A DNA stretch of 62,045 nt from an uncultured Clostridia bacterium (GTDB lineage: Bacteria > Bacillota > Clostridia > Peptostreptococcales > Anaerovoracaceae). The notes beneath the pieces were generated by a model. It had not been told where the DNA came from. It saw only the letters and a list, made by a program, of their open reading frames with translations, and made no database searches. How positions within the stretch are numbered: position 1 is the first letter of the stretch; every line of letters begins with the position of its first letter. Below, piece by piece: positions 1 to 62,045 of the stretch. The DNA is taken from contig CALXBT010000083.1 of the NCBI GenBank assembly GCA_944386585.1, positions 1-62,045 on the forward strand, given 5' to 3'. A program made the translations under genes and the position numbers.

Positions 1-367
1 ACAAGACTTTACCAGCGCAGTAGAACCAAAAAATCATCGCTGCAATCATCAATCCTGCAGAAACTCCATACAAAAGAGCTTCCATTGTAATACGATTTTC
101 CCGAAAATAAAAGAGTACTGTTGCACCTCGATGCTGAAACAGTGCATTGACAAACATGCTTATCAGAACAATGGATGCCAAAATCCCTGTATTAGCTGCC
201 GCAGCTCTGCGGCCTGAAAGAAACGAAGCATAGAAAAACGCCCCCAAACCAGAAAAAAGCTGTAAGACAGGGTGCATAAATAACATTCCAAAAAGAACGA
301 CACTGCAAAAATAGAAAAAACTCACAGCCGGATGATAACGGCTAAGTACATCTTGTTTCAAATTCAC
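1..367 (-). CDS. ECF transporter transmembrane T component (CbiQ/EcfT family). Only the 5' part is present; the gene runs off the window start.
   Basis: Not in the ORF track because it is truncated. The minus-strand frame opens with GTG (367-365), 8 nt after an AAAGGAGA RBS. Translation VNLKQDVLSRYHPAVSFFYFCSVVLFGMLFMHPVLQLFSG... is hydrophobic and has a CbiQ/EcfT-like N-terminus. It lies directly downstream of a cobalamin riboswitch. Confidence 0.6.
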   Translation of the reverse strand, partial: MNLKQDVLSRYHPAVSFFYFCSVVLFGMLFMHPVLQLFSGLGAFFYASFLSGRRAAAANTGILASIVLISMFVNALFQHRGATVLFYFRENRITMEALLYGVSAGLMIAAMIFWFYCAGKVL

Positions 368-424
368 TTTGCATTCTCCTTTCTTTCTGCTATAAACTCT
401 GCCGGCTTTGGAAAATAAACAGCA

Positions 425-452
425 ATAAAAAAAACTGCGGCAAATGCCGCAG
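425..452 (-). terminator. Intrinsic terminator, probably the expression platform of the cobalamin riboswitch
   Basis: Minus strand reads CTGCGGCAtttGCCGCAG followed by TTTTTTTT. It lies between the riboswitch and the start codon at 367. Confidence 0.6.
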
Positions 453-564
453 CCCGTATTCGCTGATTTTTCATCCGTTTCAGATTTCCTGCCCCAAAAA
501 ATGCCTTGTCTGCCTTTAGGATTCTGCATTCTGCAGGCGTTTATAATCACCGATATCCCGTCGG

Positions 565-780
565 ATTATAAACTTCCGTAAAGTGCAGGTCTTCCGGCTC
601 GCGCATTATCACTTCTGCCGGTCTTCCCGGAACACGCTCTTATCGCTTCTTTGCGCGTTTTACCCCAGTGACCGCTGTCAAACAGCATCGGCATTCGCTT
701 TGCGCTTACGGCGGCGGGACCGCGCAGGTCTTTCACCTGCTTCCCTCTTAGCTTCGTCCGCCGCCGTTTCAAATACGCTT
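565..780 (-). promoter_or_regulatory. Cobalamin (B12) riboswitch
   Basis: The minus strand contains AGAGGGAAGCAGGTGAAAGACCTGCGCGGTCCCGCCGCCGTAAGC, then GGTCACTGGGG, then CCGGGAAGACCGG, then the B12 box GAGCCGGAAGACCTGC (plus-strand 585-600). These are the conserved AGGGAA / GGTGAAA / GCCACTG-like / B12-box elements in the expected order. It is a GC-rich island in AT-rich noncoding DNA. Confidence 0.85.
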
Positions 781-961
781 CTGCACAGCAACATTCCGGA
801 AACTTCACGGACAAAGAACACCTCACAGCTATAAAATTCTACATATTTATCTTATCAGTCTTTTTCTGTTCTCACAAGCCTAATAGGGTAAAATATCAAT
901 ATTTTTAAACCCTTTTTTCAAGAATTTACAGCTATGAACATTTGCATAGGATTTCTAATTT

Positions 962-1129
962 CTATTTCTGACGCTGCTGTTTTTCATTGCTGTGGCAAAT
1001 CCCCGCGCTCGGACAGCTGCTGCAGCCGCAGCCGCAGCCGCCTTTTCCGGATTTTTTATCCTTTACCATTTTTCCAATAATGAGCGCTACAACAGCAGCA
1101 ATCCCTATTCCTATAATAATATCAATCAT
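962..1129 (-). CDS. FeoB-associated Cys-rich small membrane protein (55 aa)
   Basis: Below the ORF-track size cutoff. Translation is MIDIIIGIGIAAVVALIIGKMVKDKKSGKGGCGCGCSSCPSAGICHSNEKQQRQK: one TM helix plus a CGCGCxxC tail. It lies immediately downstream of feoB, as in the FeoB-associated Cys-rich family. Confidence 0.7.
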   Translation of the reverse strand: MIDIIIGIGIAAVVALIIGKMVKDKKSGKGGCGCGCSSCPSAGICHSNEKQQRQK

Positions 1130-1281
1130 TTTTTATTCCAATTCCTGCAAGACTGCAGGGACATTCCTTTCTGTCCTCTTTACCGATACAGTTTTCTCAT
1201 CTTATATATGCCCATCCTCCACAGTTTCAACCAAAAGCGCCGGCATACAAAAGTACTCTTGCAATATTCTTCTTCTGGATT

Positions 1282-3459
1282 TTACTGCATATTTGCAGAG
1301 ATGCTGCTCTTTGAATTTATCATATTGAGTGTTTCGCCATTTTTCTGCGGACGCACAAGCAGAAAAATCATAATTACTGCCACAATCGCTGCCGCCGCCG
1401 TTCCAATTCCAAAGGCGCCGCCTGAAAACAATGTTGCAAACTGATAAATCATAAGTGCAACAGCATATGCAAAGATCGTCTGATACCCGACTGCAAATAT
1501 CGTCCATTTTGCACTGTTCATTTCTCTTTTGATTGCACCGATCGCCGCAAAGCAAGGTGCACAGAGAAGATTAAAAGCAAGGAGCGCATATGCGGCAGCC
1601 GGCGTCAAACTTGCGGCAAGATCTCCCCAAATTTCCGCTCCGTTTTCCGCTACTTCCGCATGGCCAAAGAGAATACCAAGCGTGCTTACAAGATTTTCCT
1701 TTGCGACAAGTCCCATAATTGTTGCCGATACATATTCCCATGAACCAAATCCAAGAGGAATAAAAATCCACGCAATTGCACCGCCAATCACCGCAAGAAG
1801 TCCGTCATTCATATCTTCTACCATGCCGAATCTGCCGTTTACCAATCCGAAATTGGACAGGAACCAAATTACAATTGATGAAAGAAGAATAATCGTTCCT
1901 GCCTTTTTGATAAAGGACCAGCCTCTTTCCCACATGCTTCTGAGCACGCTTCCAACGGTCGGAAGATGATAAGCCGGAAGCTCCATGACAAACGGCGTCG
2001 GATCACCGGCAAACATTTTTGTTTTCTTTAAAATAAGACCGGAAACGATAATAGAGGCTACGCCTAAAAAATAAGCGCTTGGTGCAACCCATCCTGCGCC
2101 GCCGAACAAAGCACCAGCGATAAGCGCGATAATCGGGAGCTTTGCACCGCAAGGTACAAAAGTTGTCGTCATAATCGTCATCCTTCTATCTCTGTCATTT
2201 TCGATAGTACGCGAAGCCATAATACCCGGAACTCCGCAGCCAGAACCTACCAGCATCGGAACAAACGATTTACCGGAAAGTCCGAACTTCCGAAAAATCC
2301 TATCCATAATAAACGCCACCCGCGCCATATAGCCGCAGCCTTCCAAAAACGCTAAGAAAATAAACAGAAGCAGAATCTGCGGTACAAAACCGAGCACTGC
2401 ACCGACACCTCCGATAATTCCATCCACAACCAGTCCCGTGAGGACCTCACTGGCACCGACAGTTTCCATCAGCTTTGCAGCGCCGCCTTGCAGCCATTCC
2501 GCCGCAAAGACATCATTGGTCCAATCTGTTAAAATCGTACCTACCGTTGTAACCGAAACATAGTATACGATAAACATAACGAGCGCAAAAATTGGAAGTG
2601 CGGCAAAACGATTTGTAACAATCCTATCAATTTTATCTGATATTGTCAGTTCGTTTTTGCGATTCTTCCGATAACAGTTTTCGATGATTTTTCCTATGTA
2701 CACATATCTCTCGTTGATGATAATGCTTTCCGAATCATCATCCATTGCATTTTCAGTCTCTGCAATGATATTCTCTGCTTTAGCGATAATCTTCTTCATT
2801 TCTCCTGCGCTCGGCAGCATTTCAGCAAGCTTCTCATCTCTTTCAAATATCTTAACCGCATAAAACCGTTTTTGTGTCTCCGGTACACTTCCTGCCAAAA
2901 GCTCTGAAATCTGCCCCAGTGCTGTTTCTACAGTTTCTTCAAACGCATAAGACGGATTTTCTTTTTTGCCCGTTTTCGCCAGCAGAACGGCAGCTTCCGA
3001 TGCCTCCTGAATGCCGGTCCCCTTTAAAGCCGAAATCGTATAAACCGGACAGCCAAGATCTGCTTCCAATTTATTTTTGTCTATTTCATCCCCTCTTTTT
3101 GCTACAACATCCATCATATTGACCGCAATCAGCACCGGAATTCCCAGTTCAAGAAGCTGTGTTGTGAGATAAAGATTTCTTTCTAAATTCGTTCCGTCTA
3201 CAATATTGAGAATCGCATCCGGTTTTTCTTCTAAAAGATATTTTCTCGCTATCACCTCTTCCGGTGTGTACGGAGAAAGCGAATAAATTCCGGGCAGATC
3301 TGTAATAATAACTTCTTTCGTGCCCTTCAGCTTTCCTTCTTTCTTTTCTACTGTTACGCCCGGCCAGTTGCCGACAAACTGATTGGCTCCCGTCAGCGCG
3401 TTAAACAATGTTGTCTTGCCGCTGTTGGGATTTCCGGCAAGTGCTATCTTAATCGACAT
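1282..3459 (-). CDS. feoB: Ferrous iron transport protein B
   Basis: 725 aa. N-terminal G-domain GNPNSGKTTLFNALTG ... DLPGIYSL, followed by a polytopic membrane domain. RBS is GAAGGAGAAG. Confidence 0.97.
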   Translation of the reverse strand: MSIKIALAGNPNSGKTTLFNALTGANQFVGNWPGVTVEKKEGKLKGTKEVIITDLPGIYSLSPYTPEEVIARKYLLEEKPDAILNIVDGTNLERNLYLTTQLLELGIPVLIAVNMMDVVAKRGDEIDKNKLEADLGCPVYTISALKGTGIQEASEAAVLLAKTGKKENPSYAFEETVETALGQISELLAGSVPETQKRFYAVKIFERDEKLAEMLPSAGEMKKIIAKAENIIAETENAMDDDSESIIINERYVYIGKIIENCYRKNRKNELTISDKIDRIVTNRFAALPIFALVMFIVYYVSVTTVGTILTDWTNDVFAAEWLQGGAAKLMETVGASEVLTGLVVDGIIGGVGAVLGFVPQILLLFIFLAFLEGCGYMARVAFIMDRIFRKFGLSGKSFVPMLVGSGCGVPGIMASRTIENDRDRRMTIMTTTFVPCGAKLPIIALIAGALFGGAGWVAPSAYFLGVASIIVSGLILKKTKMFAGDPTPFVMELPAYHLPTVGSVLRSMWERGWSFIKKAGTIILLSSIVIWFLSNFGLVNGRFGMVEDMNDGLLAVIGGAIAWIFIPLGFGSWEYVSATIMGLVAKENLVSTLGILFGHAEVAENGAEIWGDLAASLTPAAAYALLAFNLLCAPCFAAIGAIKREMNSAKWTIFAVGYQTIFAYAVALMIYQFATLFSGGAFGIGTAAAAIVAVIMIFLLVRPQKNGETLNMINSKSSISANMQ

Positions 3460-3513
3460 GTTTTTCTTCTCCTTCTTTAAAATCTATCTGCCTTTTAGTG
3501 TGATATTTTTTAT

Positions 3514-3529
3514 GTTAGCCATTGCTAAC
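3514..3529. promoter_or_regulatory. Perfect palindrome GTTAGC-N4-GCTAAC in the feoA-feoB spacer (candidate operator, copy 1 of 3)
   Basis: Sequence is gttagccattgctaac. On the minus strand its end overlaps a TAACAT -10-like hexamer. Confidence 0.4.
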
Positions 3530-3579
3530 CGTTTGTCTTAAAAAATGCAGAGAGCCTCCTCTCTACAAAAATTTTATCC

Positions 3580-3828
3580 TTATATCGCTTCCACTTCTAT
3601 CAGCTCTGCCTCAGACTTACGAATAGAAAGTTCGCAGCCTCTTACAGTAAGCTCAATAGGGTCCCCCAGCGGTGCTACTTTTCTTACATTTATTGTCACA
3701 CCTTTTGTAATGCCCATATCCATGATACGGCGTTTCGTGGCTCCGCCGCCCTGCAGCTTTACGACTTTTGCTGAAGTGCCGCTTTTTATGTCCCGAAGCG
3801 TCAATTTTTCCTTCGCACCTATATTCAT
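3580..3828 (-). CDS. feoA: FeoA-domain protein
   Basis: 82 aa with an SH3-like FeoA pattern (LRDIKSG.SAKVVKL.GGG...RRIMDMGITKG..I.V....LGDPIEL). RBS is GGAGAAAGGA. Confidence 0.9.
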   Translation of the reverse strand: MNIGAKEKLTLRDIKSGTSAKVVKLQGGGATKRRIMDMGITKGVTINVRKVAPLGDPIELTVRGCELSIRKSEAELIEVEAI

Positions 3829-3906
3829 TCCGTTCTTTCCTTTCTCCTATAATAAAATAATTTCTTAAATGCAGAATTCCCTGCCTGCGCCGTATGACGC
3901 ATATTT

Positions 3907-4119
3907 TTATACCATAATTTTATTTGCCATTTCCTTGCTGATTGCTATGCGAGAGTCCTTCACATTGACGATTACATTGCCGTTCATCTCGGAAATAACA
4001 CTGACCGTACTGCCGACAACAAACCCGAGATTTTCAAGAAACCGTTTTACCTCCTGCTTGCCGCCGACTTTTTTAATACTGTTTAATTCTCCTCTTTTGG
4101 CCATTGTTAAAGGCATCAT
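3907..4119 (-). CDS. feoA: FeoA-domain protein (second paralog)
   Basis: The track ORF starts at 4158, but GGGTGGTGAG sits just before the ATGATG at 4119/4116. Translation is MMPLTMAKRGELNSIKKVGGKQEVKRFLENLGFVVGSTVSVISEMNGNVIVNVKDSRIAIS. Confidence 0.85.
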   Translation of the reverse strand: MMPLTMAKRGELNSIKKVGGKQEVKRFLENLGFVVGSTVSVISEMNGNVIVNVKDSRIAISKEMANKIMV

Positions 4120-4182
4120 TCTCACCACCCTTTCAGCCGCTTTCACATCTCTAAACAATAGAGATGCAGTAACTATAAATTC

Positions 4183-4237
4183 GTTACCTATAGCTAACTA
4201 CAGACTATATGTTACCTTACGCTAACTCATTTGTCAA
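4183..4237 (-). promoter_or_regulatory. feo operon promoter with two copies of the GTTA(G/C)C-N4-GCTAAC palindrome
   Basis: Minus strand reads TTGACA-aatgaGTTAGCGTAAGGTAACAT: -35 TTGACA, 17-nt spacer, -10 TAACAT. Operator copy 4211-4226 fills the spacer and -10. Copy 4183-4198 (gttacctatagctaac) lies just downstream of the predicted start site. Confidence 0.5.
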
Positions 4238-5634
4238 CTATTTTTTTCTTTTTTCCATCTTATTTTATGATGCGGGGAATTGTGAAGCGTTCCTGTATCA
4301 TTCATCCGGTTAAAAAATACTGCCACCAGCATAGAAACCGTATCAATGACAGGCGGCACCCACATCAAACCATAAAGCGGAGAAATCTCATCAAACAAAA
4401 AAGAAAGCGGAATATCAAGCATCCCTTTTCTGAGAATGGAACAGACAATCGCTGCTTTAGCTTCTCCCAATGCCTGAAACTGCGTAATCATCGGATAGCA
4501 AATCGCCATCATCGGCATTGCTACTACCATCCTCCGCAAAAAACTTGCTGCATAGCGAATTGTCAGCGGATCCTCTATAAAGAACGCTGCTAACTGCGGC
4601 GCGAAAATTTCGTAGCAAATCAGACATATTACTGAAAATCCAAAAGAAATCTTACATCCAAGCTGAAATGCCTGTTTTCTGCGTTCAGAGTTGCCGGAAG
4701 CGTAATTATATGCTAAAAACGGTAAAAGTCCGCTGGCAACACCCATTGAAAAATAAATCGGCAGCTGATCCAATTTCTTTACGATTCCCAAGCCTGCGAC
4801 GGCTTCCACCGTATACGCCGAGACAAATCTGGACTGGGCAGCAACCGCAACGACTGTCAACGCCAGCTGCACCGCCGACGGAAAACCAATCGACAGAATG
4901 CTTTTTATATATTGGGAAAAATACCGCAGATTTTTAAGAGAAAGATTTATTACTGTCGTTTTTCTTTTTGTGATAAGGTAGCTGAGAAAATACAGAAGTG
5001 CTATCGCATTTGAAAGCGCTGTTGCAATTCCTGCTCCGCCCGCGCCAAGTGCAAGATACTGCGGGAGAATAAAAAACGGATCTAATAAAATATTCAGCAC
5101 GCCTCCCAGAGAGACACCGATAGAGGCATGCATTGCATCGCCCTCCGCTCGAATCAGATTTGCCAGCAGCGCATTTAAAATCGCAAACGGACCGCCGATT
5201 ACAATCACCCATTTTGTATAATCCAGTGCGATTTCAAGCGTATGTTCCGTCGCACCGCAGAGAAGTAAAAGCGGCTCTTCAAAAAACAAATAAAGCAGAG
5301 AATACAAAACGCTTAATACAAGCCCGCTCCAGAAAGCAACGGCAGAAATTCGCGAAGCTGCTTCCTCATTATTTTTTCCGAGCATACGGGCAATTGCACT
5401 AGCACCGCCAACGCCAAACAAATTAGAAATAGCTGACAGCATTAAAAACGAAGAAAAAGATACTGTAATCGCAGCGGTTTCCGCCGGAATGTTCAGCATA
5501 CCAACAAAATAAGTATCCGCTAAATTGTAAATCAGTGTAATCATCTGACTGGCAACTGCCGGAACAATCTGTTTTAAAACCGCTTTTCTAATCGGCATTA
5601 TTCCAAATATCACTGAAGTCTGATCCTGCAGCAT
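4234..5634 (-). CDS. MATE family efflux transporter
   Basis: 466 aa with about 12 TM segments. MATE-like N-terminus ...LKQIVPAVASQMITLIYNLADTYFVGML. RBS is AAAGGAGAAA. Confidence 0.88.
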   Translation of the reverse strand: MLQDQTSVIFGIMPIRKAVLKQIVPAVASQMITLIYNLADTYFVGMLNIPAETAAITVSFSSFLMLSAISNLFGVGGASAIARMLGKNNEEAASRISAVAFWSGLVLSVLYSLLYLFFEEPLLLLCGATEHTLEIALDYTKWVIVIGGPFAILNALLANLIRAEGDAMHASIGVSLGGVLNILLDPFFILPQYLALGAGGAGIATALSNAIALLYFLSYLITKRKTTVINLSLKNLRYFSQYIKSILSIGFPSAVQLALTVVAVAAQSRFVSAYTVEAVAGLGIVKKLDQLPIYFSMGVASGLLPFLAYNYASGNSERRKQAFQLGCKISFGFSVICLICYEIFAPQLAAFFIEDPLTIRYAASFLRRMVVAMPMMAICYPMITQFQALGEAKAAIVCSILRKGMLDIPLSFLFDEISPLYGLMWVPPVIDTVSMLVAVFFNRMNDTGTLHNSPHHKIRWKKEKNS

Positions 5635-5918
5635 GCCTGTTTTTCTCCTTTATCGTCTATTTGCAATAAACATTTTTCTACAATTCTGTAATCTATGCCG
5701 CTTTGTATTGCCATACAAAATCTTTTCCCTATTATAATAATGTTCCGGGAAAACTTTTTGTCAAGTATTTCAGAGAAAAATTCACTCATTTCGTTAATTT
5801 TGTAATTTTCTGTATCTTTTTATCTTTTTTACTGAATAGCATTGGCAGCTGTCTGAAATCATAATATAATTGATTTAATAATGAGAATAAGTAAAGTTTT
5901 TTAACGGAGGGCCTTAAC

Positions 5919-6539
5919 ATGAGAATCATCACTGTAAGCCGCGAATTTGGAAGCGGCGGCCGCGAGCTCGGCAAAAGACTAGCTGACGCACTCAATATTT
6001 CCTATTATGACCGCGAAATTATTACCGCAGTTGCAGAGAGAACAAATTTAGATGAAAAGTATGTAGAAATTGCTTTGGACCAATCTGTTTTAAGTCAAAT
6101 CCCTATCAGCTATTCGCGCACTTTTTCATTGCTTCCAGACTTAGTAAACAGCCCTGCTGCATTGCTTGCACAGCAGCATAAGGCAATCGAAGAGCTGGCA
6201 GCACGAGGCGACTGCGTAATTGTTGGAAGAAACGCAGAAACTATTCTTAAAGATTTTCATCCGCTAAAATTATTTGTTTATGCGGACAAGGAATCAAAAA
6301 TCGAGCGCTGTTTGCAGCGTGAAACAAAAAAAGAAAGCCTTTCTGTGCACGAAATCGAAAAGATGATGAAGCAGATCGACAAAGCCAGAGCAACAAACCA
6401 TGATATTCTTTCAAGCTTTGCATGGGGTGATAAACGAGAATATCATTTATGTATCAATACTTCAGGAATCGAAATCAAAACGCTGATTCCGTCTATTGCT
6501 TCCTATGCAGAAAATTGGTTTGTACAGATGCAGAAATAA
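5919..6539 (+). CDS. Cytidylate kinase-like family protein (AAA/P-loop-like)
   Basis: The N-terminus MRIITVSREFGSGGRELGKRLADALNISYYDREII is typical of the cytidylate-kinase-like family. RBS is ACGGAGGG. Confidence 0.75.
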   Translation: MRIITVSREFGSGGRELGKRLADALNISYYDREIITAVAERTNLDEKYVEIALDQSVLSQIPISYSRTFSLLPDLVNSPAALLAQQHKAIEELAARGDCVIVGRNAETILKDFHPLKLFVYADKESKIERCLQRETKKESLSVHEIEKMMKQIDKARATNHDILSSFAWGDKREYHLCINTSGIEIKTLIPSIASYAENWFVQMQK

Positions 6540-6540
6540 A

Positions 6541-6575
6541 AAAATGCGGAAGCGATAAAACGCTTCCGCATTTAA
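6541..6575. terminator. Bidirectional intrinsic terminator
   Basis: aaaaTGCGGAAGCGataaaaCGCTTCCGCAttt, between convergent genes. Confidence 0.75.
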
Positions 6576-6604
6576 ATTCTTTTTTCTTTTGATATAAGGC
6601 AGTG

Positions 6605-8125
6605 CTACAAACGGTGCATGAGGTTTTTTGTCGTCTCATACAGCTCATTGAACATAGCATGATATTTCTTGTAAATCTCATGATTCTTCTTATTCGGTTT
6701 ATAGGAAACGCCTTCCGTAATATAATTTCTGATATCAGAAAATTTCTCAATGTGACCGACAGCAATCGCTGCCATCAGCGCGTCTCCGTACGCCGCACCA
6801 ATTGTTACATTTGCTGTATGTATTTCCTCACCCGTAATATCTGCAATTATCTGCATCCAAATCGGATTTTTTGTACCGCCGCCGGCCGCAAAAATTCTCT
6901 TTGGTGCCGCGTCGTTCTCACGAAAAATCGCCAGATGATCAGCGATACTGTAACCGATTGCCTCGAGCGCAGAATGATAGAGATGTGCGCGTGTATGCTG
7001 CATGCTAAGTCCAAAAATAACACCCTTTGCCTTTGGATCGTTTACCGGTGTCCGTTCACCAGCAATATAAGGCAGCGTAATCAGTCCGTCAGAACCGGGC
7101 GGGATCGTCTCAAGGTCTCTCATCATTGTTTCATAAGCATCCGGTCCGCCTTCTTTTTCAAGCGCCAGCGCGTCAAAGAAAAGATGATCCCTGTACCAGC
7201 GGGTCAGCGTACCGGCCGCATTCGTGCCGCCCTGCACACTGTTTGTTTTCGGAATTAAAAATCCGCCGCTCCAAATTCGTCTGTCATGCGCAAGATGATC
7301 TGCAATTCCAATAAAATAGAGAGTGGAACCAATCTGAATCATTAAATCCCCTACTTCAAGGATCCCTGTTGAGATCGCCTCTGCACCGGAATCATCCGCA
7401 CCGGTAATCACAGGCGTTCCCTCCAGAAGCCCTGTCTGTGCAGCTGCCTTTGCCGTCACTGTGCCTACGATATCCGTATTGTCATGCAGCTCTGCAAGCT
7501 GCTCCGGACGGCAGAAATCACGGCAGTATTTTTCACTGACCGTGCCGGCATCCGGATCATAAAGCGGTGTAAATCCGCCGTAGCCAAGAAACCGGTCAAT
7601 TACATACCGATCCGTCAGCTTCGCCGTCATAAAAGATGATCCTGTAAGGAACTTATGCGCTTTTTCATAAACTTCCGGCAGATTATTTTTAATCCAAAGT
7701 ATTTTCGGCGGTACATCGTTAGCACACAGCGGCCGGCCATTAAACTGAATCACTTCGTCCTCACCGTATTTCTCATACATGTATTCAATCTCTTTTTCAG
7801 CTCTTGCATCAATACCATAAGGAATTGCTTTCATCAGCGGCATGCAGTTTTCATCAACCGCCACAAGTCCGGCGCCCATTGTGCTAACTCCCACACAGGC
7901 AATTTCAGCGTTGGAAATTCCCGTTTCTGCAAGAAGTGCTTTCGATATTTTACAGAAATCTCCCCACCAGATCGTCTCTGCATCCATTTCAAAATGATTC
8001 GGTTTCGGATTCTCCATCGTATGCTTTTCTGCATGCGTCGCTATGACTGCACAGTTTTCATCCATAAGCAAGCCCTTGCTTTCAAAAGTACCGATATCAA
8101 CACCAAGAAAATATTTCTTTTTCAT
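6605..8125 (-). CDS. FGGY-family carbohydrate kinase (xylulokinase/glycerol-kinase-like)
   Basis: 506 aa. N-terminal YFLGVDIGT.ESKG, central and C-terminal FGGY pattern (GGGTKNPIWMQIIADITG). Confidence 0.9.
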   Translation of the reverse strand: MKKKYFLGVDIGTFESKGLLMDENCAVIATHAEKHTMENPKPNHFEMDAETIWWGDFCKISKALLAETGISNAEIACVGVSTMGAGLVAVDENCMPLMKAIPYGIDARAEKEIEYMYEKYGEDEVIQFNGRPLCANDVPPKILWIKNNLPEVYEKAHKFLTGSSFMTAKLTDRYVIDRFLGYGGFTPLYDPDAGTVSEKYCRDFCRPEQLAELHDNTDIVGTVTAKAAAQTGLLEGTPVITGADDSGAEAISTGILEVGDLMIQIGSTLYFIGIADHLAHDRRIWSGGFLIPKTNSVQGGTNAAGTLTRWYRDHLFFDALALEKEGGPDAYETMMRDLETIPPGSDGLITLPYIAGERTPVNDPKAKGVIFGLSMQHTRAHLYHSALEAIGYSIADHLAIFRENDAAPKRIFAAGGGTKNPIWMQIIADITGEEIHTANVTIGAAYGDALMAAIAVGHIEKFSDIRNYITEGVSYKPNKKNHEIYKKYHAMFNELYETTKNLMHRL

Positions 8126-8235
8126 TTTTTAATTTCCTTTCTCAAAAAGCTTTCTGTATCCGCGCTTTTGCAGAACTATTCGGTTTCCCGCACTGTCCCG
8201 CTGCTGTAATAAAACAGCGCATTCTCTGTCCTTTA

Positions 8236-9045
8236 TTATACAGTTCGTACACTACGCACAATTTCCATAAATTCCTTTACACGGACTGGGTCAACAGAAT
8301 TTTCAAACTTCCCGTCATATTTGAAGCTCGTTCCTACAAAGGCGCCGTCGCAGTAAACCAGCTTTTCTGCAATATTTTCGGCCTTGCAGCCAGTATTTGC
8401 ATAGACCGGCACTTCTGGCACTGCCATTTTAATCATCTCAATTAAAGCACTGTCAACACCATGCCCTGCCTGAATTCCTGATACGCACATTGCATCCGGA
8501 TGGCACTTAAACTGTACTGCCTTTGCAATTGTTCCGATATCACGCCCGGAAAGATCCCCGTCAGATTCAGCATTGATCATGTAAAACATCAGCAAATCGT
8601 CAAGTTCCAGCGCCTTTTTGCGCCGTGCCATCTCTGCTGCATTTCTATTGCGAATTCCGATCTCACTAACATAAGCACCGGTAAATACGCTCCTGACAAA
8701 CTGTGCCTCAACAGCAGCCGCAAGTTCAATTGTCGCATCTGAATCGCTGATAACATGAACGCCAAACGGCGTCTTAATCTCGCTTCTAAGCTGCCCGATA
8801 AGATAGGCCATCGCACTTGGTGTAACGGCGTCTACATGATCGAGATACGGCAAGCTGAACTCGTTGGAAATAAGAATTCCGTCCACGCCGCCCTCCTGCA
8901 GTGCCGCAAGATCCTTTCTCGCCTCTTTCAGCACATCATCCATTTTACCGCCGTGCGGGTACATCGGATCGCCTGGCAGCGCCCGCAGATGCAAAAGCGC
9001 AATGATTGGTTTTTCCGTACCGAATACTTCTTTAATCGTTCTCAT
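8236..9045 (-). CDS. BtpA/SgcQ family TIM-barrel protein
   Basis: 269 aa. The N-terminus F...KPIIALLHLRALPGDP and overall pattern resemble BtpA/SgcQ. Confidence 0.75.
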   Translation of the reverse strand: MRTIKEVFGTEKPIIALLHLRALPGDPMYPHGGKMDDVLKEARKDLAALQEGGVDGILISNEFSLPYLDHVDAVTPSAMAYLIGQLRSEIKTPFGVHVISDSDATIELAAAVEAQFVRSVFTGAYVSEIGIRNRNAAEMARRKKALELDDLLMFYMINAESDGDLSGRDIGTIAKAVQFKCHPDAMCVSGIQAGHGVDSALIEMIKMAVPEVPVYANTGCKAENIAEKLVYCDGAFVGTSFKYDGKFENSVDPVRVKEFMEIVRSVRTV

Positions 9046-9115
9046 ATAATTTTTCCTCCTGTCTTTCCGTCTTTATCGGATTTGCGGCCGTTCTATTAAA
9101 AAATCAAATTATCCT

Positions 9116-9934
9116 TTACTTTTCAATCAGCGCGCGGATGCTTTTGATTTCCCGCGCCGCAGAAAGCTCCGGCTCGCTGGCATATGAAACAAGTTCCGAG
9201 CTGAGCCAGCCGTCGTAACCGTATTTTCTTAAGACAGCCATCAGCGCTTCCATTGGAATTATTCCCGTTCCTACCGGCATATGCGTCGGACTTACACCAT
9301 CACTGTCGATAAAATGAATATAATCCATTTTGCTGCCGAGTTTTTCAAAATAGTCTCCAAAGACTTCCTTGTGCACCATCGGCGTTACAGTATCTATCAT
9401 CGTTTTAACACGCGGGCTTGCAAGATCATCAAGCAGCTCTACCAAATCATCAAGAAAAATAATCGTATTGCTTTCCATTAGCGTTACTGCTTCTATGATC
9501 AGATCAACACCGACCTTTTCAGCATGTTCTGTCAGGCTTTTCATCACCGTCAGCACATTCTGATAATTTTGCCGGCGGCTTGTCTGATATCCCGCATGTC
9601 CGCAGGCAAGCTGCACTCTTGGTGCACCAATCAGTTTTGCAACATCAATTGCCTGTTTCAGATATGCAACTGTTTCTTCTCTCTCTTTTATATCCGGTGT
9701 AGAAATGTTATACGGATATCCAAGCACCTCCGGCGTATACATCGGCACTTCCAGCCGGTATTTCTCTTTTAATTGTAGCACATGCTCGCAGCGGGCCTCG
9801 TCCATATCATACGGATATGCCTGCGGCCGCCCGCCCCAGATTTCCACACCGTCATAACCGAAATATCCAGCTACTTCAAAAATTTTATCTAAATGATAAC
9901 GGCGAAATGATAATGATAACAAAGCAACTTTCAT
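9116..9934 (-). CDS. Sugar phosphate isomerase/epimerase (xylose-isomerase-like TIM barrel)
   Basis: The track ORF starts at 9967, but the RBS AAAGGGAG precedes the ATG at 9934 (MKVALLSLSFRRY...). Contains GYDGVEIWGG... Confidence 0.82.
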   Translation of the reverse strand: MKVALLSLSFRRYHLDKIFEVAGYFGYDGVEIWGGRPQAYPYDMDEARCEHVLQLKEKYRLEVPMYTPEVLGYPYNISTPDIKEREETVAYLKQAIDVAKLIGAPRVQLACGHAGYQTSRRQNYQNVLTVMKSLTEHAEKVGVDLIIEAVTLMESNTIIFLDDLVELLDDLASPRVKTMIDTVTPMVHKEVFGDYFEKLGSKMDYIHFIDSDGVSPTHMPVGTGIIPMEALMAVLRKYGYDGWLSSELVSYASEPELSAAREIKSIRALIEK

Positions 9935-10069
9935 AAAAACTCCCTTTCTGCCCAAAAGCACGAACAAATCAAATCATGCAATAACAATTTTCCCTAAGTG
10001 TATCACAATTCTGACAATTTCGCAAGGCGCGCACCCTTTTTCTGAAAGCCTTCTGACAGCATTTTTCAT

Positions 10070-11524
10070 TTACAGATACATTCCCGTCATCAACTCATAC
10101 CATTCAGAACGATTGTCTTCTTCTTTATCGTAAACAACCTGCCCGTTAACAATAGTCATTACAGCTGTACACCGCCGAAACGCCGCAAAATTCGTAAGTT
10201 CAAACGGATTTTCTTCAAAAACAGCAAAAACAGCCGCTTTTCCAACTGTAATGGATCCTATCTCATCTTCCTTTCCAAGCAGTACTGCGGCATCAATCGT
10301 AAGCGCATCAATTGCCTCTGCAATCGTTTTTGCCGTATCAAGCGCTGAAAGCATAAAAGCTCCGTCTTTCCGGCTGGCTATCGGCGCCTTCGTAATGTTT
10401 TCCCCCAGCATTGTATCTGCAAAGTCTTCTTGAGAAAAGCCTTCTTCACAGGCAACTGCAAAGACATTTTTCTTATATCCGGCGGATATTGCCGCTTCCA
10501 TTGCCCGCACCGCCTTAAATGCATCCTGCATACTCTGTGTTTCTATATGAATATCGAATCCTGCGTCTGCCGTTTCTTTTACAAGCGCTGTCAAAAGTCC
10601 GCTATTTTCACCTTCCTTTACTCTGTTTTCTTCCGGCTTAAAAAAGCCGCTTTTCTCTGAAATATCCAAATACAGAGCCCGAAACTCAATTCCCCATTCA
10701 ATTTCATTGCAGTTTGTCTTTCTTTGGCGCAGCTTCTGTACAACCAGATGCGGAGATGCTGCTCTGTTTACAAAAAGAGAACCAAACAGTCTTTGTTTGA
10801 GCATGCCTTGCGATGCATAAGACAAAAGAATATCCTGGTAAATGCCGTCAAAATAATCTATACTTCCAACATTCATTACAGAGGTAACCCCTTTTTCACA
10901 GTACATGCCCGCAATCTCCATAATATTCCTTTCAATTGCTTCAAAATCAAGACACGCAAAAACAGACATGATATAAGAAATTGTCATATTTTTAACCTGA
11001 TCTTGCTCTGCCGCTTCCGCAAGCATTTCCGCCGCACAGCTGTTCATCCAGACAGCAAGTCCGCTGGCTGATAATAAAACGACCGGTTTTTCTCTGCAAA
11101 CAGCATCCAGCGCATCTTTCTTCTCTTCCAAATTCATTTTATTATTTACCGTCTCATTAAATCCGACGGCAAAATATACTTCGCGCTGCGGCTCGTCCTC
11201 AATAAAATCATGCAGCGCATCCTGTATCTCTGTCATATCGTAATCTTCGGAAATCATAAGATATTCCCCATCGAAAGCACGAAGCACTGGTGTTCCGCGC
11301 GTTTCTATAAATCCGGGCAGCAAAAAACCGTTTTCCAAATCAATGATTTCCGTCTCCGCTGCTGCCAGCGTCTCTATACTATCTGCATCGCCCACTGCGA
11401 TAATCTTTCCGTCCTTTACTGCGACTGCTTCTGCCCAGAGCGCATTGGCGTCTGCCGTATAAACACTGCCGTTTGTCAGAATCAAATCGGCGCTTTCAGC
11501 CTTTTTAAAAAATCCAAAAGCCAT
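10070..11524 (-). CDS. Amidohydrolase-3 (YtcJ-like) family protein with a degenerate metal site
   Basis: The N-terminal ADLILTNGSVYTAD...AVAVKDGKIIAVG...LLPGFIE and C-terminal IDAAVLLGKEDEIGSITVGKAA...TIVNGQVVY match the family. The HxH motif after PGFI is replaced by ETRG. Confidence 0.75.
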   Translation of the reverse strand: MAFGFFKKAESADLILTNGSVYTADANALWAEAVAVKDGKIIAVGDADSIETLAAAETEIIDLENGFLLPGFIETRGTPVLRAFDGEYLMISEDYDMTEIQDALHDFIEDEPQREVYFAVGFNETVNNKMNLEEKKDALDAVCREKPVVLLSASGLAVWMNSCAAEMLAEAAEQDQVKNMTISYIMSVFACLDFEAIERNIMEIAGMYCEKGVTSVMNVGSIDYFDGIYQDILLSYASQGMLKQRLFGSLFVNRAASPHLVVQKLRQRKTNCNEIEWGIEFRALYLDISEKSGFFKPEENRVKEGENSGLLTALVKETADAGFDIHIETQSMQDAFKAVRAMEAAISAGYKKNVFAVACEEGFSQEDFADTMLGENITKAPIASRKDGAFMLSALDTAKTIAEAIDALTIDAAVLLGKEDEIGSITVGKAAVFAVFEENPFELTNFAAFRRCTAVMTIVNGQVVYDKEEDNRSEWYELMTGMYL

Positions 11525-11603
11525 AGAATCCTCCCGTATGTATTCATGATATTTTGTACTATCATTATATCATAACGCTTTTTGGGATTCTATGGCTGTT
11601 TTT

Positions 11604-11894
11604 CTACCAGCGGCGGCGTCCGATCAATTCACGAATCAGCAGAATATCGAGAAAATCCCGAAACAACCCGCGTTCCTGCATGGCTTCTGCCGATTGATAT
11701 GCAATGGCAGCAGACATTGCTGTATTTTCTTCATACTGTCTAAGTTCCGGATAAGCGCTGATAATCTGTTCATAAGCCTTATCAGACATAAAAGAAATTG
11801 CTTTCTTTGTCGGCAGACCGCCGAAACTGTCCATTTCATCACAGATAGACAGAATATAAGGCTGTACCTTGTAGTAAATTTCAGGATAAAGCAT
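11604..11894 (-). CDS. Hypothetical small protein (96 aa) with a basic C-terminal tail ...LLIRELIGRRRW
   Basis: Good RBS (CGGAGGAAAT) and coding-like composition. No family recognised with confidence. Confidence 0.55.
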   Translation of the reverse strand: MLYPEIYYKVQPYILSICDEMDSFGGLPTKKAISFMSDKAYEQIISAYPELRQYEENTAMSAAIAYQSAEAMQERGLFRDFLDILLIRELIGRRRW

Positions 11895-11956
11895 ATATTT
11901 CCTCCGAGTTTAATATCATATATTCAATGTATGCCGCTCCCAAATTTTTGTGTTTT

Positions 11957-14632
11957 CTATTGATACCCGTTTTCATACTCTTGGCGAGTTACATGAACAA
12001 CTTCTCTTATCTTTTCACCATCTTCCGGGTAATTCAAGTTTATTATAATTTCTCCAAGATTTCCAATGCTGGAAAACATTCGATTCATATTCAGAAAAAT
12101 CTGCCGCCCGACATACGCGTTGATTCCCAAGTCAAGAACAGCCTGGCTTTCTGCATCTACCGGCGTTAAAGCAATTTCATCACTTACATTTTCCGGTTTT
12201 TCTGAAAAACTGTAATTCACTGTTAAGCTGTACGGTTCTTCTGCTGTTTGAAGTACAAGCGCATTTTCACTGAAAGTTCCATTCCTTGTATCAATATACT
12301 CGTGAAGCGGCAGCGAAGCAACAATCCTGCTCACCTCCGGCGCATTTCCGATATAATCAGTGTGGTAATAGGCCGGATCCTGCGGATTTAAATTATAATA
12401 CCAATTTTCCAGCTGTCTAAGCACAACAGAGTCCATACCGTAAACTGCAAGCTGATTTTCATTTAAAAAACCGACAAAATAAAAATCCCCAACCGGCTCT
12501 CGTTTTTCTTTTTCCGAAAGTCCCGTTATATAGTCGTTAACAATAAACAGTGCAAACCGTTCTCTTTTTGGTTCTCCCACGAAATGCTCCGCGCTGTACG
12601 GCGTAACCTCATACTGTATCCGAAAAACTTTTGCTTTTGGATAGATAAAATCCCATCTGACTTCATCACAGAATGCGCCAAGAAAAATATCCGAAGTATC
12701 AGGACTTCCTCCCTGCGGCGGTACTTCTGTCAATGATTTTAGAGTATAATCCTTGATTTTAAACTCTACTGGAAGATCTTCTGTAATAAAATCATCAAAC
12801 GATTTTTGAAAGACTTTTTCTGCATATGTCCGATACTGTGCATCTGTCAAATCCCGATTTCCCATATGAAATTCCGAGAGATTTTCAAGAAAAGCGGTTC
12901 CTGCCTCTGTTGAATTCGGGTCAAAGCTGCGGCAGGTTGCAAGATAAGATATCAGTTCTTCCACTGAAACAGCTTCATTTACCGTATTCATTACTGCTGC
13001 AAAAAAGTTCTGCTGCAGTGCTACGATTTCATAAAAATCTCCGTCTTTTTGGGCTGTAAAACCAAAGAATTCTTCAAATTCTTCGATTTCTATTTCAGAA
13101 AGGTCTATTTGCATTCCTTTAATATTCGAAAATCCCCTTTTTTCCAAATGACGCACAAGTCCTTTTTCCGCCTGTTCCCTCGTAACCGATGGATACTGCG
13201 AAGAAACGGATGCCTGCATAAATTCTTCTTCTGTCAGAAAATCCTGCCCTGCATAATACACCTCGGCAAAAAGAGTCCCTTCCCTATCAAAGAATTGTTT
13301 TCCGTATTCAGGAAGACCGCTTTCATCTCCTTCACTGCCATCTGATATTCGCATATCACTGAGCCATGTTTGAGGAATATCAAGCTGCCAGTTAAAAGCA
13401 AGCGCTACAGATGTCATTTTATTTCTAAAGGAAAGGCCGTTACGATCCACACCCGTTGTACATGCTGCAAGTACCAGTACAGCAAGAAATAATGAAATCA
13501 CCGTTACAATACGGCGCGGCTCCTGAAACGCTGCAATTCGCTTTACGCGCGCAGTTACCTCCTTATCTCCGCCAAGAAAAGAAGTACTGACAGGAATAAA
13601 ACCTGACTTTCCAGCAGCAGATTTTACCAAAACCCGCGCATACTCACGGCGGCTGCCTAAAGCTTTAATTGCCCGGTCATCGCAGTAAACCTCAAGATCA
13701 CGACGGAACACCCAAAATGCAAGCCACACAACAGGATTAAACCAAAATATCGTCATCAGCACAGCAGCGACCAAACTAAAAAGCACATCCTTATGCTTTT
13801 CATGACAAAGCTCATGCATAAAGACATATTTCAGCTCGTCTTTGTGAAAATCTTCCTTTATATATATCACTGGCCTGAAAATTCCTACTATCATCGTTTG
13901 TTCGGCCCCTGTCTTCAGCAAAATCTTCTTTTGAATTCTCAGCGCTGTTTTACAATCCTCAAAAATTTGCAGTACTTCCTCGTTGTCGCACGGCAAAAGC
14001 TTTTCTCTCATCCTCCGGCAGGCAAAATACTGCAAAATCTGCATAAAAACGATAGCCAACACTCCTGCCAGCCAAATTCCGGAAGCGGCTTTTTCTACGC
14101 CTGCTCCAAATATCAGCCTGCGGCCGGAAAGCAATTCAATCGAAAGGCTATACTGCAAAGGAGAAAAAGATTCCACTTTCATTTCTTCTCTATCTGCCTT
14201 ATCCTGCACTCCTGCTTCCGAAAAAATCATTTCCTGACCGTTCTGATTTTTTTCGCCCGTTTTTAAAGGGGCACTATTTTCAGAAATCCCGCCAAATGAA
14301 TTTCCTTGTCCTGCGCCTTCCTGCAAATCTGATAACGCAGTATTTCCTGCAAGACCGCTTGAAATCCCGTAAAATTCAAACTCCGAATCCCTTGTTTTTT
14401 CTGTTTTTCCGACTTCCTGCATCTCTGCCTGCGGGATATAATTCCGCAGCGACAAACTGCTCTTCGGCAGTATTTCAGAAAATGGAAAAAGTACAAGCTG
14501 TACTGCCGGTATGATCCAAATAAAAAACTGCCAGCGCGGCGTAGTATGTTTTTTCAGCGCATATTTTAAAAGCAGAACTAAAAGAATTGATGCCGTTACT
14601 GTAAAAGATGCATTCAAAAGAAACTGTATCAT
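11957..14632 (-). CDS. BlaR1/MecR1-type M56 peptidase signal transducer with a large non-PBP extracellular C-terminal region
   Basis: 891 aa. N-terminal TM helices and the zinc motif FMHELCHEKHKD (HExxH). Located directly downstream of a BlaI-family repressor gene. RBS is GGAGGTAGG. Confidence 0.85.
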   Translation of the reverse strand: MIQFLLNASFTVTASILLVLLLKYALKKHTTPRWQFFIWIIPAVQLVLFPFSEILPKSSLSLRNYIPQAEMQEVGKTEKTRDSEFEFYGISSGLAGNTALSDLQEGAGQGNSFGGISENSAPLKTGEKNQNGQEMIFSEAGVQDKADREEMKVESFSPLQYSLSIELLSGRRLIFGAGVEKAASGIWLAGVLAIVFMQILQYFACRRMREKLLPCDNEEVLQIFEDCKTALRIQKKILLKTGAEQTMIVGIFRPVIYIKEDFHKDELKYVFMHELCHEKHKDVLFSLVAAVLMTIFWFNPVVWLAFWVFRRDLEVYCDDRAIKALGSRREYARVLVKSAAGKSGFIPVSTSFLGGDKEVTARVKRIAAFQEPRRIVTVISLFLAVLVLAACTTGVDRNGLSFRNKMTSVALAFNWQLDIPQTWLSDMRISDGSEGDESGLPEYGKQFFDREGTLFAEVYYAGQDFLTEEEFMQASVSSQYPSVTREQAEKGLVRHLEKRGFSNIKGMQIDLSEIEIEEFEEFFGFTAQKDGDFYEIVALQQNFFAAVMNTVNEAVSVEELISYLATCRSFDPNSTEAGTAFLENLSEFHMGNRDLTDAQYRTYAEKVFQKSFDDFITEDLPVEFKIKDYTLKSLTEVPPQGGSPDTSDIFLGAFCDEVRWDFIYPKAKVFRIQYEVTPYSAEHFVGEPKRERFALFIVNDYITGLSEKEKREPVGDFYFVGFLNENQLAVYGMDSVVLRQLENWYYNLNPQDPAYYHTDYIGNAPEVSRIVASLPLHEYIDTRNGTFSENALVLQTAEEPYSLTVNYSFSEKPENVSDEIALTPVDAESQAVLDLGINAYVGRQIFLNMNRMFSSIGNLGEIIINLNYPEDGEKIREVVHVTRQEYENGYQ

Positions 14633-14645
14633 TTCCTACCTCCTG

Positions 14646-15020
14646 TCAGTCCATTTTCTCAATAATCGACATCAATGTTTTTGTTTCATCCTCTGTGAGA
14701 TTGCTGTCTTTCGTCAAAGAAACCATCATCATCGATTTCTTCCCGTCGAATACTCGGTCAAGAAAACTTTTTACTTCTCTGTTTTTACTGTCTTCTTCTG
14801 AAATCAGCGGATAATATCTGAAATTTCCGGGATGGCTTTTATCTGCCGCCGCTGCGCCTTTTTCTGTAAGCCTCGTTACCAGCGTTCTAACTGTCGTATA
14901 GCTCCAGCCGGATTTTTCCTTTACTCTTTCATCAATCTGCCGCAGGGTCAGATACGGTTCTTCCCAAAGAATCTTCATAATTTTCCATTCCGAATCGCTT
15001 ATGTTTTTGTTTTTCATCAT
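14646..15020 (-). CDS. BlaI/MecI/CopY family transcriptional repressor
   Basis: 124 aa. SDSEWKIMKILWEE.YLTLRQI......KSGWSYTTVRTLVTRLTEKG is the winged-helix penicillinase-repressor pattern. Confidence 0.9.
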   Translation of the reverse strand: MMKNKNISDSEWKIMKILWEEPYLTLRQIDERVKEKSGWSYTTVRTLVTRLTEKGAAAADKSHPGNFRYYPLISEEDSKNREVKSFLDRVFDGKKSMMMVSLTKDSNLTEDETKTLMSIIEKMD

Positions 15021-15070
15021 TTATCTGCTCCCCTTTTTCAATTTTTTCCCGCCAAAGCCTTAGCAAGCAA

Positions 15071-15127
15071 GACTACAAACGTAGTCTTTCTATTTTTAGT
15101 TTACATTTGTAGTCAATATTTGTCAAG
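15071..15127 (-). promoter_or_regulatory. blaI-blaR1 promoter with two BlaI-type TACA/TGTA operator dyads
   Basis: Two dyads: GACTACaaacGTAGTC (15071-15086) and TTTACAttTGTAGTC (15109-15123). The minus strand has TTGACA-17-TAAACT overlapping the second dyad. Confidence 0.6.
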
Positions 15128-15257
15128 AAAATTTATCAATTTTGAATATTTTCCTTTTTTTCCCTTGATTTTTTTTACTATTTATGTCTTTTTTGTTACA
15201 TGTATGTTACAAAACACAAAAATATTTAATTTTTTTATGTTTTTCAAACAAAAATAC

Positions 15258-15412
15258 TTGACAGTAAATATTGTGCCGTGTATATTAATACCTGTAAAAC
15301 TCCTTTTATAAAACATATTACATAGCCAGTCGCCATTCTGGCACAAAGGTAAAACAGCTAAACTATTTACCGAGACCTTCGGATCTTTCTTCCGAAGGTT
15401 TTCTACTTTTTT
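15258..15412 (+). ncRNA. Orphan promoter-to-terminator unit, either an unclassified cis-leader or a small RNA of about 120 nt
   Basis: TTGACA (15258-15263), 17-nt spacer, TATATT (15281-15286). Internal hairpins CCAGtcgccattCTGG and GGTAAAacagctaaactaTTTACC. Terminator ACCTTCGGAtctttctTCCGAAGGT plus a T-run (15375-15412). Confidence 0.35.
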
Positions 15413-15530
15413 GCTGCGAAAGCTTTGATTTTTTCTCTTTCTCTTGATTCCTCTGTACTTTTTCCGTTATTATAGTCATATAAAAACAAAACATATTCGT
15501 CAAAAAAAGAATGAAAAGGAGAGATTTTGA

Positions 15531-16022
15531 ATGTTTAAGAAAAAATTTTCCGGTGATACAAAAAAAATAAAATCCGTCCTGATTATAACGCTTGTTTTTC
15601 TTCTTGCGTCTTCCCTTACCGCCTGTTCTAATTTACTAATCTCTTTTACTACGACAGAGCATCAAGAAATTCATCAGGATAAAACTCCAATCGGAACAGT
15701 AACTGTTTCCATTCTCTTTCCGGAAGAATCCGGTATTGAAAATACCGACGGAAAGGCTTCTCTTTATGAATCCGACAGTTCTGTGCTGGGAGCACTGAAA
15801 GACTACTGTGAAATAAACGGCATCGATCTTGCAATAGAAACAGGAACGACAACATATGTCACCGGAATCGGCGGCGTCAGTGAAAACGACTACGGTGATA
15901 TCAGCGGATGGGTATATACAGTAAACGGAGAAGAAATCATGGAAGCTGCCGATGCCTGTAACCTTGAGGACGGAGACAGTGTCGAATGGAAATATGTAGA
16001 TTTCAGTGATTTTTCTTTTTAA
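15531..16022 (+). CDS. DUF4430-domain lipoprotein
   Basis: Lipobox LTAC after an N-terminal signal sequence. The C-terminal GWVYTVNGEE......L.DGDSVEWKY is the DUF4430 signature. RBS is AAAGGAGAG. Confidence 0.8.
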   Translation: MFKKKFSGDTKKIKSVLIITLVFLLASSLTACSNLLISFTTTEHQEIHQDKTPIGTVTVSILFPEESGIENTDGKASLYESDSSVLGALKDYCEINGIDLAIETGTTTYVTGIGGVSENDYGDISGWVYTVNGEEIMEAADACNLEDGDSVEWKYVDFSDFSF

Positions 16023-16142
16023 TTTCTTTATTTTTTCTACATAAAATGAACACAAAAATTAAGTATACTGTGTATGTAAGATAAGGGGTATATTAACTTA
16101 CACACTTTCCTTCTTTTATTTGATACACACACTTTCACAAAG

Positions 16143-16173
16143 AAAAAACCGAGACCGGCGGTCTCGGTTTTTT
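16143..16173. terminator. Bidirectional intrinsic terminator
   Basis: aaaaaaCCGAGACCGgcgGTCTCGGtttttt. Confidence 0.8.
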
Positions 16174-16893
16174 CTATTTCTTCTTTTCATCATGACTTGC
16201 AAGCCCGCTTCCGCTGATGGATATTATATCGCCAAGATAAGTAGGTTCCGGTTTTATCAGCACTTTTAAAAAATCTTTATTTCTTGCAATAATTTCCCGC
16301 ACCTCCCGGTAACTCTGACCCGTATAAACGCGCTGTTCCGATGCTGCGCCCATTACTTCAATTCCAAGCTGCTTTCCGATATAAAGCGACCGATGCTGAT
16401 GATACTTCTGTGTTACAATCACTGCTTTTTTGACTGCAAAAATTTCTGCAGCCCGGTACATCGACTCATAAGTAGAAAATCCTGCATGATCCAGAAAAAT
16501 ATCTTCTGCCGGAACCCCAGCTTCCTCCATATATCGTCTCATAGCGTTCACTTCATCATATCCTTCTTGTCCGTGGTCCCCTGTCAAAAGCAGCTTCGGC
16601 GCAATTCCTTCCTTATATAATATCAGCGCTGCTTCCAGCCGGTCCTCCAGCATATGGTTCGGTGTACCGTCTGGTTTTAACCCGGCGCCAAGCACCAAAA
16701 TACAGTCCGGGCCGAATTCTCTCAGCACATTTAGCGCACTTTTCTTATTTTTTTCTGCAAAAAATGCACTGTCCATAACAACTGCGATATCTTTCTCTGT
16801 GCTTTTTACAATGTAAAGGTTTATTCCTCCTGCCAAAACAAAGCCTGCTGCAATAACTGCTGCAGCTGTTATCAAAACGATCCTCTTTTTCAT
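16174..16893 (-). CDS. SanA/YdcF (DUF218) family protein
   Basis: 239 aa. N-terminal TM anchor, then ILVLGAGLKPDG.P...L.DRL..A..LY..G....LL.TGDHG, the DUF218 pattern. Confidence 0.82.
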   Translation of the reverse strand: MKKRIVLITAAAVIAAGFVLAGGINLYIVKSTEKDIAVVMDSAFFAEKNKKSALNVLREFGPDCILVLGAGLKPDGTPNHMLEDRLEAALILYKEGIAPKLLLTGDHGQEGYDEVNAMRRYMEEAGVPAEDIFLDHAGFSTYESMYRAAEIFAVKKAVIVTQKYHQHRSLYIGKQLGIEVMGAASEQRVYTGQSYREVREIIARNKDFLKVLIKPEPTYLGDIISISGSGLASHDEKKK

Positions 16894-17175
16894 CTCTTTC
16901 TTCCTTTTATCCTGTTTTTGTCTTTTGCTTCCGCTATTTTACCTGTTCTTCTCTATCTATGATTTTCGATTTTATTCTGACCCCATATACAGAATAGCAG
17001 AAATAGATTCTTTTATCAATTTTTCCAGATTTTAATGATTTGTTAAGAGAAATTTAATACTGTTTTTTCATTCTTATAGTATAATGTGTGAAGTACAAAA
17101 ACCGGCGGCGCGCAATACCATGCATGACTCACCTCCGGTAACACACAATCAAGTAAAAAGGGGATGGATATACAC

Positions 17176-18294
17176 ATGTTAAAAAATCCGTTTAAAAACG
17201 CATCAAAAAAGAAAAAAGTCATTTTTATTATTGCAGGAATTTTTGTTTTCTGTGTTGTCGCCGGTCTTGCGCTCCCAAATTTCGGAGGAAGCGGCACAGC
17301 CGGCATGCAGATTTCTTCCGGAACGATTGAACGCGGCAATTTGCAGGAAACGATTGCAATCAAAAGTACTGTTGAAGGATCTGATTCCGCAAATATCTAT
17401 TCTGCCGCCAATTATCGAATTAACAGCGTTACTGTACAGGAAGGCGATGTCGTTACAGAAGGTCAAATTCTTGCAACACTCGACGCAGAAGATCTCGCTG
17501 ATGAATATAGCAAAGCTAAAATTGCCTACGATGAAGCAAAAAGAGCCTATGATACTTCCAAAACGCTTTATGAAGAAGGGGCAATTGCTGAATCCGACTA
17601 TCTTTCAGCGAAAGCTACTTATGAAACAAGCCGGCTTACACTTAATTCCCTAAACCTCACGGAAAATGCAAATGTTACCAGTCCAATTTCCGGTACGGTA
17701 ACCAGAGTGAATGCAACTGTCGGAAAGCTTGCTAACGGAGGCAGCGGAAACAGTGAACCGCTGTTTGTTATTGAAAATCTTGATAAACTTCAGATGAAGG
17801 TCAAGGTCAGCGAATACGATATCAGCAAGATCCGCGTTGGCCAAACGGCGACAATCACCGCTGAAGTTCTGGGAAGCGAAACCGTTACCGGCACTGTTTC
17901 GCACATTTCACCGACGGGTGAGCAGCGTGATGCAAGTGGCAGTGAAATGGTAATTCCAGTGGTTATCGACATCGACAAAGGAAATACAAATCTGATTGCA
18001 GGCGTTACTGCAAAAGCGACGATTCTGATTGATGAGGCAATCGATGTTTTTACGGTTCCGATTGACGCAATTCTCGAGGATCCTGCAACAAGCGAAACTT
18101 ACATTTTCGTTATCACCGAAAATAATACTCTTTCAAAGGTAGCTGTCAAAGTTGGGCTTGAGGGTGATCTATACACAGAAATTTCGCCGGCTGAGACAGG
18201 AAGCGCTTCTGAACAAATTACAGAAGGCAGGCGCATAATGCTTTCTCCAACTTATGAATGTCAGGACGGCATGCCTGTTACCGTACTGCAGTAA
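17176..18294 (+). CDS. Efflux transporter periplasmic adaptor subunit (HlyD/MacA-like)
   Basis: N-terminal anchor, lipoyl-like and coiled-coil segments (YSKAKIAYDEAKRAYDTSKTLYEEGAIAESDY). Start chosen at the ATG at 17176 from spacing to the AAAGGGGA RBS (track start is 17164). Confidence 0.85.
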   Translation: MLKNPFKNASKKKKVIFIIAGIFVFCVVAGLALPNFGGSGTAGMQISSGTIERGNLQETIAIKSTVEGSDSANIYSAANYRINSVTVQEGDVVTEGQILATLDAEDLADEYSKAKIAYDEAKRAYDTSKTLYEEGAIAESDYLSAKATYETSRLTLNSLNLTENANVTSPISGTVTRVNATVGKLANGGSGNSEPLFVIENLDKLQMKVKVSEYDISKIRVGQTATITAEVLGSETVTGTVSHISPTGEQRDASGSEMVIPVVIDIDKGNTNLIAGVTAKATILIDEAIDVFTVPIDAILEDPATSETYIFVITENNTLSKVAVKVGLEGDLYTEISPAETGSASEQITEGRRIMLSPTYECQDGMPVTVLQ

Positions 18295-18307
18295 CAAGGA
18301 GGCCTCT

Positions 18308-19090
18308 ATGAAAAACGATATAAAAATGAACGAAGCCTCTCAAAGCTTTAAAATACCTGACAATGAAGTCATCAAAGTGCTTGACCTTGTCAAGACTTAT
18401 GCAAACGGCTCCATCGAAGTGCAGGCACTGAAAGGCATCAATCTGACGATCCGTCAGGGTGAATTCGTTGCCATTATGGGTACTTCCGGCTCCGGTAAAT
18501 CAACACTGATGAATATCCTCGGCTGTCTTGACCGTCCGACTGACGGAGAATACTTTCTTTCCGGCATCAGCATTAAAACTCAGTCAGACGATGAGCTTTC
18601 TTATATCCGCAATCAGCAGATCGGATTTGTTTTTCAGTCTTTTAATCTGATTCCGCGTACCTCTGCACTTAAAAATGTAGAGCTGCCGATGGTATACGGA
18701 AAAACTGCGGCGGAAGAACGGCACAAGCGCGCAATGAATCTTCTTGAAAGCGTCGGGCTTGGCACTCGGTATCAGCACATGCCAAATGAGCTTTCCGGCG
18801 GACAGCGGCAGCGAGTTGCTATCGCACGCGCGCTTGCTAATAATCCTCCCATTATTCTGGCAGATGAACCAACCGGAAATCTTGATTCGCAATCTTCGAT
18901 TGAGATTATGGAAATATTCACAAAGCTCAACCGTGATAAAAACAATACCGTTATTATTGTTACCCACGAACCGGATATTGCAGAATTTACCGATCGAGTT
19001 GTTGTTTTTAAGGATGGTCTGATTGTTGAAGACAAACTCACAGAAAAAGGCAGAGCCTCCGGAAAGGAGGTGTACAAATGCTTCTTATAG
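18308..19090 (+). CDS. ABC transporter ATP-binding protein (MacB/LolD type)
   Basis: Walker A GTSGSGKST, signature LSGGQRQR, Walker B ILADEPTG. RBS AAGGAGG precedes the ATG at 18308. The track extension to 18254 overlaps the upstream gene. Confidence 0.93.
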   Translation: MKNDIKMNEASQSFKIPDNEVIKVLDLVKTYANGSIEVQALKGINLTIRQGEFVAIMGTSGSGKSTLMNILGCLDRPTDGEYFLSGISIKTQSDDELSYIRNQQIGFVFQSFNLIPRTSALKNVELPMVYGKTAAEERHKRAMNLLESVGLGTRYQHMPNELSGGQRQRVAIARALANNPPIILADEPTGNLDSQSSIEIMEIFTKLNRDKNNTVIIVTHEPDIAEFTDRVVVFKDGLIVEDKLTEKGRASGKEVYKCFL

Positions 19091-20289
19091 AAAACATTAA
19101 ATTAGCAATCAACGCTATTAAAATCAATAAAATGCGCTCGTTTCTGACGATGCTTGGTATCATTATCGGTATCAGTTCAGTAATTGCCATTTCCTCTATC
19201 GGTTCCAGTGCTCAGGGTGCAATTGAAGATCAGTTTGAAAGCGTTGGCGCAGGATATATGTATCTTATGCCAAATTGGTACACCGTAGATGAAATCACAG
19301 AAAATATGTATTTCACTTGGGATGAAATAGAAGTTTTAAAGCAGCGTTTTCCGGATGATATCCTGTATGCTGCACCGTATGCCTACGAACAGACGGAAAC
19401 AAGAGTCGGGAGAGTGGACGCGACGCTTTCCGTCATGGGTGTCGGTGCTGATTACAATGAGTTTTCTCCGAATATACAGATTATTTACGGCCGCATGCTC
19501 AATCAAAACGATGTTGACGGCTCCCGTACCAATATTGTTATCCCGGTAGAAGCCGCAAGACGACTTTTTGGCAAGGATAATGCCGTCGGTGAAATTCTTC
19601 CTGCGACTGCGATGGGAAACTCTGTGGACTACACCATTGTCGGAATCTATGAAATACCGCCGTCGCTGTTTTCCTCAATGGATACGAGCACTTCTTACAG
19701 CTGTTATGCACCGTACTCTGCAATCTCAAGAAGCGACTGGCCTTCTTCTTATATTGAAATCTATGCTGACGATACAAAAGATATCTCCCAGCTGGCAAAC
19801 TCCTTTGCCCGTTACATGGAGCGGTACAAGGGATTTGAGGAAGGCACCTATACCTATCAATCGGCAGAAGATCAGCTTACGATGATCAATTCAATGCTTG
19901 GGTATCTGTCTCTTGCTATTGGTGCTATTGCCGCTATTTCCCTTTTAGTCGGCGGAATCGGAATCATGAATATCATGCTTGTTTCAGTAACAGAGCGGAC
20001 GCGCGAAATCGGAATCCGAAAATCACTTGGTGCAAGAACAAAGGATATTCTCACGCAGTTCCTCATTGAAGCCATGATACTTTCCGTCATCGGCGGAATC
20101 ATCGGTACACTGCTTGGTGTCGGCATTGCAGCACTCGGTACGACAGTAGCCGGTGTAAGATTAGCGATAAATCTTCAAAGCATCCTTTTAGCCGTAATCT
20201 TTTCTGCCGCAGTAGGACTTTTCTTCGGACTATTCCCTGCCAGAAAGGCTGCAAGGCTTGATCCAATCGAAGCGCTTCGATACGAATAA
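19078..20289 (+). CDS. ABC transporter permease (MacB/FtsX family)
   Basis: 403 aa. N-terminal TM helix, large extracytoplasmic domain and a C-terminal FtsX pattern (ERTREIGIRKSLGA). Overlaps the ATPase gene stop. Confidence 0.9.
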   Translation: MLLIENIKLAINAIKINKMRSFLTMLGIIIGISSVIAISSIGSSAQGAIEDQFESVGAGYMYLMPNWYTVDEITENMYFTWDEIEVLKQRFPDDILYAAPYAYEQTETRVGRVDATLSVMGVGADYNEFSPNIQIIYGRMLNQNDVDGSRTNIVIPVEAARRLFGKDNAVGEILPATAMGNSVDYTIVGIYEIPPSLFSSMDTSTSYSCYAPYSAISRSDWPSSYIEIYADDTKDISQLANSFARYMERYKGFEEGTYTYQSAEDQLTMINSMLGYLSLAIGAIAAISLLVGGIGIMNIMLVSVTERTREIGIRKSLGARTKDILTQFLIEAMILSVIGGIIGTLLGVGIAALGTTVAGVRLAINLQSILLAVIFSAAVGLFFGLFPARKAARLDPIEALRYE

Positions 20290-20366
20290 AAAATTTTTTC
20301 AGAAAAGCAAAACTTCACAGAGTAAATTCCTCTGCGAAAGGAAAAATAAAGAAGAAAGAAAAAATA

Positions 20367-20406
20367 AGGAGCCCCGGCAGACGCGCTGCCGGCTCCTTCT
20401 CTTTTT
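20367..20406 (+). terminator. Intrinsic terminator of the macAB-like operon
   Basis: AAGGAGCCcCGGCAGacgcgCTGCCGGCTCCTT followed by ctcttttt. Confidence 0.75.
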
Positions 20407-20553
20407 CACAAAATTTCTTTAGTCTTGATTTTCCATAGTTTTCTGTATTTTTACTGCGTCCAGTTATTTTTGGAAATCCCTCTTGACTTCTCACTTCAGC
20501 AAAGCTATAATTGTTAGCGTGCTACATAAATTAAAGGGGGTAATTTTTTTATT

Positions 20554-21018
20554 ATGGACACAAGTCCTCGCTTCGGACAAAAAATCAAACTGCTTAACAA
20601 TGCCTTTGAGCAGATATTAAATCAAAAGGTTGCTGCGCAGGGCCTCACGGGCGCGCAGTCCTATTTTCTGGGATTCATCCGTCTGAATGAACTAAAAGGC
20701 ACTCCAATTCATTCTAAAGAGCTTGCAAAACATTTTAAACTCAGACACTCAACCGTTTCCGGCATTCTACGGCGTTTGGCCGCAAACGGCTTTATTACCT
20801 TTGCTCCGGATGAAAAAGATCACCGGCTGAAGCGAATTATTTTGACAGAGAAGGCCTACTGCGGCCATATCCAGACGGCAAAAGCTTTTGATGAGCTTGA
20901 GAAAAAAATGATGACCGGGTTTTCCAAAGAAGAGGCAGACTTGTTTTATTCTTTTTTGCTGAAAGCAGCCGATAACATCGGTGTTGTGCTTTTGCCGGAA
21001 ATTAAAAAGGGGGAATGA
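20554..21018 (+). CDS. MarR family transcriptional regulator
   Basis: 154 aa with the winged-helix pattern LTGAQSYFLGFI.......I.SKELAK.F.LRHSTVSGILRRL..NGFI. Upstream promoter is TTGACT-17-TATAAT. Confidence 0.88.
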   Translation: MDTSPRFGQKIKLLNNAFEQILNQKVAAQGLTGAQSYFLGFIRLNELKGTPIHSKELAKHFKLRHSTVSGILRRLAANGFITFAPDEKDHRLKRIILTEKAYCGHIQTAKAFDELEKKMMTGFSKEEADLFYSFLLKAADNIGVVLLPEIKKGE

Positions 21019-21024
21019 CAATTC

Positions 21025-22770
21025 ATGATAAAACATCTTTTAAAATCAGTCCGAGAATACAAAAAAGCAGCCATTCTTTCTCCAATTTTTGTTACGGGAG
21101 AAGTAATTTTCGAATGTATTATACCGCTTTTAACTGCCAAACTGATCAATAATCTGAGCAACGGCTGCGGTATGGATACTATCATAAAATACGGCCTTGC
21201 TTTAATTGTGCTGGCAATCTGCTCGCTTCTACTTGGCGTTCTTTCCGGCCACTACAGCGCTATTGCGTCTTCTGGCTTTGCGAAAAATCTGCGCCGCGAT
21301 CTTTTTGAAAAAGTACAGCAGTTTTCTTTTGCTAACATTGATAAAATTTCTACTGCCTCACTCGTTTCGCGTCTAACTACCGATGTTACCAACGTGCAGG
21401 TAGCCTTTATGATGATCATCCGTATTGCAGTACGAAGCCCGCTGATGCTTATTTTTGCGGTAACCGCTTCTATTCTTGTAGGAAAAAAACTTTCCTGGAT
21501 TTTCGTTGGAATTATTCCGTTTTTGATGTTCGGATTATTCCTGATGATGAAAAAAGTAATGCCGCTTTTTAAATCCGTATTTAAAAAGTACGATAATCTT
21601 AACAGCTCCATACAGGAAAATGTCAAAGCTATGCGCGTTGTAAAAAGCTTTGTACGCGAAGATTTTGAAACAGAAAAATTTTCTGCTGCATCAAATGATA
21701 TCCGCAAAGATTTTACCCGTGCTGAATCTATCCTTGCCTTTAGCACGCCGCTGATGCAGCTTTGCGTTTATGCATCCATGATTTTGATTTCCTATTTTGC
21801 TGCAAGACTTATCATTGCAAGCGGCGGTACTTATCTTAATATCGGAAGTCTTACCAGCATGATCACTTATTCCATGCAGGTTTTGATGAGTTTGATGATG
21901 CTTTCCATGATTTTTGTTATGATTACAATGTCAACAGCTTCCGCAAAGCGTATTGTCGAAGTGCTTGACGAAGAAAGCACCATTCATAATCCGGAAAATC
22001 CAATCATGACAGTTGCTGACGGCAGCATTGATTTTGATCATGTAAACTTTAAGTATTCTGAACACGCTGAAAAAATAGCACTGGAAGGAATCGATCTTCA
22101 TATCCAATCCGGTATGACGGTCGGAATCATCGGCGGCACCGGAAGCGGCAAAACAACTTTAATCCAGCTGATTTCCCGCCTTTACGATGCTACTGACGGA
22201 ACAGTAAAAGTCGGCGGCATCGATGTCCGCAGCTATGATCTTAAAGTCCTGAGAAATGCAGTAGCAGTCGTGCTTCAGAAAAATGAGCTTTTTTCCGGTA
22301 CAATTCGCGAAAATTTAAAATGGGGAGACGCCGATGCAACAGATGAAGAACTTGTCCGTATCTGCAAACTCGCACAGGCTGATGAATTTATTCAAAGCTT
22401 TCCGGATAAATACGATACACATATCGAACAGGGAGGTACGAATGTGTCCGGCGGACAAAAGCAGCGTCTTTGTATTGCGCGCGCACTTCTCAAAAAACCG
22501 AAGATTCTTATTCTTGATGATTCTACTTCAGCGGTTGATACAAAAACAGATGCGCTGATACGCAGTTCCTTTAAAACAGAGATTCCGGGTACTACAAAAA
22601 TCATCATTGCACAGCGTATTTCTTCTGTTGAAGACGCCGATTTGATTCTCGTGATGGACGGCGGCACGATTAACGGTATGGGCACGCATGAAGAGCTTCT
22701 TGCAAACAATGAAATTTATCAGGAAGTTTATTATTCACAGAATAAAGCAGGAGGTGATGACAATGAGTAA
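21025..22770 (+). CDS. ABC exporter, fused permease/ATPase (heterodimer partner 1)
   Basis: 581 aa. Six-TM domain, Walker A GGTGSGKTT, signature VSGGQKQR, Walker B LILDDSTSA. Confidence 0.92.
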   Translation: MIKHLLKSVREYKKAAILSPIFVTGEVIFECIIPLLTAKLINNLSNGCGMDTIIKYGLALIVLAICSLLLGVLSGHYSAIASSGFAKNLRRDLFEKVQQFSFANIDKISTASLVSRLTTDVTNVQVAFMMIIRIAVRSPLMLIFAVTASILVGKKLSWIFVGIIPFLMFGLFLMMKKVMPLFKSVFKKYDNLNSSIQENVKAMRVVKSFVREDFETEKFSAASNDIRKDFTRAESILAFSTPLMQLCVYASMILISYFAARLIIASGGTYLNIGSLTSMITYSMQVLMSLMMLSMIFVMITMSTASAKRIVEVLDEESTIHNPENPIMTVADGSIDFDHVNFKYSEHAEKIALEGIDLHIQSGMTVGIIGGTGSGKTTLIQLISRLYDATDGTVKVGGIDVRSYDLKVLRNAVAVVLQKNELFSGTIRENLKWGDADATDEELVRICKLAQADEFIQSFPDKYDTHIEQGGTNVSGGQKQRLCIARALLKKPKILILDDSTSAVDTKTDALIRSSFKTEIPGTTKIIIAQRISSVEDADLILVMDGGTINGMGTHEELLANNEIYQEVYYSQNKAGGDDNE

Positions 22771-24703
22771 TAAAAACAAGAAACCGGCTGCTAAAATCAG
22801 TATGAAATCCATCGGAAGGCTGCTCAAATTTTTATTTAAGGATTATCCAGCAGCACTCTGCATGATCGGCGTTTGCATTGTTGTTACAGCTGTTATCGGT
22901 ATTATGCCCTCCGTCTACATTAAAACGATTACATCCTATATCGTAGAAGGGCTTTCTAGTGGATGGAGCAGCATCGCAGGTGATATTGCTGCTACAATTT
23001 TTCTGATGATTGCACTTTATATCGTCGCCTTGATCAGTTCTACCCTGCAGTCTCAAATTACAGCACGCGTAACACAGGGATTTTTGCACAAAATGCGTAC
23101 CCGCATGTTTTCTGGTATGCAGAAACTTCCTATCCGCTACTTCGACGCGCATACTGACGGTGATATCATGAGTCATTATACCAATGATATTGATACGCTT
23201 CGTCAGCTGATTTCACAAAGTTTGCCGAATTTGTTTTCGGCAGGTATTGTTATCACAGGAATTCTTTTGATTATGCTCTATTACAGCATTCCTCTGATGC
23301 TTGTTGTCTTTGTCGGTATTTTTTTCATGGTTTTAGTAACCAAAAAAATCGGCGGCAATTCTGCAAAGTATTTTATTCGTCAGCAGCAGTCCCTCGGTGT
23401 TGTTGAAGGCTATATTGAAGAAATGATCCACGGACAAAAGGTCGTAAAAGTATTCTGCCATGAAGAAAAAACACAGGAAGCTTTTGATGCGCTGAATGAA
23501 ACGCTCTGCAATGACGCAACGACTGCCAACAAGTACGGAAACATCTTTATGCCAATCATCGGCAATATCGGCAATTTTTTATATGTCATGGTTGCCTTTA
23601 TCGGCGGACTTCTTGTTACCTCCGGCGGTACCGTTCCGAATCTTTCTTTTGAGAATCTCTTTACCTCCGGAACTATGTTCGGCGCTCTTTCACTGCCTGT
23701 TATTGCTTCTTATCTCGGTATGGTAAAACAGTTTACCGGAAATATCAGCCAGATTTCTCAGCAGATCAATTCTGTTGCAATGGCCCTAGCCGGTGCAGAG
23801 CGTATCTTTACACTGATTGACCAAAAACCAGAGGAAGATAACGGAGATGTAACCCTTGTCAATAGTCGGGAAGAAAACGGAAAGCTTCTTGAATGCAATG
23901 AGCGTACTGGTATGTGGGCCTGGAAATATCCAGCATCTAACGGTTATACAGAGCCGGAATTTGTCCGCGTACGCGGCGATGTCCGTTTCTTTGATGTCGA
24001 TTTTGGTTACGAAGAAGGAAAAACTGTACTGCACGATGTTTCGCTTTATGCAGAACCAGGCCAGAAAATCGCCTTCGTCGGTGCAACCGGTGCAGGCAAA
24101 ACGACAATTACCAATCTGATTAACCGTTTTTATGATATCGCTGACGGAAAAATCCGCTATGATGGTATCAATATCAATCGAATCAAAAAATCTGACTTAA
24201 GACGAAGTCTCGGTATCGTTCTTCAGGATGTCAATCTTTTTACTGGTACGGTAATGGAAAATATCCGCTACGGAAAGCTTGATGCGACAGATGAAGAATG
24301 TATCGCGGCGGCAAAATTGGCAAACGCACACAGTTTTATCACGCGGCTGCCAGACGGTTACAATACAATGCTAGACGGCAGCGGTGCAAATCTTTCACAG
24401 GGGCAACGCCAGCTTCTTTCGATTGCAAGAGCGGCTGTCGCCGATCCGCCGGTAATGATCCTTGACGAGGCGACCTCCTCTATCGATACCCGTACAGAAC
24501 TGCTCGTACAGCGTGGTATGGATGCGCTCATGAAAGACCGCACCGTCTTTGTCATCGCACACCGTCTTTCTACCGTCCGCAACAGCGATGCAATCATGGT
24601 TCTTGATCACGGACACATCATCGAACGCGGTACACATGATGATTTAATAAAGCAGAAAGGCACCTACTATCAGCTCTATACCGGCGCTTTTGAACTAGAA
24701 TAA
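22763..24703 (+). CDS. ABC exporter, fused permease/ATPase (heterodimer partner 2)
   Basis: Walker A GATGAGKTT, signature LSQGQRQL, Walker B MILDEATSS. Start set at the ATG at 22763 after AGGAGGTGA (8-nt overlap with the upstream stop), not the track start at 22688. Confidence 0.9.
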   Translation: MSNKNKKPAAKISMKSIGRLLKFLFKDYPAALCMIGVCIVVTAVIGIMPSVYIKTITSYIVEGLSSGWSSIAGDIAATIFLMIALYIVALISSTLQSQITARVTQGFLHKMRTRMFSGMQKLPIRYFDAHTDGDIMSHYTNDIDTLRQLISQSLPNLFSAGIVITGILLIMLYYSIPLMLVVFVGIFFMVLVTKKIGGNSAKYFIRQQQSLGVVEGYIEEMIHGQKVVKVFCHEEKTQEAFDALNETLCNDATTANKYGNIFMPIIGNIGNFLYVMVAFIGGLLVTSGGTVPNLSFENLFTSGTMFGALSLPVIASYLGMVKQFTGNISQISQQINSVAMALAGAERIFTLIDQKPEEDNGDVTLVNSREENGKLLECNERTGMWAWKYPASNGYTEPEFVRVRGDVRFFDVDFGYEEGKTVLHDVSLYAEPGQKIAFVGATGAGKTTITNLINRFYDIADGKIRYDGININRIKKSDLRRSLGIVLQDVNLFTGTVMENIRYGKLDATDEECIAAAKLANAHSFITRLPDGYNTMLDGSGANLSQGQRQLLSIARAAVADPPVMILDEATSSIDTRTELLVQRGMDALMKDRTVFVIAHRLSTVRNSDAIMVLDHGHIIERGTHDDLIKQKGTYYQLYTGAFELE

Positions 24704-24739
24704 TTTCAGACTAAAATTAGATAAAAATAAAGTGAATTA

Positions 24740-24770
24740 AAAAATGCAGCTTTCAAAGCTGCATTTTTTC
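24740..24770. terminator. Bidirectional intrinsic terminator
   Basis: aaaaaaTGCAGCTTtcAAAGCTGCAtttttt. Confidence 0.8.
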
Positions 24771-24831
24771 GCTGTCATAAACTGCCGCTGTTTATCTCGG
24801 CCAATTTATTTTTTAAAGTTCCTGCATATCT

Positions 24832-27693
24832 TTAGTTTTGTCCAAGCTGCTCGCAGTACCGCATAAAAATCATCGCTGCCTGCGCACGCGTTGCATTTCC
24901 CTGCGGTATAAGCATGCTGTCTCCCATTCCAGAAATCAGATTATTTCCGATTGCCCACTGCATTGCTGTTTCCGCGTAGCTGCTCACCTTCTCCTCATCG
25001 GAAAAAGCTGAAAGAACGCCGCTGCCGGAAAGATTATAGTCTTTATAAACCGAATAGCGGTAAAGAATTGCCGCAAGCTGCTCACGCGTGATAGGATCCT
25101 TCGGCCCAAACAAATTCTCTCCGTAGCCGTTTACAATATTATTTACCGACGCCCATGCAACTGCTTTTGCATAATACTGTCCGTCTTCTATGTCAGAAAA
25201 AACTGCTTTTCCTGCTTCCGGTTCTTTTTCCAAGCGATACAAAATAGTAACAATCATGCCTCGGTCCATATTAAGCTCAGGGCCAAATTCCGTTTTAGAG
25301 ATTCCCGACATCATATCATTTTCATAAGTATATTGTATCGCATCAAAGAACCAGTCTTCTGCCGACACATCCAGAAACGGCAATGTTTCGTCTGTTTTCT
25401 TTTCCTCTGTAAAGACTGCTGAAACTGTTACCTTTGACGATGGCATCGCAAAAATATATTGATTGTTTCCGCTGGATTTTATAAGGACTGTCTTGCCAAA
25501 GGCATCTGTAACTGTAAGGGTCGTCAGCTCATAGCCATTATCAGGCAAGGCAGTGATCGTTACAGATGTTCCTTCGCTTGCATTTGAGACGCTTACTGTT
25601 ATCTTTCCGTTCTTTGCAGTTTCTGCATTTACTGCATATTTCTGCACAAAAGAGCCTCCCGCCGAGCTTCCGCCTGACTTTTTGCTCCATTGAGCCGTCA
25701 GCTCTGTATTTCCGGTAACTGTATAAGAAGCATCCGCTTTCTGGCCGCTTCCATCATACCAGCCTTTAAAATTATAGCCGTTTCTTACAGGCTCTGGCAG
25801 CATTACCGTTTTTCCGCTCTTCACTTTTATTGTTTCAAAAGTACAAACACCGCCGTTTGCTTTTAAAGTAACTTTAAAATAATCGTCGTTTTCATCTGCA
25901 ATATCAAAGTTTCCCTCTTTTCCGATACCGATTTGTCCGTCTCCACTGATTGGTGTTTCAACATTTTCATCTGCATTCAGAATGCCGTTTACAAGAAGTC
26001 CTCCTCTGTTTGTAATTCCCGCACCACTAACCGTTGCCGTTGTGCCATTAGGAATTGTAAGCGTTGTATTTTCCGGAATTATAATACCGTCCAATAATGC
26101 TGTATCCCCGTCAATCGTAACATTCTGACCCTCTTTAAGATGTCCTCCTTCATATATTTGTCCTGCTGATGGTGTATCAACAGAAACAACCGCGTTGTAA
26201 TTTCCGTCCAACGGCATTTTTATCGTTTCAATGGTGCCGTCCTGATACTGAAACGAAGTGCTTTGCCCTTCGTAATATTCTACCCATACTTCGCCGACTG
26301 CACCTTTTTCCATTTTCAGTCCGGTATTCTGCGGATCAGACGAACTGTTTGCATTAACAAAGACATCTGCACCATGCGCCGAATGATTTCCTGTAATTTG
26401 TCCGTCCGTCATCACCATTTTGGCCGTGCTTGCAATCCAGACGCCGCCTGCATAATATGACGCTTTATTGCCTGTAATCGTACCGCCGTTCATCGTAAAT
26501 CCACCACTGCTGTTGCCGTAATAGATACCGCCGCCGTATCCGCCTGTCGCTTCATTGTCTTGAATGATACCGCCATTCATTGTCAAGGAAGTTCCGCTCT
26601 TATAGTAAATACCGCCGCCATACTTTGCTATACCGTTTTTAATCACAGTTCCTTCTTCTATTACAAGTCCGGAAGCTTCCACTGAAACACAGCCTGCTGT
26701 TTTCATGCCGTCAATCACGATATCTTCCAGCCTAACCTTTGCCCCGCCTGTGATTTCTAAAAGTCTTTCTATTGATGATATTTCCTGAGGCCGAATTTCG
26801 TTTCCTTTTATCGTGATTTCTTTTCCTTCAATTTTTAAAGTACTTTCAATCTCTACATCTTTCAAAATCCTGATTTCAGAGCCCGTTTCTGCTTTTTCTA
26901 CTGCGCTTTCTATCGTGCGATATACTGTTTTAACAGTGTTTTCTGAAGAAACAACAACTGCTTCTCCCAGTTTCGCAGGATCTGTCGTGTAATAAGTATA
27001 ACCCTTTAAGTCCCCGTCATCTTCACTGCCGCCAAGAAATGTTTCGTAAAGTCCCGTTTCTTCAAAAAACACCGGCGGTTCTTCTAATTCCGACCAAATT
27101 TGCACTTCTTCTGCCAATGTCCCGCTATTTAAATGAAATTTCGCACCTTCTTTATCGACATTGACAGCACCCCATTTGTTTCCGTCTGTTTTCAAGCCCT
27201 TTGCCGTAACTTCTGAACCGTTGACTACCAGTCCCGCATTGCCACAATCCTTAATAGTTACATTTTCTAAAACAACTTTCTTCGATTGATAGACATGTAT
27301 CCCTGACTTCGTCTTTTCATTTCCTACAATCACAACATTCTTAATCGTTGCTCCGTTTTCTGCATTTTCAACGGACAAAATATGGTTTTTATTTTCACCT
27401 ACCCAGTCTTCATTGACCATAATAAAATGATTTTGTCCGTCCAGTGTTACACCCTCTGGGACTGTCAGCACCGCCTGATTTTTTCCAAGAGAAGAATCAT
27501 TTACTTCTATATCGTTTGTTAAAACTACTATCTTTTCCTCTTCACTTTCTGCTTCGGCTGCTTCATTAAGCGCCGTTTGCAGCTCCTCCTGCGTCATGAT
27601 TCCGCTTTCACTTTCGGAATCCGCAAATACCGCTGGAGCAGCTATCAGAATCATGCACAGTATCAGCAATACTGATAAAACTCTCTTTTTCAT
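24832..27693 (-). CDS. Large secreted cell-surface protein: signal peptide, right-handed beta-helix repeats, a Listeria-Bacteroides (Flg_new) repeat, an Ig-like segment and three C-terminal SLH domains
   Basis: Start taken at MKKRVLSVLLILCMILIAAPAVFA (ATG 27693, RBS TAAGGAGGA). Repeated G-rich beta-helix turns (GGGIYY..., GGVWI...). NGYNFKGWYDGSG is the Flg_new motif. The C-terminal SLH repeats are F.DV..DWF..AI.Y, FSDI..GQYY..AV.W and FSD...VSSYA..A..W. Confidence 0.88.
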   Translation of the reverse strand: MKKRVLSVLLILCMILIAAPAVFADSESESGIMTQEELQTALNEAAEAESEEEKIVVLTNDIEVNDSSLGKNQAVLTVPEGVTLDGQNHFIMVNEDWVGENKNHILSVENAENGATIKNVVIVGNEKTKSGIHVYQSKKVVLENVTIKDCGNAGLVVNGSEVTAKGLKTDGNKWGAVNVDKEGAKFHLNSGTLAEEVQIWSELEEPPVFFEETGLYETFLGGSEDDGDLKGYTYYTTDPAKLGEAVVVSSENTVKTVYRTIESAVEKAETGSEIRILKDVEIESTLKIEGKEITIKGNEIRPQEISSIERLLEITGGAKVRLEDIVIDGMKTAGCVSVEASGLVIEEGTVIKNGIAKYGGGIYYKSGTSLTMNGGIIQDNEATGGYGGGIYYGNSSGGFTMNGGTITGNKASYYAGGVWIASTAKMVMTDGQITGNHSAHGADVFVNANSSSDPQNTGLKMEKGAVGEVWVEYYEGQSTSFQYQDGTIETIKMPLDGNYNAVVSVDTPSAGQIYEGGHLKEGQNVTIDGDTALLDGIIIPENTTLTIPNGTTATVSGAGITNRGGLLVNGILNADENVETPISGDGQIGIGKEGNFDIADENDDYFKVTLKANGGVCTFETIKVKSGKTVMLPEPVRNGYNFKGWYDGSGQKADASYTVTGNTELTAQWSKKSGGSSAGGSFVQKYAVNAETAKNGKITVSVSNASEGTSVTITALPDNGYELTTLTVTDAFGKTVLIKSSGNNQYIFAMPSSKVTVSAVFTEEKKTDETLPFLDVSAEDWFFDAIQYTYENDMMSGISKTEFGPELNMDRGMIVTILYRLEKEPEAGKAVFSDIEDGQYYAKAVAWASVNNIVNGYGENLFGPKDPITREQLAAILYRYSVYKDYNLSGSGVLSAFSDEEKVSSYAETAMQWAIGNNLISGMGDSMLIPQGNATRAQAAMIFMRYCEQLGQN

Positions 27694-27755
27694 CCTTTGT
27701 ATCCTCCTTATTTTTGCCGATTTACTGGTCTTTTGCATTCTGATATGTTGCTTCA

Positions 27756-27763
27756 CCCCCCCC
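27756..27763 (-). repeat. G8 homopolymer (C8 on the plus strand) 63-70 nt upstream of the surface-protein start codon
   Basis: cttcaCCCCCCCCagt. An unusual tract for this AT-rich genome. Confidence 0.9.
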
Positions 27764-27770
27764 AGTATGC

Positions 27771-27801
27771 AAAAGTGTACCTTTTTAAAAGGTACACTTT
27801 T
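27771..27801. repeat. Near-perfect 31-bp palindrome, AAAAGTGTACCTTTT t AAAAGGTACACTTTT (repeat copies A and A')
   Basis: Read directly. The two arms are exact reverse complements. It could be a recombinase dimer site, a terminator hairpin, or both. Confidence 0.9.
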
Positions 27802-27823
27802 TCCCCGATATGTAGAAATAAGA

Positions 27824-27852
27824 TTGAATTTTAAGTGGTTTTATGCTATGAT
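27824..27852 (+). promoter_or_regulatory. Near-consensus sigma-70-type promoter TTGAAT-17-TGcTATGAT, facing away from the surface-protein gene
   Basis: -35 at 27824-27829, 17-nt spacer, extended -10 at 27844-27852. No plus-strand gene follows; it reads antisense into the recombinase 3' end. Confidence 0.55.
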
Positions 27853-27884
27853 AAATTGGTATAAAGCAAATCTTTAAAATTTGT

Positions 27885-27896
27885 AAAAGTACACTT

Positions 27897-27898
<2 letters not shown>
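27885..27898. repeat. Third repeat copy A'' (AAAAGTACACTTTT), inverted relative to copy A
   Basis: Same arms AAAAG/CTTTT and the same core orientation as A', with 1 nt deleted. It abuts the recombinase stop codon. Confidence 0.8.
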
Positions 27899-28544
<646 letters not shown>

Positions 28545-28643
28545 TTATTTTTGTACACAGTAAGTATGCACCCATAATAAGTTTTCTATAAAAACAGTCT
28601 AATATTATTACAGTCGTTTTTCTTCTCCAAAAAAATTATCATT

Positions 28644-28675
28644 AAAAAAAGGGAACAAATTCCGTTCCCTTTTTT
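28644..28675. terminator. Bidirectional intrinsic terminator
   Basis: aaaaaaaGGGAACaaattccGTTCCCtttttt. Confidence 0.8.
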
Positions 28676-28708
28676 ACATAATTTTCCTTTTTATGTCATG
28701 CTTTCCTA

Positions 28709-29197
28709 TTACACAACTGCTTCAAACACGCCTAAAACACCGCTCATTCCAAGCGTCATAATAATTCCTGCTAAAATAATACCGACAAGAATTGCCGGCA
28801 CTGCAAGCGCAAGCCGCAGATTTAAAAGAACTGCAATTAATGCACCGGACCAAGCACCGGTACCCGGTATCGGAATACCCACAAAAAGAGCAAGTCCAAT
28901 CGGTCCGTATTTTTTTATGCTTTTCGATTTTTCCGCCAGCTTTCGTTTATAACGCGTAATAAAGCCACCAAAAAATTTTGTGCCTCCAAACCACTCTAAA
29001 AGCTTACGGCCGAAAAGAATCACAAATGGAACCGGCAGAAGATTGCCAATAAAACAAATACTTAACACCTCCGCCCAAGGAAGTCCCAGCGCAAGTCCTA
29101 CTATAACGCCGCCCCGCAGCTCAATCAGCGGTACCATAGATATTACAAAGATGAGAAGCTCAGGACTCAGTCCCAATCCCTCTAAGAACTCTACCAT
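28709..29197 (-). CDS. Small multidrug export protein family (COG2426-like) membrane protein
   Basis: MVEFLEGLGLSPELLIFVISMVPLIELRGGVIVGLALGL... plus GIPIPGTGAWSGALIA. Start moved to 29197 because AAAGGAG lies inside the track's N-terminal extension. Confidence 0.78.
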   Translation of the reverse strand: MVEFLEGLGLSPELLIFVISMVPLIELRGGVIVGLALGLPWAEVLSICFIGNLLPVPFVILFGRKLLEWFGGTKFFGGFITRYKRKLAEKSKSIKKYGPIGLALFVGIPIPGTGAWSGALIAVLLNLRLALAVPAILVGIILAGIIMTLGMSGVLGVFEAVV

Positions 29198-29254
29198 CTC
29201 TACTCCTTTTCCCAAAATCCTTTCTGCTTTATTGTCCTGCCGTCTGTCCCCGTT

Positions 29255-29542
29255 TTAATTCAGCATCGTATAAAGGCCAATAAAGGTAAATACATTGACA
29301 ATCACTGCAACCGGAATAAAAAAAACAAATTTTTTCTTTCTCGTCTTATGACGAAAAACCAGCATTCCCAGCAGGCTTCCCGCAGCCCCGAGAAAAAAAG
29401 CACTGCCCAGAAGTGTAGATTCTTTGATTCGCCTTTTCTGCCGTTTAGCGAAAAATTTATCAAGTCCCATCAATAAAAATGTAATTGCATTCCACCCTAT
29501 AAGAATTAGCAGAATCGGATTCATTTCTTTTAAGCTTATCAT
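29255..29542 (-). CDS. DUF1294 family membrane protein
   Basis: 95 aa. MGLDKFFAKRQKRRI.E..L......GG..G...GM..FRHKT.K.KF is the DUF1294 pattern. Confidence 0.8.
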   Translation of the reverse strand: MISLKEMNPILLILIGWNAITFLLMGLDKFFAKRQKRRIKESTLLGSAFFLGAAGSLLGMLVFRHKTRKKKFVFFIPVAVIVNVFTFIGLYTMLN

Positions 29543-29725
29543 TTCTTTTCCTGATTTTCTTTTAGCGGTTGTTTCTGTTAAATTTCAAAATTACAGGTCT
29601 TGCAGAAAGTTCCGCCTTTCCCTTTAAATTTCTATGTTATCTAGTTCATTCTATATTTTGTAAAACCGAAGTTTTTCGCCAAGATCGCATGTTTTGCTTA
29701 TCATTTTCATTTATAATAAGACCTA

Positions 29726-29741
29726 TGTTTCATGTGAAACA
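29726..29741. promoter_or_regulatory. parS centromere-like site
   Basis: TGTTTCATGTGAAACA is one mismatch from the Firmicute consensus TGTTNCACGTGAAACA. It lies just downstream of parB. Confidence 0.7.
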
Positions 29742-29769
29742 TAGCCTTAAACACATTGAAATCAATGGA

Positions 29770-30693
29770 TTATTTAAGAGTTTTTAAAAGCTCCAGAAGC
29801 CGCTCAAGCTCATCTCTGCTGTAATACTCTATTTCTATTTTTCCGCGTTTTCCCCTTTCTATCAAATTCACTTTTGTTCCGAAGATTTCCTTCAGATCTT
29901 CTTCGGCGCTGGCCACTTCAATATTCTTCTTTTTTATCCGCAAATCAGAACGCGATGTTTTCTTGCTCTCACCGGAAAGTTTTTCAATTTCCCGGACAGA
30001 AAGACCCTCTTGCGCGGTCCTCTCAGCAAGAGCAAGCTGTTTTTTTTCATCTTTTACTGCTACCAATGCGCGCGCATGTCCCGGCGACAGCATCCCTTCA
30101 GTAATCATATCCTGTATTTTTTCCGGCAGCTTCAGCAGTCTCAGCGCATTAGCAATATACGGACGACTTTTTGATAAACTTTTTGATACCTGCTCCTGCG
30201 TTAGACCATAAGTATCAATCATTTTTTCAATCGCCTGTGCTTCTTCAATCGGATTTAAATCTTCACGCTGCATATTTTCAATAATAGCAAGCAGCATATT
30301 TTGTTCATCTGTCAGTTCTCTTACGAGGCATGGAACAGTTTTCAGTTCTGCCTTTCTTGCCGCACGGTATCTTCTTTCTCCCGCAACAATTTCATAACCC
30401 TTTGCTTTTTTTCTGACAACAATCGGCTGAATGATACCATGCTCTAAAATAGAATTTGCAAGCTCTGCAATCTTATCCTCATCAAAATTTTTGCGCGGCT
30501 GATTTTCATTTGGCTTTATTTCATGAATGTCAATAAAAACAACGCTGTTTTCTGCTGCTTTTCTGTTTTCCTGCTTCTTTATTTCCGATGCTTCGCTTTC
30601 TATGCCGCTTTCCGCAGAGGTTTCTATTTCAACCTCTCCGAACAGAGCTTCCAGCCCTCTTCCAAGTCCTCTGTTTTTTGGTGCTGCCATCAA
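29770..30693 (-). CDS. parB: Chromosome partitioning protein ParB/Spo0J
   Basis: 307 aa. GLGRGLEALF, ParB box IQPIVVRK....YEIVAGERRYRAA, HTH region. Overlaps the parA stop. Confidence 0.93.
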   Translation of the reverse strand: MMAAPKNRGLGRGLEALFGEVEIETSAESGIESEASEIKKQENRKAAENSVVFIDIHEIKPNENQPRKNFDEDKIAELANSILEHGIIQPIVVRKKAKGYEIVAGERRYRAARKAELKTVPCLVRELTDEQNMLLAIIENMQREDLNPIEEAQAIEKMIDTYGLTQEQVSKSLSKSRPYIANALRLLKLPEKIQDMITEGMLSPGHARALVAVKDEKKQLALAERTAQEGLSVREIEKLSGESKKTSRSDLRIKKKNIEVASAEEDLKEIFGTKVNLIERGKRGKIEIEYYSRDELERLLELLKTLK

Positions 30694-31463
30694 TCTTCCT
30701 CCTCAAGCTCAAGAAATTCTTCTGCAAATTCTCTATATGCTTCCGCACCTCTTGATGCCGGGTCGTATTCTGTAATTGGCATTCCGTAGCTCGGCGCTTC
30801 CGCCAGCCTTACATTCCTCGGAATTACTGTTGAATATACTTTGTTTTTGAAATATTTCTTTACCTCTTCCACTACCTGAATCGAAAGATTCGTTCTGCCG
30901 TCAAACATACTGAGAATAACACCCTGAATCTCCAGCTTTGGATTAAAACCTTTTTTTACAAGGTCAATCGTACTCATCAGCTGACTGACACCTTCCAGTG
31001 CATAAAATTCACACTGAATTGGAATAAGAACACTGTCAACTGCCGTCAGAGAATTTATTGTAAGCAGTCCCAGAGACGGAGGACAATCAATAAAGATATA
31101 ATCATACTTTGGTTTTACCTGGTCAAGCGCTTTCTTTAACCGCCGTTCCCTTCCCTCCACCTGTACCATCTCAAGCTCTGCACCGGCTAAGTTCACGCTG
31201 GCAGGAATGATATCGAGATTTTTTACATTTGTTTTCATGATAACGCTTTCAGGCCTTACGGAAGAATCCACAAGGAGTTCATAACTGGTATTTTCAAGCC
31301 CTTTTTTTGTAATTCCCATACCTGTCGTCGTATTTCCCTGCGGATCAATGTCCACAATCAAAACGCGCTTGCCTTTCAGTGAAAGACAGGCCGCCAGATT
31401 GATATTTGTCGTAGTTTTTCCTACGCCGCCCTTTTGATTAAATATTGCAATGGCTTTTCCCAA
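30690..31463 (-). CDS. parA: Chromosome partitioning ATPase ParA/Soj
   Basis: 257 aa. Deviant Walker A NQKGGVGKTT. TTG start 8 nt after GGAGG. Confidence 0.94.
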   Translation of the reverse strand: MGKAIAIFNQKGGVGKTTTNINLAACLSLKGKRVLIVDIDPQGNTTTGMGITKKGLENTSYELLVDSSVRPESVIMKTNVKNLDIIPASVNLAGAELEMVQVEGRERRLKKALDQVKPKYDYIFIDCPPSLGLLTINSLTAVDSVLIPIQCEFYALEGVSQLMSTIDLVKKGFNPKLEIQGVILSMFDGRTNLSIQVVEEVKKYFKNKVYSTVIPRNVRLAEAPSYGMPITEYDPASRGAEAYREFAEEFLELEEED

Positions 31464-31572
31464 AACTTAGTCCTCCCCCGAGTATATATAGATCTCTATT
31501 GTCAGCTTTTCATTACTATAATATTATACAATAGCTATTATTTTTTTTTCACTTTATTTTATAAAAAGAAAA

Positions 31573-31588
31573 TGTTTCACGTGAAAAA
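31573..31588. promoter_or_regulatory. parS centromere-like site
   Basis: TGTTTCACGTGAAAAA is one mismatch from consensus. It overlaps the last codons of the noc-like gene. Confidence 0.7.
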
Positions 31589-32383
31589 TTTTCGCTGTGA
31601 AACATTATTCTTAGGAATGATAATTTTTATTTCTACAAAGCCGTCCTTTTCCTCTTGGAAATATTTGGCATTTTTCTCTACTGTACAAATCTCCCCGAAA
31701 GCTTTGCGAATAGAGTTAACATAAATTTTATAATTGATATAGCAGATTTTATTACTGCGCCGCTTTTCTTCCTCACTCTTCTCCAAAAAATCTTCAATCA
31801 ACTTTTCTGTCTGGCGCACATTAAGTTCGCTGTCCACCACCCGTTTCAGAATGTTCCGCCGAGCTTCTTCGTCAGTTACTTTTAAAAGTGCTCTTGCATG
31901 TCGCTCTGTAAGTTTATTCTCCGCAAGCACTTCCTGAATATCCGGTGGCAAAGTCAAAAGCCTTACTTTATTGGAAATCGTAGATTGTTTTTTTCCGACT
32001 TGCTTGGCAATTTCCTGCTGTGTCAGTCCATGCTCGTCCATCAGATTTTTATAAGCATAGGCTTCTTCTATGTAGCTCAGATTTTCTCGCTGCACATTTT
32101 CCACTAATGCAATAATTGCAGTATTTTTTTCATCCTCTTCCCGAATTACTGCGGGTATTTTTGTAAGTCCCGCAAGTGCAGCGGCCTTTGTACGGCGTTC
32201 TCCTGCAATCAGCATATATTTTCCCAGCTTGTCCCTTTTTACAATAATCGGCTGAATGACTCCGAATTCCTGTATCGATGCGGCAAGTTCCGAAAGTTCT
32301 TCCTCTTGAAAAATTTTACGCGGCTGTGACGGGTTCGCGCAGATCATGCTGAGAGGTATTTCCGTTACCTTTCTTCTGTACAT
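31577..32383 (-). CDS. noc: ParB-family nucleoid occlusion protein (Noc-like)
   Basis: 268 aa ParB paralog (IQPIIVKR....YMLIAGERRTKAA) in the canonical position between rsmG and parA. Confidence 0.75.
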   Translation of the reverse strand: MYRRKVTEIPLSMICANPSQPRKIFQEEELSELAASIQEFGVIQPIIVKRDKLGKYMLIAGERRTKAAALAGLTKIPAVIREEDEKNTAIIALVENVQRENLSYIEEAYAYKNLMDEHGLTQQEIAKQVGKKQSTISNKVRLLTLPPDIQEVLAENKLTERHARALLKVTDEEARRNILKRVVDSELNVRQTEKLIEDFLEKSEEEKRRSNKICYINYKIYVNSIRKAFGEICTVEKNAKYFQEEKDGFVEIKIIIPKNNVSQRKFFT

Positions 32384-32449
32384 ATTTTATCCCCCTTCCT
32401 GACATTATTGTATCACTGCGGGAAATGCAAGGAAATAATTTCTTCTCAA

Positions 32450-32484
32450 CAAAAAACCCCTGTATTCGCTATTTCAGGGGTTCT
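32450..32484 (-). terminator. Intrinsic terminator after rsmG
   Basis: Minus strand AACCCCTGaaatagcgaataCAGGGGTT followed by ttttg. It overlaps the rsmG stop. Confidence 0.65.
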
Positions 32485-33179
32485 TTCGACGGAATTCCTG
32501 CTTTTCTCGGATATTTTGCAGGAGTTTGTTTTTCTTTTCTTATATAAATAATTTTGTGATGAAGACCAAGATCCGAAAGCGCCGTTTCCCGCACGCTTTC
32601 TACGCGTCCGCCCAACACTTGAATCGCCGTTCTCGCTTTCGTCAGCTCTTCTTCATAATCCGGTCCTTTATAGGCCAGAAAATAACCTCCCAGCCTGATA
32701 AACGGAAGGCAATATTCAGAAAGCGTTGCCATATTTGCCACTGCACGCGATACGCAGAGATCGTATTTTTCTCTATGCTGCTTGCTTTGCGCCAGCTCCT
32801 CTGCCCTGCTGTGAACAGTCGTTACATTGCGGATTTTCGTTTTTGCGCAAATATCGTCTATTACCTTTAAACGCTTATTCAGAGAATCCATGAGAACAAA
32901 TTGTTTTTGCGGAAATAAAATCGCCAGCGGAACACCGGGAAATCCGGCACCGGTTCCAACATCAATAATATTTTCTGCTTCTTTTACTTCTTGAGCATCC
33001 GCAGCCAGCACAGAATCAATGAAATGTTTTATAATAAAATCTTCCCGCTCAGTGATCGCTGTTAAATTGATTTTCTCATTCCATATAAGCGTCTCTTCCA
33101 TATACTGCCGAAACTGGCTGATCATCGTTTCGGTATAGGAAATGTTCAGCTTTTCAAGCGCGCTTATCAGTTTCTGCAT
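32469..33179 (-). CDS. rsmG: 16S rRNA (guanine527-N7)-methyltransferase
   Basis: 236 aa. SAM motif IIDVGTGAGFPGVPLAI. Canonical position downstream of mnmG. Confidence 0.93.
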   Translation of the reverse strand: MQKLISALEKLNISYTETMISQFRQYMEETLIWNEKINLTAITEREDFIIKHFIDSVLAADAQEVKEAENIIDVGTGAGFPGVPLAILFPQKQFVLMDSLNKRLKVIDDICAKTKIRNVTTVHSRAEELAQSKQHREKYDLCVSRAVANMATLSEYCLPFIRLGGYFLAYKGPDYEEELTKARTAIQVLGGRVESVRETALSDLGLHHKIIYIRKEKQTPAKYPRKAGIPSKEPLK

Positions 33180-33200
33180 TTCAGACTCCTTTCCTAAAAT

Positions 33201-35084
33201 CTATTGTTTTTTCAGACGGCGCTGTTTTTCAAAATAAACAAGCAGCACATTGATGTCGGCCGGCGATACGCCGGAAATCCTAGACGCCTGTCCAAGAGAA
33301 ACCGGCCGAATCTGATTCAGCTTTTGTCTTGCTTCAATCCGGAGACCGTCAATCTCTTCGTAATCGAGATCTTCTGGAAGTTTTCTTCCCTCTAATTTCT
33401 GAAAACGCTCGATCTGCGCCATCTGTTTTCCGATATATCCCTCATATTTTATCTGCACTTCAAGCTGAGTCTGCTCATGCGAAGAAAGCTGCGGCATCTT
33501 ATCGTCTATTTGCGATAAACTTTGATAGTTTATTTGAGGGCGTTTCAGAAGTTCCGCTAAGGTAATTCTATTTTGCAGAGGAGAGGTCCCCATCTCTTCA
33601 AGAAAAACATTGGCCTGCGACGGAGTTACATAAGTTGTTTCCAAGCGCTTCTTTTCTTCTTCAACATGTTTCTTCTTTTCCAAAAAACGGTCATACCGTT
33701 CCTGCGATGCAAGACCAATCCGGTACCCCTTTTCCGTCAGGCGTAGATCTGCATTATCCTGACGAAGCACAAGTCGATATTCGGCCCGTGAGGTCATAAT
33801 CCGATAGGGTTCGTTCGTCCCTTTCGTAACAAGATCATCGATCAATACGCCAATATACGCCTCGCTTCTGTCAAGCACAAAAGGTTCTTTTCCCTGTACT
33901 CTGAGCGCCGCATTGATTCCCGCCATAAGACCTTGTGCTGCTGCCTCCTCATACCCGGAACTGCCGTTAAACTGACCGGCACAGAAAAGATTTTTAATAT
34001 CTCTATATTCTAAATTTGTCCTAAGCTTAAGCGGGTCAATACAGTCGTATTCAATCGCATAAGCCGGCCGTACAATTTCAATATTTTCAAGGCCTGAAAT
34101 CGTCCGGTAAAATTCCCTTTGTACATCCTCCGGCAGACTGCTGCTCATACCCTGAATATATATTTCGTCCGTTTCAAGTCCTTCTGGTTCGATGAAAAGC
34201 TGATGTCTTTGTTTATCAGAAAACCGATTGATCTTATCTTCGATTGACGGGCAGTATCGTGGTCCGATTCCCTCAATTTTTCCGCTGAACAGTGCAGAAC
34301 GATGAAAATTACTGCGGATAACTTCATGCGTTTTGTCATTTGTATAAGTCAGCCAGCAGGAAATCTGCTCTTTTTCCAGTTCGTCGTTTAGAAAAGAAAA
34401 CGGTACAACAACAGGATCACCTTTTTGCTCTATCATTTTTGAATAGTCAAGGCTCTTGGAAAGAGCCCTTGCCGGCGTACCGGTTTTAAACCGCCGCAGC
34501 TCCATGCCATGTTTTCTTAAATTATCGGAAAGCGTTCTTGCCGGTGCAAGTCCGTTCGGTCCGCTTTCATAAGCAGCATCGCCAATAAAAATCTTACCTG
34601 AAAGAAATGTTCCTGTTGCAATAATAACGGCCTTTGCTCTATAAACGGCTCCCGTCTTTAGAACCACTCCTGCCGCCTTCTTTTCCTCCACAATTAAATC
34701 TATCACTTCACCCTGCTTGAGATGAAGTAATTCTTCCGCTTCAATGGTTTTCTTCATTTCGCGGTGATAAAGCTCTTTGTCTGCCTGTGCGCGGAGCGAG
34801 TGAACTGCCGGTCCTTTTGCCATATTAAGCATTCTGCTCTGAATAAAAGTTTTATCAATATTTTTTCCCATTTCACCGCCAAGCGCATCAATCTCCCGCA
34901 CAAGATGCCCTTTTCCTGTTCCGCCGATAGACGGATTGCAGGCCATCATCGCCACCGCTTCCAGCGTAATAGAAAACATCAGTGTCTTGCACCCCATCCG
35001 CGCCGCTGCCAGCGCTGCTTCACAGCCGGCATGACCGGCACCGATTACAATAATATCATACTCATCCATTACAAAATAGCTCAT
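33201..35084 (-). CDS. mnmG: tRNA uridine 5-carboxymethylaminomethyl modification enzyme MnmG (GidA)
   Basis: 627 aa. FAD motif [16 protein letters not shown] and conserved GidA blocks throughout. Confidence 0.97.
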
Positions 35085-35151
35085 ATCCGTCTTATCCTTT
35101 TCTTTTTATCTCTCTGCCGCTTTCAGCCAGCGGGTATTTTTTAAGCCTAAA

Positions 35152-36687
35152 TTATTTTCCCAGGCAAAATCTTGCAAATACTTCGTTAATGATATCGTCC
35201 GTCACCGACTCTCCAATTATCTCTCCCAGTACTGTATAAGACTCTTTAACATCTATTTCAATAATATCAAGCGGTTCTTCTGCTTTTACTGCCGCTTCTG
35301 CATCAGCAAGATATTTCTGCGCACGCCGAAGAAGATCTTCATGACGCGCATTTGTAACAAGCAAACTCTCACCCGGTTTTACGCCGCCGGCATAAACGAG
35401 CGCTTCCACCGCATTTTCAACAGCCTCAATTCCTTCTCCGTATGCAACTGAAGTTTCGATAATCTCTGCCTTCGGCAAAAGTGTTTGCATCTGTGACTTA
35501 GAAATGATTGTCCCTTTGTCTCTCTTATTTAAAACAGCAAGCAGTCTATGTTCTTTCAGAGCACTGATGATTTCCTCATCTTCAGGCGTAAGGCTGCTGC
35601 TTCCGTCAATCATCAGAATAATAAGATCTGCACGGTTTGCCGTCTCCTTGCTTCGTTCAATTCCGATTTTTTCAATTGTATCCTCCGTTTCCCGGATGCC
35701 TGCAGTATCAGTTAATACAACCGGAATATCCCGAATACTTACTTGTTCTTCAATTGTATCCCTTGTGGTTCCAGGAATCTCCGTTACAATCGCGCGGTTT
35801 TCCTTCAGCAGCGCATTCATCAAAGATGATTTTCCTACATTCGGCTTCCCAATAATCGCAACTTTCAGCCCTTCTTTTATCATCCTGCCAGTACCGGCGC
35901 TTTTCAACAGAATTGCAATTTCATCGTCTATTTGCGATAAACTTTGCAAAAGCTCACTGTATACTATTTCCTCAATATCCTCATCCGGATAATCGATATT
36001 TACTGTAATATTAACAAGGGCATCCATGAGATTATTTCTAATTTCGCGGATTTTTTCTGAAAGTCCGCCCTGAAGCTGTGACATTGCTGCATCAAATCCA
36101 GTATCTGTTTTTGCCTTGATTAAGTCAATCACAGCCTCTGCCTGTGATAAATCCAGCCGGCCATTGAGAAATGCACGCTTAGTAAACTCACCGGCTTCTG
36201 CCGGACGCGCCCCGTTTTGAAATATCAATTTCAGCGTTTTACGCAGTGCAACAACACTGCCGTGGCAATAGATCTCTGCAACATTTTCCCGCGTATAAGT
36301 ATAAGGCGCTGCCATTGCTACAGCAAGTACTTCGTCAATCACCTGTCCTGTATGGTTGTCTATGATATATCCATAAGACAGCCTGCGGTTTTCAAGCGGC
36401 AGTCCGCCTGTTTCCGAAATTGCCTGCGGCAAAAACATTTCCTTTTTTCTCTTTTCATAAGCGCCGATAGAAATATCAGCTTCCTCCGTCAGCTTTTCTT
36501 CTGAAGCAACAGGAATATTTCCACTGATATGCTTTCGCACCGGATAAAAAACCTTTTCCAGCACTGCTAATGCGTCGTCACCACTGATTCTGATTATGCC
36601 GATTCCACCCTCCGCAACCGGAGATGCGATTGCAGCAATCGTATCTTCTTTCAAAGCAATTCTCCTTACCTTTTTTGATATATACAT
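35152..36687 (-). CDS. mnmE: tRNA modification GTPase MnmE (TrmE), with an N-terminal-domain insertion
   Basis: 511 aa. DTIAAIASP..EGGIGIIRISG, G-domain GKPNVGKSSL...DTAGIR, C-terminal CLGK. Confidence 0.93.
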   Translation of the reverse strand: MYISKKVRRIALKEDTIAAIASPVAEGGIGIIRISGDDALAVLEKVFYPVRKHISGNIPVASEEKLTEEADISIGAYEKRKKEMFLPQAISETGGLPLENRRLSYGYIIDNHTGQVIDEVLAVAMAAPYTYTRENVAEIYCHGSVVALRKTLKLIFQNGARPAEAGEFTKRAFLNGRLDLSQAEAVIDLIKAKTDTGFDAAMSQLQGGLSEKIREIRNNLMDALVNITVNIDYPDEDIEEIVYSELLQSLSQIDDEIAILLKSAGTGRMIKEGLKVAIIGKPNVGKSSLMNALLKENRAIVTEIPGTTRDTIEEQVSIRDIPVVLTDTAGIRETEDTIEKIGIERSKETANRADLIILMIDGSSSLTPEDEEIISALKEHRLLAVLNKRDKGTIISKSQMQTLLPKAEIIETSVAYGEGIEAVENAVEALVYAGGVKPGESLLVTNARHEDLLRRAQKYLADAEAAVKAEEPLDIIEIDVKESYTVLGEIIGESVTDDIINEVFARFCLGK

Positions 36688-36739
36688 TTCCCCACTGAAA
36701 AAGGCTGCTTCTATTATGAAACAACCTTTTCATCAATCC

Positions 36740-37576
36740 TTATTTGAGTTCAATAATAACCCTTCTGTACGGCTCCTCGCCTTCGCTTCTTGTCGTAACA
36801 TTCGGATTTGCCTGTAAGGTTGCATGAATCACCTTTCTTTCATAAGGATTCATCGGTTCGAGTCTTACACTCTTCTTTGTCCTTATCACCTTATCAGCCA
36901 GCCGTTCAGCCAGTTGTTCCAGCGTCCGTTCTCTCTTAGACCTGTAATTTTCTGCATCCACTACGACTCTGATATATTTTTTATTTTCTCCCTTGTTGAC
37001 AACAAGACTTGTAAGATACTGCACCGCATCAAGCGTCTGGCCTCTTTTTCCGATAATCGTGCCAGAATCTTTGCCGTCAATATCAATATAAATACATTCC
37101 TCGTTCATCATGGCCGTAATGTTAAGCGAAAGCCCCATTTTTTCTGTTACTTCCTTTAGAAAATCAATGGCAGCATGTTCTGCTACCGGAACAAGATTCT
37201 CCGGTCTTTCTTTCGATACTATTTCAACTTTTTTTTCTTTTTCTCTGTGAGCAGGTTTTCTGCTGCTCTTTTCTGAAGATTCCTTTTTTTCCTTTTTCTT
37301 TTCTTCTTTTTCTACTTGCACTGTATCTGTGCCGCTTAAACTCTGCTTCTTTCCAATTTCTTTTCCAGTTTCAAAAGCCGTTTTTTTCTCTGTTTTCGGT
37401 TCAGGCTTTTTCTTTTCTACTCTTACCTTTGCAAGCTTTGACCCAATTCCAAAAAAACCTTTTGTTGGCTGTTCCAAAACAGTTACTTCCACTTCATCTC
37501 TTTCAAGCTTAAGATCAGCTAAGGCAAGTTTCACGGCTTCTTCTATATCCGTTCCCCACTTTTCCGAAAAATCCAT
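36740..37576 (-). CDS. jag: Jag/KhpB RNA-binding protein (Jag_N, KH and R3H domains) with a long K/E-rich linker
   Basis: 278 aa. The C-terminal R3H pattern is LEPMNPYERKVIHATL. Canonical position downstream of yidC. Confidence 0.88.
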   Translation of the reverse strand: MDFSEKWGTDIEEAVKLALADLKLERDEVEVTVLEQPTKGFFGIGSKLAKVRVEKKKPEPKTEKKTAFETGKEIGKKQSLSGTDTVQVEKEEKKKEKKESSEKSSRKPAHREKEKKVEIVSKERPENLVPVAEHAAIDFLKEVTEKMGLSLNITAMMNEECIYIDIDGKDSGTIIGKRGQTLDAVQYLTSLVVNKGENKKYIRVVVDAENYRSKRERTLEQLAERLADKVIRTKKSVRLEPMNPYERKVIHATLQANPNVTTRSEGEEPYRRVIIELK

Positions 37577-37606
37577 TTATCTTTCCTCCAAACGAATCGC
37601 TTTTTA

Positions 37607-38308
37607 TCAGCTATTCTTTTTTACTTTCTCTTTTATTTTACCTTCCTTGATATCTCTTCTTACCTTGTTCAAACGGAAATTAAAGAGTATCTGAACGAGC
37701 GTATTGACAAACCAATAAATTGCAAGTCCGGCCGGAAATGATCTTCCCATATAAACAATCATTACTGGAAATATGTATTTCATAATCTTCATAGACGGTG
37801 CATTTCCGGCTTCCGTTCCGGCCGACTGTGCCTGTGTCTGAGAAAATGATATAAAAGTGGAAATTCCTGCTGCAAGCGGCAGAATCCAAAGATCCGGCTG
37901 TGACAAATCCTGAATCCATAAAAATGAATCATGAACAGCAAGGAGAATTTCCGTACTGTCGCCCATATAAAGAATCGGATTTCTAAGCAATGCAAATAAT
38001 GCAAAAATAATCGGCATCTGAATAAGCATCGGCAGACAGCCGCTCATCGGATTATAATTTTCCTTTTCGTAAAGCTCCATCAGCTTTGCATTCAGCGTTT
38101 CCTTATCATCCTTGTACTTATTCTGAAGTGCCATTACTTTTGGCTGAACATCAGCCATTCTTGCGGTGGATTTGATCTGCCTTGCATAGAGCGGATAAAG
38201 ACAACATTTTACAATAATCGTAAATATAATAATTGAAATGCCGTAGCTCCCTACAAAACCATAAATCAAATTTAAAAGCATCCCTAAAGGTTTTGCTATA
38301 ATTCCCAT
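37607..38308 (-). CDS. yidC: Membrane protein insertase YidC/OxaA
   Basis: 233 aa. MSGCLPMLIQMPIIFALF is the YidC core. Confidence 0.92.
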   Translation of the reverse strand: MGIIAKPLGMLLNLIYGFVGSYGISIIIFTIIVKCCLYPLYARQIKSTARMADVQPKVMALQNKYKDDKETLNAKLMELYEKENYNPMSGCLPMLIQMPIIFALFALLRNPILYMGDSTEILLAVHDSFLWIQDLSQPDLWILPLAAGISTFISFSQTQAQSAGTEAGNAPSMKIMKYIFPVMIVYMGRSFPAGLAIYWFVNTLVQILFNFRLNKVRRDIKEGKIKEKVKKNS

Positions 38309-38327
38309 AATAATTATTCTCCTTCGA

Positions 38328-38537
38328 TTATTTTAAAGGATCGTATCCGCCGGGATTCCACGGATGACACTTTAAAATCCTCTTTATTCCAAGATAAGTA
38401 CCCTTAAGCACACCGTATTTTTCAAGTGCCTGTATAAAATACGAAGAGCATGTCGGGTAAAATCGACAGGTAGCCGGAAAAAAAGGGGAAATAAATTTTT
38501 GATATCCTCTAATGAGCAAAATCATCAATTTCTTCAT
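38328..38537 (-). CDS. yidD: Membrane protein insertion efficiency factor YidD
   Basis: 69 aa. [22 protein letters not shown]. Confidence 0.92.
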
Positions 38538-38899
38538 TTTGCAGCCTCTTTTTCCTTTTCGCTGTTTTTCATAAGACCCGTCTTTTTTATTGCGGCTTCA
38601 ATTGATTTTTTCACATCCGCACATTTCGAATTCACGATTGTATTTCTGGCAATGAAAATATAATCATAGCCCTGCGGAAAACTATCTGCAAGCGCTCTTA
38701 AGCTTTCTTTCATAAGTCTTCTTGCTCTGTTTCTCTGAACAGCTTTTCCCACTTTTTTAGAAGCTAAAAAAGCCCTTCTGCTATATCCAAGATTATTTTT
38801 CTTGTAAAAAAGCACTATATAGCGCTCTCCAACAGATTTTCCTCTGCTGTAAATGGCAGAAAAATCTTCTTTTCTGCGCAGAACATCTTTCTTAAGCAT
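38534..38899 (-). CDS. rnpA: Ribonuclease P protein component
   Basis: 121 aa and basic. [18 protein letters not shown] is the RnpA motif. 4-nt overlap with yidD. Confidence 0.9.
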
Positions 38900-38944
38900 T
38901 TAGATTTCCCTTGTTAAACAACAAAAAGACCACATATGCGGCCC

Positions 38945-39079
38945 TTATGCTGATAACTTCTTTCTTCCTCTTGCTCTTCTTCTCTTAAGCACATTTCTAC
39001 CGTTTTTTGTGCTCATTCTCTTTCTGAAGCCGTGTTCTTTGCTTCTCTGTCTTTTCTTCGGCTGATAAGTCATTTTCAT
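38945..39079 (-). CDS. rpmH: 50S ribosomal protein L34
   Basis: Below the track cutoff. Translation is [44 protein letters not shown]. Confidence 0.95.
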
Positions 39080-39291
39080 AGGAACTACACCTCCCTTTTA
39101 TTATTTAATTTTATTTCTGCATTTACTATCATTTTGTATGATCTGAATTTCAATCCATACACATATGCTTCATTATTATACATATTTTCTTTAAAAAAGT
39201 CAACGAAAATGAGTCTATTTTTATTCCCATAAATAACCATATTGCTTTAAAAATCAATATCTTGTTGCATATGTGAAAACTTTGCACAATT

Positions 39292-39365
39292 TTGTCCACA
39301 AGTAGTGGATAAGTTCGATAATATTTATTTTTTACGCTTTCTATTTTTTCCTTGCTTGTGGATAA
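39292..39365. promoter_or_regulatory. oriC part 1 / dnaA promoter region with DnaA boxes
   Basis: TTGTCCACA (39292-39300), AGTGGATAA (39304-39312, reverse complement TTATCCACT) and TGTGGATAA (39357-39365, a perfect TTATCCACA on the reverse complement), separated by AT-rich DNA. Confidence 0.8.
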
Positions 39366-39431
39366 CTTTTTTTGTTATGATATAAGTACAAAAAAAGGAC
39401 AAACTGAAAATCAGAATTCAGAGGAAAAAAT

Positions 39432-40799
39432 ATGACGGAAATAACAGATTTAAAAGAAAAATGGCATCAGGTATTACAGCTTCTTGAGCCAGAACTGACA
39501 GAAATTAGCTTCAGTACATGGTTTCAGCCTATCAGAGTAAAAAGCATAGATAAAGACGCAGGCCTGATTTATCTAACAATAGATAATCATATGGCTGTTG
39601 ATTTAATCCGAGACAGATACAGGAGTATCCTTGAAAATACAATCAAGCATGTTTATGGCAGCAGATTTTCTTTTATCATTGAATTTCAGGAAGATCAGGA
39701 AGAACCTGTCGTCAATAATGTCGGTGATAAAGAGCCTGAATTTAAAGACGAATATTATCTAAATCCAAGATATAATTTTAAAAATTTTGTAGTAGGAAAC
39801 AACAATAAATTTGCTCACGCAGCAGCTGTTGCTGTTGCCGAAGCGCCGTCAGAAGCATATAATCCTTTCTTTATCTACGGCGGTTCAGGACTTGGAAAGA
39901 CACATCTGATGCACGCAATCGGACATCATATTTTAAAAACGAGAAAAAATCTCAAGGTTCTCTATGTTTCTTCCGAAATGTTTGTAAATGAAATGGTAAG
40001 CGCCCTGAGAAAAAACGAACTCAGAAATGAAAATAATATGGGAGAATTCCGAAAGAAATACAGAGAAATTGATGTGCTCCTTATCGATGATATTCAGTTT
40101 TTAGAAAATAAAACTTCAATTCAGGAAGAATTTTTCAATACTTTTAACACGCTTTATTCTCTCAATAAGCAAATTATCATTTCATCAGACCGGCCTCCAA
40201 ACAAGCTTATCAATATTGACGAACGGCTGCGCTCACGTTTCCAATGGAATCTTGTTGCCGATATCATTCCGCCGGATTATGAAACGAGAATCGCGATTCT
40301 TATTAACCGGGCAGAGCTCGATAATATTGAAATCGACGAAGATATGAACGATGTTATCAATTTAATCGCAGAAAAAATTCAGGAAAATGTAAGAGAATTG
40401 GAAGGGGCTTTCACCAGAATCATTTCTTTTTCCAAACTGATGAATGAGAAAATAAACATTCCTTTTGCAAGAAAAGTACTGAAGGATATTCTTTCTGCTT
40501 CTGATTTTAATGTAACACCTGAGAATATCAAAAAAAAGGTCTGCAAGTATTTTAATATCAAAGTAACCGATATCGAATCAGCAAAAAGAGCAAGACAATT
40601 TGCCTTTCCAAGACAGATTGCTATGTACCTTTGCAGAGAAATGACAGAACTTTCTCTTCCAAAGATCGGCGACTGTTTCGGAGGGCGTGATCACAGCACA
40701 GTGCTTCATGCCTATGAAAAAATTTCAAAAGATATCGCTGTTAACGATTCTGTCAAAGAAATCATCGAGACACTGGAAAATGATATCAGCGGAAAATAA
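39432..40799 (+). CDS. dnaA: Chromosomal replication initiator protein DnaA
   Basis: 455 aa. AAA+ Walker A GGSGLGKTHL. C-terminal DNA-binding helix region (FGGRDHSTVLHA). Confidence 0.98.
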   Translation: MTEITDLKEKWHQVLQLLEPELTEISFSTWFQPIRVKSIDKDAGLIYLTIDNHMAVDLIRDRYRSILENTIKHVYGSRFSFIIEFQEDQEEPVVNNVGDKEPEFKDEYYLNPRYNFKNFVVGNNNKFAHAAAVAVAEAPSEAYNPFFIYGGSGLGKTHLMHAIGHHILKTRKNLKVLYVSSEMFVNEMVSALRKNELRNENNMGEFRKKYREIDVLLIDDIQFLENKTSIQEEFFNTFNTLYSLNKQIIISSDRPPNKLINIDERLRSRFQWNLVADIIPPDYETRIAILINRAELDNIEIDEDMNDVINLIAEKIQENVRELEGAFTRIISFSKLMNEKINIPFARKVLKDILSASDFNVTPENIKKKVCKYFNIKVTDIESAKRARQFAFPRQIAMYLCREMTELSLPKIGDCFGGRDHSTVLHAYEKISKDIAVNDSVKEIIETLENDISGK

Positions 40800-40831
40800 T
40801 ATCAACAGCACTGTTCATTAAAAATAACAAT

Positions 40832-40943
40832 TTATCAACAGTTTTTTAGGATAACTTTTCCTTTATATAAAAAGGAATCAGCTACTTATCCACAAATCCA
40901 CAGGACCTATTACTAATACTACTAAGAAAACTATTAATAATAC
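40832..40943 (+). promoter_or_regulatory. oriC part 2: DnaA boxes, a GC cluster, DnaA-trio-like trinucleotide repeats and an AT-rich segment
   Basis: TTATCAACA (40832-40840), then TTATCCACA plus AAATCCACA in tandem (40886-40903), then caggacc, then TAT TAC TAA TAC TAC TAA GAA AAC TAT TAA TAA TAC (40908-40943). Confidence 0.65.
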
Positions 40944-40967
40944 GAAAAACCGCAAAGGAGGTTTAAC

Positions 40968-42083
40968 ATGAAATTTACCTGCAATCAACAAATACTTTCC
41001 AAAGCATTAAACACCGTATCAAAAGCCGTATCGGCAAGAACTACAATTCCTATTTTAAAGGGAATTTTAATAAAAGCATCTGACGACGGAAAATTGATAC
41101 TTTCTGCTTCTGATCTTGACCTCAGTATTGAAAAAACAATTAACGTAGATGTTGTTGAAGAAGGGTCTGTTGTTGTTTTATCTAAGCTGTTTGTAGATAT
41201 TATCAGAAAACTGCCAAATGAAGAACTTGTCATTGAAGCGTCAGGAGATAATCAAGTTACGATAAAAAGTACAAAGTCCGAATTTACCGTAGTGGGGCTC
41301 TCCTCCGATGAATTTCCTTCTTTCGGTATGGTAGAAGAAGATGCGGAAGAAATTTTACTGGATCAGGAAACATTTAGAAATATGATTGGAAAAACAGCTT
41401 TTTCTGCCAGTATTGATGAATCAAAAGGAATTATTACCGGTGTTTTAACCGAAATTAGCGATAATATGCTTCATATGGTTGCCCTTGATGGCTTTCGTAT
41501 GGCTGTAACAAGAGAGAAATGTGAAAATAACGGCCAGAAGAAATTTATAATTGCAGCTAAGATTATGAATGAGCTTGCGAAGATTATTTCTGATACAGAA
41601 GAAGATAGAATGAAACTGCTTCTTGGAAGTAAAAAAGCAGTTGCTGTTTTTACTGACACAAAGGTAGTTATTCGGCTTTTGGAGGGAGAATTTATTAAAT
41701 ATAAGGATATCATCCCTAAGGAGCATAAAATTAGAGTTATCGTAAACAGGGCAGATCTTCTTGATGCGATTGAAAGAGCTTCTCTGCTTGCAAAGGAAGG
41801 AAAAAATAATCTTGTAAGAATCAGGCTGGAAGAAAATCTTCTTATCATCAGTTCCCGGTCAGAAGAGGGCAATGTCAGAGAGGAATGTATTATTTCAAAA
41901 GAAGGCGAAAATCTTGAGATAGGCTTTAATTCTAAATATATTTCCGATGTTATTAAAAATATTGAAGATGAGGAAATTGCAATGGAATTTAATACTAATA
42001 TCAATCCTTGTCTTGTAAAACCGCTTAGCGGCAATTCTTATGAATATTTGATTCTTCCTGTTAGAATTACAGGCAGCAATTAA
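40968..42083 (+). CDS. dnaN: DNA polymerase III beta sliding clamp
   Basis: 371 aa in the canonical position, with a typical N-terminus MKFTCNQQILSKALNTVSKAVSARTTIPILKGILI. Confidence 0.97.
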   Translation: MKFTCNQQILSKALNTVSKAVSARTTIPILKGILIKASDDGKLILSASDLDLSIEKTINVDVVEEGSVVVLSKLFVDIIRKLPNEELVIEASGDNQVTIKSTKSEFTVVGLSSDEFPSFGMVEEDAEEILLDQETFRNMIGKTAFSASIDESKGIITGVLTEISDNMLHMVALDGFRMAVTREKCENNGQKKFIIAAKIMNELAKIISDTEEDRMKLLLGSKKAVAVFTDTKVVIRLLEGEFIKYKDIIPKEHKIRVIVNRADLLDAIERASLLAKEGKNNLVRIRLEENLLIISSRSEEGNVREECIISKEGENLEIGFNSKYISDVIKNIEDEEIAMEFNTNINPCLVKPLSGNSYEYLILPVRITGSN

Positions 42084-42095
42084 AAAGGATATTTT

Positions 42096-43226
42096 ATGAT
42101 TATAAAAGAAATTGAACTCAGAGACTTTCGGAATTACGAAAGTCTCAATTTACAGTTTCATAATAAGGTAAATCTCTTTTTAGGAGAAAATGCACAGGGA
42201 AAGACAAATATTCTTGAAGCAATTTATCTTTCATCACTTGGAAGAAGCTTTCGGACTGCACAGGATAATGAAATGATTCGGTTTGGAAAGGATTTTCTGA
42301 AGGTTAAAGTAACTGCTGAAAAAGAAGAAGAAAACCTGACGGTAGAATTTGCTGTTACTGAAAAGGGAAAAGGAGCAAAAGTAGATGGTGTAAAAATTAA
42401 ACGGATATCAGAACTTTTTGATCATATTTACACAGTTATTTTTTCTCCGGAAGATCTCAGGATTGTAAAAGAAGATCCAGAAAAAAGAAGGCGTTTTATC
42501 AATACCGAACTTTGTCTTACGGTTCCTTCCTATTACGGCAGTTTATCTGATTATAAAAGAGTGCTTCGTCAGCGTAATGCCTTTTTGAAAGAAGCAAAAA
42601 TACAGGGAAAGAAAGTTGATACTGAAATTCTTCATGTCTGGGATGAGCAGCTTTCGGTTTCCGGTACTTTTGTAATGATGAAAAGAAAAGCATTTGTTGA
42701 AAAGCTGAAAAGAATCAGCGGAGAAATTCACAGAAATATTACGGATGGACAGGAACAGCTTGAAATCGAGTATGAGCCGAGTATAACACTGAAAGAAGAA
42801 TTGAAAGAACAAAAAGAACAGTTTCAGAAAGATCTTCAGGAAAATCTTCTTTCGGATATAAAAAATGCTACTACTGGACGCGGTCCGCATCGTGATGATA
42901 TAAAAATTATTGTAAATGGTGTTGATCTTCGCAGATTTGGATCGCAGGGACAGCAGCGGACTGCTGCGCTTTCGCTGAAGCTGGCAGAGATTAGACTCAT
43001 TCAAGAAGAAACGGGAGAAAATGCGGTGTTGCTTCTTGATGATGTTATGAGTGAACTTGATGCCGCACGGCAGAAATTTCTTGTTCATTCTCTTGGTGAT
43101 GTGCAGCTTTTTATTACAACTACTGATCTTACGGAAGAAGTGAAAAAAGCGCTTCCGGAAGGATATACTTTTTATGTCAGAAAAGGAACAGTATCTGAGA
43201 GTGCTTTAGAAAGAAAAAGAAAGTAA
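42096..43226 (+). CDS. recF: DNA replication and repair protein RecF
   Basis: 376 aa. Walker A GENAQGKTNILEAI, signature FGSQGQQRT, Walker B LLLDDV. Confidence 0.96.
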   Translation: MIIKEIELRDFRNYESLNLQFHNKVNLFLGENAQGKTNILEAIYLSSLGRSFRTAQDNEMIRFGKDFLKVKVTAEKEEENLTVEFAVTEKGKGAKVDGVKIKRISELFDHIYTVIFSPEDLRIVKEDPEKRRRFINTELCLTVPSYYGSLSDYKRVLRQRNAFLKEAKIQGKKVDTEILHVWDEQLSVSGTFVMMKRKAFVEKLKRISGEIHRNITDGQEQLEIEYEPSITLKEELKEQKEQFQKDLQENLLSDIKNATTGRGPHRDDIKIIVNGVDLRRFGSQGQQRTAALSLKLAEIRLIQEETGENAVLLLDDVMSELDAARQKFLVHSLGDVQLFITTTDLTEEVKKALPEGYTFYVRKGTVSESALERKRK

Positions 43227-43412
43227 TAAAAATAAAATATTTTCTTGATATATATAGAAGATTTTTTAATACAGAAAAGCCCGAAAATTTACCCGTAGAG
43301 CAATTTAAAATAAAATAAAAGACTTTTATCATAAAAAGCCTTTTTTATTTGAAAGAAGGGCTTTTTTATGTTATAATATACTATCTATGAATTTTAGCAA
43401 ATTCTAATTTGA

Positions 43413-45368
<1,956 letters not shown>

Positions 45369-45383
45369 GAAGGGAGGGGCATT

Positions 45384-47930
45384 ATGACAAATTTACTGGA
45401 AGATCAAAGGATGATACAGCACGAAATCCATGATGAGATGAAAAATTCTTACATTGATTATGCGATGAGTGTTATTGTAGGCAGAGCCCTTCCTGATGTA
45501 AGAGACGGACTGAAGCCGGTGCACAGAAGAATTCTTTATGGAATGAGTGAACTGGGTGTTACGCCGGATAAACCGCATAAAAAATCAGCGCGTATCGTGG
45601 GAGAAGTTATGGGTAAATACCATCCGCACGGTGACAGCTCGATTTATGATGCGATGGTAAGATTAGCACAGCCGTTCTCTACAAGATACATGCTGGTGGA
45701 CGGACACGGAAATTTTGGATCGGTAGACGGTGATGGTGCAGCTGCAATGCGTTATACAGAAGCACGCATGACACCCTTTGCTCTTCAAATGTTGCGTGAT
45801 ATCGATAAAGAAACAGTAGATTTTGTTCCCAATTTTGATGAAGAGGAACAAGAACCAACGGTTCTTCCGTCGAGAATTCCAAATTTGCTTGTGAACGGAA
45901 GTAACGGTATTGCGGTAGGAATGGCGACTTCTATTCCACCTCATAATCTTTCGGAAGTTATTGACGGCGCTGTTAAAATGATTGACGACGAAAATTGTAC
46001 GGTAGAGGATCTGATGAAGATCGTCAAGGGGCCTGATTTTCCAACAGGTGCAACGATTACCGGCAAAAGCGGTATTAAAGAAGCATACCGGACAGGGCAG
46101 GGAAAGGTCATTATCCGTGCAGTTGCTGAAATTGAAGAAACAAATAGAGGAAGGCATCAGATTGTCGTCAGTGAAATTCCATATCAGGTCAATAAAGCCA
46201 GAATGATTGAAAAAATGGCTGATATGGTCAAGGATAAAAGAATCGAAGGAATTTCAGAAATACGAGATGAGTCGAACCGTCAGGGAACAAGAGTTGTTAT
46301 TGAGCTGAAAAAAGATGTGAATCCGCAGATTATGCTAAATCGTCTTTATAAGCATACGCAGCTTCAGGAAAGCTTTTCCATGATTATGCTGGCACTTGTA
46401 AATGGACAGCCGAAGATTCTCAATCTGTACGATATTTTAAGTGAATATCTCAAACATCAGAAAGATGTTGTAACGAGAAGAACAATTTATGACAAGAAAA
46501 AGGCAGAGGCAAGAGCACATATTCTCGAAGGTCTTTTAATTGCGCTTGATAATATTGATGAAATTATCAGGATTATCCGTGCAAGCTACAATGATGCAAA
46601 GGAAAAACTGATAGAACGGTTTGGTCTTTCTGAGATTCAGGCGCAGGCGATTCTTGATATGCAGCTCCGCAGATTGCAGGGACTGGAAAAAGAGAAAATT
46701 GAAAATGAATATCATGAGCTGCTTGAAAAAATTGCTTACTATACAAAGCTTTTGGCTGACGAGCATCTTTTGATGGGAGTAATCAAAGAAGAACTTTTAG
46801 AAATCAAAGAAAAGTACGGTGATGAGCGAAGGACAAAAATTGTAGCGGATGCGACGGAGTTTGACGAAGCTGATCTCATTGAGGAGGAGCAGGTCTGCAT
46901 CACACTGACGCATCTTGGATATATCAAGCGTGTTTCGGCTGATACTTATAAAACGCAGAAGCGCGGCGGAAAAGGAATCACTGGTCTTACGATGCGGGAA
47001 AACGATTTTGTAAAGGACCTTATCATGACTTCGACGCATGATTATCTCGTGTTTTTTACAAACACCGGAAAAGCGCATAGAATTAAGGCGTATGAAATTC
47101 CGGAGGCACAGCGGACAGCGAAGGGAACGCCAGCAATCAATTTCCTTAATCTCATGCAGCGCGAACGAATTACGGCCATTATTACGACAAAAGATTTTAA
47201 TGAAGGAAGCGAAGAAAAATATCTTATTGCTGTAACAAAACAGGGCACGATTAAAAAGACGGCACTTTCTGAATTCAATACTAACCGTAAAACAGGGCTG
47301 ATTGCTATCAGTCTAAAAGATGGAGACGAACTGGTCGGCGTGCAGGAAACCTCGGGCAATGATAATGTTCTTATCATTACGAAAAACGGTAAATGTATCT
47401 GTTTTTCTGAAGATGATGTGCGGCCGATGGGCAGAATGGCAGGAGGCGTCAGGGCAATTAGCCTCGACGCGGACGATCAGGTTGTGGCAATGCAGCTTGT
47501 ACAGCCGGGTCAGGAATTGCTTGTTGTTACAAAAAACGGATACGGCAAGAGAACAAAGGTGGAAGAGTATAAGCTTCAGGCAAGAGGCGGCAAGGGCCTT
47601 CTTACTTACGATAAAGCAAAGTTTAAAAAAACCGGTGAGTTAATCGGCGCAATGGTTGTAAGCGATGATGATGAGGTGCTGATGATCAATTCGGACGGTA
47701 TTATCATCCGCATTAAAGCAAGCGATGTTTCAAGACTGGGCCGTGCAACGCAGGGTGTCCGCATTATGAGAGTTGGAGAGGATGCCAATATCGTCAGCAT
47801 TGCAAGGGTAATCAAAGAAGACGACAGCGAGAGTAGTGCCCAAGAGAGCAAAAGCTCAGATGCCGATAGCGGTACGGACGATGAAGCAAAAAAGAGCGAT
47901 GATCCGCAAATTGCGATTACGCTTGAGTAG
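45384..47930 (+). CDS. gyrA: DNA gyrase subunit A
   Basis: 848 aa. [19 protein letters not shown] (catalytic Tyr), GyrA-box-bearing beta-pinwheel repeats and an acidic C-terminal tail. Confidence 0.98.
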
Positions 47931-47981
47931 AAAGGGTATAAGGAAGTTATCCAATAAATTCTCAAAGTAAGGAGAAGAAAA

Positions 47982-48383
47982 ATGTTAGATGTATTAAATT
48001 TCTCAATACCCGGAAAGCCGGAGTATATTCAGATGCTCAGACTTGCAATCGGTTCCATTGCCGGAAAATCCGGATTTGATGTAGAAAAAATAGAGGATAT
48101 CAAGGTAGCAGTAGCGGAAGCATGCAAGCTCGTTACCTGTCACGGACGCGACGGCCTTTCGGCAAAATATGAACTGACCGTTGAAATTGAAGATGGCAGG
48201 ATGCAGATTACGGTTTCTGATCTGGGAAGCGGACATACGATTGAAAAGTATTGTCAGCAGTGTACGCATTGTCCGGAGGACGGAGATTTAGCAATCTTTG
48301 TAATGGATTCCCTGATGGATGAGACAGAGCTTTTCAGCAACGAAAACGGCAGCAGAAGCATTAAAATGGTGAAAATTAGATGA
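47982..48383 (+). CDS. RsbW/SpoIIAB-like anti-sigma factor (HATPase_c_2 fold) with degenerate ATP-binding motifs and a CxxCxxC insert
   Basis: 133 aa. P.KPEYIQMLRLAIGSIAGKSGFDVEKIEDIKVAVAEAC aligns by eye to the RsbW N-terminus. The N-box Asn position reads Leu (EACKLVTCHG). The G2 region is GDLAI. CQQCTHC spans residues 91-97. 4-nt ATGA overlap with the sigma gene. Confidence 0.7.
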   Translation: MLDVLNFSIPGKPEYIQMLRLAIGSIAGKSGFDVEKIEDIKVAVAEACKLVTCHGRDGLSAKYELTVEIEDGRMQITVSDLGSGHTIEKYCQQCTHCPEDGDLAIFVMDSLMDETELFSNENGSRSIKMVKIR

Positions 48384-49114
48384 TGAATCGGGAATTATTT
48401 GATCAGTACAGAAAAACCGGCGATATTGAGATTCGCAATCAGCTGGTAGAAAAATATCTGTATATGGTCGAAGTTCTTATCCGTAAATATTTAAACAAGG
48501 GTGTAGAGTACGATGATCTTTATCAGGTCGGCGCAATGGCCCTCGTATCGGCAGTGGAGAGATTCGATCCCGAAAAGGGATACGAATTCTCCAGCTTTGC
48601 TACGCCTACAATCTTGGGAGAAATCAAGAAATATTTCCGTGACAAGGAATGGACGCTTAAAGTACCGCGCCGCCAAAAAGAAATTGCGCTCAAAATTCCA
48701 ACCGCGAAAAACACCCTTTACGAAAAGCTGGGCAGAACGCCGACAATTACAGAAATTTCTGAGGCGCTTGGTTATTCGGAAGAAGAAATTCTGCAGGCAA
48801 TGGAAAGCAGTCAGGCATACGGAACGTATTCGCTTAACCAGACCTTTGATGAAAACGGAGAAGACGGAGAAAATGCCGTTTTTGAAAAATACATGGCGAT
48901 GAATGAAGCAGGCTATGATCGTTTTGAAATGGCGGAGCTTATTAACTCGGTAGTATCCGGATTTTCAGAAAACGAAAGGCTTATTTTTCGAAGGCGTTTT
49001 CTTGAAAACAAAACACAGGGAGAAATTGCACGGCTGATGGGTGTTTCACAGATGACAGTTTCCCGGCTGGAAAAAACGATTAAGCAGAAGTTTTTAAAAG
49101 AGCTTCAAAAATAA
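48380..49114 (+). CDS. Group-3 sigma-70 family RNA polymerase sigma factor (SigB/F/G-like)
   Basis: 244 aa. DLYQVGAMALVSAVERFDPEKGYEFSSFATPTILGEIKKYFRDKEWTLKVPRR is region 2. The region 4 HTH is GEIARLMGVSQMTVSRLEK. Confidence 0.9.
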   Translation: MMNRELFDQYRKTGDIEIRNQLVEKYLYMVEVLIRKYLNKGVEYDDLYQVGAMALVSAVERFDPEKGYEFSSFATPTILGEIKKYFRDKEWTLKVPRRQKEIALKIPTAKNTLYEKLGRTPTITEISEALGYSEEEILQAMESSQAYGTYSLNQTFDENGEDGENAVFEKYMAMNEAGYDRFEMAELINSVVSGFSENERLIFRRRFLENKTQGEIARLMGVSQMTVSRLEKTIKQKFLKELQK

Positions 49115-49167
49115 AATCGGAAAAAGGCGAAATTTCTACGGAATAAGAAAGGAAATAGAATAGTAGG

Positions 49168-50157
49168 ATGAAACGAGTTTTTTCAGGCGTACAGCCTACC
49201 GGAAATTTACATATCGGAAATTATCTCGGTGCGCTGAAGCAGTTTGTAGAGTTGCAGGAGCAACATCAATGTATTTACTGCGTGGTAGATATGCATTCCA
49301 TTACACTACCGCAGGAGCCGCAGGAACTAAGAGAGCATATCCTCGATATTGCAGCGCTTTACATGGCAGTAGGCGTAGATCCGAAAAAGTCAATTATCTT
49401 TATACAGTCAGAAGTTTCCGGACATGCGGAGCTGGGCTGGATTCTCAACTGTGCCTCTTATATGGGTGAACTTTCGAGAATGACGCAGTTTAAGGATAAA
49501 AGCAAGGGAAAAGAAAATGGCTCTATTCCGTCGGGAATCTTTACTTATCCGGTTCTGATGGCGGCAGATATTCTTCTATATGATGCGGATATTGTACCGG
49601 TAGGAAACGATCAAAAGCAGCATATTGAGCTTACACGGGATCTTGCAATCAGAATCAACAATAGATTTCAAAAACAGACCTTTGTTGTACCGGAGGGAAG
49701 ATTTCTTAAGGAAGGCGCAAGAATTATGGCGCTTGATGATCCAACTTCTAAGATGAGCAAATCGGCAGAAAACGACTTCAGTCGTATTTCTCTTTTGGAC
49801 AGCGATACAAAAATTAAAAAGGCAATTATGAAAGCGACAACAGATTCTGATGCTGTTGTAAGATATGATATAGAAAAGAAGCCGGGTGTCAGCAATCTGC
49901 TTTCTATTTACAGTACTTTTTCCGGTATTTCTATTGAAGATCTCGAAAAACAATATGAAGGATGCGGTTATGGTAACTTTAAAAAAGACCTTGTAGAAGT
50001 AACGATTGATGCAATTCGTCCGATTAGAGAACGCTTTGAAGAAATTAGGAATTCGCTAGAGCTGACAAAAGTACTGGACGATGGCCGCGAAAGAGCAGAG
50101 GCCATTGCTGAAAAGACGCTTGCGCGCGTTAAGACTGATTTTGGACTCGGAAGATAG
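49168..50157 (+). CDS. trpS: Tryptophan--tRNA ligase
   Basis: 329 aa. FSGVQPTGNLHIGNYLGA (HIGH motif) and KMSKS. Confidence 0.96.
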   Translation: MKRVFSGVQPTGNLHIGNYLGALKQFVELQEQHQCIYCVVDMHSITLPQEPQELREHILDIAALYMAVGVDPKKSIIFIQSEVSGHAELGWILNCASYMGELSRMTQFKDKSKGKENGSIPSGIFTYPVLMAADILLYDADIVPVGNDQKQHIELTRDLAIRINNRFQKQTFVVPEGRFLKEGARIMALDDPTSKMSKSAENDFSRISLLDSDTKIKKAIMKATTDSDAVVRYDIEKKPGVSNLLSIYSTFSGISIEDLEKQYEGCGYGNFKKDLVEVTIDAIRPIRERFEEIRNSLELTKVLDDGRERAEAIAEKTLARVKTDFGLGR

Positions 50158-50211
50158 TTAAAAAATCCGCGTGCCGAAAAAATATAAGGAAAAAGAAAGT
50201 GAGAAGATAAA

Positions 50212-51099
50212 ATGAAAATTCAACTGATCGGCGTACCTCTTTGGTACGGCTGCAATAATCCCGGCACAGAGAAGGCCTATGACTGTTTCTGCAAGGCCGG
50301 AGTAAAAGAATTATGTCATTCCTGCGGACATCAGGTGACTACAGAACATATTGTTGATGTGCCGTTTGATAAGGAGGAAAATTTTGATCCTACAATGCAA
50401 TATCTGAACGGAACTGTGAGTGCCTGCCGGGATTTGGAAACGGCGGTAGCTTCTGCACTGAAAAATAAAGAATTTCCTTTGATATTGGGAGGAGACCATT
50501 CTCTCAGTATCGGCTCTATTGCCGGTATTAACCATCATATTCCGAAAGAGGATCTGACAGTTATCTGGGTAGATGCTCACACGGATATCAATACAAATGA
50601 AAGTTCGGATTCGCATCATATTCACGGTATGCCTTTGTCTGCCTGTCTGGGACTTGGAAGCGATAAGCTGATTGACGGATTTGGGAAAGAAAGAGTGAAG
50701 CTCCTGCCGGAAAATTTGTTTTATATCGGGTCCCGTTCCATCGATGACGGAGAGAAGGTAATTATTAAAGAACATAATATTCGCTGTTTTACGATGGAGG
50801 AAGTAAAAGAGAAAGGAATCGAAAAAGCCACCCGCGAGCTGCTTTCTTTGATAAAAACGAAATATATTCATCTGAGCTTCGATGTAGACTTTATGGGTGA
50901 GGAAGAATACATTGCCACCGGAATGCCGGTTCCAGACGGACCTTCTATTGCAGATACTGCTCTTTGTCTTTCGCTTCTGATGGAAAGCGGTAAGGTCTGC
51001 TCTATGGATTTTGTTGAGTACAGTCCTAAAAACGACAAAGACCAGAGTGGGCTTGCTGTCTGCATGAATCTTTTGAAGACTTGTCTTGAGCGAATTTAG
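50212..51099 (+). CDS. Arginase/ureohydrolase family protein
   Basis: 295 aa. LGGDHSLSIG, VIWVDAHTDINT, HLSFDVDF are the Mn-binding blocks of the arginase family. Confidence 0.85.
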   Translation: MKIQLIGVPLWYGCNNPGTEKAYDCFCKAGVKELCHSCGHQVTTEHIVDVPFDKEENFDPTMQYLNGTVSACRDLETAVASALKNKEFPLILGGDHSLSIGSIAGINHHIPKEDLTVIWVDAHTDINTNESSDSHHIHGMPLSACLGLGSDKLIDGFGKERVKLLPENLFYIGSRSIDDGEKVIIKEHNIRCFTMEEVKEKGIEKATRELLSLIKTKYIHLSFDVDFMGEEEYIATGMPVPDGPSIADTALCLSLLMESGKVCSMDFVEYSPKNDKDQSGLAVCMNLLKTCLERI

Positions 51100-51112
51100 T
51101 AATGTGATACAG

Positions 51113-51158
51113 AAAAAATGTCCTGTTTTTCTTTTGTGGAAAAACAGGACATTTTTTT
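51113..51158. terminator. Bidirectional intrinsic terminator
   Basis: aaaaaATGTCCTGTTTTTcttttgtggAAAAACAGGACATttttttt. Confidence 0.85.
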
Positions 51159-51211
51159 ATAAAGATCTCTTTAAAAAAATACTTAGGCACTTAAGATATG
51201 CAGAAAGAAAT

Positions 51212-51943
51212 TTATTGCGGAAGAGCACTTTTTACAGTTTCTTGTATGCGTTCCGTCAGCTCGTTTTGCTCATGTTTGCTGAGGCCGGCAGTCGGAACAG
51301 GAGGGTGCACGGTAATCGTAATTTTAGCTCCCTTTTTAACTGCGCCACCGTTTGCTTCATAAAACTGGCAGGTACCGTCAATCGTAATCGGAATGATTGG
51401 CACGCCTGGTTTTGTAGCAAGCCGCAGGCTTCCTTTTTTAAAATCTCCCATAGGGCCTCCTTTGCTTCTCGTGCCTTCCGGAAAGATAAGAAGAGAGAAT
51501 CCTTGATTGATAAGCTGAATGCCTTCTTCCATTGTTCGCAGCGCTTCACGCGGATCGTCACGGTTGATGAGAATACTTCTGATGCGCAGAATCCAGCGGC
51601 CGTAAAGTGGTACTCTTTGCAGATTTTCTTTTGCAACAAAGCCGAATTGAATAGTATCAAGTGCGGCGCAGCAAGCAGGAATATCACCGTATCCCTGATG
51701 ATTGGCGACATAGACAACTGGACCTTGCTGCGGCAGATTTTCACGGCCGTTTACAGTAAGCTCCGCATCAAAGATACGAAAAATGTTTTTTCCCCATGTA
51801 GAAGTAGCATTTAAAATAGCGCTGCGTTCAGCCTCGTAATTTTCTATGCAGCGGCTTTCAATGATTTGCTTCTTAAAGCGATTCAAGTATTTTAGAGAAA
51901 GATATAGCTTCACTGCGGGAATAAGATTCGGTAAAATTTTCAT
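51212..51943 (-). CDS. plsC: 1-acyl-sn-glycerol-3-phosphate acyltransferase
   Basis: 243 aa. HX4D block NHQGYGD and FPEGTRS. Confidence 0.88.
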   Translation of the reverse strand: MKILPNLIPAVKLYLSLKYLNRFKKQIIESRCIENYEAERSAILNATSTWGKNIFRIFDAELTVNGRENLPQQGPVVYVANHQGYGDIPACCAALDTIQFGFVAKENLQRVPLYGRWILRIRSILINRDDPREALRTMEEGIQLINQGFSLLIFPEGTRSKGGPMGDFKKGSLRLATKPGVPIIPITIDGTCQFYEANGGAVKKGAKITITVHPPVPTAGLSKHEQNELTERIQETVKSALPQ

Positions 51944-52101
51944 TTTCTCTGACGCTCCTCAAATGATATCAAAATATAGGTATTTTTTTATTATATCCTA
52001 AGTATCACATAAAAGTCAAAAAAGTATTGCAAAATATAACAAAGGACAATACAATGTTCAAAAAGGATATGATTTTCTGTGAGAAAATAAAAGGAAAGAA
52101 A

Positions 52102-52824
52102 ATGGAACAGAAAAAGATTCATTATAAAAGAAGAATTGCAGTGATTGCTGTTTGCCTTGCAGGTTTTGCAGCAGTCATGTTTCTCATTACGACAAATCGC
52201 ATATCGCCGTTTGACGATACAATTAGATATTTCTTTTATCGTCTTAGAAATCCGGCTCTTTCTGCTCTGCTGATTCCGATTACTTATTTGGGAAACTGGC
52301 AGATGCTGACGGGAATTTCTCTTGCACTGATTCTTTTTCCAAAGACCCGCAGAAAATTCGGACTTCCGGCAGGAATCTCAGCGCTTTTTTCTGATTTTGT
52401 CAATAGATTTGTAAAAGTTCGTGTGATGAGAGCGCGGCCTGACAGCATGCTTCATATTATTGAACAGGGCGGTTATTCGTTTCCAAGCGGACATGCGATG
52501 ACGAGCCTTGTTTTTTACGGGATGCTGATTTATTGGCTGCGGCAGAAAATTTTGCATAGCAGTATGCGGCCTTTGCGGGTGGCAGAGGGCAGTAGTTTGA
52601 GCAATACAGTAAAAAAGGAGTTTTTGGAGTCTATAGAAGAAAAACGCGCAAGGCGCTGCGGAACAGCCGTTACAGTAGCAGGAATTTTATTGATTTTATT
52701 GATTGGGCTGAGCCGTATTTATGTCGGTGTTCATTATCCGTCTGATGTGCTTGCGGGATGGTTTTTAGGCGGTGCGCTCTTTACCCTGTTTCTTACACTG
52801 CAGCAGTACTTTGAAGGACAGTAA
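52102..52824 (+). CDS. PAP2-family phosphatase (membrane)
   Basis: KVRVMRARPD, PSGHAMTS and SRIYVGVHYPSDVLAG are the three PAP2 motifs. The start is uncertain (track TTG 52027; the ATG at 52102 follows AAAGGAAAG). Confidence 0.78.
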   Translation: MEQKKIHYKRRIAVIAVCLAGFAAVMFLITTNRISPFDDTIRYFFYRLRNPALSALLIPITYLGNWQMLTGISLALILFPKTRRKFGLPAGISALFSDFVNRFVKVRVMRARPDSMLHIIEQGGYSFPSGHAMTSLVFYGMLIYWLRQKILHSSMRPLRVAEGSSLSNTVKKEFLESIEEKRARRCGTAVTVAGILLILLIGLSRIYVGVHYPSDVLAGWFLGGALFTLFLTLQQYFEGQ

Positions 52825-52828
52825 AGAA

Positions 52829-52870
52829 GAAAATCCGGCCGGAAGAATTTTTTACCGGGCCGGATTTTTT
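52829..52870. terminator. Bidirectional intrinsic terminator
   Basis: aAAAATCCGGCCggaagaattttttaccgGGCCGGATTTTtt. Confidence 0.8.
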
Positions 52871-52898
52871 AATGCTTTTTATAAAGTGCGTTATCGTG

Positions 52899-54644
52899 CT
52901 ACTGTTTCTGTGCCTGCTGCAAAGCAGCGTATTTGCCGCCGAGTATCATTAGTTCATCGTGGCTGCCTGTTTCCGTAATATGCTCTTTTTCGATAACAGC
53001 GATTCGATCGGCTTTTCGGATTGTAGAAAGGCGATGGGCAATGATGATTGTAGTGCGGCCTTTGCTCAGTACTTCAAGGCTTTCTTGGATTTTCTGTTCT
53101 GTTACGCTGTCGAGTGCACTTGTCGCTTCGTCGAGAATCAAAATCGGCGGATTTTTGAGAAATACACGGGCAATCGAAAGACGCTGTTTTTGCCCGCCCG
53201 AAAGCATGACGCCGCGCTCCCCGATATAGGTATCGTAGCCGTCCGGCATTTCAAGAATTTCTTTGTGAATTTCTGCGTGAATGGCTGCCGCAATTACTTC
53301 TTCATCTGTTGCATCTGGTCTGCCGTAACGAATATTTTCGCGGATCGTTCCGGCAAACATGAAGACATCCTGCTGAATAATACCGATATTGCGCCGCAGA
53401 CTGTCTTGCGTAAATTTCCGGATATCAATGCCGTCAATTGTAATAGAACCGCTTGAGACATCGTAAAAACGCGGGAGTAAATGGCACATCGTCGTTTTGC
53501 CGCCGCCAGAGGGTCCGACAAGCGCAAAGCTTTCGCCGGCATTTATTGTAAGATTGATGTTGTTTAAAACCTCCGTACCGTCATCGTACTGAAAGGAAAC
53601 ATTCTGATAGCGGATTTCTCCGCGCAGTATACCGGCGTCAAAAGCGTCTGGCATATCCTTGACAGCAGGCTCTGTTCTCATAATTTCAAGAAAACGGCTG
53701 AAGCCTGCACTGCCCTGCATGAACATTTCCATAAAGGAAGCTAAAGTTCTGATGGGAGAGAGAAATGTAGACACATAAAGAGAAAAGGTAATCAGTTCAA
53801 TATATCCCATTTGCCCGCGCATAATAAGGAAACCGCCGAAAGTAATGACGACAACCTGCATAATGCCGACCGTAAATTCCATGCCGCTTTGAAAAAGTCC
53901 CAGCGTTTTGTAATAACCGACCTTTGCTGTTTTAAAGAGGTCGTTGCTTTTTTTAAATTTATCGTCTTCTGCCTGCTCGTTGACAAAGGCTTTCGCTGTG
54001 CGGATTCCGCTGATGCTGCTTTCAATGGCGGCGTTGATTTCTGCTGTTTTTCGCTTTACTTCAAGGTTTGCATTGAGCATGCTGACCCGCTGACGCAAAA
54101 TGAAAAAAATAAATATCGGAATCAGAATGGCAAGAACAAGAGCAAGCTGCCACTGAACTGTCATCAGTACTGCAAGCGCTCCTACTAGGGTAAGAACAGA
54201 AATCACAACATTTTCCGGACCGTGATGCGCCAGTTCTGTGATATCAAAAAGATCGGTAGTAATGCGGCTCATCAGTACACCCGTGCGGTTGTTGTCGTAA
54301 AAGCTGAAACTAAGGTCCTGCATGTGCCGAAAAACATCTTCCCGCATATCGGCCTCAACAAGCACACCCATTTTATGTCCGATAACAGTGATAACATAAT
54401 AACAGGCAGAGCGAAAGATGTAGGCGATAATGATAATTCCCATTACAATAAAAAAAGTGCGGAAAAGCTGATTTGGCAAATAAAGCTCCATGCTTTTTTT
54501 AGAAACGTATGGAAAAATGAGATCGACAGCCGCAGCGGTCACAGCGCAGAGCATATCAACAGCAAAAAGCTTGCGGTGAGGTTTGAAATAGGAGAAAAAA
54601 AGCAAAAACGGATGGCGTGAAAAATCTTTTTTTACAGTATTCAT
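52899..54644 (-). CDS. ABC exporter, fused permease/ATPase (MsbA-like homodimer type)
   Basis: 581 aa. Walker A GPSGGGKTT, signature LSGGQKQR, Walker B LILDEATSA. Confidence 0.92.
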   Translation of the reverse strand: MNTVKKDFSRHPFLLFFSYFKPHRKLFAVDMLCAVTAAAVDLIFPYVSKKSMELYLPNQLFRTFFIVMGIIIIAYIFRSACYYVITVIGHKMGVLVEADMREDVFRHMQDLSFSFYDNNRTGVLMSRITTDLFDITELAHHGPENVVISVLTLVGALAVLMTVQWQLALVLAILIPIFIFFILRQRVSMLNANLEVKRKTAEINAAIESSISGIRTAKAFVNEQAEDDKFKKSNDLFKTAKVGYYKTLGLFQSGMEFTVGIMQVVVITFGGFLIMRGQMGYIELITFSLYVSTFLSPIRTLASFMEMFMQGSAGFSRFLEIMRTEPAVKDMPDAFDAGILRGEIRYQNVSFQYDDGTEVLNNINLTINAGESFALVGPSGGGKTTMCHLLPRFYDVSSGSITIDGIDIRKFTQDSLRRNIGIIQQDVFMFAGTIRENIRYGRPDATDEEVIAAAIHAEIHKEILEMPDGYDTYIGERGVMLSGGQKQRLSIARVFLKNPPILILDEATSALDSVTEQKIQESLEVLSKGRTTIIIAHRLSTIRKADRIAVIEKEHITETGSHDELMILGGKYAALQQAQKQ

Positions 54645-54692
54645 AGCGATTCAGTAAATCCTTTCCTGTCTCTTGTTATCATCGTTCATGAT

Positions 54693-55235
54693 TTAATCCT
54701 TTCCGGCCGTTTCTTTTTTTGGCTTGTTTTGCAAGATTTCTGATGCGGCGGCTTTGTAAAGAGGTAGCCGCAGTTTATATTTTTCACGGAACAGCTTTTC
54801 TCTGGCATCCGGCTCACTGTCGTACATAAAAGCATACGGAGCAGTGTTTTCTGCATTTGCGCGGACCCAGAGCGCATCGACATCCTCATCGATAAAGACA
54901 GTATGCGCTCGTGACAGAATTTCAAGCGACATTTCGTCAAGAACTGCACCGTCTCCGCAGACAACAACAAGCCTGTCCGGATAGACTTCATTTTTGGCAA
55001 GACCAAGATCATAAGCAGGGTCATCCAGTTTGGAGAGAATTTCAAATTCTTTATTTCGATATGCATGTTCACCGTTGATCATGCATATTCTTTTTATGCT
55101 GCGTCCGTCCAGCCGCTCGATTTCATCGTCGACAAAAAGAAGCGGACACTGAAGAAGGCGTGCAAGAGCCTCACCTTCCTTACGGGTTTGGGCACCGAGA
55201 TATCCGATGATGTAATGTCTTTCAGGCATATTCAT
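54693..55235 (-). CDS. Shikimate-kinase-like protein with a degenerate P-loop
   Basis: 180 aa. It aligns by eye to AroK (..LFVDDEIERLDGRSIKRI....GE.AYRNKEFEIL..L, VVVCGDGAV). Walker A GxxGxGKS/T is replaced by GYLGAQTRKEG. Confidence 0.6.
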   Translation of the reverse strand: MNMPERHYIIGYLGAQTRKEGEALARLLQCPLLFVDDEIERLDGRSIKRICMINGEHAYRNKEFEILSKLDDPAYDLGLAKNEVYPDRLVVVCGDGAVLDEMSLEILSRAHTVFIDEDVDALWVRANAENTAPYAFMYDSEPDAREKLFREKYKLRLPLYKAAASEILQNKPKKETAGKD

Positions 55236-55426
55236 AAAAATACTCTCCTTTATTCAAAAAGATTAAACCCATTGTAACATAAAGATGATGACAAAGACAA
55301 GAAAAAGGATGCGGAAGCAGGAAACAGATTCCAAAAGATGTGCTGAAAACATGCGTTGAAAAAAAGCGGCGGTTGGTATAGAATAAAAGGAAATGAAAAA
55401 GTAAAAGGGAAAGAAGGCAGAAATTT

Positions 55427-56347
55427 ATGAAAGAACCGGTACTTGTCATTATGGCAGCAGGACTCGGCAGCCGTTACGGCGGGTTAAAGCAAATGGATCC
55501 GATCAGTGATAAAGGAGAAATCATTCTTGATTTTTCTCTTTATGATGCCATATTATCCGGCTTTAAAAAAGTTATCTTTGTGATTAAAAAAGAAATGGAA
55601 GAGGATTTCAAAAAACTTATTGAAGGGAAATCCGGTAAATATATAGAAACAGCATATGCATATCAGGAACTTGATGATCTTCCGAAAGGCTTTGCCGTGC
55701 CTTCTGGCAGAGTAAAGCCTTGGGGGACCTGTCATGCGGTACTTGCTTGCCGCAATCTGATAGATGGTCCTTTCGCAGTTATCAATGCGGACGATTATTA
55801 CGGAACCGGCGCTTTTGCAGTAATCTACGATTATCTGAGCAAGGCGCAGGACGGAGAGTCTTATGATTATTCAATGGTCAGCTATAATCTGGAAAATACG
55901 CTGACAGAAAACGGTTTTGTAGCGCGCGGCGTATGTGCAGAAACAGAAGATAAATATCTTGCGGAAATCCATGAACGAACAAAAATTATGTGGAAAGACG
56001 GGGAGATTGCATATACGGAAGATGACGGAAAAACTTTTGTAACAGTACCGCGCGGAACGCCGGTATCTATGAATTTCTGGGGATTTACAGAGAGTTTCAT
56101 GAAAGAGCTTGAAAAGAGATTTCCAAAATTTCTTGAAAAAGCGCTGACGGAAGACCCTTTAAAAGCGGAATTTTATTTGCCGATGGCGGTGGAGGAGCTT
56201 CTGGAGGAGGGAAAAGCGCGGGTACGCATGCTGAAGACGCGGGATAAATGGTACGGAGTAACCTATCATGAGGATAAAGAAGATGTGGTAAATGCACTGC
56301 AAGCGCTGAAGGACAAGGGAATTTACCCGCCGAAATTGTGGTTATAG
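55427..56347 (+). CDS. Sugar-phosphate nucleotidyltransferase family protein
   Basis: 306 aa. N-terminal VIMAAGLGSRYGGLKQ is the NTP_transferase G-rich loop. Upstream promoter is TTGAAA-17-TAGAAT. Confidence 0.75.
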   Translation: MKEPVLVIMAAGLGSRYGGLKQMDPISDKGEIILDFSLYDAILSGFKKVIFVIKKEMEEDFKKLIEGKSGKYIETAYAYQELDDLPKGFAVPSGRVKPWGTCHAVLACRNLIDGPFAVINADDYYGTGAFAVIYDYLSKAQDGESYDYSMVSYNLENTLTENGFVARGVCAETEDKYLAEIHERTKIMWKDGEIAYTEDDGKTFVTVPRGTPVSMNFWGFTESFMKELEKRFPKFLEKALTEDPLKAEFYLPMAVEELLEEGKARVRMLKTRDKWYGVTYHEDKEDVVNALQALKDKGIYPPKLWL

Positions 56348-56378
56348 CAAAATAATAGAAAAAGGGGAACAAAAGATA

Positions 56379-58079
56379 ATGAAGACAATGATGAAAAAAA
56401 CAGAAAAAAGAAAAGAGATAAAAAGAAGAAGAGTTATCAGTCTGCTTTTGGCAGCTATACTTTTGGGCAGCGTTTCTTTTCCGAAGGCAGATACGATAAC
56501 AGGATATACGGATGTACCAAAGGACAGCTGGGCTATTTCGGCTGTGTCTTCTGCGAAGGCGTACGGCCTCATGAGCGGGCAGGGAGACGGTATGTTCGGC
56601 TATGGTAAAACGATTACAAAAGCAGAATTTGCAACGATTCTGTGCAATATGATGAAATGGACGGTACAGACACCGTCAGTACCATCTTTTTCTGATGTAA
56701 CGAGAGATAAATGGTATTACGCAGAGATAGAAACAGCACTGGCAAACGGAGCAGTCGAAAAAACAGCGGAATTTTTGCCGGACACACCGATTACCAGAGA
56801 AGAAATGGCCGTAATGTTTGTGAGAGCACTTGGTCTTGCTGATGCGGCACAGACAGCAGAAAAGGCGCTTTCAGCGGGCAGCATGTCGCTGCCGTTTACA
56901 GATGTCATAGAAAATAAGGGCTTTATTGCAGTCGCTTATGACATTGGAATGATTAACGGGATAACGGAAACAATTTTCGGTCCGGACAATACGGCAAAGC
57001 GCGAAGAAGCTGCGGCGATGCTGACGAGAGTTTATGAGAAATACTATGGAGATACAGAATTTCTGCATGGATTCTATGCGATTTCCTCTTATTCTCAGCT
57101 TGAGCTGACAAAAGAAATGGATGCAGTAACGCTGGGCTGGAGCTCGATGGCAATGGAAGACGGACATGCAAAGATTGTCACAGAAGAAGGACAGTATCGG
57201 ATTCCTGACGGCTATGAGCTTGCAGTTTCTTATTTAGAACAAAACGGAACAAAAATGCATTTAGGCGTTTATATGGATGCTTCGCAGGGCGTATCGGAAC
57301 TTCTGACAAACGCGGAGGCCAGAACAGAAGCAGTAAATGCGATTATGGAAGAAACTTCCCGTATTTATGAGGCTGTAGGAGAAAATCCATATTCCGGTGT
57401 AACAATTGATTTTGAAGGCTTGCGGGGAACGGCCGTAAAAGAAGGATTTAATGCTTTTTTGACAGAGCTTTCTCTGCAGCTTCGTGCTTCCGGAAAAACG
57501 CTTTATGTTATGGTACAGCCGGCGCTTTCTGATGGAATTTATTTTGACGGGTTTGATTACAGAACAATCGGAAGTCTGGCTGATAAAGTAATTCTTATGG
57601 CGCACGATTATAATCCGTCTTCTCTCGATGCATATATCGGAACGGAGTGGCATAAAAACGCTGCTCTGACGCCAATCGGATCGGTATACTATTCAATCAA
57701 AGCAGCAACCGATAGCGAAACCGGTGTAGAGGACAAAGAAAAACTTGTACTGGCAATCAGCTTTGCCTCCGTCGGCTGGCAGCTTTCTGATGACGGCTCA
57801 CTTCTTTCCGGAACGCCGGTTAGAGGCAGTTCTGAGGCGGTATATAGCTATCTTACAGCCGACGGAACAGAAAGAGGTTTTTCGCAGCAGTATCGTAATC
57901 CATATCTAAAATATGAGACAGCGGAGGGAAAGAATATTTTCCTTTGGTATGAGAATGAAAAAAGCGTAGCTGAAAAGGCTGCGCTGGCAAGAATGATGGG
58001 AATTTGCGGAATTTCTGTCTGGAGACTTGGAAATGTTCCATCTTATACAGGGTACGATGTAATGGAAAGCCTGAAATAA
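56379..58079 (+). CDS. Secreted SLH-domain protein fused to a glycoside hydrolase family 18-like domain
   Basis: 566 aa. Signal peptide, SLH-type repeats (Y.DVPKDSWA..AV......GLM.G, FSDV..DKWY..EI, FTDV.....F.AVAY) and the GH18 catalytic-block-like GVTIDFEGL. Confidence 0.82.
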   Translation: MKTMMKKTEKRKEIKRRRVISLLLAAILLGSVSFPKADTITGYTDVPKDSWAISAVSSAKAYGLMSGQGDGMFGYGKTITKAEFATILCNMMKWTVQTPSVPSFSDVTRDKWYYAEIETALANGAVEKTAEFLPDTPITREEMAVMFVRALGLADAAQTAEKALSAGSMSLPFTDVIENKGFIAVAYDIGMINGITETIFGPDNTAKREEAAAMLTRVYEKYYGDTEFLHGFYAISSYSQLELTKEMDAVTLGWSSMAMEDGHAKIVTEEGQYRIPDGYELAVSYLEQNGTKMHLGVYMDASQGVSELLTNAEARTEAVNAIMEETSRIYEAVGENPYSGVTIDFEGLRGTAVKEGFNAFLTELSLQLRASGKTLYVMVQPALSDGIYFDGFDYRTIGSLADKVILMAHDYNPSSLDAYIGTEWHKNAALTPIGSVYYSIKAATDSETGVEDKEKLVLAISFASVGWQLSDDGSLLSGTPVRGSSEAVYSYLTADGTERGFSQQYRNPYLKYETAEGKNIFLWYENEKSVAEKAALARMMGICGISVWRLGNVPSYTGYDVMESLK

Positions 58080-58090
58080 GAAAGAAAAGT

Positions 58091-58136
58091 AAAAGACTCT
58101 ATGTGATTGAAACATCTTTCACATAGAGTCTTTTTG
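58091..58136 (+). terminator. Intrinsic terminator
   Basis: AAAAGACTCTATGTGAttgaaacatctTTCACATAGAGTCTTTTT. Confidence 0.85.
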
Positions 58137-58236
58137 TATGGATATGTTTTGTTTATTTATTTTTCGGTATTTGCAGAACATACAGGCCTGCCGCCGCTAA
58201 ACAATACAATTCTCAAAAAACGACCTGCATAAAATT

Positions 58237-58572
58237 TTAGTTATTTTGTGCTTTATAATTTTCTCCCCAATCCCGCATAGCATCAAGAATCGGATGTAGG
58301 CTTTGTCCTAATTCTGTCAATGTATATTCCACTTTTGGAGGCACTTCGGCATATACTGTTCGGGTTAATAAACCGCTATTTTCCATTGCTCGAAGCTGTG
58401 CGGTAAGCACTTTTTGCGATACATTGCCAATAGATTTTTTTAATTCTCCAAACCTTTTTGTCCCGGTAAGCAGGTCACGCAAAATGAATACTTTCCATTT
58501 ATCACCGATTAAAGTTAAAGTTGTTTCTACAGGACAGGCAGGCAATTCTTTTACCGTTTTTTGTGTACTCAT
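58237..58572 (-). CDS. HxlR family winged-helix transcriptional regulator
   Basis: 111 aa. CPVE.TL.LIGDKWKVFILRDL..GTKRFGELKKSI..VSQKVLT.QLR.ME..GL..R.VY.EVPPKVEYTLTELG. Confidence 0.9.
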   Translation of the reverse strand: MSTQKTVKELPACPVETTLTLIGDKWKVFILRDLLTGTKRFGELKKSIGNVSQKVLTAQLRAMENSGLLTRTVYAEVPPKVEYTLTELGQSLHPILDAMRDWGENYKAQNN

Positions 58573-58666
58573 TTGCTGATCATCTCCCTTTAGTTTCTAT
58601 TTGAAGCTTTGTATTTTACTATACTATACAGCTTTAAAACAATCAAGCTTTCGGATTAGAAGGTTA

Positions 58667-58815
58667 TTCGTAATTTACAGTGGGTGACGCTGAAAACGCT
58701 AATAGCAATTTCTTCGTAAAATACAGTGGGTGCTCTTTGAAAACTACGCTTAATGCTAATAGCATCTGCTTCGTAAAAAAGAGTGGGCGGTTTTTCGCCT
58801 GCAATAGAGTCTTAC
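58667..58815 (+). repeat. Three tandem degenerate repeats (46, 57 and about 46 bp), each starting TTCGTAA(A/T)..(C/G)AGTGGG. They resemble ISL3-family terminal inverted-repeat sequence.
   Basis: R1 58667-58712 ttcgtaatttacagtgggtgacgctgaaaacgctaatagcaatttc. R2 58713-58769 ttcgtaaaatacagtgggtgctctttgaaaactacgcttaatgctaatagcatctgc. R3 starts at 58770: ttcgtaaaaaagagtgggcggtttttcgcctgcaatagag. Confidence 0.8.
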
Positions 58816-58907
58816 ACGGGGAGTCAGTCTGCATTGGCTGGTTCTTTCTGTTTTCATTTAAAGTTGTTATTTTTGTCGAGTTTATAGCAGTTTTATCTAT
58901 TTTATTG

Positions 58908-58936
58908 TTGAAATTCTGTTGTTCTGGTGATATAAT
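58908..58936 (+). promoter_or_regulatory. Strong sigma-70-type promoter for the XRE-transposase unit
   Basis: TTGAAA (58908-58913), 17-nt spacer, TGaTATAAT (extended -10, 58928-58936). Confidence 0.6.
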
Positions 58937-58971
58937 ATTTTTACAAAAACTCCAGTTATGGAGGTATCCTA

Positions 58972-59172
58972 ATGAAAGTATCATACAAAAAACTTTGGAA
59001 ACTCTTGATTGATAAAGAGATTTCCCAGGCAGAACTACGGAAGATATCTGGAATTTCCTCAGGATCAATGACGAAACTCAAGAAGGGAGAATCTGTATCG
59101 ATGGATGTCCTGTGGAAAATTTGTTCTGTATTGGACTGTAATATTGGGGATGTAGTTGAATTCATACGGTAA
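58972..59172 (+). CDS. XRE-family helix-turn-helix protein (66 aa)
   Basis: KKLWKLLIDKEISQAELRKISGISSGSMTKLKKGESVSMDVLWKICSVLDCNIGDVVEF is an HTH_26/XRE-like pattern. RBS is GGAGG. Confidence 0.85.
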   Translation: MKVSYKKLWKLLIDKEISQAELRKISGISSGSMTKLKKGESVSMDVLWKICSVLDCNIGDVVEFIR

Positions 59173-59194
59173 CGAGGAAGGGGGGCGGCACCAA

Positions 59195-60769
59195 ATGTCA
59201 GATACAAGAAAGATTGAATTCAAAGAAGATGACATGATTGAAGTTACGCCTACTCCGGCTCTTAACTTGCCAGATATTATGGCAGAGCGGTGTCTGAAAC
59301 CCAAAGACGGCTCTCCATATCTGGTTTTCTATTGCAAGCCAATATCTAAATATGTTGGCGGCTGTCCCAGTTGTGGTTCTATCAACTACATTTCCCACGG
59401 TCCAACGCAGAATCCAAGAATTGTTCATGATGTAAACATAGGAATCATGCGTGTGGATTTAGTTATCACAGTCCCACGATATCATTGTAAGGACTGTGGA
59501 GCCGCATTTCGCCACATTTTCACCTCAGTGCCAGAGGGCAAGCATTCTACCTTTCGCCTTTTGGAACAACTGCGCAGAGATGTTTTTACCCGCCCATTCT
59601 CACAAGTTGCCACTGAATACGGTTTTACAGAAGGTACTATCCGCTATGTATTTGACGAATACGCAGAGCAACTGGAGGCAAACCGTGGGCCAATCGTGGC
59701 TCCAGAGGTCTTGGGCATCGATGAGAAGCACATTGTTCATGCTATGCGAGGAATCTTTGTGGATATCAAAACAGGCAGACTTCTGGAGATGACTGAGAAT
59801 AACAAAGAGGCGGATATTGTAGGGACAATTGAGCGGATGGTAGACTATGACAAAAACATTCGCATTGTCACTACGGATATGGCAAATAACTATCGTAGTC
59901 ACATCCAACTATGCCTTCCAAATGCGAAGTTGATCGTGGACAAGTATCATGTCTATCAGGATCTCTACTCCAAGGTAGCCAAGTCAAAAAAGGCTATCAT
60001 GGAGAAAATCGGTCAGCAAATTGCTCAGGAGGCAAATCTTGTTAAGGCTCAACGGATGAAAGCAGTGCGAGAATTAGTGATCCACAATGCTTACCTGTTC
60101 AAGTTCGGAAAGGATAAGTTGGCGGAAAAGACCCGGCGCATTGCAATCATGGCAGATGTTTGCCAGATATTTCCTGAATTCAACCATCTGCGGTTGATTA
60201 AAGAGGGCTTTGAACGTATCTATGAGCAAGAATCCAGAACTGATGCAGAGGCCGCTTATGCTGAATGGCTGAAACTGATTCCGCCCAAAGGAGTCAAGAA
60301 AATCGCTGCATGGGAACATCAATATGGAGTTGCGGCAAGTCTGTATACAGAACTGATGGTCTTTTGTCGAACAACGCAAAAATGGTACCAGGAAATATTC
60401 AATTATTTTGATGACGGGTGCCAATTTACAAATGCAGCCTCTGAGGGAACAAACAGTATGATTCAACGGATCAATGCCCAGGGGAATGGATATGGTTTCA
60501 AGCGATTGCGGGCGAAGGCCTTATACTGGCATGATGCAGGCCCACGAGCCACTTATAGCATCAAGGTCAAAAAGGTGCCGGTCTATGACGAAGAAACCTC
60601 GACTTCTATGGGTATGATGACTGGTTCCCGTTCTCCTTTCGGCAACCGGAAAATCATTGGCTATCACGATATTACCGAAATCGTGAGGACGGAACAGCCT
60701 GCTCCAAAACCATTGTCGGTGTTGCGTTACATCCTAAATTCCGAGTTTTATGACTTTGAATCTGACTGA
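59195..60769 (+). CDS. ISL3-family transposase (atypically long, with N- and C-terminal extensions)
   Basis: Zinc-finger pair CPSCGS...CKDCG, then GIDEKH...VTTDMANNY...IVDKYHV...NAASEGTNSMIQ, typical of DDE_Tnp_ISL3. Start set at the ATG at 59195 after GAGGAAGGGGGG (track start 59156). Confidence 0.85.
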   Translation: MSDTRKIEFKEDDMIEVTPTPALNLPDIMAERCLKPKDGSPYLVFYCKPISKYVGGCPSCGSINYISHGPTQNPRIVHDVNIGIMRVDLVITVPRYHCKDCGAAFRHIFTSVPEGKHSTFRLLEQLRRDVFTRPFSQVATEYGFTEGTIRYVFDEYAEQLEANRGPIVAPEVLGIDEKHIVHAMRGIFVDIKTGRLLEMTENNKEADIVGTIERMVDYDKNIRIVTTDMANNYRSHIQLCLPNAKLIVDKYHVYQDLYSKVAKSKKAIMEKIGQQIAQEANLVKAQRMKAVRELVIHNAYLFKFGKDKLAEKTRRIAIMADVCQIFPEFNHLRLIKEGFERIYEQESRTDAEAAYAEWLKLIPPKGVKKIAAWEHQYGVAASLYTELMVFCRTTQKWYQEIFNYFDDGCQFTNAASEGTNSMIQRINAQGNGYGFKRLRAKALYWHDAGPRATYSIKVKKVPVYDEETSTSMGMMTGSRSPFGNRKIIGYHDITEIVRTEQPAPKPLSVLRYILNSEFYDFESD

Positions 60770-60921
60770 GAAAGGGCGGCCTATGCTATCCTGCATGGGT
60801 CGCTCTTTTTTGATGATAACATGATTGATTCTTGTGTAATAATGTTGCTGTTTCCATTGGCATATGATATAATCAAAGCGCATCTAATCTCATATCAAAC
60901 AGATACAGAAAGGGCGATTTT

Positions 60922-62045
60922 ATGACCGCAAACGAACAGTTGGCCTCCGTGGGCCGGAATATCCAGGAGAAAGCCACCCTCATCTGGAATGTGGCAAACA
61001 CCCTTTTTGGAGCTTTTAAGCCCCATGAGTACGGCCTGGTGATCCTGCCGATGGTGGTGATCAAGCGGTTCCACGACTGTCTGCTGCCTACCCATCAGGC
61101 GGTGCTGGATACCTACAAAAAAGTAGAGCATCTGGCGGTGAAAGAAGGCTTCCTGCGGACTTCCGCCGGGTACCAGTTCTACAACACCAGCCCTTTTACC
61201 TTTGAGACGCTGCGGGCTGACCCGGAGAACATCAATGACAACTTCCGGGCCTATCTCAACGGCTTTTCCGATAATGTGCAGGACATCCTCGCCCGCATGA
61301 ATTTCAGCGCCCAGATCGACCGCATGGAGGAAGCGGGCCTGCTCTATCAGGTCATTGTGGACTTCTGTTCTGACAAAGCAGATATGAGTCCGGAAAAGAT
61401 CAGCGCCGTAGATATGGGCTACATCTTCGAGAACCTGGTGCAGCGTTTTTCCGAGTCCTACAACGAAGAGGCCGCAGCGCATTTCACCAGCCGGGATATT
61501 ATTTACCTGATGTGCGATCTGCTGGTGACGGGAGATCAGAACGCCTTCAACGGTGAGGGCATTACCAAGACTGTTTATGACATGACCATGGGCACCAGTC
61601 AGATGCTCACCTGCATGGAGGAGCGGCTGAAGCAGTTGGATGCCGATGCGGATGTAACCTGTTTTGGCCAGGAGCTAAACCCCTTCACCTTCGGTATCGC
61701 CAAGGCGGACATGCTGATCCGTGGAGGCGACCCGGATAATATGCAGTTTGGGGACACCCTGGACGATGATAAGTTCGAGGGCTACCAGTTTGACTACTGC
61801 ATTTCCAATCCGCCTTTCGGCATCGACTGGAAGCGGGAAGCCCCAGGGGTAGAGGCTGAGCACAAGCGTGGGGCTGCCGGACGGTTCGGCCCAGGGCTTC
61901 CCAGCAAAAGTGACGGGCAGATGCTGTTCCTGCTCAATGGCCTGTCCAAGCTGAAACCGGAGGGCCGCATGGCCATCATTCAAAACGGCTCTTCCCTGTT
62001 TACCGGGGACGCTGGTTCCGGCCAGTCGGAAATCCGCCGGTACTT
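60922..62045 (+). CDS. hsdM: Type I restriction-modification system DNA methyltransferase subunit HsdM. Only the 5' part is present; the gene runs off the window end.
   Basis: Not in the ORF track because there is no stop in the window. Translation is MTANEQLASVGRNIQEKATLIWNVANTLFGAFKPHEYGLVILPMVVIKRFHDCL... (HsdM_N-like), then YDMTMGTSQML (SAM motif I-like) and the catalytic ISNPPFG (61801-61821). Upstream promoter is TTGCTG-17-TATAAT. Confidence 0.88.
   Translation, partial: MTANEQLASVGRNIQEKATLIWNVANTLFGAFKPHEYGLVILPMVVIKRFHDCLLPTHQAVLDTYKKVEHLAVKEGFLRTSAGYQFYNTSPFTFETLRADPENINDNFRAYLNGFSDNVQDILARMNFSAQIDRMEEAGLLYQVIVDFCSDKADMSPEKISAVDMGYIFENLVQRFSESYNEEAAAHFTSRDIIYLMCDLLVTGDQNAFNGEGITKTVYDMTMGTSQMLTCMEERLKQLDADADVTCFGQELNPFTFGIAKADMLIRGGDPDNMQFGDTLDDDKFEGYQFDYCISNPPFGIDWKREAPGVEAEHKRGAAGRFGPGLPSKSDGQMLFLLNGLSKLKPEGRMAIIQNGSSLFTGDAGSGQSEIRRY

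Follow-up and report, generated by a model that had tools for sequence, protein, structure and literature searches.

A Predicted Promoter Inverton Between a Serine Recombinase Gene and a Surface-Protein Gene of a Gut Clostridia-Type Bacterium, and Its Related Cassettes

Genes and Features of the Locus

The window analyzed here, the whole stretch of 62,045 nucleotides, comes from an uncultured gut bacterium of the Clostridia type. On its minus strand it carries a small serine recombinase gene followed by the gene of a large surface protein, and the interval between them holds three related short repeats and a promoter-like sequence (Table 1). Resolvase (PF00239) is the sole Pfam domain of the recombinase (E = 6e-30). 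The product of the target gene contains three SLH domains together with Beta_helix, Flg_new and Flg_new_2 domains; its signal peptide, right-handed β-helix, Listeria-Bacteroides/InlB-B repeats and SLH domains predict a secreted surface protein. Outside its own species, the nearest homolog of this protein covers 38% of the query at 42% identity, and exact-sequence look-ups of the recombinase and the SLH protein returned no record. The species has a G+C content of 42% and is met in metagenome assemblies only.

Within the species, the recombinase gene, the intervening region and the SLH gene form one strain-variable island, which is either present or absent as a unit. The island starts at about the promoter-like site upstream of the recombinase gene, and homology to strains that lack it ends ~77 nt upstream of the recombinase ATG. 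In other strains, this position is taken by TnpV, hsdS genes and a tyrosine integrase.

Table 1. Features of the recombinase and surface-protein locus, numbered from the first letter of the window.
Feature	Position	Strand	Details
Target gene, SLH/beta-helix surface protein	24832-27693	-	953 aa; ORF and domain search
Ribosome-binding site of the SLH gene	27703-27709	-	AAGGAGG
5'-UTR stem	27730-27742, pairing with 27763-27775	-	13 nt, 92%; partner is the outer half of the L site; inverted-repeat search and RNA fold
L site (target-proximal)	27763-27790		CAGTATGCAAAAGT-GT-ACCTTTTTAAAA; contains A; central GT at 27777-27778
Repeat A	27771-27785		AAAAGTGTACCTTTT
A/A' palindrome	27771-27801		Perfect, terminator-like hairpin; 15 + 15 nt, 1 nt between
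Invertible segment	27781-27888		108 bp between identical 10-bp arms; 112 bp between central dinucleotides
Repeat A'	27787-27801		Exact reverse complement of A; 15 nt, 100%, 1 nt apart
Promoter-like site in the segment	27824-27852	+	TTGAAT-17-TG-c-TATGAT, extended TG; consensus scan
R site (recombinase-proximal)	27876-27907		AAAATTTGTAAAAGT-AC-ACTTTTATAAATTTT; two 15-nt arms, 93% complementary; contains A''
Repeat A''	27885-27898		AAAAGTACACTTTT; orientation of A'; equals A' minus one G
Recombinase stop codon	27897-27899	-	TAA; two-base overlap with the start of the R-site repeat arm
Small serine recombinase gene	27897-28526	-	209 aa; ORF
Promoter-like site upstream of the recombinase gene	28574-28601	-	TAGACT-16-TATTAT; consensus scan

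Repeats, Predicted Crossover Sites and a Candidate Segment Promoter

Recombination between two inverted copies of a short repeat had been proposed in the original prediction, which described three elements of 14-15 bp. A re-reading of the sequence and an inverted-repeat search found all three at the coordinates claimed for them, but the sites prove to be longer dyads, designated L and R according to their proximity to the target and recombinase genes. The exact unit common to the three repeats is a 10-mer, AAAAGTGTAC, located at 27771-27780 (+), 27792-27801 (-) and 27889-27898 (-). Three matches in 62,045 bases compare with 0.13 expected, a count reached in none of 100 shuffles, and no further copy was found elsewhere in the window. 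The L and R sites form an inverted repeat of 19 nt at 84% with exact arms of 10 bp, their centers are 114 bp apart, and the central dinucleotide of R is AC (27891-27892). These two sites coincide with the two breakpoints of a natural inversion described below. Conservation of all three repeats in homologous loci held for the two-site layout, which recurs in 104 relatives, but not for the third, internal copy: an extra core lies inside the segment in only 2 of 53 cassettes, and A' was therefore rejected as a third recombination site in the design.

The near-consensus promoter predicted to read antisense into the 3' end of the recombinase gene was recovered by the consensus scan. As sequenced, it faces away from the SLH gene, so that the orientation present in the window is OFF, as had been proposed, and in the flipped orientation it points toward that gene. 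The scan of the region yielded four promoter-like sites against 2.8 ± 1.7 expected, a number that alone is not above chance. The position of the segment promoter is nevertheless kept in promoter-bearing relatives, in which a sigma-70-type promoter lies within the segment, its -10 element stands ~39 nt from the center of the crossover site that it faces, and the variable length falls upstream of the -35 element. A fixed promoter between the SLH start and the repeats (27693 to 27771) would have spoken against a switch; the consensus scan of the minus strand between 27693 and 27780 found no promoter-like site, and the SLH gene therefore seems to rely on the promoter in the segment. We infer that a sigma-70-type promoter is active in the segment and would drive the SLH gene in the ON orientation.

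Natural Occurrence of Both Orientations

Orientation was surveyed in same-species contigs from about ten samples by alignment and junction searches, with assemblies rather than read counts as the unit. The contigs were found by way of the near-identical cluster representatives P0001, to which the window recombinase is 99% identical, and P0121, together with a neighboring Sm_multidrug_ex protein; a search of the metagenome contig collection with the recombinase 3' end plus the R arm as the pattern gave no same-species contig. One clean 14-kb scaffold of the species (L003; ENA ERZ28614855), whose recombinase is 99% identical to that of the window, equals the window with 27781-27888 reverse-complemented. 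Its alignment to the window shows 1 mismatch in 501 bp if the segment is flipped, as against 73 if it is not, and the single mismatch falls in the recombinase gene. This scaffold is thus the exact product anticipated for recombination between A and A'', with the promoter aimed at the surface-protein gene.

The same junction was found in a second sample, in a fold-back contig (L014) that leads from the recombinase gene across the segment and returns to the 3' end of that gene; the OFF junction and an ON-specific junction thus stand in one contig. Its ON arm bears a SNP, GGA to TGA, and may therefore stem from a co-resident strain rather than from a clonal subpopulation. Another contig (L005) breaks exactly at the repeat arm, ending in ...AAAAGTGTAC. 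The OFF orientation of the window recurs in L001/L009, L002/L013, L004, L006, L007 and L097; among assemblies of the species, seven samples are OFF versus one or two ON. A second flipped pair comes from outside the species and joins a Lachnospiraceae MAG (L053) with the isolate Merdimonas faecis BR31 (L062): identity is 93-97% in their flanks, but in the interiors it is 62% as read and rises to 89% when one is flipped. The segment 27781-27888 thus occurs in both orientations in natural gut samples of one species.

It could be objected that nothing switches here, and that A/A' is a bidirectional terminator, A'' a repeat that is vestigial or due to chance, and the flipped contig a misassembly. 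The A/A' palindrome does fold well on both strands, metagenome assemblers can err at inverted repeats, and the fold-back contig is itself an artefact. The flipped junctions must nonetheless exist in the reads, because the shared arm of 10 bp is shorter than assembler k-mers; the 14-kb scaffold is clean and matches the flipped model with its one mismatch; three copies of the 10-mer lie far above chance; and the two-site layout and both orientations recur across the 104 relatives, the M. faecis isolate included. With these observations in hand, the objection is extremely unlikely to hold. The repeats, the natural inversion and the layout shared by more than 100 related cassettes are demonstrated, and the locus is very probably a promoter inverton that acts as a phase-variation switch for the surface-protein gene, in line with the original prediction in its essentials.

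Affinities of the Recombinase

Among solved structures, the closest to the window recombinase is that of Sin/Tn552 Bin3 (2r0q; E = 1.6e-30 over residues 5-159), followed by the Tn3 and γδ resolvases, whereas Gin structures match it more weakly (E = 2e-13). None of the NCBIfam models reaches its cut-off for this protein. The Mpi model NF009949 reaches 48.9 of the 272 bits that its cut-off requires and so does not place the recombinase in the Mpi family, and the IS607 model scores 26.8 bits against 110. An IS607-like transposon had been considered on account of TnpB-like genes that follow some relatives, and was dropped in view of this score and of the match of those loci to the csrA-tldR architecture discussed below. 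By sequence, the recombinase is closer to Sin-type resolvases than to the Hin/Gin or Mpi invertases.

A protein search returned at least 8,000 matches at E <= 1e-20. Those listed are mostly 75-82% identical to the window recombinase and include proteins of Flavonifractor plautii (P0106, 79%) and Lawsonibacter. The protein belongs to a very large recombinase family of gut Clostridia, in which thousands of proteins are 65-82% identical to it and the alignment is near-invariant across most of its length; the predicted catalytic serine is Ser12 of YARVS, which is invariant.

A Family of Cassettes with Regular Spacing

Scans of species-representative genomes, metagenome contigs and viral contigs provided 240 recombinase loci, 222 of which could be evaluated. 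At 104 of the 222, a GTGTAC-type dyad lies 2-29 nt past the recombinase stop codon and has an inverted partner 105-187 bp away. Relatives encoded on viral contigs are 48-78% identical to the window recombinase, most of them about 62-69%; the site pair was found in 3 of 74, and these relatives, being mostly without it, were left out. The family consensus of the site is T...AAAnGT-GT-ACTTTT...A, which the R site of the window matches. At R, the dyad symmetry reaches out to about ±12-13 bp; at L, it is less pronounced. In a TldR-linked subgroup, a sigma-28-type promoter takes the place of the sigma-70-type promoter. Promoter direction assigns 59 of the 104 loci to OFF and 9 to ON and leaves 36 undecided.

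This linkage, which the window and the 104 relatives share, suggests that the recombinase adjacent to the switch in the window catalyzes its inversion. The inversion could instead be real but catalyzed in trans by another recombinase, with the neighboring gene a resolvase or mobile-element remnant linked to the site by position. Global invertases that act on many distant sites are known, such as Mpi of Bacteroides fragilis and RecV of Clostridioides difficile; only 62 kb of the genome is in view, and the closest relative of the window recombinase in sequence, Sin, is a resolvase. Catalysis in trans is very unlikely all the same, given that the site falls no more than 30 nt from the recombinase stop in 104 loci from many genera, that the recombinase gene and site travel together beside unrelated cargo, and that recombinase, switch and SLH gene are present or absent in the species as one island.

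The center-to-center distances of the two sites in the 104 loci take only the values 105, 113-117, 124-129, 134-139, 145-147, 158, 166-168, 177 and 187 bp, with the 114 bp of the window in the main class (113-117). The nine separate classes fit one helical repeat, with a best-fitting period of 10.55 bp and a mean resultant length of 0.80 for all loci and 0.78 in 80 dereplicated clusters, values whose nominal p-values overstate the evidence because the loci share ancestry. The periodicity was not imposed by the method, since the site finder accepted any distance of 60-259 bp. Such spacing suggests that the two sites need helical phasing across a very short loop.

Beyond the L site, a co-oriented ORF with a ribosome-binding site begins within 400 nt in 47 of 52 cassettes from the genome scans, and about two-thirds of these ORFs start 24-61 nt from it. 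Among the 47 downstream genes are TnpB/TldR-like genes (7), MmeI-type methyltransferase/restriction genes (4), and genes of SPFH proteins (3), BspA-type LRR surface proteins (3) and SNF2/PLD helicase-nucleases (3), as well as glycosyltransferases, GtrII, an acyltransferase, SLH/Flg_new proteins and CsrA. Surface proteins, restriction-modification, glycosyltransferases and flagellar regulators are typical phase-variable cargo. In Flavonifractor sp. An306 (L092), the order is a recombinase gene, whose product is 72% identical to that of the window, then a 115-bp switch, CsrA, a TnpB/TldR-like ORF and flagellin.

Sites That May Double as Hairpin Halves

On the recombinase-sense strand of the OFF state, the A/A' hairpin has a predicted folding energy of -18.9 kcal/mol (z = -5.25) and lies between the invertible segment and the SLH gene, while the R dyad is weak and AT-only (-5.8 kcal/mol, z = -1.84). 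A terminator scan passed over the A/A' hairpin, owing to its 9-nt loop or to the T run being taken into the stem. The original prediction that inversion dismantles this hairpin is borne out for the path from promoter to gene, from which it is gone, but in the fold of the ON scaffold it is found again, with UUUUU behind it, just past the stop codon of the recombinase gene (-16.1 kcal/mol, z = -6.0). It can form again at the recombinase end because A'', the R arm, supplies the same 10 bp as A. At this locus, the hairpin would then always stand behind the promoter, as a read-through block in the OFF state and as a recombinase terminator in the ON state.

As a general rule, a hairpin that always lies behind the promoter was rejected, since most relatives hold a strong hairpin at R in the OFF state, in front of it. 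The R site of most OFF relatives forms the tip of a long palindrome, behind which a T run follows, and energies reach -39 kcal/mol; R exceeds L in strength by at least 5 kcal/mol at 33 of the 59 OFF loci. In ON relatives, L and R are both weak, as expected if inversion splits the hairpin. The window, with its strong hairpin at L, represents a minority type, and its hairpin logic is lineage-specific.

These folds also bear on the possibility that the segment inverts mainly for control of the recombinase, with antisense RNA on the 3' end of its gene lowering switching in the OFF state and the effect on the SLH gene secondary or absent. At the window, the OFF promoter does read into the recombinase gene through the weak R dyad, and assemblies are biased toward OFF, by 7 to 1-2 in the species and 59 to 9 in the family. 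The strong R hairpin of most relatives would, however, stop such a transcript, so that antisense control is not the conserved function, and the co-oriented genes that follow the L site in 47 of 52 cassettes point to a downstream target. Control of the recombinase as the main role is accordingly rated very unlikely, although it and control of the SLH gene are not mutually exclusive.

Proposed Mechanism

In the promoter inverton that we favor, the recombinase would bind two dyads of roughly 26-32 bp, R over its own stop codon and L 114 bp away in inverted orientation. Strand exchange, presumably at the central GT/AC dinucleotides, would invert the 108-bp segment and with it the predicted sigma-70-type promoter. 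In the OFF state, this promoter would fire antisense into the 3' end of the recombinase gene, leaving the SLH gene promoterless, and the A/A' hairpin would guard the latter from recombinase read-through. In the ON state, the promoter would face the SLH gene over a hybrid site and a leader of ~85 nt, and a hairpin rebuilt from the R arm and A' would lie behind it as the recombinase terminator.

Expression of a large, S-layer-anchored surface protein in an uncultured gut bacterium would thereby be toggled ON and OFF by DNA inversion, and surface variation of this sort bears on how phages and the immune system recognize a cell. The locus provides a precise and testable model, with defined sites, a predicted crossover dinucleotide, a candidate promoter and a putative relocating terminator.

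Comparison with Known Systems

A promoter inverton beside a surface-protein gene is a classical design, and the type is common in gut Clostridia. Hin, a small serine recombinase whose catalytic domain is N-terminal, acts on hix dyads of ~26 bp that have A/T-rich 12-bp halves and an asymmetric 2-bp center, and the promoter on its invertible segment switches a surface structure. The segments inverted by Hin, Gin, Cin and Pin measure ~1-4 kb and depend on a Fis-bound enhancer, which for Hin and Gin lies within the start of the recombinase gene. The window shares with Hin and Gin a small serine recombinase and a dyad geometry close to that of hix and gix, but its segment is 108 bp long, its recombinase gene stands outside the segment, and the sequence of the recombinase does not place it in the Hin/Gin subfamily. 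Firmicutes are not known to have Fis, and a Hin-type enhancer appears unlikely at the window in view of its short segment and Fis-less phylum.

Mpi of B. fragilis is a serine recombinase that flips short (~200 bp) promoter segments of surface structures at many distant promoters. Both systems belong to gut commensals and use short promoter segments; in the family of the window, however, the recombinase gene abuts its own site and the repeat sequences are different. RecV of C. difficile, a tyrosine recombinase, has its gene at another place in the genome, and its cwpV and flgB elements measure ~150-200 bp; at cwpV, the promoter is fixed outside the element, and it depends on the orientation whether the leader forms a terminator hairpin. 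Like these elements, the switch in the window is short, lies upstream of a surface gene (flgB being flagellar) and occurs in an organism of the Clostridium class. It differs from cwpV in that the promoter is inside the element, the hairpin relocates, and the recombinase is of the serine rather than the tyrosine type. Sin and β resolvases resolve directly repeated res sites with the help of an accessory site II and HU-type proteins. The window recombinase has the domain order of Sin and Tn552 Bin3 and is closest to them by sequence, and this similarity is its one link to Sin: the sites in the window are inverted, and the natural product is an inversion.

The nearest precedent is a set of ~120-bp inversions that follow 'hin' and lie upstream of csrA-tldR-flagellin loci in F. 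plautii and Oscillibacter (PMC13418256, Nat Microbiol 2026; preprint 10.1101/2025.07.22.666180). The main text of that paper covers the inversion in one paragraph and does not deal with sites, family breadth, a spacing rule or hairpins. The csrA-tldR loci have recombinases of the same family as the window (Flavonifractor proteins 72-79% identical) and an inversion right after the recombinase stop, with a size of 115 bp in L092 as compared with 114 bp in the window. GTGTA-type dyad sites are common to both, and the window shows the features of this type, namely a homologous recombinase and an inversion in the range of ~105-190 bp just past its stop, with GTGTAC-type dyads. The csrA-tldR loci have a FliA (sigma-28)-type promoter and csrA, tldR and flagellin as cargo, whereas the window has a sigma-70-like promoter and an SLH/β-helix surface protein; two further features, the additional A' copy and the hairpin that relocates, are specific to the window. 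Since L092 shows exactly the layout of the published loci, the family phenomenon has already been seen, with csrA-tldR cargo only. In the literature searched, inverton surveys included, neither the site motif nor the recombinase family is described beyond the one paragraph in the main text of that paper.

The interest of the locus rests less on the locus itself than on the regularities of its family: the portability of the cassette, the quantization of spacing and sites that double as hairpin halves. Together, these suggest a broader reading, which we hold tentatively as a genuine possibility. The cassette, a Sin-like recombinase with a promoter inverton of 105-187 bp, may be a self-contained, horizontally spreading 'plug-in' for almost any gene; its sites, on the same face of the helix, may synapse across a tight loop independently of an enhancer or Fis, as an uncharacterized subclass of serine invertases; and they may serve as movable terminator halves. 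The 10.5-bp quantization offers a handle on the synapsis by a serine recombinase of sites only about 115 bp apart. A 26-bp site motif after a conserved recombinase gene may also permit hundreds of phase-variable genes to be predicted from sequence in Oscillospiraceae and Lachnospiraceae, among them genes of surface proteins, restriction-modification, glycosyltransferases and TldR/flagellin regulators.

The Leader of the Surface-Protein Gene

An Rfam scan of 27500-28100 recognized no known RNA, with one match far under threshold (E = 0.98), and a riboswitch or sRNA at the switch was dropped as a candidate. The leader of the SLH gene does contain the 5'-UTR stem listed in Table 1, which pairs with the outer half of the L site. 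The loop of this stem holds a run of G residues, corresponding to the C residues at 27756-27763 on the plus strand, that is 7, 8 or 9 long depending on the sample.

Relatives of the Recombinase at TldR Loci and in Viral Contigs

Among loci of related recombinases in other genomes and metagenomes, comparable switches are located upstream of TnpB/TldR-like genes in L022, L024, L028, L031, L032, L043, L082, and L092, and the gene order in the last of these is CsrA, a TldR-like ORF, and flagellin. This placement and gene order tie the recombinase family to the csrA-tldR loci for which ~120-bp inversions have been reported (PMC13418256). A sigma-28-type promoter pointing at the recombinase was identified by pattern match in L024, L028, L031, and the related locus L029, while the pattern used found no match in the remaining TldR-linked relatives (L022, L032, L043, L082, and L092).

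In the TldR-upstream cassettes, the sigma-28-type promoter occupies the position of the window’s sigma-70-like promoter, whereas the window’s own sigma-28/FliA-like element lies elsewhere, reading in the same direction as the sigma-70-like promoter and overlapping A’, the repeat copy at 27787-27801. The sigma-D consensus of Bacillus is TAAA-N15-GCCGATAT. The window’s element could be a remnant, or it could act as an additional promoter.

Sequence features of the switch region and its flanks
Feature	Position	Strand	Location	Basis
Sigma-28/FliA-like element, TAAA-N14-CCCGATAT	27786-27811	+	inside invertible segment	sequence match
Homopolymer run	27756-27763	C on +, G on SLH-sense strand	SLH leader, between L site and RBS	
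Strong bidirectional terminator-like hairpin, AAAAAAGGGAAC...GTTCCCTTTTTT	28645-28675	both		repeat and terminator sequence features

Recombinase relatives also occur in prophage and viral contigs (L178-L257), where identity ranges from 48 to 78% and is mostly about 62-69%. A GTGTAC site pair follows the gene in only 3 of 74 instances in viral contigs, and the role of these relatives probably differs from that of the switch-linked recombinases.

Spacing of the Crossover Sites

The centre-to-centre distance between crossover sites is quantised in 104 loci of the family (drawn from L017-L257); a period of 10.55 bp fits best, and the observed classes are 105, 113-117, 124-129, 134-139, 145-147, 158, 166-168, 177, and 187 bp; the variation in cassette length is located upstream of the -35 element. 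One family locus, L050, contains two L-type cores that face the same way, at offsets of +105 and +147 relative to the R core. Because both spacings are allowed values, inversion at this locus may have two alternative end points.

Variation Within the Species

The C/G run in the SLH leader, which is outside the coding frame starting at ATG 27693, varies in length among same-species samples, with 7 residues in L097, 8 in the window, L002, L003, and L013, and 9 in L001, L004, L007, and L009. These differences could mean that slipped-strand variation adds to that of the switch, or they could be noise from assembling a homopolymer.

At L007:3366, in a contig with the switch OFF, an A5 run is shortened by a 1-nt deletion, which breaks the recombinase gene into two ORFs; either the strain is locked in nature or the assembly is wrong at this point. 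In L014 (ENA ERZ28614661), the fold-back arm bearing the ON junction carries a GGA to TGA change (- strand, near position 114) that would cut 4 residues off the recombinase, and its presence on this arm suggests two co-resident strains with unlike switch states.

In four further same-species contigs, which represent other strains (L010, L011, L012, and L016), the region downstream of the Sm_multidrug_ex gene, corresponding to about 24800-28600 of the window, is without the recombinase, switch, and SLH gene. These contigs carry instead TnpV, one or two hsdS (Methylase_S) genes, and a phage-type integrase, a gene content resembling that of a type I restriction-specificity shufflon. Phase-variable islands have a hot spot at this position, and the terminator-like hairpin stands immediately outside the variable island, between the Sm_multidrug_ex gene and the recombinase promoter region.
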